Part shown: positions 1 through 64,000 of the stretch, one piece after another
Position numbering within the stretch: the first letter of the stretch is position 1
How the letters are laid out: every line of letters starts with the position of its first letter
Assembly (NCBI GenBank): GCA_965217865.1
Contig: CBDCJO010000002.1
Coordinates: 192,001 to 256,000 of the forward strand
DNA length: 64,000 nucleotides
Direction of reading: 5' to 3'
Source: Candidatus Latescibacterota bacterium
GTDB taxonomy: Bacteria > Latescibacterota > UBA2968 > SICM01
Translations under genes and position numbers: made by a program
Notes under the pieces: model-generated
Seen by the model: the letters and a program-made list of their open reading frames with translations, nothing else
Told to the model about the DNA's origin: nothing
Databases searched by the model: none

Positions 1-559
1 GTCTGTTTCGTTAGAGTTTGCCGCCTTCCCCGCCGTGTTTCCTGAAACGTCTCTCGTCGTCGCCCTCACGACTATGGTTTCGCCAACGAAATTAATGGAG
101 TCCGGCGCACCAGATCCCACCGTCACCGCCATGCCGCCCGCGACCGGCTTGGTGCTCGCCTTCAGCGCGACCGTCTTTCGTACGATGAAGCGATTCGCAT
201 AATTTTGCGCAACGAAGGCGGTCGCGATCCCTGCATCGCTGGTATCCACTGCATTCTTGTGGGAGAACAGAAGGTCGTCGGCCCTGAATTCGACCACGAT
301 CCTCGCGTTCGACTCCGTGGCCCCCAGGGTATCAACGAAACCCGGTGCTGTGCCGGGCCGTAAGTCATACTCCCCCCACGATCGCTTTTTTTGTGGAGGT
401 CGCATCGTTGCCCGGATTCCGAATTAAAGTCGCACACGGGCCGGATTCCGTGCCTCAGCGGGCGATTCCGTGCCAAGGGGGGGGGGTTGGATTCCATAAT
501 TTCGGAGCGAGTATAAAAAGGCGGGTGGGTGAGGTCCCCCCAGCAACGAGGCCGGTCGT

Positions 560-700
560 CGTGTCCGGGCAGGTCCCTCAACGCCCACCGGATCGAAACC
601 GCCGTGGTGGAGCACGTCCGCGGCATCGGGATGAACCAACAGGTCGTGGCGGCCACGGTGGCCAAAGCGCGGGAACAACGGCTGACCGCTTCTCCGGGAA
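560..700 (+). pseudogene. Internal fragment of a large serine recombinase
   Basis: SLNAHRIETAVVEHVRGIG resembles the segment following the zinc ribbon; no start codon or catalytic domain. Confidence 0.45.
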
Positions 701-1339
701 GAGGGTCCCGCTCTTGAGCGGGAAGCCGTGGATGAAAGCGACCTGGCCCCGCGGTGAACGGTGCCCGCGAGCTCGCCTGGGTCTACACGATCGAGACCAC
801 GCGCATCAAACGGCGCCGGATCGTCTCCGGCTGCTGGCCGGAGTAACGGCCCGCCCAGTCGCTACCGCCCTCCGCAGCGCCAGGGACTGACCGAGTCTCC
901 AGACCTCAACTGAAGCGCCACCGCCGGATCGGTGCCACTCAGGACTTCAGTCCTTCTCGCCGCTTCGAGAACTCCATCGATCTCGACTCCCGCCGCAATC
1001 TCATCACTGATGCTGGCAACCCGGCTCCCGAGTCCGGATCGCCTAAACGCGGTTAGTTATGGAAAGGATCGTTGGGGCGTGCCCAGAGCCGGAAGAGCTT
1101 GAAGCATCCCCCCGCGAGAGCTTGTCCTGGAAAGCGTAGACCATGCCGGCACTCGAAGGCGGAGGGGTGGGGATGCGGTGGCCTTGTCGCTCCCAGTCGT
1201 AGCGGACGCTTTGCGTCATAGGTAAATGCCCGCGGCGCTCGTCACGGTCATGACCACGGTTCGCCCCCCGCATCCGTTTCAAGGCGGAAGGTTTTGTTCC
1301 CGTATCCATGCGTCTGCATCCGCTCGGCATGGAAGGTCC

Positions 1340-1485
1340 ACGTCTGGCGAATCGAAACTTTCATCTTTACTCATTGACCCCGAAGCGAGCATCGCCCCAT
1401 CGGGTGAAAACGACACCGGACAGACCCCTCCCGCATTCCCTTCAGAGGAAGAGACCCGGTCAACGCGAAAAGGCAAGCCCTTAAC
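1340..1485 (-). pseudogene. Fragment of a WD40/metallopeptidase paralog
   Basis: VSFSPDGAMLASGS WD40 blade; 1440-1485 is an inverted near-copy of about 1995-2035. Confidence 0.5.
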
Positions 1486-1793
1486 AGGAAGTACGGGCGA
1501 CCCTGGCGAGGTGGGGGGGTAAAAGTGTTCAGGGATCGACTTTGTGAAGCCGCATGTCCGCCTTTTGGGTTGCAAGCAATTTCCGTAGGCTGAAAACCAC
1601 AATATGTTGTGGTTTTTGACGGACGAGAATTATATATATTTAATAAACAATATGTTGCGACTGCGAAGGGGTACAAACGAGAGGACCTGAATCCTGGCGT
1701 TGTGTGATTTGGCAGGGTTCTTTATATTTGGGATTGAAAATAATTGACAAAACCCGACTCCCAATGGGCGGGCCTGTCGTAGTCTCAGTGTGA

Positions 1794-1897
1794 CAAGGGG
1801 AGAGGGTATGAAGCGCGGTATGATCTGGATGGCGATGGCACAATTGGGATTGGTGATTTTTTTGTCTTTTCCAACGACTTCCGCAAAGAAGCGTCAT
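1794..1897 (+). pseudogene. C-terminal EF-hand/dockerin-like tail fragment
   Basis: YEARYDLDGDGTIGIGDF; a paralogous tail lies at 10342-10440. Confidence 0.55.
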
Positions 1898-1956
1898 CAA
1901 ATTGACCTGTCTGTACGTGCAGGCGGATGTCTTTCACTTGAAAAGAGCATAACCTG

Positions 1957-3378
1957 ATGCAAAAATCCGTTCTTCGTCTCACCTCACCAATCAGATTGAG
2001 GGCTTGCCTTTTCGCGTTGACCGGTTTCTTCCTCTCCCCGATGTTTGTCAGCCATGCTTCTCCACAGCCGGCAAATGATGTGCATTTCTGCCTGCCCCTC
2101 GATTTTGAAGAAATGAGAGAGAGCGATAGTCTCTATGCTGCTCGCAAGCAGGCGTTTGACTTGAACGTTGGCGAATCCCGCACCGTGCGGATGATCTACT
2201 TCCTGCCCAATGACCGTCCGTTTCGCGCAGAAGTGGTTGATTCGATGAAAGTTGAGATTCGCCAGATTCAGACCTTCTACGGCGAACAGATGCAGGCGCA
2301 CGGATACGGGAACAAAACCTTCCGCTTTGAAACCGATGTGCAGGGCGTGCCGATGATTCATCGCGTGGATGGTCAACACCCCGACAGTCATTATCTTGAC
2401 CTCACATTTCCGGCTATGTATGACGAGCTTGAACAGGCGTTTGATCTCCGTGCGAACATTTACCTCCTTGTCATTGATAATAGTGGTGGAATTGATATTG
2501 GTTCTCGGCGTGTGGGAGGAATAGGAGGCGCCCGGGGAAAAAATGCTGGCTTTGCGTTGGTTCATGGGGGATTCGGCTTCAAAACGGCGGCCCATGAACT
2601 TGGACATGCCTTCGGATTGCAGCACGATTTCAACGATCACCCGTACTTCGATGAACCGTACATCATGTCATATGGCAACAGCCAACGATACTCTCTATCT
2701 GCGTGCAATGCCGAATTTTTGGCTGTGCACCCCTACTTCAATCCCAGTGTTGAAGCGCAAGAAGCGCCACCGCCGGCAATCGAACTCATTTCACAGACTG
2801 GCTATCCGGCAGGCTCGAGAAACGTCACCGTTCAACTCGAAGTCAGCGACCCGGAGGGACTTCACCAGGTGCTCCTGTTCGTTAGAACAAGAGAATTCCA
2901 GGCCGCCGGATCGCCTGAAGTGAAAGCGTGTCATGGATTGGCGGGTGCAAGAGATGCCGTCGTTGAATTTGATTATGACGGTGTCATTCCGTCTTATGAC
3001 TTGACGAGTCTTTCCAACCCTAACGCGCATCCCATTCATGTCCAGGCCGTTGATACTGACGGGAATGTTGGGCGGGTGCGTTTTAACCTCTGGGAAATTT
3101 CGCTACAACATATCGCCACCCTTAGGCATACAAATTGGAAGGATGAACCACTCCTTGCATCCCTTACGGCAGCGTCTGTACATGGCACCGTCGCGACAGG
3201 CGAATGGGCTGGACAACGGATCCGTCGTCGCTGGTCGATCCAAAGGAAGGAATCCGGGGCGGATCCCTCTGGGTCTCATCCCGTATTCTCTCATTTGAAA
3301 TGCCCCTTTTTGATGGCCTTTTGTTTTTTTTCACATTTCAACTATAGGCAAAATCAAGAAAAATTTACGCTTGTATAG
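1957..3378 (+). CDS. Secreted zinc metallopeptidase (metzincin/M12-like), probably 3'-truncated at about 3130
   Basis: Signal-like N-terminus, HELGHAFGLQH motif, Met-turn IMSYG; protein-like sequence ends after QHIATL, where WD40 repeats would start. Confidence 0.75.
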   Translation: MQKSVLRLTSPIRLRACLFALTGFFLSPMFVSHASPQPANDVHFCLPLDFEEMRESDSLYAARKQAFDLNVGESRTVRMIYFLPNDRPFRAEVVDSMKVEIRQIQTFYGEQMQAHGYGNKTFRFETDVQGVPMIHRVDGQHPDSHYLDLTFPAMYDELEQAFDLRANIYLLVIDNSGGIDIGSRRVGGIGGARGKNAGFALVHGGFGFKTAAHELGHAFGLQHDFNDHPYFDEPYIMSYGNSQRYSLSACNAEFLAVHPYFNPSVEAQEAPPPAIELISQTGYPAGSRNVTVQLEVSDPEGLHQVLLFVRTREFQAAGSPEVKACHGLAGARDAVVEFDYDGVIPSYDLTSLSNPNAHPIHVQAVDTDGNVGRVRFNLWEISLQHIATLRHTNWKDEPLLASLTAASVHGTVATGEWAGQRIRRRWSIQRKESGADPSGSHPVFSHLKCPFLMAFCFFSHFNYRQNQEKFTLV

Positions 3379-3430
3379 GGAATAGCCTTAGAAGATGTAA
3401 CCTAAGATTCTAAAGGAGCTGAACCCGTGA
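3367..3430 (+). repeat. ~60-bp promoter/RBS leader, second copy at 6727-6790
   Basis: acgcttgtatagggaatagcc(t)tagaag...taaga(t/c)tctaaaggagctgaaccc(g/a)tg at both positions. Confidence 0.8.
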
Positions 3431-3798
3431 ACGAAAGACAAGACAAAAATCCCGAAGACGACTTCTACCTGCACGTCAACACCACGGCCGGTGCCTTCAT
3501 TATGTCCGACACCGTGTTGACCGAAAACTTCGATAAAGACTACATCGAATTGATCACCCTCTCCGAGCGAAACTTCCTTGAGGGAGAGCTGCGGGAGATA
3601 ACCCCTTTGCCGTATCGAAAGGAGTTGGACGATCTTGTTGAGGAGATCAACCGGCAGATCGGCACGCCGGAGTTCGGCAATGGGATGACGGTCCGTGAAT
3701 CCTGGATACACGGGACCAGGGATTTCCCGTCACCGGAGCAGATCGAGCGGGCGGGGGGACACCTCGTCTTTTCCCGTTTGACGTTTCACGACGTTTGA
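3427..3798 (+). CDS. Hypothetical acidic protein
   Basis: AAGGAG RBS ahead of GTG, 123 aa. Confidence 0.6.
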   Translation: MNERQDKNPEDDFYLHVNTTAGAFIMSDTVLTENFDKDYIELITLSERNFLEGELREITPLPYRKELDDLVEEINRQIGTPEFGNGMTVRESWIHGTRDFPSPEQIERAGGHLVFSRLTFHDV

Positions 3799-3985
3799 CG
3801 GCTTTTTTGACTTCTGACTTCTGTATTCTGTATTCTGTATTCCGGTGGGGATGGGTGGAAGGGACTTACTTGCTACTGCTTTTCCCGTTTGACGTTTCAC
3901 GTTTGACGTTTGCCTTTCCTGCCGTTGCCACTGCTTTGCCTTCTCACGGTCTTTCCATCGTCTATCGTCCATTGTCCATCGTCAA
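3775..3985. repeat. Cluster of short heptamer tandem repeats
   Basis: gacgttt/cacgttt, ttctgac/ttctgta and ccatcgt/ctatcgt/ccattgt arrays. Confidence 0.7.
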
Positions 3986-4255
3986 TTTCATATGCGCAAT
4001 TATTTATGACGTAAAGTAGTGTTGAAAAATGTGCTCCAGGTCTATAACGGTCCTAATTTCTCTTATGAAATTCTCTGTCTGAAATCCTTTCAATATAGAT
4101 AGATAAAAGATACAGATCCTCAAATATCCATTTCTACCATTGAGGAATTGCAACCCTTTTACAACCCAAGCGACCCCCTGCTCCCATACCCGATCGGATT
4201 CCGGGTGTTATGACGAAACCTTGATTTTTAAATACGCCCTTCTTCTGCATCAAAT

Positions 4256-4969
4256 ATGTCGAACAGAGTGACCACTGAAAGATGGTCTTGCCATAAAATG
4301 AATGTAACAAGATATTCTATACTTATCACTTCTGTCGTTTCTGTACTATTCTTGACCACTCTAGCAGATGCGACCAACGATCTTGGACTCTGGCCAGAAA
4401 TCGGAATTAAGTTAAAGCAAAAAAACAGAAACTTAAAAGGTAATACACAAGTTCGATTCAGAGATAACATAAAAGATCTACACTACTTCAGAGCGGAATT
4501 TGGTCCTGGCTTCACTCTATCATTATTAGAATTCTTCATAATGTATCGATTCAATCCTCAAGAGAGAAACAGTACCTGGAATACCCAACATTACCTCCTC
4601 GTTGATCCAACAGTTAAGAAAATCAAGCTATTATCAAGCTCAAATCTGCTCCTTGATCTACGTAGTCGTCTCCAAATAAAATTAGGAGATAATGGAAGAA
4701 GCTTCTTGCGTGTACGTCCTCACTTATATCATAAGATGCGTTCGCAGAATATAGATAGTTGGTTTATCAATAACGAGTTCTTCATTCAAATCTCAGATCT
4801 TGGTCAGCGAAGCCGAGTCAATCAGAACCGTTTCTCCGTTGGTCTAAAGCTAAAGAGGGGCAATATCGATTTCTCACCTTACTACTTACTTCGGTCAGAT
4901 AAACCAACTTCTAGTGCTCCTTGGAACCACATTCATGTCATTGGCGTATCAGCGTATATGAATAATTAA
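4256..4969 (+). CDS. DUF2490-like outer-membrane beta-barrel protein
   Basis: Signal peptide; Q.RFRDN, NEFF and NQNRFSVG motifs; low GC. Confidence 0.7.
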   Translation: MSNRVTTERWSCHKMNVTRYSILITSVVSVLFLTTLADATNDLGLWPEIGIKLKQKNRNLKGNTQVRFRDNIKDLHYFRAEFGPGFTLSLLEFFIMYRFNPQERNSTWNTQHYLLVDPTVKKIKLLSSSNLLLDLRSRLQIKLGDNGRSFLRVRPHLYHKMRSQNIDSWFINNEFFIQISDLGQRSRVNQNRFSVGLKLKRGNIDFSPYYLLRSDKPTSSAPWNHIHVIGVSAYMNN

Positions 4970-4973
4970 TCAC

Positions 4974-5030
4974 GGTAACCCCCCGGCTCTGCCGGGGGAC
5001 TATTAAAGTTTGACAGTTCCGGGAATATGC
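4974..5030 (+). mobile_element. IS200/IS605-type left-end hairpin remnant
   Basis: cccccggc-tct-gccggggg hairpin followed by aaagtttgacagttccgggaat; no tnpA. Confidence 0.5.
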
Positions 5031-5131
5031 CTTTCGCCGTGCGAGCTGCGAAGCGAAGAAGTAGGCAATTCTGTTTGGACAGGATTGACGTACGTTAGAC
5101 CTCCCGTTCGTTTGTGCTCAGCAGATTGGAA

Positions 5132-6031
5132 TCACTTGCTGGTATGGAGCTCGGTTAGATGCCATTTACTAAGAAGATCTTTTCCTTCTTGCAGGTTCAC
5201 AGTGCCTTCATTCGAAATAACTGCTTGTCCTTCCTCACTGAGAATGTAATCTAGTAGACGCTTCGTATTCTCATCTGCATGCTTGGGTATTGCCATATAT
5301 AATGGCCTGAAATAGGGGTACTCCCCAGTTGATGTGTTTTCTTTTGAAGGGTAAACACCATCAATTTCTAGTACTCCCACATCTCTCTTTTTGGCTGAAC
5401 TAATCCCTGTCACCCCAATTCCGTTCTTATAGCGGGCGACGATATTCTTCTCAAGTGGACCAGATGACCCAAACTCTGTCGCTGAGGTTGGGAATTTGAA
5501 ATCTTTATCCCCCAATAGCAACAGACGAAACATAAGCCCTACTCCAGATATTTTGCCATCTCTGACAAGCAATATTATCTCCTTATTGTTCCCGCCAAGT
5601 TCCTTCCATGTTCTGGCTTTACCGGAATAGATGTCTTTGACCTGCTGGCTTGTTATGCCATTCACAGGGTTGTCTTTGTGTACTATCAATGCAAGGGCAT
5701 CCCAAGCAACGTGGATCAAATTGACATTGGCCTCTTCTGGGATCACATTATTCTGCTCGTCAACTAACAAGTGGCGGCAAGTACCACCAATGTGCGCATT
5801 ACCTGACGAAGTTAAACGAATGCCCTTTGTAGCACCGCCTCCGAACTTTTTAAATGGGATCCCCGTTTTTTGGGTAAACTTCTCTGCTATCTTCCCCATG
5901 AATGCGTTTTCGGTGATCCCGCAGCCCATCCATATTATCTGTGACTCTGCATGTGCTGAGATCGTCAAGAATAAAGTAAACCAAAATAGAGCCGTTGAAT
6001 TGAGTGTAGATTTCTTCATTGCAACCTCCAA
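5132..6031 (-). CDS. Phosphate ABC transporter substrate-binding protein (PstS/PBP-like), cassette-borne
   Basis: GGGATKGI, AWDALALIVHKDNPV and GEYPYFRPLY motifs; lies directly downstream of attC 6178-6260. Confidence 0.8.
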   Translation of the reverse strand: MEVAMKKSTLNSTALFWFTLFLTISAHAESQIIWMGCGITENAFMGKIAEKFTQKTGIPFKKFGGGATKGIRLTSSGNAHIGGTCRHLLVDEQNNVIPEEANVNLIHVAWDALALIVHKDNPVNGITSQQVKDIYSGKARTWKELGGNNKEIILLVRDGKISGVGLMFRLLLLGDKDFKFPTSATEFGSSGPLEKNIVARYKNGIGVTGISSAKKRDVGVLEIDGVYPSKENTSTGEYPYFRPLYMAIPKHADENTKRLLDYILSEEGQAVISNEGTVNLQEGKDLLSKWHLTELHTSK

Positions 6032-6177
6032 AAACGTTCATGTGCCTTCTGATACAACTTCTGATTTTGCGGAAAACTCGGGCATAGTTCATTCGGGGTG
6101 GAAATGACCCAAGATGGGGCAGGGAGTTGCCTTTGTTCCTCTTCTGCTTTTCAGATCAGCCCCCAAACTGACATGGT

Positions 6178-6260
6178 TGGTAACGTTCAACTCATTGCCG
6201 CACCCCGTAGGGGTTTGGCGAAGGCCCTTCTGGGCCGAAGCCGGCAATGGGGTGTTAGAA
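6178..6260 (-). other. attC site
   Basis: Minus strand TTCTAAC-accccattgccg...cggcaatgagttgaac-GTTACCA; near-identical to the site split at 41499/43138. Confidence 0.85.
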
Positions 6261-6296
6261 GCCGTGGCCACTCTCGCTTCAGTCAAACCGCCTTTC

Positions 6297-6720
6297 TCAG
6301 CCGGCTTCGGTTTCCAACGACTTTTCGGTTCTAAGTCTTTCGAAATAGCTTCGTCCAACTGCGAACCCAATCGCAACGCCAATCAGCGCACCTGCTACTG
6401 TGTCCGAAAGCCAATGGAGAGTCGTGACAGACATTCCAATGGCCATATACAAGACATAAAGAATGGCAAGGATTCGAACCCACATCTTCTCCGGGACAAA
6501 GGTCATCAAACCTGTCGCCAAGGCAACGGCGACCGCAGTGTGGCCAGAGGGCCAACCTTCCCACACACCTCCCCTAAGAAATCCGAACCTAAACATTAAG
6601 CTGATATCACCGGCGGCATCGGTATTGTCGCCACTTCTCCTCCTCAATATGGGACATCTCTGTCTTTGCAAAATAACCATACAAGAGAGGCTGTCCAGAA
6701 AAAAGACGATGACGAGTCAC
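6297..6720 (-). pseudogene. PAP2-family phosphatase, 5'-truncated cassette gene
   Basis: WPSGH and HWLSD motifs; ends just before attC 6178-6260. Confidence 0.7.
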
Positions 6721-6905
6721 TTCCTCACGCTTGTATAGGGAATAGCCTAGAAGTTGTAATGTAAGACTCTAAAGGAGCTGAACCCATGAGTGAAGCCACG
6801 TCGAGCCACCGCCTCCGGCGTGGCTCGACCTTGGCCCTTCGCGGGCGGGGCATCAAACCCCGCCCTTGACCAAAGGGGAACACATCCCCTTTGGAAACCC
6901 CAGGC

Positions 6906-7378
6906 TTAGCAGCCTGTTGAAAAAGTGCGTTTATGCCAAGATGACTGTTGTCTTTCCTTGTGGTTTGGTCCTATGATATATCAGGTTCAAACTGAGAAGG
7001 GAGGACGAGCAAATGGCAATGGGAAAACGAGGACGACAGAGACAGGAAAACCTGTTCATCGCATCGAACACTTTGGTGAAATCTCCGGGTCATCCGTTCT
7101 ACGAGAAGCTGAATCAGGTATTGGGGGCGAACGGCTTCGACGAGTTCGTCGAGGGGCTTTGCCAGCGGTATTACGCTCCTCATATGGGTCGCAAGGGCAT
7201 TCCGCCCGGGGTTTATTTTCGGATGCTTTTGATTGGGTATTTCGAGGGACTTGATTCGGAACGTGGGATCGAATGGCGTGTATCTGACTCGCTGACGTTG
7301 CGCCGGTTTTTGGGGTATGCCCTTGACGAACAGACCCCGGATCATTCCAGCCTGTCTCGCATCCGGCATCGGCTTCCC
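6906..7378 (+). mobile_element. IS1182/IS5-like left end with transposase N-terminal fragment (DUF772)
   Basis: ttag-cagcctgttgaaaaa IR; SPGHPFYEKLN...FEGLDSERGIEWR...TPDHSSLSRIR. Confidence 0.8.
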
Positions 7379-7379
7379 T

Positions 7380-7879
7380 CCCCGATATACCTCCGTGATA
7401 ACATGCCCACTGTATGCCTGGTTTGTATTAAAAAGATTGATCAAACGGGCTGGAATCCCGGCAACTTGGCTCAAAACGCAACCTACCCTCGCAACGTCAG
7501 TACACCAGTCTGATCCACGTTGGATGATCTCTTCTTCAGTCCCTCCGAACCGCATTTCATCCAAGCTTTCATCCACAACATTTTGGCCTAGCCTCTGAGT
7601 AAATCGTACTATTCCCTTGATTTTATCTTCATCCGAACCACAGTCTCCAACAGATTCTTTTAAATAGCTTTCTAACGTTGGGCGTGATCCTTTTTTATAC
7701 CGCACCTGAGTGGGAGTATATTCCTTGTATAAATATCCAGCAGTTTCGGTGCACAAACGAATCAATCGTTCCCATAACACCCAATCCACTGAACCAGGGG
7801 CATGAGTATCGTTTCCCAACATTTTCTGATACGCACACCCAAATTGACTAATACCTCTGTAATTGGAAAGGTTATCCAA
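7380..7879 (-). pseudogene. Transglutaminase-like cassette gene, 3'-truncated
   Basis: GSDWCTDVAR (Cys) and GHVITEVY (His); follows the R' box GTTAGGC at 7947-7953. Confidence 0.7.
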
Positions 7880-8078
7880 TGTCTTTTGCCCTTTAACAAG
7901 GATTTTTTATTCGGCGGAAGATAACCGGGGCCACCTTGCAAATGCCGCCTAACGATTTCTATATTGAGTAAAGGAGGAAAAAAACAGCGTTGAGGGGCTG
8001 AATCTTCCCTTGCAAGGCAAGGTGTCTTAAGATTCGGCAAGCGCAAGCAAACTCAACCCTCAACGCTGGAGGTATACG

Positions 8079-9402
8079 ATGAAGTCGAAAATCTTCCACC
8101 TTAAACGACAGGCCATCTCCCAGAATTTCGTCCTCGGGATCGATCCGGGCAAGGAAAAACACAGCGGGTCGGTGCTCGATCCCTCCGGACTTCAGCAAGG
8201 CGGGGCCTTCTCATTCCCCGTGACGCGAGCGGGATATGACCATACCCTCTGGCAGCATCTGGAGCGACGCATCAAAGATTGCGGGCCGGATCGGATGGTG
8301 GTGGCCATCGAGACGTCCTGCAATCTGTGGGTTACCCTGGCCCACTACCTCCAGGGGAAGGGGTATCGCGTGCTGCTGGTGAGCCCCCTCACGACGTATC
8401 ACGCAAGACCGATGATGCACCGCGATTTCTCCAAGTCGGATCCCAGGGATGCCTTTCTGGTGGCCGACAGCGCACAGAAGGGAAGCTATGATCTCTTCAG
8501 GACGTTCGAGCCTCACATGGAGGCCGCGCACCAGCTCTCAATCGCCTACGACAAGCTCCGGAAGGACCTCACAAAGTCCCTGCTCCGCACCCGGTCTCTG
8601 ATGGAACGCGTCTTCCCGGAGTTCCTCCACGCGGTCAACATTCGTACGAAGACCTCCCGCTACCTGTTGGAGCGATATTTCTTGCCCCGCCACTTCGAGG
8701 AAATTGACATCGAAGAGGAGGGCCTCCAGATCCATCGGATCTCAAGAGGCAGTTACGGGGTGGCGACGCTGCAGAAGCTGAAGGAGGAGGGCCCGGACCT
8801 CCATCGGGATCCCGGTCGAGGGCCAGGAAGATGTCCTCCGCATCATCCTGAATGGCTGGATCGAGGCGCTCCGGCGGACCGAGACGCAACTCAAAGCTGT
8901 GGAGCAGGCGATGATCGCCCGCACTCAGCAGGATCCGACTTTCCAAATCGTCGACTCGATCCCCAACATCAACAAAAACCTGGCTGCCCAATTTACCGCG
9001 GAGACGCGAGGGGCCACCCACTTCAAACAGATCGAGAAGCTCGCCGGCACGAACGTGCGCATCGCCGACTCCGGAAAGTACAAAGGCAAAAGGCGGATGA
9101 GCAAGATCGGCAATCCCCGGCTGCGGCGAATCATCTACCAGATGACCGAACAGACCGCCCGGGTCGTGCCCCAGGTCCGCCGCCGCTTCCTCGAACGCGA
9201 GCTCAGGAAGAAGTGCTACCGCAAGAATATCGTGGCCGCCTCGTCCCAGCTCCTACGGCTCATCGTAGCCCTGCTCAGAGAAAATCGTCTCTACGAGGAG
9301 AGAGACCACCCCGCGGCATCCCTCAAAACGCTCGAGAGGCGCTACATGAAGCGCTACAAGAAAAAGCAGCATCCCCGACGGCGCGCTCGCGCCGCCGCCT
9401 GA
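8079..9402 (+). pseudogene. IS110 DEDD recombinase with +1 frameshift near 8790
   Basis: GIDPGK, IETS and KSDPRDA (DEDD) motifs; C-terminal IADSGK...GNPRLR in a second frame; an extra G in a G-run may be a sequencing error. Confidence 0.85.
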
Positions 9403-9861
9403 CCGCTGCCGCGGTCACACTCGCTCTTTGACTTCGCTGCTCGATTCACACCCGGTGCAGTCTCCTGCCGGACCGGTTACACAAGCTGCCGCCTTCCAAG
9501 GCGGCCAGGGGCGGCCTGCAGAACTGGCTTGAGAGGAGGGCTCCGATAGGAGTCGCTTCGGCTAACAGATCCGCAGGCCTCCCCGTCTTCCTGGATCGGA
9601 TTAGAAAATGCGCGAAGACCGGCACACCTACTCACACAAACAAGAGTGCCGGCCGCGGATGTAAGTTGGTATCGGAAGACACCACCCCCCACACGGGAGC
9701 TTCGCCCCTCTTCAAAGACCGGTCCTGCACCATAAGGGCGAACTGCGCTCCGAACATAGTAAGAATGTCCACTTTACACCCCTTGACGCTGAGAAAACCG
9801 GCATAAAAAATCTCATCCAACCTCGAAATCGTCAACTTTGCTCTTGACTTTCCGCATGTAG
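9403..9861 (+). ncRNA. Putative bridge/seek RNA region of IS110 element A
   Basis: ~460-bp ORF-free 3' end with stems (cttcg/cgaag, gatcc/ggatc) enclosing a GCTAAC loop. Confidence 0.55.
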
Positions 9862-10016
9862 TCTGTCCACTCCCGAAGAGGCCGTGCATAGGAAACGCAA
9901 TCAGTGGTTTTAGAATCGGTCAACCTTTAACTCACGGCCTTTTCGGTCGAGCGAAGCGAGCCGGGAGTGGGCTGTTAGGCGAAGTGCCGGCCCGGGGTGG
10001 GGTGGGCTTGGCAGTA

Positions 10017-10340
10017 TGGACTTGACCCGGTTTGGTGGATACCTTATTACTTGGCAGAAAGGAGGATGCCACGATGCCGAGGCCACATCCGCCGTATCCG
10101 CCGGAGTTCAAGCGGCAGATGTTAGAGTTAGTGCGAGCGGGTCGCACGCCTCATGAGTTGTCCCGTGAGTTCGAGCCGTCCGCCCAGGCGATCCGGAACT
10201 GGATGTGGCAGGCCGATCTGGATGCGGGCCGCCGCAGTGATGGTCTGACCACCGAAGAGCGGGAGGAGATCAGACGCCTACGCCGCGAGAATAGGCAGTT
10301 GCGACAGGAGCGGGAGATCCTTGCAAAAACCGCGGCCTGA
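10017..10340 (+). mobile_element. IS3-family left end plus orfA (partial copy of 16263-17532)
   Basis: tggacttgacccggtt IR; MPRPHPPYPPEFKRQ. Confidence 0.85.
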
Positions 10341-10472
10341 TGGAAGGTATGAAGCAAAGTATGATCTGGATGAAGATGGCATGATTGGGTTTGGGGATTT
10401 TCTGATCTTTGCCGGCGACTTCGGCAAGGAGATGTCATAACTTGCCCCGCCGGTGATTAGATACATCTGAAT

Positions 10473-10500
10473 CACTACCGGCTAAAGCCGGCAGGTTTCT
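10473..10500 (+). mobile_element. IS200/IS605-type end hairpin remnant
   Basis: actaccggctaaagccggcaggtt. Confidence 0.4.
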
Positions 10501-10706
10501 AAACTCAGCCGGGAAACTGTCTCACTATTATAGACACGGAGGGAAGCCTCGTTGGGGAACAGCCATCTCGTCCAGCTAAGTCCCATAACGCATATAACTG
10601 ACTTTTTTATATTGACTTATCACGATGCATAAGGATCTGTCCTGTCCCATACCGATCCGCTTAGACCCCTTGCATCCGCTAATCTGTGGTGGATATATTG
10701 GTAGGT

Positions 10707-11884
10707 ATGGCACTCCCCAAGCGACCCCCGCAACGCAAGCCGCGCAGACGGCATCCCAACAACGCCCTGACACCTGCCTTTGTGCGCAACGTGAGCCAGG
10801 CCGGACGCTATTGTGACGGCCAGGGCCTCTATCTCGATGTGCGGCTCTCGGGCAGCCGGGGCTGGATCCAGCGCCTCACGATCCGCGGCCGCCGAACCGA
10901 GCTCGGGCTCGGCGGATTCCCCCTAGTCTCGCTGAAGGAAGCCCGAGAGAAGGCGTTCGCCAACCGGAAGCTCGCCCGTGAGGGAGGCGATCCCCTGTCG
11001 GAGAAGCGGCGGGTCGAGTCGACGCCCACCTTCGCGGACGCGACCCGGCAGGTCTGGAAGCAGCTGCGGCCGGGCTGGCGCTCCCCCCAGCATGCGCAGC
11101 TCTGGCTGAGCAGCCTGGAGCGCTACGCTGTTCCTCGCATCGGGAAGATGCCGATTTCGGAGGTGACCAGTGCCGACGTGATCGGGATCCTCGCTCCGAT
11201 CTGGCACGACATGCCGCCCACGGCCCGGAAGTTGCGCCAGCGCATCCGCGCGGTCATGGAGTGGGCGGTGGCGATGGGTCTCAGGCCCGACAACCCGTGC
11301 GACCGGATCGGCCCGGTGCTCGGTTCGCAGGGGGGCGTCGTTCGACACATGCGGGCGTTGCCGCGCGGCCGGTCGTGAAGCTGGCATTCGAGTTCCTGGT
11401 GCTGACGGCGACACGCTCCGGCGAGGTGCGTGGGGCGCTCTGGACGGAGATCGACCGGGGCGAGGGTGCGTGGATCATCCCGGCCCGACGCACGAAGGCG
11501 GCGCGCGAGCACCGGGTCCCGCTGTGCCGGCGTGCGCTGGAGATCCTCGAGGAGGCGCGGGCGCTCGATCACGGCAGCCCGCTCGTGTTTCCAGGCCTGC
11601 GCAGAAACCCCATTGCGACCACAGCGCTATCGGAACTGCTCAGGGAGTTAAAGATCGCGGCTGTGCCGCACGGGTTCCGGTCGAGTTTCCGGGACTGGGC
11701 GGCCGAAGATACGGATCATCCCCGCGAGGTCGTGGAGGCGGCGCTGGCGCATGTCGTCCAGAACAAGGTCGAGGCCGCCTATCGGCGCACGGACCTGTTC
11801 GACCGGCGGCGCCGACTCATGGACGACTGGGCTGCGTACCTGGCGGGCGAGAGTCGAGACGGGGAGGGTGGACCGACCCGTTGA
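10707..11884 (+). pseudogene. P4-type tyrosine integrase with internal deletion/frameshift near 11370
   Basis: Arm-binding DGQGLYL...LGLGGFP; TATRSGE, HGFRSSFRDW, LAH...AYRR in a second frame. Confidence 0.85.
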
Positions 11885-12278
11885 TCCACCGCGATAGTCA
11901 CCGGCGCCCGACAGCCATACCGGAGCAAAGATGAACTTTCTCATTCGGCTACTTCATGCGGTTAGATCAGCTTGGTTCTTGGATACCGCCCAGGCGAACC
12001 GTCACGATTGCTCCCACCGCGACGCCCGTATCGAACTCGATCAGCCGACTCAAGGGTGTGTGACCCTCTGTGGCCCGGGTTCTCTCGGGAAATCCGCGAC
12101 AATCAAAGGCGTGACGACTGATCGGATGCGCAGAATCGCCACAGCCAAATCTGAGATTCGGGACAAATACTGTGGGAAACCAGAACTGTATGGGACGACG
12201 TGCTTGTTGCACTGACGCCCGGCCGGGAAGACACAACCTGTGGACTGGAACCATTCTTTAGTAGGAGGCGAAGGAACG

Positions 12279-13413
12279 ATGACAACGGAGACCGAGAACG
12301 GCGAAGAAGCCGGCAAACCGCAAACGAGCGGGCGCGTGAAGATTGAGTGGAACTGGGACCTTGACGATGAATGGCTAGAGATGAAGAGCATCGGGTCGGG
12401 GGATCAAAAGTATGTACTCGGAGAGGAAGGCCGCTCCAGGCTGAAAGGACGATGCAGACGCTGTTGGGGCGGACTCATCGGCAAGAGAGATGCCGGAGAC
12501 GAGCTCATGGCCATTCGGTGTCGCGTTTGCGACCTTCTGCTCGAAGGCGATGAGGCCAGGGAAGAGTATGAACGGATGTCGAAGGAGGGCGGATTGAACA
12601 CATTCGGCATGGTCCTTGGCATGCGGCCGAAGTATCGCGATGACGCGACGTTCGTTCAGAAGACCTTTCCATATATGGACCGACTATCCGCGGAGGAATT
12701 CAGTCAACGCGTCAGAGACGAAGAGCAAAAAGGACCCGAGAGGAATTGGCTAACCCGCAGTTCGTTTCCCGACGGATCCGCGGGATTCCTGGTCCTTGCA
12801 GGCGCGAGCGCTGATGTCCGGGGTCGAGCGACTCCCCAGAGAGTTGTCTGTGGTGCGTTTCTGGGACGTCGATACGCATGACGACAGCTCAGCAACGGTG
12901 CATATCCCCACGGAACAGCTGAGCGAGCATTCCAAGACTAGCGAAAAAGAACTGATGAAGAGGCTCGGTTCGATCATGACCATCGCCTTGATGTCCGCGT
13001 TCGCATGCGAGTTGGCGATGAAGGCGATATGTTTGACCCGCAGGTACAAAGCTCGGAAGAGCCATGACCTGTGGCAGCTGTACAGACACCTCCCGGAGGA
13101 CAGCAGGACGCGGATCGAAGAGGATTTTCCGGAAGTCGGTTCGGTGATGGAGGATGCACGCCACACCTTCGGCGAGTGGCGATACTTCGAGGTGGATGTC
13201 GGCGGTCACGGCATCAGCGCGATGATCGACACGGACCGGGCATTCTCTCTGGCAAAGGCGGCGCGTGTGCTTCTCGACGAGGCCGAGTTGATGGGGCTCG
13301 GATACTCGGTTCATATTGATGCGACGCAACGAATCGCCGAAACCGGCGACGGGCGACACATGCATGTGAGGCACAAACTGCACACTACGGCCAAAGAGGC
13401 CCCGCCACGGTGA
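12279..13413 (+). pseudogene. Zn-finger plus HEPN-like protein, frameshift near 12795
   Basis: CRRC/CRVC motifs; AFACELAMKA...KSHDLWQLY HEPN-like signature. Confidence 0.55.
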
Positions 13414-14129
13414 TGCACAGTGCGAGTAGTCTAGCCCGCCGTCGCAACTACGGTCAGCGGGACATCCCCGTCGAGTCCGACTAAGCCCAGTACTATTGCC
13501 GCTAAGAACCTCAGCCAACGATTGCACACTGCACGGAATAATTGGGGGATTATACGGTTAGCTTGATAGCGTCCCGCTCGTTCCTCATCGGGGAGGCTAT
13601 TGGGGATGCACGACCAACTCAAGCCACTCGATTCCGCCACAAACAGGACAACTGATCTCCATGCCGGACCCTGTGGCGATGGCTTCGCATTTGATGCAGA
13701 AGAACGAGCCCTTATGCTCGCCGGACTCGTGAGACCCACCGAGCTTCTTATGATGGCGGATCCCGAACGTGATTCGCTCAAGCTCATCCATAAAGTCGCG
13801 TTGGAAGTCAGACAGGTCGGCACCCCAACGCTTTCGCAACTCTGCGACGTCTGCGGACAAGTCATCACGTAGGGCGGTGCGTTCGTGACTGGGGAGACGC
13901 TCAACTGCATCCCAAAGGACGCGTCGGGTGGCAACAAGAACGCCGCCTAGATTTCCCAAGATGACACCAGATGAGGTCGAGAGCTTGATCGCGATAAGTA
14001 ATCGACAGCGTCGTAGATTGCTGGAGTATGTACGGGGACCCGAGGCATGAGCCCACTTTAGCCCGGCTTGACGCTTGCGACAATTCCTCAACCTTGGTAA
14101 GCTCCAGCCGGTCTAACCGGGGAGTCCCA

Positions 14130-14470
14130 AGACTCTCTATAATTTCAGTCATTACTTCAAACCCATTTCCCGCGCTGATTTCTATCTTGACACCTTGCGG
14201 CACGGGACCCAGATCAGAGATTTCTTCCTGTAGCATCCGGTGATTGTCTTCATCGATTTCAATGAAGTAAAACCACACTTCACAGGTCCGAAGTATCCTG
14301 GAACTATAATCGTGGTTGAGAAAAGTTGATAACGCTACAATTGGAGAACCGGCTTCGCCCGTTTCATGACGCCCTCGTCCGGCATGGGTGTCGAGGTAGA
14401 CAATCCGCCCAGACCAAAGTGTCAGGATTGCCATTCGAGTTTGGTACTCCGAACTGGGTCGAGAGACTCA
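14130..14470 (-). pseudogene. Three-Cys-motif partner protein (TcmP-like) N-terminal fragment
   Basis: IVYLDTHAGRG...GSPIVAL...FYFIEID. Confidence 0.65.
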
Positions 14471-14518
14471 AAAAAACCCAATACCTGATGGGTACAGGAG
14501 CTGATGAGAACTGGTCGG

Positions 14519-14682
14519 CCGGCCTTCGTTGAGCGCCGCAGAGAGTCAGGGCGGTTGCAAGTAGCTCACTTGTGTCGCCGGGGTATGCGCCCCGGCCTTC
14601 GTTGAGCGGAGGAGGCTGCCGGAGATGGAGTTAACGTCACCGCGTGTGTCGCCGGGGTATGCGCCCCGGCCTTCGTTGAGCG
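14519..14682. CRISPR. Mini CRISPR array: two full 37-bp repeats, one partial repeat, two spacers (type I-G-like repeat)
   Basis: GTGTCGCCGGGGTATGCGCCCCGGCCTTCGTTGAGCG at 14572-14608 and 14646-14682, 3' half at 14519-14535; spacers of 36 and 37 bp. Confidence 0.9.
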
Positions 14683-14691
14683 GTTACGAGT

Positions 14692-14940
14692 TCAGATCAT
14701 GATCCCGGCTGTCTGGAGAATGATCCACAGCCACGAAGACCCCACCGTAACCTGACCTTCTTTGGAATTGTTTAATGCGATACCAGCTACAATCAGCAAA
14801 ATGAAAGACAATGCCAATATGAGCGCTACGCGCTTACGACTTTTGAAGCCAATCGCCTTGATCGGATAGACAATGTTGACGACGGAAACGATTCCACCGG
14901 CAAGAGCTATCAGTACGAGTATCACCGCCAGTGATTGCAT
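14692..14940 (-). CDS. Small membrane protein, possibly truncated
   Basis: Two hydrophobic segments. Confidence 0.45.
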   Translation of the reverse strand: MQSLAVILVLIALAGGIVSVVNIVYPIKAIGFKSRKRVALILALSFILLIVAGIALNNSKEGQVTVGSSWLWIILQTAGIMI

Positions 14941-15139
14941 CGTTACGTATTTCCGATCTGCGTCACAGCCTCATTTCAGACCGTTTGCCGTAGCAAACGC
15001 CTTCGTCGTCGTCTCTAGTCGTCTCGCCTTGAGGATGTGCTTCGTGCTAGGGCCCATCGCTCGACTTACCGCTCACGAAGACCATTTATGTTATGTGGTC
15101 CCGGACCCTATTAATATCCTTCTTTCCCGTAGTCCGCCA

Positions 15140-16051
15140 GCATCGCCACTGCACCGCCGTGTGGTTCCAGCACCGCTGCTGCCGGGTCTGTGGCCAGACC
15201 TGATTGACCGCGGACCAGATGCCCATATTGCCGTCGGCGACGACGAGAACAGGGTGGCTCAGGCCACGATCACGTAAGCCTCTGAGGACCTCCAGCCAGG
15301 ATTCGGTAGACTCCCTGTAGCCGGGCACCAGGGCGAGAACCTCTTTGCGGCCGTCGCTCGTGGCCCCGATGACGACCAGCAGGCACGCCTTATCCTTCTC
15401 GAGCCCGGCCTTGACGTAGATGCCGTCTGCCCAGGCGTAGACCAACTCGCGATCATCCAGGCGTCGTTCCTGCCAGGTTTGGTAGTCGGTTTCCCATTGG
15501 CCGCGGAGTCGGGCAATCGACGATGAAGACAACGGCGCCCCATCTCCGAGCAGACCCCGCAGGGCCAGCTCGAAGTCGCCTTGAGCCAGACCGTGCAGAT
15601 AAAGTTCTGGGAGCAGTTCTCCCACCTCTTTTGTGCGACGCGCGAACAAGGGCAGGATCCGGCTCTCGAAGCGCTCCTTCAATCCACGAACACGGGGCCG
15701 CTTGATCTTTATCGTGCCACAAGAGGTCGACAATCGGCGCAGCTTCCCGTAGCCGTTGCGATAACCGGGGGCCGCATCGACAGTTCCTTTACGCTCATAC
15801 CACCCCCGTCCCAGGAACTGGGTCACTTCTTCCTCGGCAATGGACTGGATGCGAACCTCGATCTCATCTCGAATCCACCCTTCCAGGGTCTCCCAGGTAG
15901 GGATGGACAAACACGGTGTGTCTGACGTATGTTTCTTCACGGCGATCCTCCTTCCCACCGGGCCAATCACCCGGCATCTTGTGGATATTTCTATCTCACC
16001 GGAAGTTTAGGGTCGCCTTCTCTCTTTTTCCACACCTTTCGAATGTAGCTC
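15140..16051 (-). mobile_element. IS256-family left end plus 3'-truncated transposase
   Basis: GYRNGYG, WADGIY, ADGNMG and QQRCWNH motifs; end reads gagctacattcgaaaggtgtggaa. Confidence 0.85.
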
Positions 16052-16319
16052 ATCCCTTTTGTGGTTGCGCGACAACCTGCGTTTCCGCCGAAAAACTTAA
16101 ACGACAGTGGATAGGCATTGACGTATCACAAAAGGCTTATGACCTGGTTATAGAGCGGCTCAACAGGGAGGTTCCGCCAGATCTGTTCAAAGGTGTTCCT
16201 GTCTTCAGGGCCGATATACCCACACGAACAGATATACAACACAAGAAAGCGCCTACGTTAGATGGACTTGACCCGGTTTCGTGGATACCTTATTACTTGG
16301 CAGAAAGGAGGATGCTACG

Positions 16320-16634
16320 ATGCCGAGGTCACATTCGCCGTATCCACCGGAGTTCAAGCGGCAGATTGTAGAACTGGTGCGAGCGGGTCGCACGCCCCAT
16401 GAGTTGTCCCGTGAGTTCGAGCCGTCGGCCCAGGCGATCCGGATCTGGATGCGGCAGGCCGATCTGGATGAGGGCCTCCGCAGTGACGGTCTGATCACCG
16501 AGGAGCGGGAGGAGATCAGACGACTGCGCCGCGAGAATAGGCAGTTGCGACAGGAGCGGGAGATCCTTGCAAAAGCCGCGGCCTGGTTCGCTCGGGAGAC
16601 CAACTCGGTGCCAGGGGAGTCTACGAGTTCGTGA
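16320..16634 (+). CDS. IS3 transposase OrfA
   Basis: HTH followed by the leucine-zipper RRLRRENRQLRQEREIL. Confidence 0.9.
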   Translation: MPRSHSPYPPEFKRQIVELVRAGRTPHELSREFEPSAQAIRIWMRQADLDEGLRSDGLITEEREEIRRLRRENRQLRQEREILAKAAAWFARETNSVPGESTSS

Positions 16635-17491
16635 AAGCCAATCAGGCCTTCTATAAAGTAGCCACGATGTGCCGGGTCCTGGAAGTCTCCACCAGTGGGT
16701 ACTACGCGTGGCTCAAGCGGCCGCTGTCGGCACGAGCGCAGGCCGATGTGGCTCTGACGGAACGGATCGTGAAGATTCACAAGTGTTCTGATGGCACCTA
16801 CGGTGTCCCGCGCATATACGAGGAGCTTGTAGCCGAGGGGGAGCGGATCGGTCGCAAGCGCGTTGCGCGGTTGATGCGTGCTGCAGGCCTGGAGGGCGTA
16901 AGTCGTCGCAAGCGGCATCGAACCACCTACCGTGATCGCGATGGGCGCGTCGCTGCTGACCTGGTCAATCGAGATTTCACGGCTAACGGGCCAGACCAGC
17001 TCTGGGTAGCCGACATCACTTACATCAGTACGTGGGCCGGCTTCCTGTATCTCGCGGTCGTTGTGGACGCCTGGAGCCGCCGCGTCGTTGGCTGGGCGAT
17101 GGCGACCCATCTGCGCGCCGAGCTGGTGCTCGAGGCGTTGAATATGGCGCTCTGGCAACGACAGCCGGAAGCCGTCATCCATCACTCCGACCAGGGATGT
17201 CAGTACACCTCCATTGCCTTCGGTCTACGGTGCCGCAAGGCCGGTGTCCGGCCCTCTATGGGCTCCACCGGTGACTGCTACGACAACGCGTTATGCGAGA
17301 GCTTCTTCGCCACGCTCGAATGCGAACGCCTGGATCGCCGAAACTACCGCACACAGGCCGAAGCTCGGATGTCCGTATTTCAATACATCGAGGGCTGGTA
17401 CAACTCCCATCGGCGACACTCAGCACTCGGATATCTCTCTCCCATGAACTTTGAGCAGACCTCCAGCGCTGTTGCCCATGAAGCCGAATGA
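16631..17491 (+). CDS. IS3 transposase OrfB (DDE)
   Basis: WVADITY, HHSDQG and DNALCESFF motifs. Confidence 0.9.
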   Translation: MKANQAFYKVATMCRVLEVSTSGYYAWLKRPLSARAQADVALTERIVKIHKCSDGTYGVPRIYEELVAEGERIGRKRVARLMRAAGLEGVSRRKRHRTTYRDRDGRVAADLVNRDFTANGPDQLWVADITYISTWAGFLYLAVVVDAWSRRVVGWAMATHLRAELVLEALNMALWQRQPEAVIHHSDQGCQYTSIAFGLRCRKAGVRPSMGSTGDCYDNALCESFFATLECERLDRRNYRTQAEARMSVFQYIEGWYNSHRRHSALGYLSPMNFEQTSSAVAHEAE

Positions 17492-17747
17492 ATCGCAACT
17501 GATAAACCGTCCGCTAAACCGGGGTAACTCCAAGAGAGGACAAAAAGCATCTCTATGGAAGCCAAAGCGGAAATTGTGCAGGATGCAAACAACATTTCCC
17601 TGATATTCGAAACTTCGAAATTGACCACTACATACCTAAATCGAAAGGGGGAAGCCACGAATGGGACAACCTTCAACTCCTTTGCGGACACTGTAACCGC
17701 ACAAAAGGCGATCGCCCTATGGAATACCTGCGCGCGCTGATCAGTCT

Positions 17748-18389
17748 CTATACAGCATCTGGCGGCAGCATGACGATCGTCGATGTCCCCAGCCGTGCGT
17801 TACCCCAATCGCAAGGTTCGAAGGTGTATGTCTCTTCCGGCTCTCCGATGGCCTGAACCGTGAGCATGAACCTTTTGAACTTGTCTACTCTCAAGCCTTC
17901 CTTACGCTGAAAGTACACCCAGCCTTTTATCCCTTTCCTGGCGGCAAGAACGATGCCGTCAACCTGTTCGATGTAACCGACGAAAGGATCCGGATGAAAC
18001 GCGAGGAACCTGCAACTCAGGCTTTCCAGGTCGGTCTCAGCTTCCAGTTCCAGCTTACTAAGCCTGGCCTCGACGTCAAGTCCGTTCTCGATTCTGACGT
18101 AGACTTCAACCCTTAGGCCATCCGGGCCGGAATAGCTGATCTGGCTCTGCTCTGGGTCTATCGTGGTTGGGATACGGGATACTGGAGGTTCGACTCGCTC
18201 ACTTTGCAGGGGAGGAACTTTGGTTTCAGTTGTGGTAGGGATCTTACAGCGATTTCTTTTCTTCCGATACTCGGACTGTGCAATATATCCGATCCAAACC
18301 AGCCCAATAGCTGGCATGATGAACTCATTCCAATCCCAAATGAAGTTGACAACTGGTTGCCAAGCACCTAAGAAGTCCAAGTCCCCCAA
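17748..18389 (-). CDS. Hypothetical membrane-anchored protein
   Basis: 213 aa with an N-terminal transmembrane segment. Confidence 0.55.
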   Translation of the reverse strand: MGDLDFLGAWQPVVNFIWDWNEFIMPAIGLVWIGYIAQSEYRKKRNRCKIPTTTETKVPPLQSERVEPPVSRIPTTIDPEQSQISYSGPDGLRVEVYVRIENGLDVEARLSKLELEAETDLESLSCRFLAFHPDPFVGYIEQVDGIVLAARKGIKGWVYFQRKEGLRVDKFKRFMLTVQAIGEPEETYTFEPCDWGNARLGTSTIVMLPPDAV

Positions 18390-18449
18390 TCTTTATGCCC
18401 TTCCAAGTCCAATGAATTATTTTCTGGAAAAAAGAAAGGGGCCAGAGTA

Positions 18450-18745
18450 GAAACGGGATCGAAAACAAGAACTTTCGCATCCCATCAATTTGGTCTCTCC
18501 TCCTTGTCGACGCCCATGAGCTGTAGGGCAGCAAGGATGGCGTTATCACTCGTGGACCGGTCCTCTATCGGAGTGCGCACACTCGGAAAAACACAACGCC
18601 CCTGCCCGGTCAGAGGGTGCAGTTCGCTCAGGGATCTCTACCGATTGGCGAGAGAGGGGAACCAGATGCGGGGTGTCGGTCTTGGTGACGGTGTAACGCC
18701 ACTCGTCCACCTTTAAGTCGATATCCGACCATTCGGCCTTGCACA
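18450..18745 (-). pseudogene. Tyrosine integrase C-terminal fragment
   Basis: AEWSDIDL...VTKTDTPHLVPLSRQ; abuts a short IS3 orfA piece at about 18745-18815. Confidence 0.6.
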
Positions 18746-19149
18746 ACTCCTGGGGTGCGCGACCCACAGCAAACTCTACCATCTGCCGCTTGAACTCCGG
18801 CGGATACGGGCTAGTTCGTGTCCCAGAAGTTCCTTCCACACACAGCACCCCGAACGCTTCGTAAACGGCCCGCCTCGGCTTACCGCAATACCGACCGAAG
18901 TGTGGATCAACCAACCTCAGAACACCGTTGAATGCGAACGTATTCGTCAGTAACTTTCACGCGAGGCGTCTCATTCACCTTGATACGTTCCGCAGATGGA
19001 GGAAGTAGAAATCCGGTCAGAGTGCGCGGGATATCCCGTTGTGGCTTATGATGTCTATTTAGGCGAGTCTGCGGGAAAGAGTAGAGGATTATCAGCGAGG
19101 AAGGCCGTAACGAGAATGGTAGCGAGGTCACAATGACCGCTGGTAGTTC

Positions 19150-19320
19150 CACGCGTCCGCGCACTTTTCGCCTTCGACGATCAGCACCGTCCGTCCGTCG
19201 CCGGTCAGCGTCTCGACGCGGTACGGAAAGCGATGTCCGGGCATGCGATGCGCCCACGCCTCGCCTTGGCGTCGGCAGGGATCGGCCGGGGTAGACCGGC
19301 AGGGCAACGACAGGTTCGCG
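19150..19320 (-). pseudogene. Phage-type primase (Toprim) fragment
   Basis: PYRVE...VLIVEGEKCADA. Confidence 0.55.
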
Positions 19321-19329
19321 CGTAATCGT

Positions 19330-19429
19330 TCCCCGTCATGCCCCTCTACGTGGCCGAAGCCTGCTACAAATACAACAACCGGAAGAACACAGACGTGTTC
19401 GGGGCGTTCCTCAAGGGGTGCTTCGCGTA
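19330..19429 (+). pseudogene. IS1595-family transposase C-terminal fragment
   Basis: MPLYVAEACYKYNNRKNTDVFGAFLKGCFA*. Confidence 0.6.
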
Positions 19430-19833
19430 ATCGTGGCAAATCTCGTCAATTCGGCATTAGGAAGTTCTTTTATCAACAGCTTGGTTCCTGATATTCTGAT
19501 ATTGAAATTATGATAGTCTCCCTTCTCGGATAGGGGAAGACGGCATTTGTTCTTGACAAATTGACTTATAGAACCAGAAAATATATTGATGGCGGTACTG
19601 TCCATGCAAGCTAAGACGATCATCCCTCCTTCGATCTGTTCGGTATCCATCATACTTTTCGGGATGGCATACCATGATGTAGATCCACCTAATATACACC
19701 AGTCCTTTCCAGACTTATCCTGTCTCCATATGTCACGCCCCTCAACTTTGCCACCAAGTTTGACACCAAAGTATTTTTCAACTTCGCAAATGACGACCCT
19801 TCGCTCATGCTTGCCAAACTGTTCAGTTGCCAT
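19411..19833 (-). CDS. Hypothetical protein, likely an IS1595 passenger
   Basis: Low-GC ORF convergent on the IS1595 transposase end. Confidence 0.55.
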   Translation of the reverse strand: MATEQFGKHERRVVICEVEKYFGVKLGGKVEGRDIWRQDKSGKDWCILGGSTSWYAIPKSMMDTEQIEGGMIVLACMDSTAINIFSGSISQFVKNKCRLPLSEKGDYHNFNIRISGTKLLIKELPNAELTRFATITRSTP

Positions 19834-19971
19834 GCCACCATCCCCCCTTTTGTCTCCCGTATATTTATGCACTGCCCAAACTGGCACTGATCTTGCGTGT
19901 TCGTATTCGTGGTGTCTATGCGGTCATTCAGCTTGACATCCAGTTCGTCAATACGACCATTCAACTAGTCC

Positions 19972-20270
19972 TGGAGTTACCCCGGTTTAGCGGACGGTTT
20001 TATCAGTTGCGATTCAGTCGGCTGCAAGGGCGACATCGCTGGAGGTGTTCTCGAAGTTCATTGGAGAGAGATATCCGAGTGCTGAGTGTCGCCGATGGAG
20101 GTTGTACCAGCCCTCGATGTATTGAAATACGGACATCCGGGCTTCGGCCTGTGTGCGGTAGTTTCGGCGATCCAGGCGTTCGCATTCAAGCGTGGCGAAG
20201 AAGCTCTCGCATAACGCGTTGTCGTAGCAATCACCGATGGAACCCATAGAGGGCCGGACACCGGCCTTGC
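19972..20270 (-). mobile_element. IS3 right-end fragment (same family as 16263-17532)
   Basis: Near-identical orfB C-terminus and right IR. Confidence 0.85.
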
Positions 20271-20445
20271 GTAATCCGGCAGAACTGCTCCGACTGCTGC
20301 CCGACTAAGCACGCAACCCAGACGCCGGGGGCGGACGGTTTCGACGTTTCGGAAATTCCTCCGGCAAGTATCCCCTTAGCGCGGCTCCTATCACCCATCG
20401 AATCAGAGGGAACGGAAATGCTGGAAAAATCTTTCCGATCTGCCT

Positions 20446-20565
20446 GCACCGTTTGATGCTCAGGGTAAGGCTGGATCGGCTTGTGGGCAGCGTTGTTTTT
20501 CGTTATAGCTTGGTTCATTCACAAGAGCCATGCCCATTCGTTACCTGAGACGTCGATCGTTATGC
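20446..20565 (-). other. Degenerate attC-like site
   Basis: GCATAAC just after the methyltransferase stop; ctcaggtaa/ttaccctgag arms; R' box degenerate. Confidence 0.45.
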
Positions 20566-20579
20566 GCCGGGCCTCAAAC

Positions 20580-21391
20580 TCAAGTGCGACGTCCAATCAC
20601 ATGCAGCATCACACCGATGTCTCGGAACTGACTTAGTTCACAGGTCTCAGCGGCTACTTGCATTACGTTTTCGTAGGCTTCGCGATTGGTCTCAGCTAGC
20701 TTTTCGATCGCGGGTTTGAGGCCGGATGCAAATCCCTGTCCACTCGCCGTGCTGATGACCTCCCAGCCCCTTCGGCCAGTTCCTTTGCCGCAACTTTTGG
20801 ATTCCCCCAATATGACTGAGTGAAGGTAGAAAGTTCCCCGGCTTCGAAATGTTGCTCCCCAAGCATGCTCCTGAGAAACTCGATGTCTTCATATCTCCTC
20901 GGGAAATCGTAGACTCCGGCTCCGATTAGACCCCAGGTGTTGAGATAGGAAGCAATACACACACCGCCCTGTCTCACTACACGACTAGCTTCACGAAGGG
21001 CAAGTATGCGGTCTGCACGGTCGAGAATATGGTAGAGCGGCCCCATCAGCAAGGCAGCATCGTAATGTGAGTCTGGGAAGTCCTTCAGATCTCTTGCATC
21101 TCCAACCCTAAAAGTGGCTGCACCGATCTGAGCTTGGGCGATTTTCTCTTTTGCGAGATTAATTAGATCCTGCGAAACATCGAGGAGAGTCACTTCAAAA
21201 CCCCTCCGAAGCAGTTCAATTGCGTACCGTCCCGGACCGCCGCCAATATCCAAAATTCTCCCTTGTGCGGGGAAATGCTTCTCTATTAGATGCATCGTAG
21301 TCGCATACTCCAAGCGCGAATTGGGTTCGGAGAGTCGATCCCATTCACGAATGGGATCAGCGCCGTAGTAGTCTATAAGAGCTTTCGCCAT
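20580..21391 (-). pseudogene. Class I SAM-dependent methyltransferase (cassette-like), frameshift near 20765
   Basis: ILDIGGGPGRY and LLMGPLYH motifs; C-terminus continues in 20580-20810. Confidence 0.75.
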
Positions 21392-21739
21392 CGGTCTTCC
21401 TTGGTCTTGAGGAGTCGCATATAACTGCATTTACGCAGGAAGGCGAAAACTGCACCGCGTCTGACCAGAACCCCGAACCAATCCCGGTTCGGGGGGGGTT
21501 GCGTCCTCCCGACGCCACCAGCGAAATTTCGCTGGGCCTGCGGAAACAAAATCAAGAAAAGTTTCCCACCTGCAAGCCGCGCATCCGCATGATTGCTCGG
21601 GCTTTGCCCGCTCTTGCGCCCCGACCGCCCGGGGCGTTCCGCGCCGCACATCGAGATTTCGCCATTGAGGGGTGAACGCTCCGGGGACGCCGCAAGTGGA
21701 ACGGCCGACGAGATGAGCAGGCCGCGATATATGCGAATC

Positions 21740-22145
21740 GACGCCGGATCAAGGGAGATCGCGGCAAGGCCTTGCGCCGAAGTCGTGCAGAACGGGTGGA
21801 AAGAACCATCGCTCACACATATGATACCGGTGGCATGCGCAGGTTGCACTTGAGAGACCGCGGCAATATCCTCAAGCGTTTGCTGATCCACATCGGGGGC
21901 TGCAACCTGGCTCTGCTCATGCGCAAAGTGATGGGCGTAGGTACTCCGAAGGCCCTCCAGGACCTGGCCAAGGCCTTGCAGCGTCTACTGCTCGTCCTAC
22001 AATCACGTTTGCTGCCCTCGGTCACCTTTTTAACCTCTTATCAGCGTCTCCTGCTCAATCTCCTTACCTTGATTTATCCGACCCGCACTCCAGGCGTCTT
22101 TTCCGTTTATGTGCGTTGAAAGGTAGTTCTTCAACGGGCTGCTAG
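21740..22145 (+). mobile_element. IS1182/IS5-like transposase C-terminus and right IR
   Basis: RAERVERTIAHTYDTGGMRR...NLALLMRK; end ttcttcaacgggctg-ctag. Confidence 0.75.
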
Positions 22146-22159
22146 CGGATAGGTCGGCA

Positions 22160-24370
22160 TCATTGCCGTTCTTCATACTCCGTTGGCGGTACCGATGGTA
22201 GGTTCAGACCGTGTTCCCGGCAAACGGTGAACGGGATAATAAGAGCTCGATGCCGATAGTGGCCGAAACGGCGAGGATTCTTGGTTGTCCTCACGCCTTT
22301 GATCTGGGTCAAGAGGCGCACGATATTGACCGACGCGAGGGGCGTCTCATGCAAAGCGCTCTTCATGCCATCGTGATTCCACGCAATCAGCAATGTATTG
22401 CGGCTCAACTTAAATCCGTAGCGTACGGTCAGTTCGCGGTGTTCCCATTGTTGATCAATAATACTTTTGCTCACCAGATCGCCGAGAGAAATGTCATTTC
22501 CGGCAGGCACACGGATTCTGGTCGCCATGATCTCATGTAGGGTATCGGAGCCGATATTTTGCGGTACCGCACTGAGCCGAATAGGCGTGTAGTCGTCCGA
22601 CAAGAACCCGGCCCCTGCGGTGAGAGCGGCGATGGTCCACGTCTTTCGGGCCTCCGCTTCTTCCGTCTCCGAGAGGAGTTCGTTTCTAATCTCCTGCGTC
22701 TTTCGCACGATATGCGGTGCGTGGCGGATGATGTGCGTGCGTAGCGCCGCCGCACTGTTCGGTCGCGTTACCTCGTTCATCAGTGTCCGCGCTGCCTGCC
22801 AATCAGCAGTATCTTGGTGGCCAAGCCGGATCGGCATGAGCGGCGATGAGTCCGGGGCGGGCAATTCGAGCCGGAAGCCAGATTCAACCAGGATTGAGAA
22901 ACGATCCTGCGTGATGAGGCCGATGATACCTTCCCTTCGGGTCCGCGGCCCGCTGATGGACTCGGGTTCATGCAACCAGCAAGGGAGCGAGTCGAGGCTG
23001 GCCGCCGTTTCGTTCAGATTCACCGTGGTGGCCTTGGACAATATGCGCATGGCTCCATCAAACAACCACGGCACCAGCCGTCCGCGCAGCATCGTCGTGT
23101 CTTTGTCGATTGGGGTTACCAACGACACGATGGGTGGCTTCGGTAGCGCCCCACCAATCAGTGCAGATACGATCCAGCCGAGAAACGCGCGGCCGTCGTC
23201 GGAAGTGGCCCATCGGTAGCACATCATGGCGTCGTAAAGCGCCCGGCCGAATTCGGGCGCGTGGTTATCATCCACCATTTTTATTGCGGGGCCGGGCCGG
23301 AAAAACAGCCATTCCATCTCCCATAATCGCTTTTCGACACTCAGCTTTCCGTCGGTTCCCGTGACGGCCACGCGGTCGCCTAGGTTGTAGACAATCCTAC
23401 TGCCCTTGTTGTGGGCACCACGTCCCATAGCACGATCCAGTACATCCGCAATCTGCGGCACTCTAGCCGCCTCCAAGAGCGCGTCAGCGACATCAAGCCG
23501 TTTCTCGCGAGACAACCCGCACTGCCCTCGCCACCAACTGAGCGGCGCGATTTCAATCAATTTGTTCTCTCGGGTCAGGGCATCGGGTAGGATATCGAGC
23601 AGTTGGTTCGTCGTTTTAGATTGGATCACTATGTTGCGGCCTTGGAAGCCCAAGACCTTGAAATACTCTGTGTCGTCCATTGACGGGAGTGGCTTGACTT
23701 GTTCGTCGGTGTGCTCAGTCGATTTTCCGGTTGCACCCACGATTTCCTCCTGATCCCGATGTTGGACCGGGTCATCGCGTCCGGTAGGTGAGGACTCCGG
23801 AAGGGCAGCGTCACTCACTACTGGATTGTCAGCCTGTGGACTCGCAACGGCGCTCCAAGGTTGAAAGGCTGCCATGCCGGCAAAGGACAGGGACAGGATT
23901 TGAAGAATTTCTCTCAGGAAACTCTGGGCGGTTGCCTTATCGGCTATGTCCAGATCTGGCTCATGCGGGACGGTTTCGTTATCTAGGCGGCAGTGCCCGG
24001 TTTCACGAACCTGATCGATGATTGCATATTCCAGCCATTCCACATGATCGCGATTCAACCCTCCGCCGGGAGATACGAATACAATACCTCGGTTCCAAAG
24101 CTTGCCTTTCTTATCGTGTTGGCTGATTCGCCTTTTTACGTTCCTCGACTGACCAATATACAGTTGGACGGATTTCGTCTCGCTCAAACAACCTTCCAAG
24201 ATGTAGACGCCGGGGCCGGGGCGCTGCATCTCGCCAAGCTCAAGAATCTCCTTCCACTTCGACCTTGGAAACGCCAGCCCGAGGCCAGTCCAGTTCGATC
24301 GTTTGATCCGGAGTACACCTTGCGTAACGCCGTCCAGCGCATGGATCTCGTAGGTTAGGGGCGAAGCCAT
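22160..24370 (-). CDS. GIY-YIG nuclease fused to a degenerate phage primase-helicase-like domain
   Basis: N-terminal SNWTG...GVYIL...YIGQS...RISQH; C-terminal FKVLGF...IAPLSWW...LGWIV.A..GGALP. Confidence 0.7.
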   Translation of the reverse strand: MASPLTYEIHALDGVTQGVLRIKRSNWTGLGLAFPRSKWKEILELGEMQRPGPGVYILEGCLSETKSVQLYIGQSRNVKRRISQHDKKGKLWNRGIVFVSPGGGLNRDHVEWLEYAIIDQVRETGHCRLDNETVPHEPDLDIADKATAQSFLREILQILSLSFAGMAAFQPWSAVASPQADNPVVSDAALPESSPTGRDDPVQHRDQEEIVGATGKSTEHTDEQVKPLPSMDDTEYFKVLGFQGRNIVIQSKTTNQLLDILPDALTRENKLIEIAPLSWWRGQCGLSREKRLDVADALLEAARVPQIADVLDRAMGRGAHNKGSRIVYNLGDRVAVTGTDGKLSVEKRLWEMEWLFFRPGPAIKMVDDNHAPEFGRALYDAMMCYRWATSDDGRAFLGWIVSALIGGALPKPPIVSLVTPIDKDTTMLRGRLVPWLFDGAMRILSKATTVNLNETAASLDSLPCWLHEPESISGPRTRREGIIGLITQDRFSILVESGFRLELPAPDSSPLMPIRLGHQDTADWQAARTLMNEVTRPNSAAALRTHIIRHAPHIVRKTQEIRNELLSETEEAEARKTWTIAALTAGAGFLSDDYTPIRLSAVPQNIGSDTLHEIMATRIRVPAGNDISLGDLVSKSIIDQQWEHRELTVRYGFKLSRNTLLIAWNHDGMKSALHETPLASVNIVRLLTQIKGVRTTKNPRRFGHYRHRALIIPFTVCREHGLNLPSVPPTEYEERQ

Positions 24371-24589
24371 CTTCTATTCCTAATTATGGTCCTATGGGAT
24401 TCTGCCATATATGTCTTTTCTGCCGGGGCGGCTTCTGCGTCCCTGCCGTTCGGGATCTGAGAAGGGCGGGCAGACCTGGCGAAAGCGTCGGCCGTGAGTG
24501 CCATGAACAGAAACGAAAATGAAATTGGAACCAGACGTTTCATTTTGAACTCCCCGTGGATTTGGCGCATGTGTCTGTTGGAAATCTGC

Positions 24590-25200
24590 ATTCGATCAGG
24601 GCCGCTCCCCCGGTTCGAACTTGGACGGGGAGACGACGTCCGGCGACGTTGGCCAAGTGCGTTCCTTCGTGTCTACCCAACGGCAGATGGAATCCCCGGC
24701 TGCCTGTAGATGGGCAGCGACCTCCACGATACCGGCCCGGCCTTCTTCAGCAGCCGTCTTCGACCAATCTCTCTTCAAGGGAAACCAGACAAACACTGCG
24801 GAAAATATATGAGAATTGGCGTATCCGGTCAACTCTTGAATCCCGTGTAGCCGTTGAATTGGCAAGTGGAAGATGCCAGACGGAAAAACCATTGCTCGGC
24901 CGGGGGCACTCCGTAAAATCACACGGCAGCCGGAAAGTCCTTCACCCGTTTTGTCGTTTCGGATCAGCAGTGTCCGGTCAAGGTTCCGGTGGTTCTTTAT
25001 AACCGTTCAGGTGAAAGACAATTGCGAGGATTCCTGTCTGTTTTCGATTTCAATTCGTTCCTGCGTTTCGGCCATAAACACGTTCTTTGAGAAGACAGGA
25101 GCGGACAATGCATTCGGGACGGATCGTCTTCTCGCAATCGATGGACGACCTGCCACATATTGTGGTTTTCGGCTTGCCGAAATTGCTCGCAAACAGAAAC
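24590..25200 (+). repeat. ~600-bp composite repeat (copy at about 51320-51880) containing an IS4-family left end at 24968/51646
   Basis: Direct alignment by eye; cagtgtccggtcaa IR and MHSGRIVFSQ..DDLP (DUF4372-like N-terminus). Confidence 0.75.
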
Positions 25201-25524
25201 CGCCACGGAGGCACGCAGAAGAGACGCAAGGTAGGAACACGGCACACCGTGCCCGCCCTCACTGATTGTCAACCGACAGCTGCTCCAGATTCACGCAGGC
25301 TTCCTCTCTTCACCGCCTCCGACATCGTTCCTGAAGTACTGGATCACCGTCTCCACCATCCTTTGCTGCCCCTCCTCGGAGACGATCTCCACCGCCGGCG
25401 GGTTAGATCAACCAGAGTTGAACCAACTCCTTAGCTCTCTTATAAACTTGTCCCAGAAGCGTCCCTTAAATATTCCTCCTGGTCTGGTGCTTTGTCCAGT
25501 GCCCTGAGATTACCAATGACCCGA

Positions 25525-25779
25525 TTAATCCAAATCCGGCTGAGCCGTTAATAGATCGGCGAACCAATACGAGGTCGGGTCAAGAGGTGTGTAAAAGAGA
25601 TTAGGCGGCCCGAAGACACCCATCGGATCCAGTCGCTGACCAGGCGGCCACGAAATGATGTAGACTATTCGTTCCGAGTCGGGAAACCACGAAATGCGTG
25701 AATGCCGGCGTCGCCAGACGGAGTTGAGCTCCAGAAGAGAATCCAGGCTCAAAGGTTGTTTACCTTTATCGATGCCCAT
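25525..25779 (-). CDS. Hypothetical cassette ORF, possibly truncated
   Basis: Starts about 30 bp after the attC R' box. Confidence 0.4.
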   Translation of the reverse strand: MGIDKGKQPLSLDSLLELNSVWRRRHSRISWFPDSERIVYIISWPPGQRLDPMGVFGPPNLFYTPLDPTSYWFADLLTAQPDLD

Positions 25780-25811
25780 AAATTAATCCTATACGGGTGT
25801 TCCGCTGTTGC

Positions 25812-25887
25812 GCATAACGTTTCCAGCACTCCCGCAGGGGTTTTGCGAAGGCCCATAGGGCCGAAGCTCGGGAGTGCTGTGTTATGC
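25812..25887 (-). other. attC site
   Basis: GCATAAC-acagcactcccg...cgggagtgctggaaac-GTTATGC; same family as 56089-56171. Confidence 0.9.
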
Positions 25888-26640
25888 GTCGGCGGTCTCT
25901 GATTCTCCTGCCGCGTAGCTTATTACCTCGTCAAGACAATGCTCTGGATCTGAACCCTCCCGAAACAGGTCCTCTATTTCTTCGAAAATTCCTGGGATCT
26001 CTGAGCGGACGACTTCTCGGATAGAACGCCCGGCCTTCAGTCGGAATGCTTGGATGCTCAGTAGTTCACTGGGGATATGATCTAAGCAGATGAGCAACTC
26101 AAGATGAGCTTGCATCGGAAGGAGTTGGTCGATCCGAACCCTCAGGTGCTCCTCGAAGCCGAGGCTTGTCCTCCAATAGGCTTCGGAACAGGCCGGTTCC
26201 AACGTCTCCTGGAAATACTCCCGTCTTTCCGGGTTATCGAAGTACCCGGCTTCCTTAGGGCAGTAAACCAAGTCAGAGAATGCAGAGCAACCCACCCAAG
26301 TTCTCTGCCGTATTTGGTCCGTCGCCTGGATTCCGAGTGATACACTATTCAGCGTTCCACTTGAAACCGGATTCAGATCCCCTTGCCGTCGTCGATTCGT
26401 GTATCCGAAGATACAATTTCGGGGATCAACCCATCTCGGTATCCAGTCGAGGCGATGCCGGTAGTGGGCTTCATAGATAGTTTCGTGACGTTCGGTTGGA
26501 TCCGTTATCTTCCGGGGCTCCAATCCCTCGGCCAAGATGCCACGAAGATTATCAGGCCTGGTTCCGTGGTAGATCAGCCCTGTATCGGTAAAGTCGGCAA
26601 AGATCCAGTTCATTTCTTCCCAAGTCATGACACCAGGCAT
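25882..26640 (-). CDS. Cassette gene, ADP-ribosyltransferase-like protein
   Basis: LIYHGTRPDNLRGILAEGL; stop codon lies inside R''; upstream R' GTTATGC (26675-26681) is complementary to its own R''. Confidence 0.65.
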   Translation of the reverse strand: MPGVMTWEEMNWIFADFTDTGLIYHGTRPDNLRGILAEGLEPRKITDPTERHETIYEAHYRHRLDWIPRWVDPRNCIFGYTNRRRQGDLNPVSSGTLNSVSLGIQATDQIRQRTWVGCSAFSDLVYCPKEAGYFDNPERREYFQETLEPACSEAYWRTSLGFEEHLRVRIDQLLPMQAHLELLICLDHIPSELLSIQAFRLKAGRSIREVVRSEIPGIFEEIEDLFREGSDPEHCLDEVISYAAGESETADA

Positions 26641-26674
26641 TCTGTCTCCGAGGTTTTGCGTGTTGACCGCTGGC

Positions 26675-26733
26675 GCATAACGTTTTTGTCGAGGGCCGTA
26701 GGCACGAGCCGCAAGCGCCGTGTGAATTTGATA
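26675..26733 (-). other. Truncated attC (R' half)
   Basis: ...cgacaaaaac-GTTATGC; cut by an IS3 end. Confidence 0.55.
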
Positions 26734-26985
26734 TGACCCGGGAAAAGTGGACAGTGGTTTAAGCCGCTTTCTGCAGCGATAGGTGTTCAAAAAGGGCCGG
26801 GGACACATAGTCCAGGTAAGCGTGCAGCCGCTGATTGTTGTAAAACATTTCGATGTACTCGAAGAGTTCGCGCTCTGCATGATCGAGGTCGATCAAGTCG
26901 ACGTGATACAGCCATTCGGTCTTCAAGGTTTTGAAGAATGACTCGGAGACGGCGTTGTCCCAGCAATCGGCCTTCTTGCTCATGC
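26734..26985 (-). mobile_element. IS3-family right-end fragment (second family)
   Basis: CWDNAVSESFFKTLKTE...FYNNQRLH; end gtccacttttcccgggtca. Confidence 0.8.
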
Positions 26986-27165
26986 TTTGAACAAACTGAT
27001 GCGCGTCGACGGCCTTTCGGAAGCCATCGCAGCAATACTGAATACCTCGTATCGTTCTTGAAAGGCCCGCAGCTTATGGGCGGTAACCCGGATAAACCGC
27101 CTGGAGACATTGGAGGAGGACAGTCCAAAAGCTTCGAATCCCCTTCTCCCCCCCGGAAGTGCAGT

Positions 27166-27194
27166 AATATAGCCGTTTGGCCGGAAGCTGTCAA
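27166..27194 (-). promoter_or_regulatory. Sigma70-type promoter (copies at 48507-48535 and 60724-60752, + strand)
   Basis: TTGACA-17 bp-TATATT within a shared ~65-bp block. Confidence 0.7.
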
Positions 27195-27424
27195 CCAGGG
27201 AGGCTTCAGATCCGAGCGATCAGAAGGGGCGCCAGCATCTGCATGGCGTCTCATTCCTGTTGGCACACGTTCAGGTCGCGGCCCGTTGGATGACGGCGAG
27301 GTTCGAGACATCCGCCCCGGCCTTTTCAGGGTCTCCAAAAAAAACTCCAGAAATCGCCCCGACTTCGCCGTCACGACCACCCAGACATCCAGGTCCCGCC
27401 GTCGGAGACGCGGCTGATTTGATC

Positions 27425-27554
27425 CGATGGGGCTTTCTTTTAATGACTGGTAAAACTCCCGAAACTTCCCGGACTTCGCCATCGCGCCACACTGGAGCCA
27501 ACGATAAAAAGCCGTCTCGCTGATTCCTGCACCCTGCATGCGTCCATGTTCCAC
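27425..27554 (-). pseudogene. Phage HTH/terminase-small-like fragment
   Basis: AGISETAFYRWLQ...KFREFYQSLKE. Confidence 0.4.
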
Positions 27555-27619
27555 AACTTCCTCAAATACAAGGGGTTCTCTCTCTGGCGTGACGGTGAGC
27601 GGTTAGGAAAAGGGTGCAG

Positions 27620-27884
27620 TTGGGGAGCCATATTCCCATCCGCCAACTTAGGCGGTCGTCCGTTAACGCAAGACCCCGTGGGGCAACCTTTCGGGGTCTT
27701 GTCGCTTCTGCCGTATTCACAAACGCTTGTGCCACCTCTCCCCCTCTCTACCGGTTCTCTGTTTCGAAGCGTTTCCCCCGGTGTTCGAGCGCAACCGTGG
27801 GGGTTGCGTCCGCTGAGCAGAGATATCTCTTCCGGATTCTCCGATTCTCTGTTTTTCCCGTCGGCCTTGTTTAACAGCCCGGTT
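27620..27884 (+). repeat. ~265-bp non-coding repeat (inverted copies at 47789-48050 and 52282-52545)
   Basis: Contains the aagacccc...ggggtctt hairpin; three copies aligned by eye. Confidence 0.85.
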
Positions 27885-28651
27885 GCGTCCTTTCGACGTT
27901 TCGGAAGGTTCCTCCGGCAAGTATTCACCGGAAGCCGGACCGGCAGGTCCGGTCACCAGCTTACGAGCAGATCACCGGACAGCAGAGGCGGCCGTGCGCC
28001 CGGAGTCCGAAACCGTAGCTGGCGCAGCCCCCAGTCCCAGCCCGAGCGACGCCTTCTCCGGCGATTTTAGCAAGGCTTATCAAAGGCGCGCACGGTTCCC
28101 CCAAGGCGTGCGGGGAGATCCGTAAGGCCCGGTTCGTGGCCGCCTCTACGAGGGCTCTCCAGCATGGAATCCACACCTGGCGATCATGTTCAGGGACGAG
28201 CGGCCGGGGAAACGATAGGAGGGGAACGCGATGCCGCAGAACCCAACGCTGGAGGAGCGGCGTCTGCTGACGTTGCGCCTGCGCATCGCGGGCTGGAGCT
28301 ATCGCGAGATCGCGACACGGGTCGGAGTGTCCCCGACGCAGGTCTTCCATCTCAGCAAGGAGAAACCATGAGTAAAGACAAACTAGTACCAACCTGCGAA
28401 AATTCGCGTAATCTGATTGCCTAGCAAAAACAGGATGTTAAGGGCGGATTTGCACGCATAAACTTGTGCAGCTAAGTACTAGAAGACGCCGCAAAGAAAA
28501 GGTTGAGAGAAGAAACTGAGCCGGTCGAGCGCAGCGATGCGCCGGGGAAGAAACCGGAGAAGCCGGAGAATCCAGGGGGATTCAGGGACCTGTTCGAGGA
28601 TATGTGGGGTCACTTCGAGAACCCCCAGGATTCAAAAAAAAGGAAAATGCG

Positions 28652-29131
28652 ATGAGTTCGGTAGTTTGGGACAGAGACAACCTGATCCAAAAAGTCGGAG
28701 GCAACGTCGAAGAACTGGGGCATGTGAAGTACGACCAGCACTCGAACGAGTACGTCCTTTGGCTTAAGGACACACGCGACGTGTTCGGCACCAACAAAGG
28801 GTACATACGAGGCGACTCCTTCCCGTCGATGAAGGATGCCAAGCAGCACGCCGCTCTCTCCAAGTCCGCTTGGCTTTTGCACTACATGTGGATGGTCGGC
28901 CTGCGCGACGACGGAAATAAAACCGGCAAAGACGTTACCCAGGGCATAGAAGATTCCGAAAGCGGTAAGCCGCTGACGGTGTCAACGTTCAAGGAAGAAA
29001 TGGACAAGCTCACGGACAATCTAGATAGGGCGGAGAAAGAAGCAAGCGAGAAAGAAAGAAAATCCGTAAAGCGAGATATTTGCTTTTTCGTCGCCGGACT
29101 TGGCATCGGATTGGTCGGAATTTTTGTATAA
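28652..29131 (+). CDS. Hypothetical protein with C-terminal membrane anchor
   Basis: AAGGA RBS, coiled segment and transmembrane tail. Confidence 0.6.
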   Translation: MSSVVWDRDNLIQKVGGNVEELGHVKYDQHSNEYVLWLKDTRDVFGTNKGYIRGDSFPSMKDAKQHAALSKSAWLLHYMWMVGLRDDGNKTGKDVTQGIEDSESGKPLTVSTFKEEMDKLTDNLDRAEKEASEKERKSVKRDICFFVAGLGIGLVGIFV

Positions 29132-30067
29132 TTTCCGTCCAAAGGTATTGCCAATCGAATCTCTCCTGCAATACCGTTTCGCAACGTCCAAGCTTTTGAA
29201 AACCCGTCTCGGGTCGGATCGTAGTTACAGGCGCATGATGGAAGTTCAGGCCCGGCAACTGTGACGCTGTCGGAAGCTGCGGCGAAGGAACCGACGCGTG
29301 AGGAGATTGCCCCGGAGTTGCCCCCCAAATGTATGAAGTGGGCGAAAAGGAACCGCACAGGCTGTACGGCTGGTCCGTCTTGACCGCCGACCTGCTCGAC
29401 AAGGCCCTTCATCTCACGAATGAGCGCAGCTGCTTCCCGCCGCTCTGCTTTGCCTGGGGTTGTTCCTCCAATTTCGATTGAATCCTTCCCCCACCGAGCT
29501 TGCCGCCGGGAAGGTGGATGGCATCCCGCCGGCATCCGATCCTATGGCGGCTCACTGTGCAGCCGGGCCGGAACTTCCTTCCGGTGCCTTGAGGCGGACG
29601 ATGCACCGCCGGTCTCGATTATGTGGACACGCGTACTGTCCGGGGGCCGTCCTGGCCGAGGAACGCGGCTGGCGAGAACTGCCCGTTCCCGCCATTGGGC
29701 AAGATGGTGTTCAGGCGCTTGGCCCTGACCTGACCGCTCGCCTCGGCGATCTGACGAATCTGCTTGCGATCTCCAGCGGATGAGGCCCCGAGGGACTCTC
29801 CCGACGCGCCATGTATCCGGCCTGCCCAAATTTGAACTGGTTTAAACGGTCATTCCTTGATATATTTGTCGATCGACTACAGAGAGGACTCCGTCATGGC
29901 AGACGTATCGATCCAGGCCCATGACCGTCCGGGACTTGGCAGGGCGCCTGAACGTTGCCGGGCTTCAAGGGAGCCGGCGCATGGAGGTTCAAGCCGTCGG
30001 ACCTTGACGAATGGATCGGCCTGCAAGAAAAGTCCGCCGCAGGCCAAGCGGTTGAAGGAGACAAAGC

Positions 30068-32032
30068 GTGAGCAGCCTGAATATCGGCAACTTCATCTGG
30101 AACATCGCTGACGATGTGCTGCGGGACGTCTATGTGCGAGGCAAGTATAGAGACGTCATTCTGCCGATGACGGTCATTCGGCGTCTGGATGCGGTGCTCG
30201 AGCCGACCAAAGAGGCCGTGCTCAAGATGAAGGGGCAACTCGACAGGGCAGGCGTCGCCAATCAGCACGCTGCGCTCTGCCAGGCGTCCGGCCAGGCCTT
30301 CTATAACACGTCCTCCTTCCGCCTGCGCGATCTCGCCTCCCGGGGCAAGCAACAGCAACTCAGAGCCGATTTCGAGGCTTTCCTGGACGGCTTCTCCCCG
30401 AACGTCCAGGAGGTCCTCGACAAGTTTCAGTTCCGTAATCAGATTCCGACCCTGATCGAAGCCGGCGCGCTTGGATTCCTGATCGAGAAGTTCATCGACA
30501 GCTCGATCAATCTGAGTCCGAAACCCGTCTTGCACCAGGATGGCTCCGTTCGCCTTCCCGGACTCGACAACCACTCCATGGGGACGATCTTCGAGGAACT
30601 GATCCGTCGCTTCAACGAAGAGAACAACGAGGAAGCCGGAGAGCATTTTACTCCGCGTGACGTCGTGGAGTTGATGTCCCGTCTGATCCTTGCGCCCATC
30701 GCAGACATCATTCGGTCAGGCACCTATCTCGTCTATGACGGCGCCTGTGGCACCGGCGGGATGCTGACCGTTGCCGAAGATACGCTCGTCAAGCTCGCCG
30801 CAGAGAACGGCAGGGAGGTGTCTGTTCACCTCTACGGACAGGAGGTAAACCCCGAGACCTTCGCCATCAGCAAGGCCGATCTCATCCTGAAGGGTGAGGG
30901 AGGCGAGGCTGAGAACATGAAGTTCGGCTCGACCCTGTCCGGAGATGCGTTCCCGGGTCGAGAGTTTGACTTCATGCTCTCAAATCCACCCTACGGCAAG
31001 TCCTGGAAGACTGATCTTGAGCGCATGGGTGGGAGGAAAGACATGCGCGACCGGCGCTTCGTCACCGGGCACGCCGGCGATCCGGAGTACTCGCTGATCA
31101 CCCGTTCCAGCGACGGCCAGATGCTGTTTCTGGCCAACATGCTGAGCAAGATGAAACACGGCACCAGGTTGGGCAGCCGCATCGCCGAGGTCCACAACGG
31201 TTCGTCCCTGTTCACCGGCGACGCCGGCCAGGGCGAGAGCAACATCCGGCGCTGGATCATCGAGAACGACTGGTTGGAGGCCGTCGTCGCGTTGCCACTC
31301 AACATGTTCTACAACACGGGCATCGCGACCTATATCTGGGTGCTCGGCAACCGCAAGCCGGAGCATCGCCGGGGCAAGGTCCAACTCATTGACGCCACCA
31401 AGTGGTTCAAGCCGCTGCGCAGGAACCTCGGCAAGAAGAACTGCGAACTGTCGGGCGAGGACATCCGGCGCATCTGCGACGTGTTTCTTGCGTTCGAGGA
31501 AACCGGGCAGTCCAAGATCTTCCCGAACCGGGCCTTCGGCTACCGGAAGGTAACGGTCGATCGGCCGTTACGCCTTGAGGGGATCGACCCCGAGCGCGCC
31601 TGCACTGCCAAAGAGATCAAGGCGCTCAAGGAGGAAGCCGGGCGTTCGGAGACCGCGCCTCCGGTCATCAAGAAGATCCTCAGGAAGGGCACCGAGCCCG
31701 ACCCCGTGCGCGGTCTGTTCGCAGCCACCGTCAAGGGCAAGCCCGTCGTCGTCGAGTACGAACCCGACACTGAGCTGCGTGACACCGAGCAAATCCCGCT
31801 GTTGGAGGAGGGCGGAATCGAGGCGTTCCTGCGCCGAGAAGTGCTGCCCTATGCGCCTGACGCATGGTTTGTGCCGGACAGCATCAAGACCGGCTACGAG
31901 GTCAGCTTCACCCGATACTTCTACAAGCCACAGCCGTTGCGCAAGCTGGAGGAGATCCGGGCGGAAATTCTGGCGCTGGAGCAGGAGACGGAGGGGTTGC
32001 TCGAAAAGATTATTGGGACAATGGAAAGATGA
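30068..32032 (+). CDS. hsdM: Type I R-M methyltransferase subunit
   Basis: GEHFTPRDVV, YDGACGTGGML and NPPYG motifs. Confidence 0.95.
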   Translation: MSSLNIGNFIWNIADDVLRDVYVRGKYRDVILPMTVIRRLDAVLEPTKEAVLKMKGQLDRAGVANQHAALCQASGQAFYNTSSFRLRDLASRGKQQQLRADFEAFLDGFSPNVQEVLDKFQFRNQIPTLIEAGALGFLIEKFIDSSINLSPKPVLHQDGSVRLPGLDNHSMGTIFEELIRRFNEENNEEAGEHFTPRDVVELMSRLILAPIADIIRSGTYLVYDGACGTGGMLTVAEDTLVKLAAENGREVSVHLYGQEVNPETFAISKADLILKGEGGEAENMKFGSTLSGDAFPGREFDFMLSNPPYGKSWKTDLERMGGRKDMRDRRFVTGHAGDPEYSLITRSSDGQMLFLANMLSKMKHGTRLGSRIAEVHNGSSLFTGDAGQGESNIRRWIIENDWLEAVVALPLNMFYNTGIATYIWVLGNRKPEHRRGKVQLIDATKWFKPLRRNLGKKNCELSGEDIRRICDVFLAFEETGQSKIFPNRAFGYRKVTVDRPLRLEGIDPERACTAKEIKALKEEAGRSETAPPVIKKILRKGTEPDPVRGLFAATVKGKPVVVEYEPDTELRDTEQIPLLEEGGIEAFLRREVLPYAPDAWFVPDSIKTGYEVSFTRYFYKPQPLRKLEEIRAEILALEQETEGLLEKIIGTMER

Positions 32033-32838
32033 GCATGGTTCCTTCGTTCCCCGCAGGTCAGATCGAGTCGTTGGCAAAACTGCTCGGTGATTGCGGTACT
32101 GGACCGGATATCACTCGTATGCTGGCTCATTGCGGGCTGATTGATGGCTCGGGAGAATCCACCAAATGGCGGAGGCTCTATTGGGTATTCCTCGATGTCC
32201 AGAACAGGGACAGGTGCGCCAACCAAACACTCAACTTCATTAAGGCTTTCCTTACGCCTGCCCGTTTCGTTGGCAGGAATGAGGAATTCGAACCGCACCG
32301 TCAAGCACTGAACACAATCTTGGCATTCTCAGGGCTTGAGTACGGATCTGACGGGAATTTCCGGAAGCGCCGGGCTGCACAGACGCTGGGCGAGGCAGAG
32401 CGGCGAGCAGACACGATCCAGGCAAAGTTTCAGGGGCGGCGCATCCATCCGGAAGTAATGAAGTACTGTCGCGCTGAACTTATGCAGGACGACTACTTCC
32501 ATGCTGTCTTCGAGGCGACCAAAGGGCTGGCGCAACGGATTCGCGAGATGTCGGGAGTTGATGGGGACGGAGCGACCCTTGTGGATCGGGTCTTCTCTAC
32601 CAGCCGGCCAGTGCTGGCGTTCAACTCGTTGCAAACCGAGACGGAAAAGAGTGAACACCGGGGATTTGCTGAGCTGCTGAAGGGTTGCCTTGCGGCCGTC
32701 AGGAACCCTCGCGCGCACGAACCGAAGATACTCTGGAAGGGTGAAGATGATGCAGCGGACTACTTCACTCTGATTTCACCCCTCCATCGGAAGCTGGATG
32801 GTTACGTGACGACCGGGTTGAGAGCATTCCGTGATTAG
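32029..32838 (+). CDS. TIGR02391-family protein
   Basis: YFHAVFEATKG, DGATLVDRVF and RNPRAHE motifs; ATGA overlap with hsdM. Confidence 0.85.
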   Translation: MSMVPSFPAGQIESLAKLLGDCGTGPDITRMLAHCGLIDGSGESTKWRRLYWVFLDVQNRDRCANQTLNFIKAFLTPARFVGRNEEFEPHRQALNTILAFSGLEYGSDGNFRKRRAAQTLGEAERRADTIQAKFQGRRIHPEVMKYCRAELMQDDYFHAVFEATKGLAQRIREMSGVDGDGATLVDRVFSTSRPVLAFNSLQTETEKSEHRGFAELLKGCLAAVRNPRAHEPKILWKGEDDAADYFTLISPLHRKLDGYVTTGLRAFRD

Positions 32839-34249
32839 AGACCTCCACTCCTACCCCTCCTACAAACCCTCCGGCGTCGAGTGGCTCGGCGACGTGCCAG
32901 AGCATTGGGAGGTGCGGCGATTGAAATACTCAGTGACGCTACTTATGGGTCAGTCTCCATCCTCGAACGATTGCAGTGACGAGCGCATCGGCCCACCATT
33001 CTTGCAAGGCTGTGCGGAGTTCGGGGCGCATCACCCGAATCCTGTGCAATTTTGTCGTGCTCCATCAAGAATCAGTCCGATGGGTGCGATACTTATGTCA
33101 GTTCGCGCACCTGTCGGCAAGCTAAACACAGCCGATCAGGAATATGGCATTGGTCGGGGACTTTGTGCTATTACCTCAAACGAGAGAATTTCCCACACTG
33201 GATTCTCTCACTACCAACTCGAAACACTTGGTCATGGTTTGAAGTTGGTTTCCACTGGATCCACGTACGACGCTGTCAGCGTAGGTGATATTGGAAACCA
33301 GTCGTTGGTTCTCCCCCCCCTCCCCGAGCAAGCCACCATCGTCCGCTATCTCGACCACACCGACGAACGCATCAGGGCCTACATCCGCGCCAAGCAGAAG
33401 CTGATCAAGTTGCTTGAGGAGCAGAAGCAGGCCGTCATCCACCGCGCCGTCACCCGCGGCCTGGATCCCGACGTTCCCCTCAAGCCCTCCGGCGTCGAGT
33501 GGCTCGGCGACGTGCCAGAGCATTGGAAGGTGCGGCGACTTCTAACTGTTGCCGAAATGAGGGTCAGTAACGTGGATAAGCATACCAAGGAGGATGAATT
33601 ACCAGTCCGACTCTGCAATTATGTCGATGTTTACAAGAACGACCGTATCACTCAGGGGATGGCCTTCATGAACGCAACGGCCTCGCGAGAGGAGGTTGAG
33701 AGGTTCCGCCTACAGCGAGATGATGTCCTCATAACTAAGGACTCCGAGTCCTGGGACGACATTGGGGTTCCGGCTCTTGTGACGGAGCCAGCCGATGATC
33801 TTCTCTCCGGTTATCATTTGGCCTTACTGCGGCCTCTCAGACAGGTGCTAGGGGCTTATCTGGCCCGGACTTTACAAAGCAGGGGAGTTGCGTATCAGTT
33901 TCACGTAGAAGCGAAGGGTGTAACGCGATACGGCCTTACTCACGCTGGCATCCAATCGGTACACATTCCCCTCCCACCCCTCCCCGAGCAAGCCGCCATC
34001 GTCCGCTATCTCGACAAGGCCACCGCCGACATTGACACCGCGGTTGACCGCGCCCGCCGCCAGATCAACCTGCTACGCGAATACCGCACCCGCCTGATCG
34101 GCGACGTCGTGAGCGGCAGGCTCGACGTGCGTGATGTTGAGATTCCGGGGTCTGGGGAAGAGCCCGCATTCGACGGAACCAACGACCTGGAAGGGGAGAC
34201 GGAACCAGACGAGGCCGAGGTGATGGAGGAGGCCTGTTGTGACGACTGA
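32831..34249 (+). CDS. hsdS: Type I R-M specificity subunit
   Basis: Two TRDs bounded by repeated KPSGVEWLGDVPEHW and PPLPEQ segments. Confidence 0.95.
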   Translation: MIRDLHSYPSYKPSGVEWLGDVPEHWEVRRLKYSVTLLMGQSPSSNDCSDERIGPPFLQGCAEFGAHHPNPVQFCRAPSRISPMGAILMSVRAPVGKLNTADQEYGIGRGLCAITSNERISHTGFSHYQLETLGHGLKLVSTGSTYDAVSVGDIGNQSLVLPPLPEQATIVRYLDHTDERIRAYIRAKQKLIKLLEEQKQAVIHRAVTRGLDPDVPLKPSGVEWLGDVPEHWKVRRLLTVAEMRVSNVDKHTKEDELPVRLCNYVDVYKNDRITQGMAFMNATASREEVERFRLQRDDVLITKDSESWDDIGVPALVTEPADDLLSGYHLALLRPLRQVLGAYLARTLQSRGVAYQFHVEAKGVTRYGLTHAGIQSVHIPLPPLPEQAAIVRYLDKATADIDTAVDRARRQINLLREYRTRLIGDVVSGRLDVRDVEIPGSGEEPAFDGTNDLEGETEPDEAEVMEEACCDD

Positions 34250-37202
34250 CACCAGCGAGAAAGGCCTGGAATCGCTCATCGTCCGCTCGCTGATCGACGA
34301 GGCCGGCTATGCCGCCGGGGACCCGAGGGACTATGACCGCGACCATGCCGTCGACCTGGCCAAGCTTCTCGCCTTCCTGATCGCCACGCAGCCAGCGTCC
34401 GTCGAGACGCTCGGCATCGGCACGGATGGCCCGCAGCGCGTCCAGTTCCTCCACCGCCTTCAGGGCCAGATCGCCAAACGCGGCGTCATCGACGTACTGC
34501 GCAACGGCGTGAAGCACGGTCCTTGTTCTGTCGAGTTCTTCTTTGGCACGCCGTCTCCCGGCAACGCCAGGGCGGAGGAGTTGTTCGCCGCGAACGTCTT
34601 CAGCGTCACGCGCCAGCTGCACTACTCGAAGGACGAAACCAGGCTGTCGCTCGACGTGGCGCTCTTCGTCAACGGCCTGCCGGTCGCTACGTTCGAGCTC
34701 AAGAACAGCCTGACGAAGCAGACCGTCGAGGACGCCATCGAGCAGTACAAGCGCGACCGCGACCCGAGGGAACTGCTTTTCCGGTTCGGCGGCTGCGCCG
34801 TCCATTTCGCGGTGGACGATCACGAGGTGCGGATGTGCACCCACCTCAAAGGCGAGGGATCGTGGTTCCTGCCCTTCAACCAGGGTTGGAACGACGGTGG
34901 GGGCAATCCGCCGAATCCCGCCGGCCTCAAGACCGGCTACTTCTGGAAGGAGGTTCTGACCAGGCGGAACCTGACGGACATCCTCGAAAACTACGCCCAG
35001 GTGGTCGAGGAGAGGGACGACAAAGGCCGGAAGAAGGCCCCGAAGCAGATCTTCCCTCGTTTCCACCAACTCGACGTGGTTCGCAAGCTGCTGGCGGACG
35101 TGAAGGCTTCCGGCGCAGGCAGGCGCTACCTGATCCAACATTCGGCGGGATCGGGCAAGAGCAACTCTATTGCCTGGCTCGCCCACCAAATGATCGAACT
35201 GGAAACAGGCGGCAAACCGACTTTCGACTCCATCATCGTTGTCACCGACCGGCTGGTGCTCGACAGGCAGATCCGTGACACGATCAAGCAGTTCGCCCAA
35301 GTGGAATCCGTCGTCGGCCATGCGGAGCGGTCGGGTGACCTGCGAGCGTTCTTGAAGACCGGCAAGAAGATCATCATCACGACGGTCCAGAAGTTCCCGT
35401 TCGTTCTCGACGAGATCGGCGATGAACACCGAGGCCGCAGGTTCGCCATCATCATCGACGAAGCCCATTCGAGCCAGGGCGGCCGGACGTCCGCCGCGGT
35501 CTCCATGGCCCTGGGGACGGCCGGTGCCGGGGACGAAGACGAGACGACCGAGGACAAGATCAACCGGCTGATGGAGTCCAGGAGACTGCTGCCCAACGCC
35601 AGCTACTTCGCGTTTACCGCGACGCCGAAGAACAAGACGCTGGAGATTTTCGGAGAGCCCGTACCCAAGGCCGGGCAGGTCGGGCACGTTCCATTCCACA
35701 GCTACACGATGAAACAGGCGATACAGGAGGGCTTCATCCTGGATGTGCTGGAGCACTACACGCCGGTGGACAGCTACTGCCGGCTCATGAAGACGGTGGA
35801 GGACGATCCTCTGTTTGACACCAAACGAGCACAGAGGAAGCTTCGAAGATATATCGAATCGCACGAGCACGCCATCCGCCAGAAGGCGGAGATCATGGTC
35901 GATCACTTTCACGATCAGGTCATTGCGCGCCTTAAGATCGGCGGCCAGGCCCGGGCCATGGTGGTGACCGACGGTATCCAACGGGCGATCCGTTATTTTC
36001 ACTCCTTCGAGGAGTATCTGGAGGAACGCAAGAGCCCCTACCGGGCAGTAGTCGCCTTCTCGGGCGAGCACGAATACGGCGGACGGAGGGTCACCGAGGC
36101 GTCGCTCAATGGATTTCCGTCTGGCAAGATTGCCGACAGGATACGGGAAGACCCTTACCGGTTTCTGGTTTGCGCCGACAAGTTCCAGACCGGCTACGAC
36201 GAGCCGCTCTTGCACACCATGTACGTGGACAAGGTGCTCTCGGGCATCAAGGCGGTTCAGACGATCTCACGATTGAACCGTGCGCGTCCGCAGAAGCACG
36301 ACACTTTCGTGCTGGACTTCATGAACGATGCCGAGGGCATCGGAGCGTCGTTCGAACCTTACTATCGAACCACGATTCTCAGCGAAGAAACCGATCCGGA
36401 CAAGCTGCACGACCTGAGGACCGGCCTCGATGGTTATCAGGTCTACAACCGGGATCAGGTGGAGGAACTCGTCGCTCTCTACTTGAGCGGAGCCGACCGC
36501 GACCGGATCGATCCGATCCTGGATGACTGCGTGGCGATCTACAGATCCGACCTCGACGAGGACGGCCAAGTCGATTTCAAGGGCAAAACGAAGGCGTTCA
36601 CACGGACTTATGGGTTCCTCTCGTCGATTCTGCCGTACACAAACGCGGAATGGGAGAAGCTGTCCATATTTCTAACCTTCCTGACGCCCAGGCTGCCGGC
36701 GCCTGAGGAGCAGGACCTGTCAAAGGGCATTCTCGAGGCGATCGACATGGACAGCTACCGGGTCGAGGTACGGGCGAGGATGGCGATCCCCCTGCCTGAC
36801 GCGGACGCTGAGATTGGTCCGGTGCCGACGAGTGGCGGCGGCCGGAAACCAGAGCCGGAGGTCGACTACCTGAGCAACATTCTCAAGACCTTCAACGAGC
36901 TGTTCGGCAACATCGAGTGGAAGGATGCCGACAAGATCGGCAAGGTCATTACCGAGGAGCTGCCGGACAAGGTCGCTGCCGACAAACCCTATCAGAACGC
37001 TATGAAGAACTCCGATCGGCAGAACGCCCGGATTGAACACGACAAGGCACTCGAACGGGCTGTGATTGAATTGCTTTCCGACCACACTGAACTCTTCAAG
37101 CAGTTCAGTGACAATCCTTCATTTCATAAGTGGCTTTCTGAGATCATCTTTACAGCAACCTACCATCAAGGGGCTGAAGGTGGGAGCCTGTCAGTCCCGT
37201 AG
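34239..37202 (+). CDS. hsdR: Type I R-M restriction subunit
   Basis: FELKN, HSAGSGKS, DEAH, FTATP and QTGYD motifs. Confidence 0.95.
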   Translation: MTTDTSEKGLESLIVRSLIDEAGYAAGDPRDYDRDHAVDLAKLLAFLIATQPASVETLGIGTDGPQRVQFLHRLQGQIAKRGVIDVLRNGVKHGPCSVEFFFGTPSPGNARAEELFAANVFSVTRQLHYSKDETRLSLDVALFVNGLPVATFELKNSLTKQTVEDAIEQYKRDRDPRELLFRFGGCAVHFAVDDHEVRMCTHLKGEGSWFLPFNQGWNDGGGNPPNPAGLKTGYFWKEVLTRRNLTDILENYAQVVEERDDKGRKKAPKQIFPRFHQLDVVRKLLADVKASGAGRRYLIQHSAGSGKSNSIAWLAHQMIELETGGKPTFDSIIVVTDRLVLDRQIRDTIKQFAQVESVVGHAERSGDLRAFLKTGKKIIITTVQKFPFVLDEIGDEHRGRRFAIIIDEAHSSQGGRTSAAVSMALGTAGAGDEDETTEDKINRLMESRRLLPNASYFAFTATPKNKTLEIFGEPVPKAGQVGHVPFHSYTMKQAIQEGFILDVLEHYTPVDSYCRLMKTVEDDPLFDTKRAQRKLRRYIESHEHAIRQKAEIMVDHFHDQVIARLKIGGQARAMVVTDGIQRAIRYFHSFEEYLEERKSPYRAVVAFSGEHEYGGRRVTEASLNGFPSGKIADRIREDPYRFLVCADKFQTGYDEPLLHTMYVDKVLSGIKAVQTISRLNRARPQKHDTFVLDFMNDAEGIGASFEPYYRTTILSEETDPDKLHDLRTGLDGYQVYNRDQVEELVALYLSGADRDRIDPILDDCVAIYRSDLDEDGQVDFKGKTKAFTRTYGFLSSILPYTNAEWEKLSIFLTFLTPRLPAPEEQDLSKGILEAIDMDSYRVEVRARMAIPLPDADAEIGPVPTSGGGRKPEPEVDYLSNILKTFNELFGNIEWKDADKIGKVITEELPDKVAADKPYQNAMKNSDRQNARIEHDKALERAVIELLSDHTELFKQFSDNPSFHKWLSEIIFTATYHQGAEGGSLSVP

Positions 37203-37214
37203 TCGATTAGGGGC

Positions 37215-37507
37215 GTGAGGCACAAATCAGATACGATGTCATTCAGCTACTATTCCACTTGGACGATTCAGTCGGTACTCCAAGAATACGAGCATACAGG
37301 GACAGTGTTCGGTGCTGTCAACAAGAGCCAGTTTGAAGCCTTGCGGGTGATTGAGCCAAACCCTAACATCGTTGAAGCGTTCGATTCATGCGCTCGGCCC
37401 ATGGCAGGTCAAACATTGCAGAATCCCGCGCCCTCGCCGCCCTGCGCGACGCGCTCCTGCCCAAGCTAGTGTCGGGGGAATTACGGGTAGATGTGGGGGG
37501 CACATGA
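37215..37507 (+). pseudogene. hsdS C-terminal fragment of a second type I system
   Basis: TGTVFGAVNKSQF... then ESRALAALRDALLPKLVSGELRV in a shifted frame. Confidence 0.7.
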
Positions 37508-37610
37508 ACAACCCATGGGACGGGAAAGCGGAATGATTCAGTCAGGGTCCGAGCTCACTAAGGATGCACAGTGGGCATTTGACGGGCAACGAAGCTGAGG
37601 GGTCCAGTTC

Positions 37611-38411
37611 TTGACCAACTTCGACGGAATCAGCGCAAAGATCAGGCGGGCGGACGATCAAACAAGCTCGCTCAAGGCCGACATGGACAGGTTCTGCGAG
37701 GACATACGACAATCAATCGTCCATAAGGTCCGCGAAGACGCTGACGATCAGGTATGGGTATTTCGTGGCGCGACGCCCAATGTCCCCATCGAGTGGTCCG
37801 TCAGACTTGGGGAGATTCTCTACAACCTGCGATCTGCGCTTGATCACCTTGTCTGGCAACTGGTTCTCGCCAATGGACAGAAACCGGGGAATCACAATGC
37901 ATTCCCTATCGTCAATAAACAGTGTGACTGGCAGGGAGCGACAAGCCAAAAGAAACTGAAGGGCGTGACGCCAAAAGTCAAGGCAATGATCGAACGCTTG
38001 CAACCATATACCGGGGGCATCAATCTTCTGTTTGATGTTTCGGCGTTTTGGACGCTCCATTCTCTCTGCAACATCGACAAGCACAGGCACCTGAATATGG
38101 TTATCGTTGGATCATATGGAATCAATCACCCCCTGCTTCACGGACCGAGCACCAACTCACCGCTCAAGGGATCGGGTGCCTTGGGAAAGATTGAGAAGGG
38201 CCAAGTTCTATTCTGTCTCAACAGCGCTGTGGAAGAGTTTGATCCCTCTTTTCAACTAGACGTACGCCTTGAGGACGAACGGGAACCCGAAGTGACCGCC
38301 GGCACGGTTTCGAGCATTCTCCACGAATGCCTTGCAGCCGTTCGAGGGACCGTTGAGCTACTCGCCAAGGAAACTACCGAACATGGAGCGATCTCTCGGT
38401 GGGGGTCCTGA
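37611..38411 (+). CDS. Hypothetical protein
   Basis: GEILYNLRSALDHL and NIDKHR motifs, 266 aa. Confidence 0.7.
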   Translation: MTNFDGISAKIRRADDQTSSLKADMDRFCEDIRQSIVHKVREDADDQVWVFRGATPNVPIEWSVRLGEILYNLRSALDHLVWQLVLANGQKPGNHNAFPIVNKQCDWQGATSQKKLKGVTPKVKAMIERLQPYTGGINLLFDVSAFWTLHSLCNIDKHRHLNMVIVGSYGINHPLLHGPSTNSPLKGSGALGKIEKGQVLFCLNSAVEEFDPSFQLDVRLEDEREPEVTAGTVSSILHECLAAVRGTVELLAKETTEHGAISRWGS

Positions 38412-38799
38412 TGTGGTTGGTTTCCTATATCGAATCCGGCCATCTCGCCGCCCTTGACGATACGTTGCCACCAGAGACGATCCTGAGCCGTATCGGCAGG
38501 TTGAAAACGCAATCGTTGACTGGCAGGGAATCCTTTTGTAGTATTAGAGGGTTTTGGACCTGCTTTGCTCTTTGCACTCACCTTTACCATTAGAAATAGT
38601 GTTCCGTGGAATCTCTCCTCCCTTTAATATCCTGCAAGACATCATTCCAGTCTGAGCGGGATATGACCGCGATTCAGGTTGGAGAGTGACGGGCGTCTGC
38701 GGCCTCGCCACTCGGCGGGGCGGATGGAACCATCCGGCAGGCTTGTTGATGATGAAAAACACTAAGTACCAGGTGGCGCTATCCTTTGACGCGCAGTAT

Positions 38800-39105
38800 G
38801 GCAACGCAGACCGCAGCCGCGCTTGCTCCCTGTATTGTTCCGGAGACAAGGCTGCATGTCCTTCGCTTGGAAGGTCAGGGCGCTTATAGAAACGTTCATA
38901 AAAGGCATTTTCAGCAGCCTTCATCTCTTTCCTTACTGTCCAGCGGACCTCTGCAGCCTCCGATTCAGTGGCATACACGCTATCAACGGGCTCCAGATTC
39001 TGTGAGATTCGGATAGCAACATTGGGCAAGATGAAGACCCAAACGGCCCAGAGACCCAGAAGCCCCAGGAAGGATGTCAACCGTCTATGCGTGAGGGCGG
39101 AGCCC
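38800..39105 (-). pseudogene. ABC-2 permease internal fragment
   Basis: SFLGLLGLWAVWVFILPN. Confidence 0.5.
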
Positions 39106-39132
39106 AAAAGGGCCGGGGACACATAGTCCAGG

Positions 39133-40635
39133 TGTATCTATTCTGAGATAACAAGAGAAAAGTAGATAAAGGTCCAAGCAAGATTCAGGCAGCCTTGTGG
39201 ATGGTCTGGGATGTTCTTTGCCGATTGATTTCTATGCGGCGCTGCCGAGCCTCCTCCTTTCGACCTTGTCGGTGGTGAAGAATCTTTTGATGCTGGCCTT
39301 TATGCCTCTGAAGAGGCGTGACATACTGTATTGCCCCGTGATAGCGTTCGGCGTTGTAGCTGTGAATGAAGGAATCAATCAGGCCTTCCAGTTGATGGAA
39401 TGTGAAGATGTCCTGGAAGCGCAGCCAGTCGTATTTGAATGTCCGGAAAAAGGCTTCGATCCAGGCGTTGTCCGTGGGTGTTTGATATCGGGCAAACAGC
39501 TGCGAGATGCCCAGGTCCTTGAAGAATTGGGCCATCGATTTGGCCTTCATCTGAGATCCGTGATCTGAGAGGGCTGTCAAGCTTATGGGCCCAGTGTCCA
39601 GGTCCAGCAGTCCTTCGTTGGCAAGGGCTTGATCCCAGGCCTGTTTGACCTGCTCCACGGTCGCGTTGAAGGAGAGCTTCCATCCTACGATCTTCCTGGA
39701 ATACACGTCGAGAATGGCGGTAAAATACAGGAACAAACCGAAAAATGGGATGTAGGTCAGGTCCCAGCTCCAGACCTGATTAGGACCTTCAGGTTTGACC
39801 TGGGGCTTGCTCTGCTTGACCGGCGTCCTCACCTGTTTCCTGCGTGCCAGACGTTCTTTCCTGGCCTGTCGGTAGAAGCTGGAGGCCGAGGCCTGCACTA
39901 CCCCCTTCTCTGAGGCTACCACCGCCAGCTGATGGGGAGGCAGATCGGCATAGGTCTCATCCCTTAAGAGGGCCGGGATTTGCTCTTTCTCCTCCCTCAG
40001 CAATCCGTGTGGGGCCTTATCAGGGGCGGGCCCGGGCTTCCCATCCAAAAGCGGGTCCGACACCCCATCCAGCTTCTCTTCTCGATCTCGCCGGCTCCAG
40101 GCACAATACCGCTGGAGGGGAAGCTGTAGGATCTCGCAAGAACGGGTGAGTTTCACCCCTTTCTCCTTGGCCCGATGGACCATTAAGAGGATCTCGCGTT
40201 TGACCTCAGCTTGCACCCGGTGGCCCTTGATCGGGCCTGTCAGATCCCATTCACACTTTTTTTTAGCAGGGAAAGTTCCACAGATTGCTCAATGATCGTT
40301 TGCTCCAGGCGTGCCCGCTCTTTGCGCAGCTGCTCCACCTCCTCAGCCGATACCATCGGCTTGCGGCTCCGGCGACCCTTGAACTCCTTGAGGGCCCCGG
40401 ACTTGACCGACTCACGAATACGCTTTAGATCCGAGGAATGAATGCCCCATTTCCGCAGCACCTGTGCAATGGGAACATCTCCCCGGCTGGCTTCAAGGAA
40501 AATCTCATACTTCTGTTCCGGGGACAAGCTCCTGCGCTTCTTGACCGGGTCACTGTTTGAGGACAGTTGCTCCATCTTTACTCCTCCTGTGAGGTCAGGG
40601 ATATCCCAAAATATGTATCCCTTCTCAACCCTACA
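39133..40635 (-). mobile_element. IS3-like element (orfA 40240-40575, orfB 39185-40216)
   Basis: TG...CA ends; WSWDLTY, SDHGSQ and DNAWIEAFF motifs. Confidence 0.85.
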
Positions 40636-40706
40636 GGCAACCAGGATCTTGCTTCGACCTTGCCCCCGTTTTTTCGGGCGATCTCAGACAAAAGATAAAT
40701 TGCCTT

Positions 40707-41465
40707 ATGAAGTTCGATGACCGATCATACCTAAAGGCATATGATCACAACTACCGAGTCGCTTACGAAGAAGGCTTAACATATCTTGGCGAAGGGGCTT
40801 CACAGAAAAAGGATCGTCAGCGCCTCAAGGGACTACTTCGAAGAATCCCACATTCTCCGAGGAAGACCAAGATTTTGGATCTGGGATGTGGGGACGGAAC
40901 GATCGGCCTCTATCTGACAGGGCTTGGATATGACTACCTCGGCATCGACATCTCCGAGGCGGGCATCGAACGAGCCAGACAACGAGCGGCTGAAAATGAT
41001 GTGGGAGCAAGATTCGAAGTTGAGAATGTGCTGGACCTCCACAACTTCCAGACCAACGGGTTTCCGATCGTTATCGACTGCTATTGCTTCCATATGTTTG
41101 TTCTCGATGCTCATAGAGCAGCGTATTTTGAGAATGTTAGACGAGTCCTACGAGACGACGGGTATTTCATCCTTTTTGGTCAGCGCGATGAGGCCGCGTA
41201 TGAAGGTCCGGTTACCTCATTCGATGAATTTTGCAGGCTGACGGGCACCAGCACTTCTGGGATTCCGTTTCAGAAGTACCAAGAAGGTCAGTGGAGGAAT
41301 GTAAAAGGCAAAAGGGTATTTCTACTTGGTCGTGCGCGGAGTCTGAAGGGATACAAAGAAGAACTAACGAAGGCTGAGTTCAACGTTGAGTACCGGGCGA
41401 CCTATGGACGGAATCGACGGAATGCAGGATTCATACTGAAGAAGAGCAGGGAGAGCCTGTCATAA
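40707..41465 (+). CDS. Class I SAM-dependent methyltransferase, cassette gene
   Basis: ILDLGCGDG motif; followed by attC R'' GTTTAAC. Confidence 0.85.
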   Translation: MKFDDRSYLKAYDHNYRVAYEEGLTYLGEGASQKKDRQRLKGLLRRIPHSPRKTKILDLGCGDGTIGLYLTGLGYDYLGIDISEAGIERARQRAAENDVGARFEVENVLDLHNFQTNGFPIVIDCYCFHMFVLDAHRAAYFENVRRVLRDDGYFILFGQRDEAAYEGPVTSFDEFCRLTGTSTSGIPFQKYQEGQWRNVKGKRVFLLGRARSLKGYKEELTKAEFNVEYRATYGRNRRNAGFILKKSRESLS

Positions 41466-41519
41466 GACCTTTCGGAAGGCTCTAACAGCGGCAACTGCGT
41501 TTAACACATATTAAAGGCC

Positions 41520-42006
41520 CCGGGTCAAGAAAAAAAGACTCCTCCATCACGATTTTCACCGTTTTTTTGCGACCCTAACGTTCGGGGCGTGCAATGAGCC
41601 GATCCGAAGAGGTTTGGCGATGTTCGGATCTTTGTCAGTCGTCGGTCTGACTTGATTTTCACAAACCGGGCTAGATGTGAGCCATCTGCACCAAACACGT
41701 ATCGGGAATCAAGCGCCTCTCACGGTATACTGTGGAGCGCCCTGGGAGAGGCATTGTCCTCTCCCTCCAGAAAATAATCGGTACCCCTTGAGTCCCAATC
41801 AAGAAGGATGGCTGTTCTCCCCTTTTATGAGGGGGAACGCCAGTTAGGTTCGGGTTCATCGCGGGGGCAGACGGACTGACTGTCTCAGATCCGCTCATCT
41901 ATGTTCTAAATAAGGGGTGAAGGCGGCTTCCCAATCAAGCCGATGAGCTGGGCTATTGTCCGGACGTTGCCCTGCCAGTTAGGCGCCGGGTTAACCGCCC
42001 CACCCA
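41520..42006 (-). ncRNA. Putative bridge/seek RNA of element B
   Basis: Two repeated modules CCTAAC-tggc...cttgattggga enclosed by stems. Confidence 0.7.
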
Positions 42007-43050
42007 TTATGCTACAAACCGTTTCTCGTCGAATGCCTGGCCGTTTTTGAGCATTTGGTAGGCGGCCACGCCGAATTTGTGAGCGATGACGCTCTTGGCT
42101 TTTCCCGGACCTTGTTTGCTTTTGAGCTTCTCGTAGTATCTATTGATCGGTTCTGACCATCGCTGGGCGACGAGGATGATTTCTGAGAAGGCCCACTTTA
42201 GGTGTGGGTTGCCGATTTTGTTATTCCCGTCCTTTGTCTTCTTTCCAGCGGACTCTCTCTCGACTTTGATCAGCCGGCTGTAGGAGGAGAAGGCTGAAGC
42301 GGATTTGAACCGTTCAATCGTGTGGATTTCATACAGGATGGTCATGGCCAACATCTCCCCAAGTCCGGGAACCGTCATCAGGATAGACAGGACATTGCGA
42401 TCGTGATGTTTGGCCTGTGCCAAGACTTGCTTCTCGACTTTGTAGATCATTTTGTCCAGGGAGTCAACCAGGTCCAGATCGCAGTCCACAGACATACTCA
42501 GATCTGGGTCGGCCAGACGTTCGCACAGCTTTCTCCTGTTGCTCTTCTTTTTGACCTGGTCGCTGAGAGGATCCAGGATAGCTTGCTGAGAGAAGGTGTT
42601 CTGGATGTGGGTGTAACACTCAGCCCGTAAGGCCACAAACCGGTGTCTTCGCCGGAGCAGGTCCCGGGTTGCCCGCATCTCTTGCGGATAGGCATAGGCC
42701 ATCGGGAACAGGTTGCAGCGCATCAGCTCAGCCAGCATTCTGGAATCGAGACGGTCGTTCTTTTTCTTGCCCCCATGGATCGCCTTCATATACAGGGCGT
42801 GTCCCAGGTAGAATGGAATCCCGGCCTTGTGACACCCGTCAGCCAGCCAGTACCAGTTGAAGGTTGACTCCACCCCGACGGCGATGCTACCGAGGTGAGT
42901 TTCCAGCACCTGCAGCAGGAGCTTGAAGTCGTTTTTCAGGTTGCGCTGGAACACAATCTCTCCCATCTTGTCCATGATGCAGACAAACATCGTTCTGGCG
43001 TGGAGATCGATGCCACAGAAATAGTTCGAGTCGATCCTTGCGTATTGCAT
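42007..43050 (-). CDS. IS110-family DEDD recombinase
   Basis: GIDLH, VEST, KNDRLDS, ESAGK and GNPHLKW motifs. Confidence 0.95.
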   Translation of the reverse strand: MQYARIDSNYFCGIDLHARTMFVCIMDKMGEIVFQRNLKNDFKLLLQVLETHLGSIAVGVESTFNWYWLADGCHKAGIPFYLGHALYMKAIHGGKKKNDRLDSRMLAELMRCNLFPMAYAYPQEMRATRDLLRRRHRFVALRAECYTHIQNTFSQQAILDPLSDQVKKKSNRRKLCERLADPDLSMSVDCDLDLVDSLDKMIYKVEKQVLAQAKHHDRNVLSILMTVPGLGEMLAMTILYEIHTIERFKSASAFSSYSRLIKVERESAGKKTKDGNNKIGNPHLKWAFSEIILVAQRWSEPINRYYEKLKSKQGPGKAKSVIAHKFGVAAYQMLKNGQAFDEKRFVA

Positions 43051-43239
43051 AAGGCCCTCCTGTGGGAGAAAGGTGATTGAGATATCCGGATCTCAATTAT
43101 AACCTCTCCTGACAACGAGGGCCTTTATATTAATATCACCCCATTGCCGGCTTCGGACCATTCGGGCCTTCGCGAAACCCCTTCGGGGTTCGGCAATGGT
43201 GGAACGTTAGTGGCCATGCTCGAAAATTGAGGGTTTCAA

Positions 43240-43710
43240 ATGACTGATGGCACGATTACGGTAAGGCTGGCCGAAAGAGGAGACGCGACTTCCTTACTCG
43301 ATGTCCTGCCTCAAATCAGTAGTCGACCCGATAGCCTCTCCGCAACAACCCTTGGAGTCGAGGAGTCGCACTCCTACTTGGGTGAACCAGTAGGCTGGTC
43401 GGGGCCAGCGAAGCGGACGCCGATCTCGGCTTCATGGCGCATCGGATACGCAAGGCATTGGGAAAAAGGTGACGCCTTGTTTCAAGGCCCTGTACTTGAT
43501 GCCGCGGTCGCGAACGACGACTGGAAGACAATCCTGACAAAATGCCCGGTGCGAGAGTCCACCGCGTTGGACGACATTTCAGCCGCTTTGGGCTTCCGAA
43601 AAATGCAGGACTACGAGAAAGCAGTTCGCTATCTCCTCGCAGAAGACGATAACGCGCTCGCATTTGTGAGGGGTTTATTCGACAACTTGTTCGACCAAAT
43701 GCAAGGTTGA
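43240..43710 (+). pseudogene. Chimeric ORF: GNAT N-terminus fused to an unrelated C-terminus
   Basis: ITVRLAERGDA is a GNAT start directly after attC R'; the sequence character changes near 43380. Confidence 0.5.
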
Positions 43711-44062
43711 TCGCCTTTGTCGCTCGCGGGCTACAATGAAGTGGCAACTCAGCGAGTTTCATGTCTGTGCAATGCCTCGCCATCCCTTCGAGGATCTGTT
43801 TCTCATCCTCGGCTAAGATAGCGGAGGAGCACGGGGCAGATCAGCTGCCCACTCAAAAAAACGAACTCAAGCCCATCTGAAAACGTGCTGGGTGATTCCG
43901 CCCAAGGAAAACGCCGCATTCGTAGCTTGCATGGAGAATCTTCTGGATCTGTATCACCGGCCCTAGCCGACGGCTTTCGCATCTTATGCGGACGCCTACT
44001 TCGGTCTACTGGAGTCCCTGGAGCAGCTTTTCGAAAAGCCTGTGGACTTGGTGGTCGGGTCC

Positions 44063-44244
44063 CTGTATTTCCCCAGATCGTGGAGCAAACCGGCCAACTC
44101 GGCCGCATCGGCGAGGTCGAGCGATTCTTCGAATTCCCGAGCCTTGTCGGCCACGTTTCGCAAATGATTGGATAACGGTTGCCAGTGCTCTTGGCTCAGC
44201 GGTTCCCCAGTCTCGGTTTCGGCTGTGTGGGCGTAACAGGTCAT
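44063..44244 (-). pseudogene. cas3: Cas3 HD-domain N-terminal fragment
   Basis: YAHT...WQPLSNHL...AGLLHDLGKY. Confidence 0.75.
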
Positions 44245-44524
44245 GAACCAAACGGCTTCGGTTCAGTTATGTAATCAATGCCTAAGTAGTTGATAAGCTG
44301 AATTTTAGAAATATCGACTGTGGATGATTATGCCCGTAAGAGAACATAAGGTCAGCGACTACCGTCCTCGCAAACATGTCTCCGCCGAAGCCGGTCTACG
44401 AACTGAGACAGGTGCATATATCGGCAACCCGGACACAGTCGGTCAGTTTGTATGACAACTCTTCTGAAAAGGCGAACCATTGATAGTCTAACTCGTCTCC
44501 GAAATTGATCTCGACGATCGTCGT

Positions 44525-44934
44525 CGGCGGGTAGCACGTCCTTGAGCGCTGGGTTGTCGCACTCGATCCCGACCATCGCCTCGTCTACCCGCTGGCCGAT
44601 CGTGGGTTGTTTCGCGTGCGCCTTGAGATGTGTCCAGCGGGCCTCGGGCGGCACCCAGAAGATGTTCCCGGCGCGGTACTCGTCCGGGTCTTCCGGATCG
44701 GCGCCTTGCGCCCGCTCCCCTTCGAGGCGTGCGTGCGCTTCCTCGAAGGCATCGGAGATGTATTTCAGAAAGAGGAGGCCGAGGACGACATGCTTGTATT
44801 CGGCCGCGTCCATGCTGCCGCGCAGGGGCATCGGCCGTCTGCCAGAGCTGGGCTTCGTAGCCGGTCGTGGCGTCATGGGTGCCCGGCTTCGGATTGGGAT
44901 CGGATTGCTGATTTTTCGGTCTTCCTCGTGCCAT
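44525..44934 (-). pseudogene. hsdM N-terminal fragment of a second type I system
   Basis: [29 protein letters not shown]...[11 protein letters not shown]. Confidence 0.85.
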
Positions 44935-45480
44935 TTACTTCGTAATTCCTCAAGTTGTCGCCGCAGTTTCAACGTCGTTGGCGTTCGCCTCTCTCAATCC
45001 ACCCCAGGAATGGAGCGTAACGGAAGCCTCATTGTCTGTATCGTGTGGTCATACCTTGTCCTGCCTTGATGTGTTCCAGGATCCTGTCCTCCAGTTTTCC
45101 AAGTAATGGGCCATTTCTTCTTTCAAATTCCCGGATCTCTCTTCGACTGCAAGTTCAGATTCTGTCGTGCAGTCCCTGAGTATTCGGCGAGCCATGGCAA
45201 CGTCCAGAGGGAGTATCGATGAAAACCGACAGATCGATGAGTTCACGAAACCTGGGGTGATCGCGACCAAAGGGATAATCGTGGACGACATATTTCGTCT
45301 TTCCTTCATAATCTCTTTCTCGACGGCATCATCCATTCCAGGGAAATCGAATTCTAAAAGATCCGCCCTCCACATGCTCCAATCATACAAATCATCCGGA
45401 TATTTACATTGGTGTCATCAAAATCGTCGGCACAAAATAGCCCAGACTGGGGTAGCGATTCCGCCAAGACCCACGATTAA

Positions 45481-46149
45481 TTAATCGGCGTGGTGTTGGC
45501 GGAACCTCAATTCCAAAACAGGTTCCATGAGTTTTAAACGATTGCGTAGTCCTGCCTCATCGATCTCTTCAGTAACAAATGCTTTCTTTGCATCGATTAC
45601 TTCCGCAGGCATTTTTTTCTCAGACATAGCACCGAACAAATGGTCAAAGAGAATCTCTTGGAGATATCTGTCAACCCGGTCAAGCAGCTTATATCCTTTT
45701 CGCACCCATTCAGGCGACTTCCAGGTTTCGTTTGGAATAATCTGTTGATGGCAGTAGTTACTTGCCTTGCTCCAAAATTCCTGCAATTTACCCACGTCCG
45801 GAACACTCATGGTCTTATGGAGACACATGAACTCCGACACGATGCTGTTGAACTTGAGCACTCGATACAGCTTCTTCTTGTTACCACCAGCCAAGTCATG
45901 CACCTGTTTTACCAATCCGCTGAAGCTACCAATTTGGTTGCTTATTTCATCGCCAGGTAGTTCATTGTGCATAATGCCGTACAGTTCAAACACAACACGT
46001 TCAATGGCGCAGCGGTACTCGAACGCCGCATAGACAAGAGGCGATTGCGAATCGTTTGCCTGACCGTGCTGTTTCCAGGCCCGCGCTACGATGACATGGT
46101 ATTCAGCGCTTACACATCGCTTTTCATTGATAATTTGATTGAGATTCAT
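45481..46149 (-). CDS. Hypothetical cassette protein
   Basis: Starts just after attC R'; YAAFEYRCAIER. Confidence 0.7.
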   Translation of the reverse strand: MNLNQIINEKRCVSAEYHVIVARAWKQHGQANDSQSPLVYAAFEYRCAIERVVFELYGIMHNELPGDEISNQIGSFSGLVKQVHDLAGGNKKKLYRVLKFNSIVSEFMCLHKTMSVPDVGKLQEFWSKASNYCHQQIIPNETWKSPEWVRKGYKLLDRVDRYLQEILFDHLFGAMSEKKMPAEVIDAKKAFVTEEIDEAGLRNRLKLMEPVLELRFRQHHAD

Positions 46150-46162
46150 GTTCTTATTAGCC

Positions 46163-46232
46163 AGCCAACGTTCACGCTCACCGATGGCAACAGCGCAACG
46201 GAATTGACGTCCGGTGCGGCGCATTGTTGGAT
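46163..46232 (-). other. attC site (classical short type)
   Basis: ATCCAAC-aatgcgccgcaccgg...cggtgagcgtgaac-GTTGGCT. Confidence 0.75.
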
Positions 46233-46448
46233 TATTTCGAGTGCGGAACCTTGTGTCTTCCTTGTAAAAACCACGTTCTGCCTGTCTTGCGGTCCACTTC
46301 GTAAGAAATATTCGAACCCACCGCTATGTTGCGCCCCCTCGTTGGTCTCGCTCACCTCTGAAAGGAACCAACGGAAGCTGGCGACGATCAAGGAAGACCA
46401 TGCGGATCGGTCGGATCCCTCACGACCAGAGACAATGCATGTTACTTC

Positions 46449-46793
46449 GGTAATTATATACTTGACAAAGTGATAATGAACCAAACGTGTTTGGTCCATT
46501 CCTCAAGGGATGCTTCGTATAGATCAACTCCCGTTTTTGATCACGATCCGCTTGAGTTCAACCATATCCGACTTGATTTCAGCAATCTTCTTTTCCGTAG
46601 ACGGCTCGCTGGTCTGCAAACTGATCTTGCGTGTTCTCGTCGTTTGTTTTAAGGCGATTATCCGCGCGTATCGATGCAATGGCTTCAACAATCACGTTTT
46701 GAAACGCCTTCGCAAGGTTTACAGCGCTCCCGTTCAAATCGTGACTGGCCATGTCATTTCTCCTCTTTTTACTTTGTCAAGTATATAATTACC
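46449..46793 (-). mobile_element. IS1595-like MITE, copy 1
   Basis: 23-bp perfect TIR ggtaattatatacttgacaaagt; 8-bp TSD gttacttc. Confidence 0.9.
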
Positions 46794-47007
46794 GTTACTT
46801 CACTTCCGATTGTCGTTTGGATGGGCTACAGCATCCACGGAAACGAACCGAGTGAGAAACAATATATAGAAGAGCATATAATAAATCAGTGGAAAGGTCA
46901 AGTCTTAAGCGTCCTGCAAAATGGATGGAGAGCACCCGAGGTCCTGTGAGTTTCACGCAACCGGTTTAGCGTCGCTCCTCGACGGAGCTGCGTTCGATGA
47001 GGCTCGG

Positions 47008-47670
47008 CTATTCCTTTGTGGTGATTGCCGTCAGAATACTGAAGGGCAAGCGTTCTTCGGCGAGCGTGGCCCACATTTTGCGCTGGCGGGGCCAGTGGGG
47101 GACGGCGGCGATGGGACGGACGTCCTTCTCGCAGATCGGATCGCGGCCCCGGAGCGTGCGGGGCAGGAACAGGAGCGCTTCCTGAATGTCGGGCGCCAGG
47201 TGGAGCAGGTTCATGATCTGCGTGATCCTCGCCCGGGTCACGCAGCCGAGGCGCGCCAGGTCCGCATAGTCCCGCACCTCGCCCCACCGGACCAGCCCCT
47301 CGAACCGGATCGCCAGGGCCGTCAGTCTCGATATGCGAGGTATATTCCCCGGCTCGACATTCCGGTCCTGATCCGTGTGGCGGCAGCCGTTGTTCCGGCC
47401 GTTTCCGGGCTGGAACGTGAAGGACACTTCCAGGGGTCCGGCCCGGGTCGCATCGGATGCGCGACCGCTCATCGCATGACCTCCTGTCCGTTGAGACCCG
47501 CCTTCCGGCACAGCGCCTCGATTCCGGGTGGGCGAAAGGTGACGGTCACCGTGCCGTCCCGTCCGTCGTAGCCGACCCGCTCGATGAGCAGCCGGAGTCT
47601 CCGGGCCTGCTCCCTCGGGGCCAGCGCCGCCCAGACCGGGTCGAAGATCTCCAGGGCCCAGGTCCTTTCG
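47008..47670 (-). pseudogene. Large serine recombinase C-terminus plus downstream accessory HTH gene
   Basis: FDPVWAALAPREQARRLRLLIERVGYD; PRISRLTALAIRF...VTRARITQIMNLL. Confidence 0.7.
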
Positions 47671-48044
47671 GGATTGGGTAAGCAACAGGTTTGGCGAGAG
47701 GTTGTTCCGTATTTTCTTTGAGATATATACAGAAAGGTATGGGGTCTAAAATGCAATGAGATCTCGTCTTTTACCGCGATAATGACGAACCAGGCTGTTA
47801 AATAAGGCCGACGGGAAAAACAGAGAATCAGAGAATCCGGAGGAGATATCTCTGCTCAGCGGACGCAACCCCACGGTTGTGCTCGGACACCGGGGGAAAC
47901 GCTTCGAAACAGAGAATCGGCAGAGAGGGAAGGATGTGGCACAAGTGTTTGTGAATACGACAGAAACGACAAGACCCCGAAGGGTTGCCCCACGGGGTCT
48001 TGCGTTAACGGACGACCGCCGAAGTTGGCGGATGGGAATATGGC

Positions 48045-49132
48045 TCCCCATATGATCCTTTCCCCGGAACCATTCTCTGTTCCTCAGCCGTAATCTGCTG
48101 TATTAAAAGGAGCTATCGTAATTACGCCCGCGCCGCAGACGCGGAAGACAGCGTCAAGACGACTTCCGCCCTTCAGGTCAAAACAGCCACTTCTCCGACA
48201 TGGGATCAGGATATCCGGGTCGTCGTTACCCACGCTGTTCACCTTGGTGCTGACGGCGCGCCTTTCGTAGGGGCCAACACAGGCTTCACGCATCAACTCG
48301 AGAAGCCGTGGTGAGGTCGTTGTCCACGTTCTGTACCGCCTCACGCTGTCGGAAGCTGTGGCGGAGGAATCGTTTAACCTGAAGAAATTCTACATAGTGC
48401 GGCGTAAATCTCAAATCCCCTCTTCCCACACCCGCCAAATCGCCACTCTTATCTTCCCCTCCATCCGCTCGTAGCTTCTGATCGCTCGGATCTGAAGCCT
48501 CCCTGGTTGACAGCTTCCGGCCAAACGGCTATATTACTCGATTGTCTGACTGCCCCTAATCGTCTTGGCTCCCAGTCTCGCGCACCCCCGGAATGCAGTG
48601 AGGGGCAAGACCACGCTCGTCGAAACCGTGGCGGGCGCGTGGGGAGCATGAAGCCACGCCCTTCCGGGGGGCATATCGGGTTCTCAAATATGAACAGGGA
48701 ACAGAAGCAGAGTATGAAGCTGGAAGATCTCCAGGCCAATGCTGCGGTGCATGGCATCCTATCTGACTTCCTCGTCACGGTGGTCAGCGTGCAGTGGTTC
48801 GGCTCCGAAGCGCTTGAGTTGGCGTACAAGACACCGACTGGAAAGGTTGCCAATGAGCTTCTGTACCGTCACGACGAAGCCCGGCTCGAGATCGTCGAAG
48901 TCGGTCGGCCATGGAGCTTTGACGGAGACGGCGCGCTGTTCCGCCTGGTCTCCGAGGCACAGCGGATCCGCCTGGCGCATCTCTTCGACCCGGTGCTGGC
49001 CGTGCACACTTCGGTTGTCGAGCCGTTGCCCCATCAGATCACCGCGGTCTACGAATCCATGCTGTCCCGTCAACCCCTTCGCTTTCTTCTCGCCGATGAC
49101 CCGGGCGCCGGCAAGACGATCATGGCGGGGCA
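48045..49132 (+). repeat. ~1.1-kb duplicate of 60262-61349 (SRAP C-terminal fragment on - strand, promoter, helicase 5' part)
   Basis: Near-identical sequence; RAVSTKVNSVGNDDPDIL; MKLEDLQ...[11 protein letters not shown]. Confidence 0.9.
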
Positions 49133-49359
49133 GTCGTGACCGTGTACCGACCGATGGAAACCCATGCTGCCAGAGGCATAGACGGAGCGACGACTCTAGG
49201 CATGGGCATAACCGATATTAGGGATGGCGTCACCGCAGCGCTCTGTCCATTGGCGGTATGCTATCATGGCCGCACAAACAAGCAAGCGAACAAAAGTAAT
49301 ACAGCCAGCAAAAATTTGCAGCGTGTGGCGCATCGCGTTATAATCGATAGGTTCGGTCC

Positions 49360-49632
49360 ATGAAGATCAGGCACAAGGGATTGCGCGCACTGCACGAACG
49401 AGATGACGCGGCGCGACTGCCCGCGAGCTTGGTCCCTCGGCTTCGCCGAATCCTGTTCCGGCTACAAGAGGCATCGCATCCGCGTAGCGCGGAGGCGCCC
49501 GGCTTCAGATTGCATCCCCTGAAGGGGGGTCGGGCCGACGAATGGAGCGTGCGCGTCTCCGGCAACTGGCGCGTCGTGTTTCGTTTCGAGGATGGCGAGG
49601 CCGTGGACGTGGATCTGGTTGACTACCACTGA
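49360..49632 (+). CDS. higB: HigB/RelE-family toxin
   Basis: HKGL...LHPLKG...WSVRVSGNWRVVFRF...VDYH. Confidence 0.9.
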   Translation: MKIRHKGLRALHERDDAARLPASLVPRLRRILFRLQEASHPRSAEAPGFRLHPLKGGRADEWSVRVSGNWRVVFRFEDGEAVDVDLVDYH

Positions 49633-49652
49633 TCACATGGGAGAACCGACCT

Positions 49653-49967
49653 ATGAACGACAGAAATAGCAAACGTGTAGGCCCGATGCTGAACCCACCG
49701 CACTTGGGCGAGTTGATCCGCGAGAGCATGGAAGCGACTGGCTGGAATGTGACCGAGACGGCGGCCCGTCTCGGCTGCGAGCGCAGGACGCTGTCGCGTT
49801 TGCTCAACGGCCGGGCTGGCGTGTCCCCTCATATGGCGCTGTCGCTGGAAGATATCGGGTGGGGCACCGCCGAGCACTGGATGCGGATGCAGGCAAGCTA
49901 TGAGCTAGCGCAAGCGCGGCGGGAGCGCGCCACCCGGGAACGGCTGGCGGATGCGAGGCTCACGTGA
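49653..49967 (+). CDS. higA: HigA antitoxin
   Basis: NPPHLGELIRE; HTH; WMRMQASYEL. Confidence 0.9.
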   Translation: MNDRNSKRVGPMLNPPHLGELIRESMEATGWNVTETAARLGCERRTLSRLLNGRAGVSPHMALSLEDIGWGTAEHWMRMQASYELAQARRERATRERLADARLT

Positions 49968-50091
49968 TCCACTCTTGCCGCAGTGCTGCAGAACGGGAGG
50001 CCGTACCGATGGACGCCGTTCGTCTGCGCGTGTTGCTTCCCGCCCCCGGACGGCTGCACCCGGCGCCACATGAAACGGGAGGCGGCGCCTG

Positions 50092-50727
50092 ATGCGGCTA
50101 TCGTGGAACGAAGTCCGAGCCCGCGCCGCCAAGTTTGCCGAAGAATGGCGGGATGCGGCGTACGAGAAGGGCGAGACTCAGAGCTTCTACAACGACTTCT
50201 TCGAGGTGTTTGGGGTTCGTCGACGTACGGTCGCGCGCTACGAAGAGCATGTGCAGAAGCTGGATAACCGCTCCGGGTTCATCGACCTGTTCTGGCCGGG
50301 CGTCCTGATCGTCGAGCAGAAGAGCGAAGGGCGCGATCTCGAAGTCGCCTACGGGCAGGCCGGGGAGTATTTCGACAGCCTGCCCGAGAGGGAACGGCCC
50401 CGCTTCATCCTGGTCAGTGACTTCCAGAGCTTCGAGCTTTACGATCTTGACGAGCGGCAGACCGTCTCCTTCGCGCTCGCGGAAATACCCGGCCATGCCG
50501 AGGCGTTCGGCTTCATCCTGGGCGTGCAGCGCCGAACCTTCCGCGATCAGGATCCGGTCAACGTCGAAGCCTCGGAGTTGATGGGACGGCTGCATGACGC
50601 ACTTGGGGCGTCCGGTTACAGCGGCTACGACCTGGAGGTGTTTCTGGTTCGCACGGTGTTCTGCCTGTTCGCCGATGACACCGGCATCTTCGAGCCGCGC
50701 GACACCTTCCGTGAGTTGCTGGAGTAG
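50092..50727 (+). pseudogene. MmeI-like type IIG restriction-modification enzyme, N-terminal fragment
   Basis: LSWNEVR...EKGETQSF...FIDLFWPG...EQKS...FCLFADDTGIF. Confidence 0.85.
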
Positions 50728-51060
50728 GATTGAAGGTCTTGGGAAAGGTTTGTCCCTTTTTTTCAGCCTTCTTTTTTGCTGCTTCAATCATCTTATCCAG
50801 ATGTCCTGTACGATTGAGGTAATAGCTCAGCGACATTTCAAGAAGCCCTCTGAGCAATATCGCGGTCGCATTGGGATATTGCGCCACAGGAAGTTTCTTC
50901 AATTCATCAAAAATGTAATTAATCCTCTGATTACTTAAATCGCAAGAAAAATCAGATGGCACAATACCACGAGGTTTCGTTTTTCGCCTCGGCTTTCTTT
51001 GTGGTTCTCTTGTGGCTATTTCTTGGGATTTGTAAGCAGTTGATGTCATTAGTGGAATGT
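50725..51060 (-). pseudogene. Fragment of a HEPN-like defence protein
   Basis: FDELKKL...YPNATAILLRGLLEMS. Confidence 0.45.
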
Positions 51061-53189
51061 CTACCGACGGGTGGATGAATATCTGCTCTCGCACCACGGA
51101 GGATTGGTCGCCAGTCTGAGGGTGGAAATTCAGACAAGCCGTCAAGTTGGCGATTACCGTTACCATTTTTCAAAGTCACTGTACGCCATGGCGTAGATAG
51201 CTCATCAACTATTTTATGTTGGAAAAAAACCCGGTCAAACTGTACTTCTTCACCAACTGGCAGCGCCGTAAATAGAAGAGCTGGCCCGGCAAGGCCACCA
51301 TGCAATCCACCAGATTCGCTTCAATCAGGGCCGCTCCCCCGGTTCGAACTTGGACGGGGAGACGACGTCCGGCAACGTTGGCCAAGTGCGTTCCTTCGTG
51401 TCTACCCAACGGCAGATGGAATCCCGGGCTGCCTGTAGATGGGCAGCGATCTCCACGATACCGGCCCGGCCTTCTTCAGCAGCCGTCTTCAACTCATCTC
51501 TCTTCAAGGGAAACCAGACAAACACTGCGGAAAATATATGAGAATTGGCGTATCCGGTCAACTCTTGAATCCCGTGTGGCCGTTGAATTGGCAAGTGGAA
51601 GATGCCAGACGGAAAATCCTTCACCGTTTTGTCGTTCTGGATCAGCAGTGTCCGGTCAAGGTCCCGGTGGTCCTTTATAACCGTTCAAGTGAAAGACAGT
51701 TGCGTGGATTCCTGTCTGTTTTCGATTTCAATTCGTTCCTGTGTTTCGGCTATAAACACACGCTCTTTGAGAAGACAGGAGCGGCCAATGCATTCGGGAC
51801 GAATCGTCTTCTCGCAATTAATAGACGACCTGCCACATATTGTGGTTTTCGGCCTGCCGAAATTGCTTGCAAACAGAACCCCGGACATGCGGTTTCACAA
51901 AGTCGATCTCTGAACACTTTTACCCTCCCCCGCCTTGCCAGGGTCGCCCGTATTTCCTGTTGACGGTGGGAACCGTGCGCCTTTTGACAGGTCTTGCGAA
52001 AATCGCCACCACCGCTGCTTGAAAGGCGTCGCCCGGGCAGGGACTTGGGGGGCTACGCCGGCTACGATTCCGGGGCTCTGGGCGCACGGCCTTCCGCTGT
52101 CCGGTGGGCTGCCGTAAGCTGGTGACCGGACCCACCGGGTCCGGCTTCCAGTGAATACGTACCGGAGGACCTTCCCAAACGTCGAACTATTACCAACCTG
52201 CGGAAATTCGCGTAATCTGATTTCCTAGCAAAAACAGGATGTTAAGGGCGGATTTGCACGCATAAATTTGCGCAGCTAAGTACCAGGCTGTTAAATAAGG
52301 CCGACGGGAAAAACAGAGAATCAGAGAATCCGGAGGAGATATCTCTGCTCAGCGGACGCAACCCCACGGTTGTGCTCGAACATCGGGGGGAACGCTTCGA
52401 AACAGAGAACCGGCAGAGAAGGGGGAGAGGTGGCACAAGCGTTTGTGAATACGACAGAAACGACAAGACCCCGAAGGGGTTGCCCTACGGGGTCTTGCGT
52501 TAACGGACGACCGCCGAAGTTGGCGGATTGGAATATGGCTCCCCATATGATCCTTTCCCCGGAACCATTCTCTGTTCGTCAGACGTAACATGCTGTATTG
52601 AAAGGATATATCGTAATTACGCCCGCACCGTCGAGGCGGAAACCATATGAAGGACCGGTACAGCCTGGAATGGAGGGCGAAGGCCGAGAAAATGGAACCC
52701 ATGAGAAAGTGGAACAGCCTGGCCGAAGCCGTCCGCCTGGTCAACGGCGCCGGGATCCCCTCGGCCTTCGCTCTGGAAGGCGCACACACCGACAGGAATG
52801 GGCACGGTGTAATCATCTCCGACTCCGGGGGGTTGTTGGATGCGCCTTCGGGCGATCGGGCCTTAGGAGCCGTTTTTGGGATTCGAATTTCCCCAGCTGG
52901 GGGGAATTTGCAGTCTGGACCTCGAGGCAGGATTTTGGCCCGGGACCTTCACCGGTCGTAACTGCCTTCGACTGAACACAAAAATCGCACCCGTGGGGGG
53001 TGCGATTCGTGGTTGTCTCGGGTTTTAGATCTCCGCTAGCCGAGTATCTCGCGAACCCGAGCTAACGCCTTTTGGTCTTCGTCACAAGTGTTCTTTACGC
53101 AGGAGTCGCTCTTGGGGGGGGGGTTCAACCCGTGGCACCGTGGCATCCTTTTGTTTACGAGGGATTGAGCAACTCCAGCGTCCAGCGGG

Positions 53190-53535
53190 GCACAGCGGAT
53201 CCGCCTGGCGCATCTCTTCGACCCGGTGCTGGCCGTGCACACTTCGGTTGTCGAGCCGTTGCCCCATCAGATCACCGCGGTCTACGAATCCATGCTGTCC
53301 CGTCAACCCCTTCGCTTTCTTCTCGCCGATGACCCGGGCGCCGGCAAGACGATCATGGCGGGGTTGCTCATCAAGGAGTTGATCGCTCGCGGGGATCTGC
53401 AGCGGTGTCTGGTCGTCTGTCCCGGCAGTCTCGCAGAGCAATGGCCGGATGAGCTTTACCGCCGGTTCCAACTGCCCTTCGACATCCTGACAAACGACAA
53501 GCTCGAAGCCGCGCGCACAGGGAACTGGTTCCTGT
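53190..53535 (+). pseudogene. Third, internal copy of the SNF2 helicase N-terminal region
   Basis: Near-identical to about 61173-61517. Confidence 0.85.
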
Positions 53536-53623
53536 ATGAGCTCGAACTTGAAACAGAAGCCGATTAGGATGGCCATTTCAAGTCTTTTCGAAGTCATCCT
53601 GCTTCTTACGAAAGGAGTGTGAA

Positions 53624-54025
53624 ATGCCTCTTGGGTCCTTTCGTCATCTGATGCTCTATGTAAAGAACATATCTCTATCCAAGGAATTCTATCAGCAGAT
53701 CATGGGGTTTTTGGGTTATTCGTTGGCTCACGAGTCCGATTCTTACTGTATGTGGAATCCCAACATTGGCGGGTGCAGTTTTGGCATTGTACAAGCCGAC
53801 GCTGAATCTGGAGATACCATCTTTCAACGAGGAGAGCCTGGATTTCACCATCTGGCCTTCAACGCCAACAATCGGGAACAAATCGACGATCTGTATGCGA
53901 TTCTCCTGAAGATGCAAGCCAAGGTACTGGATCCTCCTGGTGAATGCCCTGAATACAGTCCAACTTACTACGCAATGTACTTTGAGGATCCAGATGGGAT
54001 GAAATTGGAGTTAGCATATAGTTGA
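53624..54025 (+). CDS. VOC/glyoxalase-family protein, cassette-like
   Basis: GFHHLAF and YFEDPDGMKLE motifs. Confidence 0.85.
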   Translation: MPLGSFRHLMLYVKNISLSKEFYQQIMGFLGYSLAHESDSYCMWNPNIGGCSFGIVQADAESGDTIFQRGEPGFHHLAFNANNREQIDDLYAILLKMQAKVLDPPGECPEYSPTYYAMYFEDPDGMKLELAYS

Positions 54026-54074
54026 CTCTCGGCAGTCCAGGGTTGTGATAAGCTTCATGAGACGATATCTGACT

Positions 54075-54150
54075 GTGTGTAAACAATGCCTTGCCGATTC
54101 GGGCCGCCCTCCGGGCGTCGCTCGGCTGTCCGGCACAGCTCATTTGTCAC
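54075..54150 (+). other. Degenerate attC-like site
   Basis: gtgtaaac-aatgccttgccg...cggcacagctcattt-gtcacac after the VOC gene. Confidence 0.4.
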
Positions 54151-54365
54151 ACCGCTTGCTATGAGGGGGAGAGTCCGGGAAAGCGGCTTGCCAACCCGCC
54201 TACTGCGGGACGGTAGCCGACAACACACGGTAAGTGGAGAACCCCCGCTTCATTCGTGATGGCTATTAGTTATATATTTTTCCCAATGGTTATATCCATC
54301 GTTGTCCAAAATGTAATGTATAAAGAACTCTTTAAAAAACCTTGGGAATATCTTTTAAGTTAAAT

Positions 54366-54715
54366 GGTAATTATATACTTGACAAAGTAAAAAGAGGAGA
54401 AATGACATGGCCAGTCACGATTTGAACGGGAGCGCTGTAAACCTTGCGAAGGCGTTTCAAAACGTGATTGTTGAAGCCGTTGCGTCGATACGCGCGGATA
54501 ATCGTCTTAAAACAAACGACGAGAACACGCAAGCTCAGTTTGCAGACCAGCGAGCCGGCTACGGAAAAGAAGATTGCTGAAATCAAGTCGGATATGGTTG
54601 AACTCAAGCGGATCGTGATCAAAAACGGGAGTTGATCTATACGAAACGAAGCATCCCTTGAGGAATGGACCAAACACGTTTGGTTCATTATCACTTTGTC
54701 AAGTATATAATTACC
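54366..54715 (+). mobile_element. IS1595-like MITE, copy 2 (inverted, no TSD)
   Basis: Same 23-bp TIRs and interior as 46449-46793. Confidence 0.9.
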
Positions 54716-54749
54716 TTTGGAATTACCCATACCTGGACAAATTGCACGC

Positions 54750-55309
54750 ATGTAACGGATTCCTGTATCTTCAGCGAAACCTTTGAGAGAAAGTTCAAAA
54801 GATCTCCTGAAGACTCTGAAGTTCGAAATATGATGAATCGTCTTGTGAGTTTACTCAAAGATTCTTTCAAGGCTGATCCGCGATATTTTTCTGAAGTTTT
54901 GGGGGCCCGAAGTCTGTTACTTGAATTACCCGACATGACAGATTGGAAAATTGCTATAGCCACTGGCGGATGGCACAGATCAGCCGATTTCAAACTTCAA
55001 TGCCTGGGACTCTCCACCAAAGGTATTCCTATCTCGACAGCGGATGATGCCGTTTCACGAGAATGTATTGTAACAAGCTGCATTACCAAAGCCAAACTCC
55101 ATTACGGTGTGGATCGATTTTCGAAAATTGTCAGTATTGGTGATGGCGTCTGGGATATTGGGACTGCAAACAATTTGAGTTTACCGTTTATTGGAGTAGG
55201 TGACAAAACTTATTTGGAGCGTTTTGGTGCTACTCATACCGTTCAGGATTTTCGAGATGTCGATCATTTTGTTCATCTGTTAGAAGTGGTGATCCCCCTG
55301 ACTTTATAG
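54750..55309 (+). pseudogene. HAD-family hydrolase, 5'-truncated cassette gene
   Basis: IATGGW and IGDGVWD motifs. Confidence 0.75.
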
Positions 55310-55429
55310 CTGATAAATTGTAGAATTCTCAGGTATGAGCCTCATAGAATCTAAAAAGAGAAGACCGACTGTGCGCGCTTTATGTTGGCCCCGTTATGGG
55401 CTTCGCCGTGAAGGGGCCGCGCCAGCATC

Positions 55430-55517
55430 GCCTAACAAGCAGTTACCACTGCGCCGCATACGCGGCTTGGGCTTCGCCAACCGGCTTCGCCGGTTCGGTA
55501 ACTGCAAGACGTTAACC
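55430..55517 (+). other. attC site
   Basis: GCCTAAC-aagcagttacc...ggtaactgcaagac-GTTAACC; R' is complementary to the next R'' GGTTAAC. Confidence 0.9.
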
Positions 55518-55527
55518 GCAACGGCCA

Positions 55528-56034
55528 ATGCTTGAACGCGCAAGTAAAAACCATTTCACGGATACAATAATGGATCTAAAGTTAGCCACCATAGAAGACG
55601 CTGAGATCCTCTCTGTCCTAAATGGCGATGCCCAAAAAATCCATGCAGACGCATTACCTCATCTGTTTAAAAGAGGCAAGATGCCAGTATCTCTCGCTAA
55701 GGAGATACTTGCGAAGCCAGAGAATTATGTCTTCATAGGTTACCTGGACAATTCTCCCGTTGGCTACGTCTACGCAGCGATCCAAAGACGTGAGGAAAAC
55801 CCGTATACATTTGCCTTAGACCAAGTTTACATCAATCAAATCTCTGTCAATCGGGACCATCGTGGAAAGGGATATGGAAAGATCCTCATAGATGCGGTTT
55901 TGTGTCTGGCTAAGGAAAAGGGAATATCTCTGGTAGCTCTAGACGTTTGGGCATTCAACAAGAATGCGAAGGCCTTCTTTTCAAAGCGAGGGTTCAAAAT
56001 ATGTCAGGAGAAAATGTGGCTACAGATGGAATAA
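55528..56034 (+). CDS. GNAT acetyltransferase, cassette gene
   Basis: HRGKGYG and N.NAKAFF motifs; true start probably ATG 55570. Confidence 0.85.
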   Translation: MLERASKNHFTDTIMDLKLATIEDAEILSVLNGDAQKIHADALPHLFKRGKMPVSLAKEILAKPENYVFIGYLDNSPVGYVYAAIQRREENPYTFALDQVYINQISVNRDHRGKGYGKILIDAVLCLAKEKGISLVALDVWAFNKNAKAFFSKRGFKICQEKMWLQME

Positions 56035-56088
56035 CATTTCTGCGCACCAAATCAGGCAGTAAAATGCTTCGCCCATAGAGGCCGAAAC

Positions 56089-56171
56089 GGTTAACACAGC
56101 ACTCCCGAGCTTCGGCCCATTCGGGCCTCCGCGAAACCCCGGCGGGGTCGGGAGTGCAGGAAACGTTAGGC
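56089..56171 (+). other. attC site
   Basis: GGTTAAC-acagcactcccg...cgggagtgcaggaaac-GTTAGGC. Confidence 0.9.
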
Positions 56172-56218
56172 GAAACTGGCGCTAAAGATTTCTTCAGCCG
56201 ATCTGAGAGGACTATTCT

Positions 56219-56818
56219 ATGTGGAATCCAGTAGATACGACCTTCTTCAGCAAGAAGCTTCCCGTTGAAATTGCGAATGTTTTTAATGAGTCCACTTCTG
56301 TGATGTTAAGGGGACTTTTGGAAGAACTGGGAGCCGTTGTTTTGGTTCATAACATCGGTTGTCCGCAAGACTTCCTTAAGATAATTGGGCAAGGCGAAGC
56401 GGTTGCTCCATATCTTATTATTGCTTGTCATGGGGACGATAACGGAATTGTTTTTGGTGACTATATGGAAGGCATAGATACATCCATGTTGGTCAAAGAA
56501 AGTATGCCAGCTGATTGCGTGGCGACTCACATTAAACTTCCCGGTTGTTTTGTGATAAACCTGGGTTGTGGTTGCGGAGACGAAAAGATGGCGCGAGCTT
56601 TTTTGTCTGGAGGCTTAAACGGATACGTGGGTACAGATCCTGACCCAGAAGCCTCAAACCATTCTCTATTTGTTGCCCACTTTTTCCATTCGATCATAGA
56701 TCGCAAGAAAACAGCCGTAGAGGCCTGGAAGGCTGCGGCATCCTACGACTCAGAGAGTCGATTATATCTGCTGTACGATAAAGAAGGAAGGCATCAGGCT
56801 CCAGAAGCCCTCACGTGA
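56219..56818 (+). CDS. Cassette protein with CHAT/caspase-like His-Cys motifs
   Basis: IIACHG...INLGCG; flanked by complementary R' and R'' boxes. Confidence 0.65.
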   Translation: MWNPVDTTFFSKKLPVEIANVFNESTSVMLRGLLEELGAVVLVHNIGCPQDFLKIIGQGEAVAPYLIIACHGDDNGIVFGDYMEGIDTSMLVKESMPADCVATHIKLPGCFVINLGCGCGDEKMARAFLSGGLNGYVGTDPDPEASNHSLFVAHFFHSIIDRKKTAVEAWKAAASYDSESRLYLLYDKEGRHQAPEALT

Positions 56819-56848
56819 AAACGAGCAGAACCCCAGCTTCGCCTAACA

Positions 56849-58478
56849 CATATTAAAGGCCCCGGGTCAAGAAAAAAAGACTCCTCCATCACGATTTTCA
56901 CCGTTTTTTTGCGACCCTAACGTTCGGGGCGTGCAATGAGCCGATCCGAAGAGGTTTGGCGATGTTCGGATCTTTGTCAGTCGTCGGTCTGACTTGATTT
57001 TCACAAACCGGGCTAGATGTGAGCCATCTGCACCAAACACGTATCGGGAATCAAGCGCCTCTCACGGTATACTGTGGAGCGCCCTGGGAGAGGCATTGTC
57101 CTCTCCCTCCAGAAAATAATCGGTACCCCTTGAGTCCCAATCAAGAAGGATGGCTGTTCTCCCCTTTTATGAGGGGGAACGCCAGTTAGGTTCGGGTTCA
57201 TCGCGGGGGCAGACGGACTGACTGTCTCAGATCCGCTCATCTATGTTCTAAATAAGGGGTGAAGGCGGCTTCCCAATCAAGCCGATGAGCTGGGCTATTG
57301 TCCGGACGTTGCCCTGCCAGTTAGGCGCCGGGTTAACCGCCCCACCCATTATGCTACAAACCGTTTCTCGTCGAATGCCTGGCCGTTTTTGAGCATTTGG
57401 TAGGCGGCCACGCCGAATTTGTGAGCGATGACGCTCTTGGCTTTTCCCGGACCTTGTTTGCTTTTGAGCTTCTCGTAGTATCTATTGATCGGTTCTGACC
57501 ATCGCTGGGCGACGAGGATGATTTCTGAGAAGGCCCACTTTAGGTGTGGGTTGCCGATTTTGTTATTCCCGTCCTTTGTCTTCTTTCCAGCGGACTCTCT
57601 CTCGACTTTGATCAGCCGGCTGTAGGAGGAGAAGGCTGAAGCGGATTTGAACCGTTCAATCGTGTGGATTTCATACAGGATGGTCATGGCCAACATCTCC
57701 CCAAGTCCGGGAACCGTCATCAGGATAGACAGGACATTGCGATCGTGATGTTTGGCCTGTGCCAAGACTTGCTTCTCGACTTTGTAGATCATTTTGTCCA
57801 GGGAGTCAACCAGGTCCAGATCGCAGTCCACAGACATACTCAGATCTGGGTCGGCCAGACGTTCGCACAGCTTTCTCCTGTTGCTCTTCTTTTTGACCTG
57901 GTCGCTGAGAGGATCCAGGATAGCTTGCTGAGAGAAGGTGTTCTGGATGTGGGTGTAACACTCAGCCCGTAAGGCCACAAACCGGTGTCTTCGCCGGAGC
58001 AGGTCCCGGGTTGCCCGCATCTCTTGCGGATAGGCATAGGCCATCGGGAACAGGTTGCAGCGCATCAGCTCAGCCAGCATTCTGGAATCGAGACGGTCGT
58101 TCTTTTTCTTGCCCCCATGGATCGCCTTCATATACAGGGCGTGTCCCAGGTAGAATGGAATCCCGGCCTTGTGACACCCGTCAGCCAGCCAGTACCAGTT
58201 GAAGGTTGACTCCACCCCGACGGCGATGCTACCGAGGTGAGTTTCCAGCACCTGCAGCAGGAGCTTGAAGTCGTTTTTCAGGTTGCGCTGGAACACAATC
58301 TCTCCCATCTTGTCCATGATGCAGACAAACATCGTTCTGGCGTGGAGATCGATGCCACAGAAATAGTTCGAGTCGATCCTTGCGTATTGCATAAGGCCCT
58401 CCTGTGGGAGAAAGGTGATTGAGATATCCGGATCTCAATTATAACCTCTCCTGACAACGAGGGCCTTTATATTAATAT
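56849..58478 (-). mobile_element. IS1111-type element B, copy 2, 1630 bp
   Basis: Apparently identical to copy 1; CA core on both sides. Confidence 0.9.
57349..58392 (-). CDS. IS110-family DEDD recombinase
   Basis: Protein identical to 42007-43050. Confidence 0.95.
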   Translation of the reverse strand: MQYARIDSNYFCGIDLHARTMFVCIMDKMGEIVFQRNLKNDFKLLLQVLETHLGSIAVGVESTFNWYWLADGCHKAGIPFYLGHALYMKAIHGGKKKNDRLDSRMLAELMRCNLFPMAYAYPQEMRATRDLLRRRHRFVALRAECYTHIQNTFSQQAILDPLSDQVKKKSNRRKLCERLADPDLSMSVDCDLDLVDSLDKMIYKVEKQVLAQAKHHDRNVLSILMTVPGLGEMLAMTILYEIHTIERFKSASAFSSYSRLIKVERESAGKKTKDGNNKIGNPHLKWAFSEIILVAQRWSEPINRYYEKLKSKQGPGKAKSVIAHKFGVAAYQMLKNGQAFDEKRFVA

Positions 58479-59269
58479 CAAGGCACTCCCGAACCTGAGT
58501 GACCTCCTTTGACCATTTTAATCGACAGACACACCCTTCAGGGTCGAGCGCATTTCAAGTATGAGGAAACCCGCGGGCTGCGTCTCAAGTCCTTCATTGA
58601 TCTTGTTTCGAATGAAAGCGCTGAGGCCGTCAACTTCACAGACGACCAGATCACGGGGGAATCTCTTTGTAATTGTGCTCTTCTCATCATTCCGACACGG
58701 AAAGTGAGGAATACGCGGCGATCATGCAATATGATGGCGGAATGACTCGTGAGGAAGCCGAAACTCAAGCTCGTGAGGCGAAGATGCTTGATGATCTCCT
58801 GAACCTCCCCCCGTTCGACCTGAAGGACCTCCCCGAACCTGCGCTTGATGATCTCCTGAAGGATCTCCTCATCCTGCCGGAACTCCCTGAACTCCCCCCA
58901 TTCGTGTGACTGTCGCACTCCACTGTTGCAACTCCACTGTCCCGCTCCACTATCCCATATACCCCCCACGGTCGCTTTTCTGAAGGTTCCGCATCCATTG
59001 CCCGGATTCCTGAATAAAGTCGCACACGGGGAGAATCCGATGCCCTGTGGGCGATTCCGGGGCAAGGGGGCCATCTCGTTTAAGGATCCCAGCCCATGAG
59101 GGGTCGCGGCTCCGCCGCCGGAAACCACATGGGGCCTCCTTCCAAGAAAAAGTGGAGGCAAAAACGTTGCGCGGGGCTATCCGGTCGGCGGATTCGGAAA
59201 CTCCGGCCCTGGACGAGGGGTCGATTCGCCGGTTGAAGGATGAGCTTTGCCGCCGCGAGCTTGGGCTGA

Positions 59270-59600
59270 GCCCAGGCTCCCTCCGATAAACCCGATTTCG
59301 TGGATCCCGCCCCCCACATCACGCCCATCGATACGACCGATCCCCGTATAGATCGCCGCTTTAAGACCGGTCTTTTTCCGCATCTGCTTAAGCCGTTCTG
59401 AATAGGATATCCGGTCCTTGAACTTGAGGAAATCCTTGGATTTGACTTCCCCGGCCACCTCCTCGAAGCTCCCTCCGTCGATAAGGAGTTCGAAGTACTC
59501 CCTTTGGCCGATCCGGAAATGCCCCCCGCAGTTGGGACAGGTTCCGCTACCCTGTTCCACCTTCCTTCGGAAAACGGACTGAGGGCATCTCGACCTTGAC
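59270..59600 (-). pseudogene. accD: Acetyl-CoA carboxylase carboxyltransferase beta subunit fragment
   Basis: CPNCGGHFRI...DFLKFKDRISYSERL...FIGGSLGS. Confidence 0.8.
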
Positions 59601-59935
59601 CAGCTTTGTAGAGTAAGACAATCTCTGGTCCAAAGAATGGAATTCCATCCTGCGTATACATAGTCAACGCGGAGATTTCCCGCTTGACGGCTTTGTTCCT
59701 TCGGAAAACCCATTCCGAATCGCTCTTCTCATTGAGCAGGAATTCTACTCCGTCGTTATCACTATCATAAGTGTGAATCTCATGAAGCGGTAGCTGCAGC
59801 CATTCTCCAGGCTGCCATATCCTCCGGCCCTCCTTTGTGGAGAGTTCAAGCCGCCACCCCTTTAGGATTCGCTGCAGTGCCAGTTGATCTTCTCGGAAGA
59901 TGGCGATCTCGATGTCAGTGTGATCGCGCGTCTGA
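59600..59935 (-). pseudogene. Aminoglycoside-nucleotidyltransferase-like fragment
   Basis: [14 protein letters not shown]...PEIVLLYKA. Confidence 0.65.
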
Positions 59936-60262
59936 TGCGTAACGAGCGTGTCCATCCGGGCCTCATACGCGCGGAAGAACCCTTTCGCCCCGCAGCCGTC
60001 AACGAGACCGCGTCCCCCGCCGTCACGAAGTCACGCTCGGAGACCATCTTCGTGTTCACCGCGCTCAGCACGGCCGAATCCGCGATCAGGGGCCGTAGCG
60101 GCTCCATCAGGTCCAGCGCCAGCGCCGGCCGGCCATGACGCGGCTGGTGATAGAAACCGATCATCGGATCAAAGCCGACGGCGTAGCAGGCGACGGTCAG
60201 ATCCTTCGCCAGGAGGCTATAGCCGAGCGACAACAGGGCATTGACGGGGTCACGCGGCGGTC
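59932..60262 (-). pseudogene. cas1: Cas1 C-terminal fragment (Cas4-Cas1/type I-G-like)
   Basis: [17 protein letters not shown]...[22 protein letters not shown]. Confidence 0.85.
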
Positions 60263-60930
60263 CCCATATGATCCTCTCCCCGGAACCATTCTCTGTTCGT
60301 CAGTCGTAACATGCTGTATTGAAAGGAGCTATCGTAATTACGCCCGCGCCGCAGACGCGGAAGACAGCGTCAAGACGACTTCCGCCCTTCAGGTCAAAAC
60401 AGCCACTTCTCCGACATTGGGATCAGGATATCCGGGTCGTCGTTACCCACGCTGTTCACCTTGGTGCTGACGGCACGCCTTTCGTAGGGGCCAACACAGG
60501 CTTCACGCATCAACTCGAGAAGCCGCGGTGAGGTCGTTGTCCACGTTCTGGACCGCCTCACGCTGTCGGAAGCTGTGGCGGAGGAACCGTTTAACCTGAA
60601 GAAATTCTACATAGTGCGGCGCAAATCTCAAATCCCCTCTTCCCACACCCGCCAAATCGCCACTCTTATCTTCCCCTCCATCCGCTCGCAGCTTCTGATC
60701 GCTCGGATCTGAAGCCTCCCTGGTTGACAGCTTCCGGCCAAACGGCTATATTACTCGATTGTCTGACTGCCCCTAATCGTCTTGGCTCCCAGTCTCGCGC
60801 ACCCCCGGAATGCAGTGAGGGGCAAGACCACGCTCGTCGAAACCGTGGCGGGCGCGTGGGGAGCATGAAGCCACGCCCTTCCGGGGGGCATATCGGGTTC
60901 TCAAATATGAACAGGGAACAGAAGCAGAGT

Positions 60931-63900
60931 ATGAAGCTGGAAGATCTCCAGGCCAATGCTGCGGTGCATGGCATCCTATCCGACTCCCTCGTCACGGTGG
61001 TCAGCGTGCAGTGGTTCGGCTCCGAAGCGCTTGAGTTGACGTACAAGACACCGACTGGAAAGGTTGCCAATGAGCTTCTGTACCGTCACGACGAAGCCCG
61101 GCTCGAGATCGTCGAAGTCGGCCGGCCATGGAGCTTTGACGGAGACGGCGCGCTGTTCCGCCTGGTCTCCGAGGCACAGCGGATCCGCCTGGCGCATCTC
61201 TTCGACCCGGTGCTGGCCGTGCACACTTCGGTTGTCGAGCCGTTGCCCCATCAGATCACCGCGGTCTACGAATCCATGCTGTCCCGTCAACCCCTTCGCT
61301 TTCTTCTCGCCGATGACCCGGGCGCCGGCAAGACGATCATGGCGGGGTTGCTCATCAAGGAGTTGATCGCTCGCGGGGATCTGCAGCGGTGTCTGGTCGT
61401 CTGTCCCGGCAGTCTCGCAGAGCAATGGCAGGATGAGCTTTACCGCCGGTTCCAGCTGCCCTTCGACATCCTGACAAACGACAAGCTCGAAGCCGCGCGC
61501 ACAGGGAACTGGTTCCTGGAAGCCAATCTCGTTATTGCCCGGCTGGATAAGCTCTCTCGCAACGAAGACGTTCAGCAGAAGCTGCAGGTTCCGGATTGCC
61601 GCTGGGACCTCGTCGTGTGCGACGAGGCGCATAAGATGTCGGCGACGTTATTCGGTGGTGAAGTCAAGTACACGAAGCGCTACCGGCTGGGGCAACTGCT
61701 GTCGAGTCTCACCCGCCATTTCCTGTTGATGACGGCCACGCCGCATAACGGAAAAGAGGAAGACTTTCAGCTCTTTATGGCCCTCATCGACGGGGACCGG
61801 TTCGAGGGGCGCTTTCGCGATGGCGTGCATGCCGCCGACGTCTCGGACCTGATGCGGCGCATGGTGAAAGAGAATCTGCTCAAGTTCGACGGCACGCCGC
61901 TATTTCCAGAGCGCATTGCCCACACGGTTCCCTACACCCTCTCGGAGGCGGAAGCCCGCCTCTACAAGGTTGTCACCGACTACGTGCGCGAGGAATTCAG
62001 CCGTGCGGAGGCGCTGGAGAACGACCAGCGGGCCGGCGCCATCGGCTTCGCCCTGACGATTCTGCAGCGCCGGCTCGCCTCTTCGCCGGAGGCCATCTAT
62101 CAGTCGTTGCGCCGCCGCCGTGAGCGTCTGGAGAGCCGGCTGCGTGAGCTCGAGGTGTTGCAGCGGGTTGGGCAGGCCACCATCGCATTTGCCGCCGTGG
62201 GATCGGAGCTCGACCCGGAGGATGTCGAGGATCTGGACGAGGCCCCCGAAAATGAAGTCGAGGCGGCCGAGGAGGACATTCTCGACCGGGCGACGGCGGC
62301 GCGATCAATCGCCGAGCTGAGGGCTGAGATTGAGACGCTCAAGAATCTGGAAGGTCTTGCGCTTGAACTGCGGCGAAGCGGCACGGACACCAAATGGCGA
62401 GAGCTGGCCAGCCTGCTCGGTGAAATCTTCACAGCAGGTGGGCTCGCCGGACAAATCATGGAGGTGGACGTTCCCGGTGCCGGCAAGATTCCCCGGCCGG
62501 CCCCGTCTCCGAAGCAAAAGCTGGTCATTTTCACCGAGCACCGGGATACGCTGCGTTACCTCGACAGGCGCATCCGGACCTTGCTGGGACGTGAGGAGTC
62601 GGTTGTTCGGATTCACGGCGGCATGGGCCGCGAGGACCGGCTCAAGGCCCAGGAAGCCTTCCGCCACGACCCGCACGTGCAGGTGCTGCTCGCCACGGAT
62701 GCGGCCGGCGAAGGCATCAACCTCCAGCGCGCCCACCTGATGGTGAACTACGATCTGCCCTGGAATCCCAACAGATTGGAGCAACGGTTCGGCCGGATTC
62801 ACCGCATCGGCCAGACGGAAGTGTGTCACCTCTGGAACCTGGTCGCGAATGAAACGAGGGAGGGCGACGTTTATCGCAAGCTCCTCGACAAGTTGGAACA
62901 GGCGCGGCAAACCCTCGGCGGGAAGGTGTTCGACGTGCTCGGCAAGCTCCACTTCGAGGGGCGGCCCCTTCGCGAACTCCTGGTCGAGGCAATCCGCTAC
63001 GGGGAACAGCCGGAGGTTCGAGCGCGCCTCACGACGACGGTCGATCATGCCCTGGACCGCGGCAGGCTTCAGGACCTCCTGGAAGAGAGCGCCCTGGCGG
63101 TCGACGCCATGGACGCGAGCCGAGTGCACCGAATACGCGAGGAAATGGAGCGGAGCGAAGCCCGCCGTCTACAACCGCACTACATCGAGTCGTTCTTTCG
63201 GGAGGCGTTCCAACGCTTGGGCGGTTCCGCCAAACAGCGTGAGGCGAGTCGCTACGAGATCACCCACGTTCCCGCACCCGTTCGGAATCGAGATCGGTTG
63301 ATGGGTATTGGAGAACCGGTCCTTCGCCGGTACGAGCGCATCGCCTTCGAGAAGTCTTTGGTAGCGCCGCAAGGACAGCCGGCGGCGGCGTTTGTGTGTC
63401 CCGGGCACCCATTGCTGGATGCGGTCATCGACCTGACGCTGGAACGACACCGGGATCTCTTGAAACGGGGCGCCGTGTTGGTCGACGAGCGTGACGAGGG
63501 CGACAAACCGCGCGTGCTCTTCTATCTTGAGCACGCGATCCAGGATGCGAGCCTGACGCGCTCGGGGGATCGTCGGATCATCTCCAAGCGTATGCTGTAC
63601 GTGGAACTGGATGCGGATGGCGTGACCCGCCATGTGCACTATGCGCCCTACCTCGACTATCGGCCGCTCGGTGAAGACGATCCCGGTCTGGAACAGATCT
63701 TCGAGCGGCCGCAGTGCGCGTGGATCGACCGGGATGTGGAAAGGAAGGCGCAGGGCTACGCTGTTGCGAACGTGGTCCCGGAGCATTTGGCGGAGGTGCG
63801 CGATGCGAAGTTGGCGTTGATCACCAAGACCGAAGTGGCCGTAAAGGATCGTCTCACCAAGGAGATCACCTACTGGGATCATCGGGCCGAGCAACTCAAA

Positions 63901-64000
63901 CTGCAGGAGCAGGCGGGCAAGACCGGAGCGAGGCTCAATTCAGGTGAGGCCCGCAAGCGCGCGGACTCGCTGCAAACACGTCTACAGAAACGGCTTGAGG
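60931..64000 (+). CDS. SNF2-family helicase (DISARM DrmD-like), continues past the window end
   Basis: [34 protein letters not shown] and EQRFGRIHRIGQ motifs; frame open to the end. Confidence 0.9.
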   Translation, partial: MKLEDLQANAAVHGILSDSLVTVVSVQWFGSEALELTYKTPTGKVANELLYRHDEARLEIVEVGRPWSFDGDGALFRLVSEAQRIRLAHLFDPVLAVHTSVVEPLPHQITAVYESMLSRQPLRFLLADDPGAGKTIMAGLLIKELIARGDLQRCLVVCPGSLAEQWQDELYRRFQLPFDILTNDKLEAARTGNWFLEANLVIARLDKLSRNEDVQQKLQVPDCRWDLVVCDEAHKMSATLFGGEVKYTKRYRLGQLLSSLTRHFLLMTATPHNGKEEDFQLFMALIDGDRFEGRFRDGVHAADVSDLMRRMVKENLLKFDGTPLFPERIAHTVPYTLSEAEARLYKVVTDYVREEFSRAEALENDQRAGAIGFALTILQRRLASSPEAIYQSLRRRRERLESRLRELEVLQRVGQATIAFAAVGSELDPEDVEDLDEAPENEVEAAEEDILDRATAARSIAELRAEIETLKNLEGLALELRRSGTDTKWRELASLLGEIFTAGGLAGQIMEVDVPGAGKIPRPAPSPKQKLVIFTEHRDTLRYLDRRIRTLLGREESVVRIHGGMGREDRLKAQEAFRHDPHVQVLLATDAAGEGINLQRAHLMVNYDLPWNPNRLEQRFGRIHRIGQTEVCHLWNLVANETREGDVYRKLLDKLEQARQTLGGKVFDVLGKLHFEGRPLRELLVEAIRYGEQPEVRARLTTTVDHALDRGRLQDLLEESALAVDAMDASRVHRIREEMERSEARRLQPHYIESFFREAFQRLGGSAKQREASRYEITHVPAPVRNRDRLMGIGEPVLRRYERIAFEKSLVAPQGQPAAAFVCPGHPLLDAVIDLTLERHRDLLKRGAVLVDERDEGDKPRVLFYLEHAIQDASLTRSGDRRIISKRMLYVELDADGVTRHVHYAPYLDYRPLGEDDPGLEQIFERPQCAWIDRDVERKAQGYAVANVVPEHLAEVRDAKLALITKTEVAVKDRLTKEITYWDHRAEQLKLQEQAGKTGARLNSGEARKRADSLQTRLQKRLE

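Follow-up and report, generated by a model that had tools for sequence, protein, structure and literature searches.

The window, the whole 64,000-nucleotide stretch of DNA that we analysed (G000:C2:192001-256000), carries an IS110-family insertion sequence that interrupts an integron attC within its R' arm (Table 1). When the element is excised in silico (7955-9861), a 127-bp attC palindrome is regained, as the original prediction said it would be, and an intact sibling attC at C2:4229043-4229170 supports the reconstructed site. We label the arms R', R'', L' and L'' after PMC7923331. The minus-strand cassette gene begins right after GTTAGGC (7879). The spacers of this attC are 5 nt between R'' and L'' and 8 nt between L' and R', as in most intact attC of the genome, and most local attC, this one included, pair L'' with L' without a clear extra L'' base. 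The window also contains Type I restriction-modification genes (M, S and R; 30068-37202) with an inserted Hypoth_Ymh gene, and is otherwise dense in fragments of IS3, IS256-type and other insertion sequences. The names IS3 and IS1182 are presumptive on our part, from Pfam matches and motifs.

Table 1. Features at the interrupted attC and the second IS110 element, in window positions
Feature	Position	Strand	Remarks
Next cassette gene, transglutaminase-like	7381..7879	-	truncated by a fragment of a DUF772 transposase
attC R' core GTTAGGC (crossover arm)	7947..7953	-	stays joined to next cassette
Shared G	7954	+	common to left junction, right end and target; sole base common to donor and target
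IS110 element	7955-9861	antisense to cassette	in R' arm of attC, one base from GTT crossover
Left end	7955..8078	+	-10 hexamer TATATT 7960-7965
IS110 DEDD recombinase gene	8079..9402	+	broken by extra G near 8789 and 9-nt deletion at 9014
Predicted bridge RNA	9505..9700	+	ends approximate
Predicted target-binding domain	stem 9513-9519/9573-9579	+	first loop
Predicted 5' target guide	9522..9534	+	reads flank right of insertion (L'-R' spacer, L' box), loosely
Predicted 3' target guide, GCTAAC + extra base + GAT	9561..9570	+	GCTAAC reads R'; GAT matches left junction
Predicted donor-binding domain	stems 9585-9597/9670-9680	+	second loop, 3' of target domain
Predicted donor guide, left end	9603..9609	+	AAT = reverse complement of ATT
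Predicted donor guide, right end, ATGTA + extra base + GT	9659..9666	+	GT matches right junction
Right end	9844..9861	+	-35 hexamer TTGACT 9844-9849; terminates in CATGTAG
Rest of attC	9862..9980	-	R'' 9974-9980, 5-nt spacer, L'' 9961-9968, L' 9869-9875
Element A (other IS110, 347 aa)	41502..43137	-	in R'' arm of attC; second copy near 56844-58480

The arm that is occupied can be read from the intact attC of the genome. TAAC is followed by A at R'' in 18 of 23 and GTT is preceded by C at R' in 21 of 23, and therefore a bottom-strand TAACG marks R'. As a test of the crossover arm, we compared each R' with the R'' of the next cassette: all 3 variable bases are complementary in 9 of 17 adjacent pairs, as against 1 of 37 when R' and R'' are taken from within one attC. 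The pairs that fail are four lying more than 1.7 kb apart and four others, which are all the pairs whose R' carries the element. The sites thus show both the R''-L''-L'-R' anatomy and the cassette-end complementarity of integron attC. A profile search of this genome found no integrase above the IntI cut-off. The best match (L012, C2:1657178-1657988) is split, scores below the cut-off and has nothing at model positions 181-234, and attC-like sites are found about 1-2 kb away; this split tyrosine recombinase is possibly a variant integrase.

The recombinase gene of the window copy is damaged. Its two IS110 domains (PF01548 and PF02371) are split over two frames, and the protein scores 157.9 against the NF033542 cut-off of 140, with a DEDD RuvC domain and a Tnp domain with the catalytic serine; the catalytic residues D22, E78, D121, D124 and S334 are invariant in 50 aligned proteins. 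The genome holds seven copies longer than 1800 nt plus 10 shorter matches. In four full sibling copies the gene is intact and specifies a protein of 443 aa, whereas two others have a different frameshift in common. Six differences are private to the window copy: an extra A at 7978 in the left end, the extra G near 8789 (missing from the six other full copies), the 9-nt deletion at 9014 and three substitutions. We examined 8 of 23 sequencing runs, all of them contig-only. These runs carry the majority allele at the frameshift and contain pieces spanning both junctions of the window site; their contigs merge copies and so neither confirm nor refute the frameshift. The copy is frameshifted as assembled. 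Given that the deletion and three substitutions accompany the indels, we think that the decay is real, in which case the copy would need the recombinase of an intact sibling to move. The left end also contains a perfect 12-bp inverted repeat (7985-7996/8057-8068) whose 3' arm touches the ribosome-binding site, and which could damp the translation of read-through transcripts.

The original prediction noted that joining the element ends creates TTGACT-17-TATATT, and this is correct. Of 49 junctions compared, all 49 have a -10-like hexamer TA.a.T at 17-nt spacing and 46 have TTG at -35, counts that are partly circular given that the ends were located by these motifs. We predict from these letters that the joined ends form a promoter, a feature of the IS110 family. 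No end-to-end joint of the element was seen in the eight contig-only runs, whose contigs merge copies. In one relative (L085:60-95), CAAGTAG adjoins the left end as at a circle or tandem junction, without a -35 hexamer. Copy-out routes have been reported for another IS110 (10.1101/2025.10.25.684509, a preprint), and excision therefore need not be cut-and-paste.

We next consider where the element inserts. In its own genome, the left end is preceded by TAACG in 10 of 11 cases (one, on contig C1, duplicates a C2 flank) and the base after the right end is T in 11 of 11, giving the target (Y)TAACG|T with insertion on the attC bottom strand. The target reads C-G-T and the donor A-G-A, with the single base G in common. 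An attC hairpin follows eight of the 11 right ends; of the other three, one is borderline and two lack it. In all eight attC-opening copies T precedes the far core, as expected of R'', and in all eight the element lies antisense to cassette transcription. The three copies outside attC are in a sodium:alanine symporter gene, in an IS3-type gene and at a site without TAAC. By comparison, the genome contains 5167 TAACG sites, and about 5% pass the hairpin test (50 of 1033 tested). A further right-end remnant of the element lies directly 3' of a CRISPR-like repeat array (C2:2467700-2468209). Elsewhere in the phylum Latescibacterota, a relative was found in 1 of 167 other genomes, a weak count because IS copies are often left unassembled.

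Relatives of the element are spread across phyla. A protein search gave 169 matches at E <=1e-30 among 7997 candidates scored, and the 50-protein alignment, used as a query, led to 41 loci in genomes and 248 in metagenomes, of which the best 80 were retrieved. Record titles name Nitrospirota, Ignavibacteriota, Bacteroidota, Calditrichota, Cloacimonadota, Acidobacteriota, Neomarinimicrobiota and others; no relative was present among the viral contigs searched. The left junction is TAACG in 66 of 87 homologues and TAATG in 8, with G at -1 in 84, and some subclades are found at TAATG, TAAAG or TACAG. On the right, 31 of 60 flanks score as a hairpin, compared with 2.3% of shuffles and with the 50 of 1033 TAACG sites in the host genome, and T precedes the far GTT in 22 of these 31. 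A stricter box test on the same 60 flanks assigned 24 to R' and 1 to R''; it missed visible hairpins, and an alignment test was added beside it (both leave out 11 loci with a right flank under 60 nt). The 29 flanks below the hairpin threshold include truncated or weak ones and some that are clearly not attC (for example, L014 and L103). The original prediction named homologues inserting mostly outside attC as a refutation; this is not what we find, although 29 of 60 flanks stay below the threshold. One of the exceptions, L014 (a 51% relative; 1366-1377, 3196-3350), adjoins one end of a long palindrome, which has an efflux-type gene on either side and is non-attC by the tests used. One subclade of 22 loci (L034, L036, L048, L128, L133 and others) has a left end of 212-351 nt with a second conserved structured motif besides the bridge RNA, for which Rfam gave no match.

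The non-coding sequence downstream of the gene is also conserved. Out of 72 sequences, 68 align over about 250 nt, the four without an anchor (L046, L058, L091, L135) being omitted. The consensus fold was poor, and we therefore folded each sequence separately and ran the guide tests on alignment columns only. The window sequence folds as two domains (z -2.74). Folding gives two domains for 51-57 of 65 sequences, with several types of base pair represented in the main stems. The original prediction placed GCTAAC (9561-9566), GAAAATG (9604-9610) and GATGTA (9658-9663) correctly, and proposed that the first two lie opposite each other in one loop. This arrangement does not hold: in 57 of 65 folds GCTAAC is separated from GAAAAT by four or more closed pairs, and none of the 65 encloses both in one loop. 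The partner of GCTAAC is instead the segment at about 9522-9534.

We find that the bases of these loops vary together with the DNA that they are predicted to read. In the 3' target guide, 9566 equals target position -2 in 58 of 59 relatives and 9565 equals position -3 in 57 of 58, and guides with TAAT, TACA or TAAA occur on matching targets. The R' guide has in this way been retargeted naturally to TAAA, TACA or TAAT (L103, L104, L108, L139; L043, L110, L112, L117, L138, L144); the TACA and TAAA sites of these relatives score below an attC hairpin. The 5' target guide (9522-9534) matches its own right flank with a mean of 4.11, against 2.84 when permuted and a maximum of 3.3 in 5000 permutations (n=63 of 68; L014, L096 and loci with short flanks omitted), and 24 dissimilar guides give the same outcome (4.25 versus 2.84). 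On the donor side, GATGTA had been noted for its resemblance to the donor end, and column covariation identifies it as the guide for the right end: the two are identical at 9659, 9660 and 9662 in 67, 67 and 66 of 68 sequences. GAAAATG had been taken as a reader of the attC target, a role that we reject, given that 9607 is patternless against target +1 to +3 yet complements left-end base 3 in 55 of 59; it reads the element's own left end. Lastly, target +1, the base next to the insertion on its right side, is matched by 9666 in 48 of 66. The GAT and GT that follow the 3' guides, with one extra base between, are probably handshake guides of the kind described for IS621-type bridge RNA (PMC11208158). 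In a quick tree, the target guide changes on four branches and each donor guide on at least five, kin not being independent. Mismatches do occur, in L040, L066 and L136, in four left ends with ATT and guide TAT, and in 18 of 66 at target +1. From the DNA we thus predict a two-loop bridge RNA, all four guides of which covary with the target or the element ends. Rfam gave nothing meaningful for it (one match at E 0.18), a sigma-70-like pattern for a separate RNA promoter is present in only 3 of 72 sequences, and one RNA run contained two low-depth pieces, which are no evidence of expression. The RNA gene itself scored as attC-like, and we rejected it as an attC, the score being an effect of its guide.

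A second IS110 in the window, element A, uses the opposite arm. Its transposase and that of the R'-arm element are 20% identical in alignment (BLASTP E 0.004) and unrelated beyond the family. Element A is found at TAAC-A in R'', with 10 of 12 junctions at TAAC directly and one more at a TAAC two bases out. That two distant IS110 lineages meet the TAAC of opposite attC arms (TAAC-A in R'', TAAC-G in R'), both antisense to the cassette, is thus borne out. The genome contains seven near-identical and several 95% copies of element A, which has a long downstream non-coding region and one shared base (A) at TAAC-A, and whose nearest plasmid matches are about 45% identical. One attC (C2:1983182-1984952) holds a complete element A in R'' and, in R', a remnant of the R'-arm element consisting of its final 393 nt. 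With 14 element A sites, 8 R'-element sites and about 58 attC, a total that rests on a hand-curated list of 37 intact attC, about 1.9 doubles are expected by chance and 1 is seen (P of 1 or fewer 0.37); no more follows from these numbers than that neither element excludes the other. The idea that the two lineages could share attC without competing therefore survives in part: sharing occurs, at about the chance rate, and arm choice as a way of avoiding competition is not upheld. At C2:3240551-3241070, 3340391-3341332 and 2879328-2881637, the left end of an R'-arm element at the preceding R' and an element A at the next R'' bracket a stretch, the first of which holds a methyltransferase-domain gene.

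Based on these data, we propose with high confidence that the window contains a frameshifted long-type IS110 one base from the R'-arm crossover, and that its downstream non-coding sequence likely gives rise to a two-loop bridge RNA by which the recombinase is directed to this position. By analogy with work on IS621 and IS1111, the element would form a circle whose junction makes the promoter described above. In the first loop, GCTAAC would pair with R' and the 5' guide, loosely, with the L' box and the L'-R' spacer; the second loop would pair with both element ends, and the bases after each 3' guide would make handshake pairs once strands are exchanged. Insertion would part R' from the remaining hairpin and freeze the site, leaving GTT intact.

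Other explanations of the R' position can be weighed against the same data. The R' arm may have been selected because other attC parasites occupy R''. Known IS1111-attC elements and group IIC-attC introns do insert at the 5' (R'') end, and element A sits at R'' in the same genome with one attC holding both. Yet the single double site gives no sign of exclusion or attraction and, with TAAC in both arms, guide drift to either arm needs no competition; we regard niche partition as an unlikely cause. Less probable still is that the lineage targets any TAACG with a loosely matching flank, attC R' arms being merely the commonest such sites in its hosts. The three copies outside attC in the host genome, the homologue flanks under the hairpin threshold, the non-attC palindrome at L014 and the use of TAATG, TAAAG or TACAG by some subclades are all compatible with such a preference. 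Against it, few genomic TAACG sites pass the hairpin test, yet most right ends of the element do, and the 5' guides spell the L'-box sequence of their own flanks. In addition, the flanks that go with a TAAT guide close with GTTA, like attC, in 5 of 6 cases by eye, two of them above threshold.

It is also conceivable that what the protein recognises is attC folded as a hairpin or cruciform, with RNA matches of little weight in site choice. Hairpins are indeed present at most sites, the 5' guides match their flanks over short and varying stretches, and the bottom strand in its folded form is what group IIC-attC introns use (PMC7923331). We consider this reading very improbable, because guides change with the target on separate branches, TAACG|T insertions occur in genes without a hairpin, and one attC took a second element after the first insertion had removed an R arm from its hairpin.

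Under our proposal of an RNA-guided R'-arm element, attC parasitism extends to the crossover arm and to an IS110 branch for which we found no named member. The lineage is a natural series in which all four guides have been retuned several times, making it useful for working out the guide rules of long bridge recombinases with a downstream RNA. The doubly occupied attC indicates that a site already taken in one arm can still be hit in the other. About 21 of the roughly 58 recognised attC in the genome carry one of the two elements, which may therefore explain its scattered, broken arrays. A broader picture, which we offer tentatively and with considerable doubt, is that of an ancient IS110 clade that spans phyla and has the crossover arm of integrons as its niche. 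Such a clade would have a fixed R' guide and a second guide retuned to each host's L' box; its recombination, through an overlap of one base and with handshake guides that are bulged, would differ in chemistry from that of IS621 with its two-base core. In combination with R''-arm elements, the clade would bracket cassettes and freeze whole arrays, making RNA-guided insertion sequences a main route of integron decay.

In its proposed mechanism the lineage resembles IS621 and the IS1111 seekRNA elements, and by family it is an IS110. Among the closest known parallels is the IS1111-attC group (ISKpn4, ISPst6, ISPa21, ISPa25), which likewise combines an IS110-family recombinase, a downstream non-coding RNA, an attC target and an antisense orientation to the cassette (PMC11187229, PMC3001079), with the top-strand guide ahead of the bottom-strand guide (PMC11187229). 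ISKpn4 and ISPst6 target one attC end, and some IS110-type elements have downstream non-coding regions (PMC11187229). The IS1111-attC group inserts near the 5' (R'') end (PMC3001079), whereas our lineage is at R'. The non-coding regions of the group carry TAACAAT and TTGAACG (supplement table of PMC11187229), which we read as putative R''-L'' guides. IS1111 transposases are 330-350 aa (size classes of PMC11187229) as against 443 aa here, and IS1111 elements have subterminal inverted repeats of 7-17 bp, while the longest perfect repeat in our lineage is 2-5 nt in 58 of 60 loci and 6 and 7 nt once each. As in IS1111, the longer non-coding region is downstream of tnp (311-619 nt in 80 loci, versus 65-351 nt upstream in 98). 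No ISPa21 or ISKpn4 transposase is among the plasmid matches listed. Group IIC-attC introns are also attC parasites that use the bottom strand and lie antisense to cassettes; they differ as retroelements inserting at R'' (PMC7923331, PMC3001079).

The accessible portions of PMC7923331, PMC11616780, PMC11089894, PMC5001619 and PMC5034289 make no mention of an insertion sequence in the R' arm. Our literature search, whose scope did not include the 2008 paper by Tetu and Holmes, that of 2009 by Post and Hall or seekRNA target logos, returned no R'-arm IS110, no target for the lineage and no doubly occupied attC. Six motifs of the clade were compared with the ISfinder proteins of PMC11187229, and none is present there; at least one clade member, without an ISfinder name, is in a supplementary table of PMC11208160.

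Sequence comparison found no structural relatives besides IS621 and ISCro4, with E about 1e-10 across the C-terminal domain. With these the lineage shares the DEDD residues and catalytic serine, separate target and donor loops, the junction promoter and handshake-like positions (PMC11208160, PMC11208158). It differs in that its protein is about 115 aa longer, its guide order is reversed relative to the gene, and one extra base lies between guide and handshake segment. The guides are downstream of the gene, in contrast to the IS621 RNA in the left end, and donor and target share one base rather than the 2-nt core of IS621, the cut positions being unreadable from sequence. The lineage also resembles the long IS110 subgroup (395-455 aa), which is alike in length class, in an NF033542 score above cut-off and in short or absent subterminal repeats; ISBth13, 25.6% identical, is the nearest named element found. 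Within the literature searched, the mechanism is known, and the target position and the lineage are new.

Follow-up and report, generated by a model that had tools for sequence, protein, structure and literature searches.

The targeting of attC sites by IS1111 elements guided by a seekRNA is already known for ISKpn4, ISPst6, and ISPa25 (PMC11187229). As far as the sections of that report covered here go, ISEc11, ISKpn4, ISPst6, and ISPa25 have a downstream noncoding region, subterminal inverted repeats, a top-strand match that precedes the bottom-strand match, seekRNAs of 70 to 100 nt, and one described target loop. The bridge RNAs of IS621 and ISCro4 carry a donor loop and guides to the left and right of a 2-bp core (PMC11208160, PMC13626964, 10.1101/2025.05.14.653916), and the parts of these reports used here give IS621 a single target loop and a single donor loop at the left end. 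IS1111 donor guides sit in a multiloop, according to part of PMC11208160. Target-loop-only RNAs have precedent in the portions used of PMC11187229 and 10.1101/2025.10.25.684509; in CazIS110-1, such an RNA works beside the full bridge RNA and is a piece of that same RNA with the same guide (10.1101/2025.10.25.684509). IS110 bridge RNAs have been described as a single two-stem unit, and tandem two-spacer guide units are known from TIGR arrays, which have a Nop-domain protein and many regular units, each programmed independently (both from sections of PMC12045711).

Here, we describe an element in a window of 64,000 nt (the whole stretch of DNA analyzed) from a Candidatus Latescibacterota bacterium. 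It shares with the IS1111 seekRNA elements the downstream noncoding region, the subterminal repeats, the order of the strand matches, and, in its first module (~90 nt), the length of a seekRNA. Guides on both sides of a 2-bp core, a donor loop in a multiloop, an aligned catalytic serine, and an insertion-favoring handshake, with AU in the target loop against AT in the donor (PMC13626964, in part), are shared with IS621. Unlike IS621, it has three modules, located at the right end, two of which are clasped by a helix. The one-target-plus-one-donor layout of the IS110 family was not found, as two modules are of the target type. In contrast to CazIS110-1, the accurate guide sits on a separate upstream module and the relaxed guide on the bridge module, and in contrast to TIGR arrays there is one extra, specialized unit.

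We found no report of an element with two target loops in the text passages searched, as distinct from figures, bioRxiv supplements, and the covariance-model collections (PMC11208160, 10.64898/2026.10.21.760802). Many of the models in 10.64898/2026.10.21.760802 are stated there to deviate from the IS621 layout, and the two-target-loop layout may be among them, unnamed. Relatives with 35% identity to our element carry the annotation “IS110-like element ISGsu4 family transposase,” and one of these (locus L205) has the same three modules by eye. The supplement sequences of ISGsu4 and ISMahy12 also show common motifs by eye; no paper on the RNA of either was found, and a main-text search for both names was empty. 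The noncoding sequence of ISKpn4, as given in the supplement of PMC11187229, is unlike these modules by eye, and the named IS1111-attC members ISKpn4, ISPa21, and ISPst6 were absent from the 25 matches listed of 162 plasmid matches. The window element is likely a lineage separate from those named members that has the same kind of target.

The element, its copies, and attC sites

The features of the element and its surroundings are collected in Table 1.

Table 1. Coordinates of the element, its predicted RNA modules, and attC-related features in the window
Feature	Position	Strand	Remark
Complete insertion sequence, both CA cores included, 1,634 nt	41505..43138	-	ISGsu4-like IS110/IS1111
Second, identical copy	56847..58480	-	Reconstructed site without complete attC fold
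IS110-family recombinase, 347 aa	42007..43050	-	Profile matches and alignment to IS621
Left subterminal inverted repeat, perfect 9 bp	43119..43127	-	
Right subterminal inverted repeat, perfect 9 bp	41512..41520	-	
TTGACC, predicted -35 box	41523..41528	-	Meets -10-like GATATT after 17 nt in the in silico circle junction
Module 1, target-binding loop 1, separate hairpin, ~90 nt	41915..42005	-	
Loop 1 left target guide	41978..41986	-	8 target bases and core C
Loop 1 right target guide	41934..41942	-	With core pair and handshake dinucleotide AU
Clasp helix, 5' strand	41867..41874	-	Encloses modules 2 and 3
Module 2, target-type loop 2	41784..41866	-	
Loop 2 left guide	41843..41851	-	First two bases stem-paired in consensus fold; last 3-4 track target across relatives
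Loop 2 right guide	41798..41806	-	With core pair and following dinucleotide
Module 3, donor-binding multiloop	41690..41782	-	Left guide 41770-41778; right guide and core 41696-41702; handshake UU 41694-41695
Clasp helix, 3' strand	41682..41689	-	
Methyltransferase ORF, cassette with interrupted attC	40707..41465	+	
R'' of interrupted attC	41499..41505	+	Insertion directly 3' of AAC-A; 82-nt reconstructed hairpin
Rest of interrupted attC	43139..43212	+	R' GTTAGTG at its end
Empty attC-like site, near-perfect loop 1 match	55430..55517	+	By eye; missed by automated detectors
Empty attC-like hairpin	56089..56171	+	Automated detection

The recombinase matched PF01548 and PF02371 above their cut-offs and NF033542 with 188.7 bits (cut-off, 140). 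We identified by eye a DEDD set at D15/E61/D99/D102, and S267 aligns with the serine of the YES-G catalytic loop of IS621, although the protein is distant from that of IS621 (E = 5.6e-08). The DEDD RuvC-like and Transposase_20 domains, the aligned serine, and the covariation of loop 1 with the insertion site (below) bear out the original prediction of an IS110-family RNA-guided element. About 500 nt of noncoding sequence lie downstream of the transposase gene versus about 90 nt upstream, a trait of the IS1111 group. The subterminal inverted repeats are perfect over 9 bp and agree at 10/13 positions in the 7/3 geometry, compared with 11 to 13 bp and extensions of 7 and 3 bp in the IS1111 criterion.

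The host genome holds seven identical full copies (subfamily A), two full copies at ~95% (subfamily B), five partial copies, and two end fragments. A close match was present in just 1 of 60 genomes of the host's relatives. More broadly, members occur in cultured Vibrio, Alteromonas, Pseudoalteromonas, and Paraburkholderia. A quick tree was built from fetched relatives, none of them named reference elements; the long branch of L084 in this tree is an artefact. Two left-end remnants of 51 bp each (host genome C2:104411-104461 and C2:3773907-3773957) have near-identical attC-like flanks. Elsewhere in the window, near-identical inverted copies of a ~350-nt element with its own terminal inverted repeats (46449-46796 and 54363-54715) look like a MITE, and a type I restriction-modification locus (HsdM, HsdS, HsdR) spans 30068-37202, with an extra HsdM fragment at 44352-44972.

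Both flanks of the element carry the CA core. As had been proposed, removing the element from the site at 56841 leaves GCCTAACAAGG, and CGCCTAACAAGC is present at 55429-55440. Targeting of attC R'' also held up: complete attC hairpins were recovered at 4/9 reconstructed full-length sites, and the remaining 5/9 kept TAA-CA, with no intact partner end found. TAA stands directly before the core in 10/11 left arms, a fixed attC position after the R'' AAC-A and opposite to the cassette; the element described here is accordingly oriented opposite to the methyltransferase cassette gene. The predicted AAG on the far side of the core fared less well. The copy's own site is GCGTTTAA-CA-CCCC, a right arm without the AAG match, which the original prediction had missed.

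As a background for site choice, we used 22 empty attC-like hairpins of the host genome, an unvalidated set that is incomplete because, after two detectors that were too strict, a third still missed the site at 55430. A search of the host genome with NF011946, which we take to be the integron integrase profile, gave nothing above cut-off. Its best match, a split tyrosine-recombinase match at C2:1657175-1658018, is possibly a broken integron integrase; an attC-like hairpin lies close by at 1656184. A 144-nt palindromic repeat bounded by TCAACCCGTG, which is not attC, occurs at host genome C1:294146 and C2:178717, 1400705, and 3324467. One subfamily B copy (L169, C2:370702-372333) lies 2 nt off the usual register in a TAA-CA-CA site; CACA is common to donor and target there, which suggests slippage in core alignment.

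Three predicted modules in the noncoding end

The two target-type modules had been proposed from a handful of strings, and all of these are in place on the minus strand: GCGCCTAAC at 41978-41986 and GGCTTG at 41936-41941 in module 1, AACCTAAC at 41843-41850 and TTCTTG at 41800-41805 in module 2, and ATTATTTTCTGG at 41767-41778. Each target-type module folds as stem, internal loop, and stem, in agreement with that proposal. Two co-registered repeats of at least 9 nt appeared in only 2/2,000 dinucleotide shuffles of the noncoding end. The further claim that the guides lie in loops stood for module 2, where both are open, and in part for module 1, whose single-sequence fold pairs GCGCC; in a five-sequence consensus of module 1, 7/9 left-guide bases are unpaired. 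Folding z-scores were -2.66 for the whole region and -1.4 to -2.1 for single modules. An Rfam search gave no match. Five RNA runs contained 7 to 13% of the words searched for and yielded contigs of related copies at depth 2 to 5, some running into flanking DNA; these showed neither joints nor RNA ends and speak neither for nor against expression.

We compared the modules across a curated set of 47 element types drawn from loci L001-L199, which gives no layout frequency because loci with unplaceable ends or guides were left out. The outer stem forms in 47/47 elements for module 1 and in 42/47 for module 2, and compensatory change was seen in 23/87 consensus pairs. The clasp helix has a mean length of 6.9 bp versus 5.3 ± 0.2 bp in permuted sequences (0/5,000; 42/47 elements parsed) and also has compensatory changes. 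Loop 2 and the donor loop lie 33 to 47 nt apart in 44/45 elements with a call, compared with a variable 62 to 345 nt between loop 1 and loop 2. In planctomycete relatives (L012-L028, L179), the inner stem of loop 1 reaches 100 to 165 nt and the noncoding end 640 to 1,050 nt, with guides and boxes kept. TTGAC was also seen near the right end of relatives.

Module 3 had been suggested as the donor loop, and its right guide and handshake bases do covary with the element end and the target. The right guide, ATACGTG at 41696-41702, had been overlooked; across relatives it agrees with the element's right end at a mean of 4.9/6, with the guide chosen as the best match among motif hits. The donor left guide was above its null at positions 1 to 3 and 5 only. 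Position 7 of this guide, which adjoins the handshake bases, is usually mismatched (match 0.18 over 39 elements; 41770-41778 in the window) and may be a conserved tuning feature.

In 35/38 elements, across TT, TC, AC, and GC, the donor-loop handshake is complementary to the final two bases of the target. A handshake complementing the donor was found for loop 1 in 36/39 elements and for loop 2 in 5/39, counts that include left-end calls for L009 and L093 that are unverified or wrong. In the window element, the loop 2 handshake is AU, the same as that of loop 1, so that the handshake argument for a separate role of loop 2 is void for this element. From comparative sequence, the handshake bases are set as in the insertion-favoring IS621 pattern. 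On the same evidence, the predicted RNA has three modules: loop 1 follows both arms of the site, loop 2 follows core-proximal bases only, and the donor loop follows the element ends.

Agreement of loops 1 and 2 with insertion sites

The original prediction held that the duplicated loops are alternative addresses that widen coverage of variable attC sites. Such natural multiplexing has some points in its favor, as both loops of the window element spell attC R''-like words. The sites in the host genome speak for loop 1. Loop 1 fits better than loop 2 at 7/7 subfamily A sites, and loop 2 was ahead of both loop 1 versions at 0/22 empty hairpins. Out of 12, loop 1 scored 8.6 at A sites versus 6.3 at the empty hairpins (p = 0.0007); loop 2 scored 5.7 versus 4.8 (p = 0.045), on bases partly common to both loops. 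The predicted 11-mer occurs three times in the host genome for loop 1 and zero times for loop 2.

Subfamily B has a loop 1 altered on both guides and loop 2 guides the same as those of A. Left positions 2 and 3 are CG at 6/7 A sites and CA at 4/4 B sites, matching each loop 1 (Fisher p = 0.015, with one B site read with the 2-nt register slip). The right arm CAGC, predicted by the B loop 1, was present at 2/4 B sites and 0/7 A sites.

In the curated set, guide positions were hand-picked from candidate lists, partly with sites in view, and the permutation nulls ignore kinship. Left guide 1 matched its site at 0.57 to 0.99 over positions 2 to 8 (null, 0.28 to 0.73). Left guide 2 matched at 0.16 to 0.28 over positions 1 to 4 (null, 0.21 to 0.29) and at 0.52 to 0.98 over positions 5 to 8 (null, 0.30 to 0.73). 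Right-arm matches were 0.98, 0.67, 0.69, and 0.80 for guide 1 and 0.61, 0.40, 0.38, and 0.46 for guide 2. At 54 sites with both arms, loop 1 was ahead at 47 and loop 2 at 3 (by one base each), with 4 ties.

A held-out set from a marine gammaproteobacterial clade was parsed by motif rules blind to the sites. Of 78 matches, 12 failed and 1 was a duplicate; the 65 distinct rows left included 49 with both arms. Among these 49, loop 1 was ahead in 28 and loop 2 in 6, with 15 ties, and leads of at least 2 bases went to loop 1 in 16 cases and to loop 2 in none. Mean scores out of 12 were 8.1 for loop 1 and 7.0 for loop 2, a small advantage with both loops loose. In a first, stricter parse of this set, neither left guide was above its permutation null, distal left positions included.

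The ties and the six sites leaning to loop 2 are what multiplexing would lead one to expect, as is left-arm position 3, which follows loop 2 in 19 cases and loop 1 in 9. Loop 2 also has a small excess over background (0.52 ± 0.22, with loop 1 at 1.96 ± 0.24, over 27 sites and 14 background hairpins). Against it, no site of the 54 curated and 49 held-out ones favors loop 2 by at least 2 bases, contrary to two site classes with one per loop, and the AA class of held-out sites is equally common empty (4/14) and occupied (9/30). Moreover, the two-loop layout was found in relatives with non-attC targets, e.g., GGGT-CA and GCGGA-CA, and therefore is not an adaptation to attC or a response to attC variety. 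Taken together, we consider multiplexing improbable. For the held-out clade, a two-address reading is disfavored less strongly, because the loop 1 signal is weaker there. An apparent site class matching the loop 2 right arm came from a mis-called loop 1 motif and disappeared once the parse was started from the donor loop. Separately, the right motif of loop 1 is interrupted in L213 and L214, and both target modules look decayed in L225; these are possible natural loop mutants.

Loop 2 might instead read no DNA at all, either as a structural or protein-loading module or as a duplicate kept like loop 1 by gene conversion. Most of the core-proximal bases tracked by loop 2 are common to loop 1 (132/168 weighted cells), so that copying between loops could give the loop 2 pattern. 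Among cells in which the loops disagree, the weighted core-proximal count is 2.0 for sites following loop 2 and 20.6 for sites following loop 1; the corresponding right-arm counts are 4.8 and 56.4. Loop 2 clearly does not follow the target in L010, L009, and L045, and one more element is partial. The right guides are identical in four Acidobacteria-clade elements, and GAAAC/GAACC opens left guide 2 in distant attC clades, its first two bases stem-paired. However, the left guides agree at 0.13 to 0.38 over positions 1 to 4 and at 0.83 to 0.96 over positions 6 to 8, and gene conversion is disfavored because a conversion tract should have made the stems and distal guide bases alike, which they are not. 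A further point against a DNA-blind loop is that the last bases of both loops and the site switch together about seven times (hand count on the quick tree). We therefore regard a loop 2 that reads no DNA as unlikely, with more in its favor than multiplexing.

Pairing of loop 2 inside the element, as an RNA pseudoknot or as self-targeting of the right end with a regulatory function, seems very improbable. In subfamilies A and B, as in L120, a downstream stretch complements left guide 2 at 8/9 bases, yet across 41 elements the best complement averaged 6.3 versus 6.2 in permuted sequences (p = 0.08), with 6.5 for loop 1.

Proposed mechanism and meaning

We favor, at a rough probability of 0.55, a reading in which loop 1 is a free-standing seek-type selector, and loop 2 with the donor loop forms a clasped bridge module with a relaxed seed. 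By analogy with IS1111, IS621, and CazIS110-1, we infer circle formation, a junction promoter, RNA processing, and a role for loop 2. The excised circle would bring TTGACC and GATATT together at the junction, 17 nt apart, as a promoter. The transcript would be cut into a ~90-nt loop 1 RNA and a ~190-nt RNA holding loop 2 and the donor loop. A recombinase dimer with loop 1 would open attC R'' and join a dimer loaded with the donor loop, and strands would be exchanged at CA. Loop 2 would pair only a few bases around the CA core and might serve as a low-stringency grip at any already occupied site, e.g., in excision or synapsis.

Going further, the clade may have split the job of the target loop between two loops: an accurate seek loop, reprogrammable independently, would serve insertion, and a seed-only, donor-clasped loop, mostly without donor handshake, would be dedicated to excision or synapsis at any occupied site. 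We offer this as a tentative proposal, possible rather than probable. Excision is reported, in part of 10.64898/2026.08.31.748434, to run on the donor loop alone, which would explain why a relaxed loop 2 is tolerated and also why loop 2 may be dispensable.

IS110 RNA-guided recombinases are under development as genome editors, and, in the sections of the literature covered here, the relation between target-loop-only and full bridge RNAs and the way in which excision occurs are disputed. A natural three-module RNA, reprogramming within one genome, and cultured members make these questions testable loop by loop. In this clade, guide prediction from the loop beside the donor loop would choose the wrong loop. 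If true, the job-splitting proposal would unite the seekRNA and bridge RNA models within a single natural element that has built-in control of direction.
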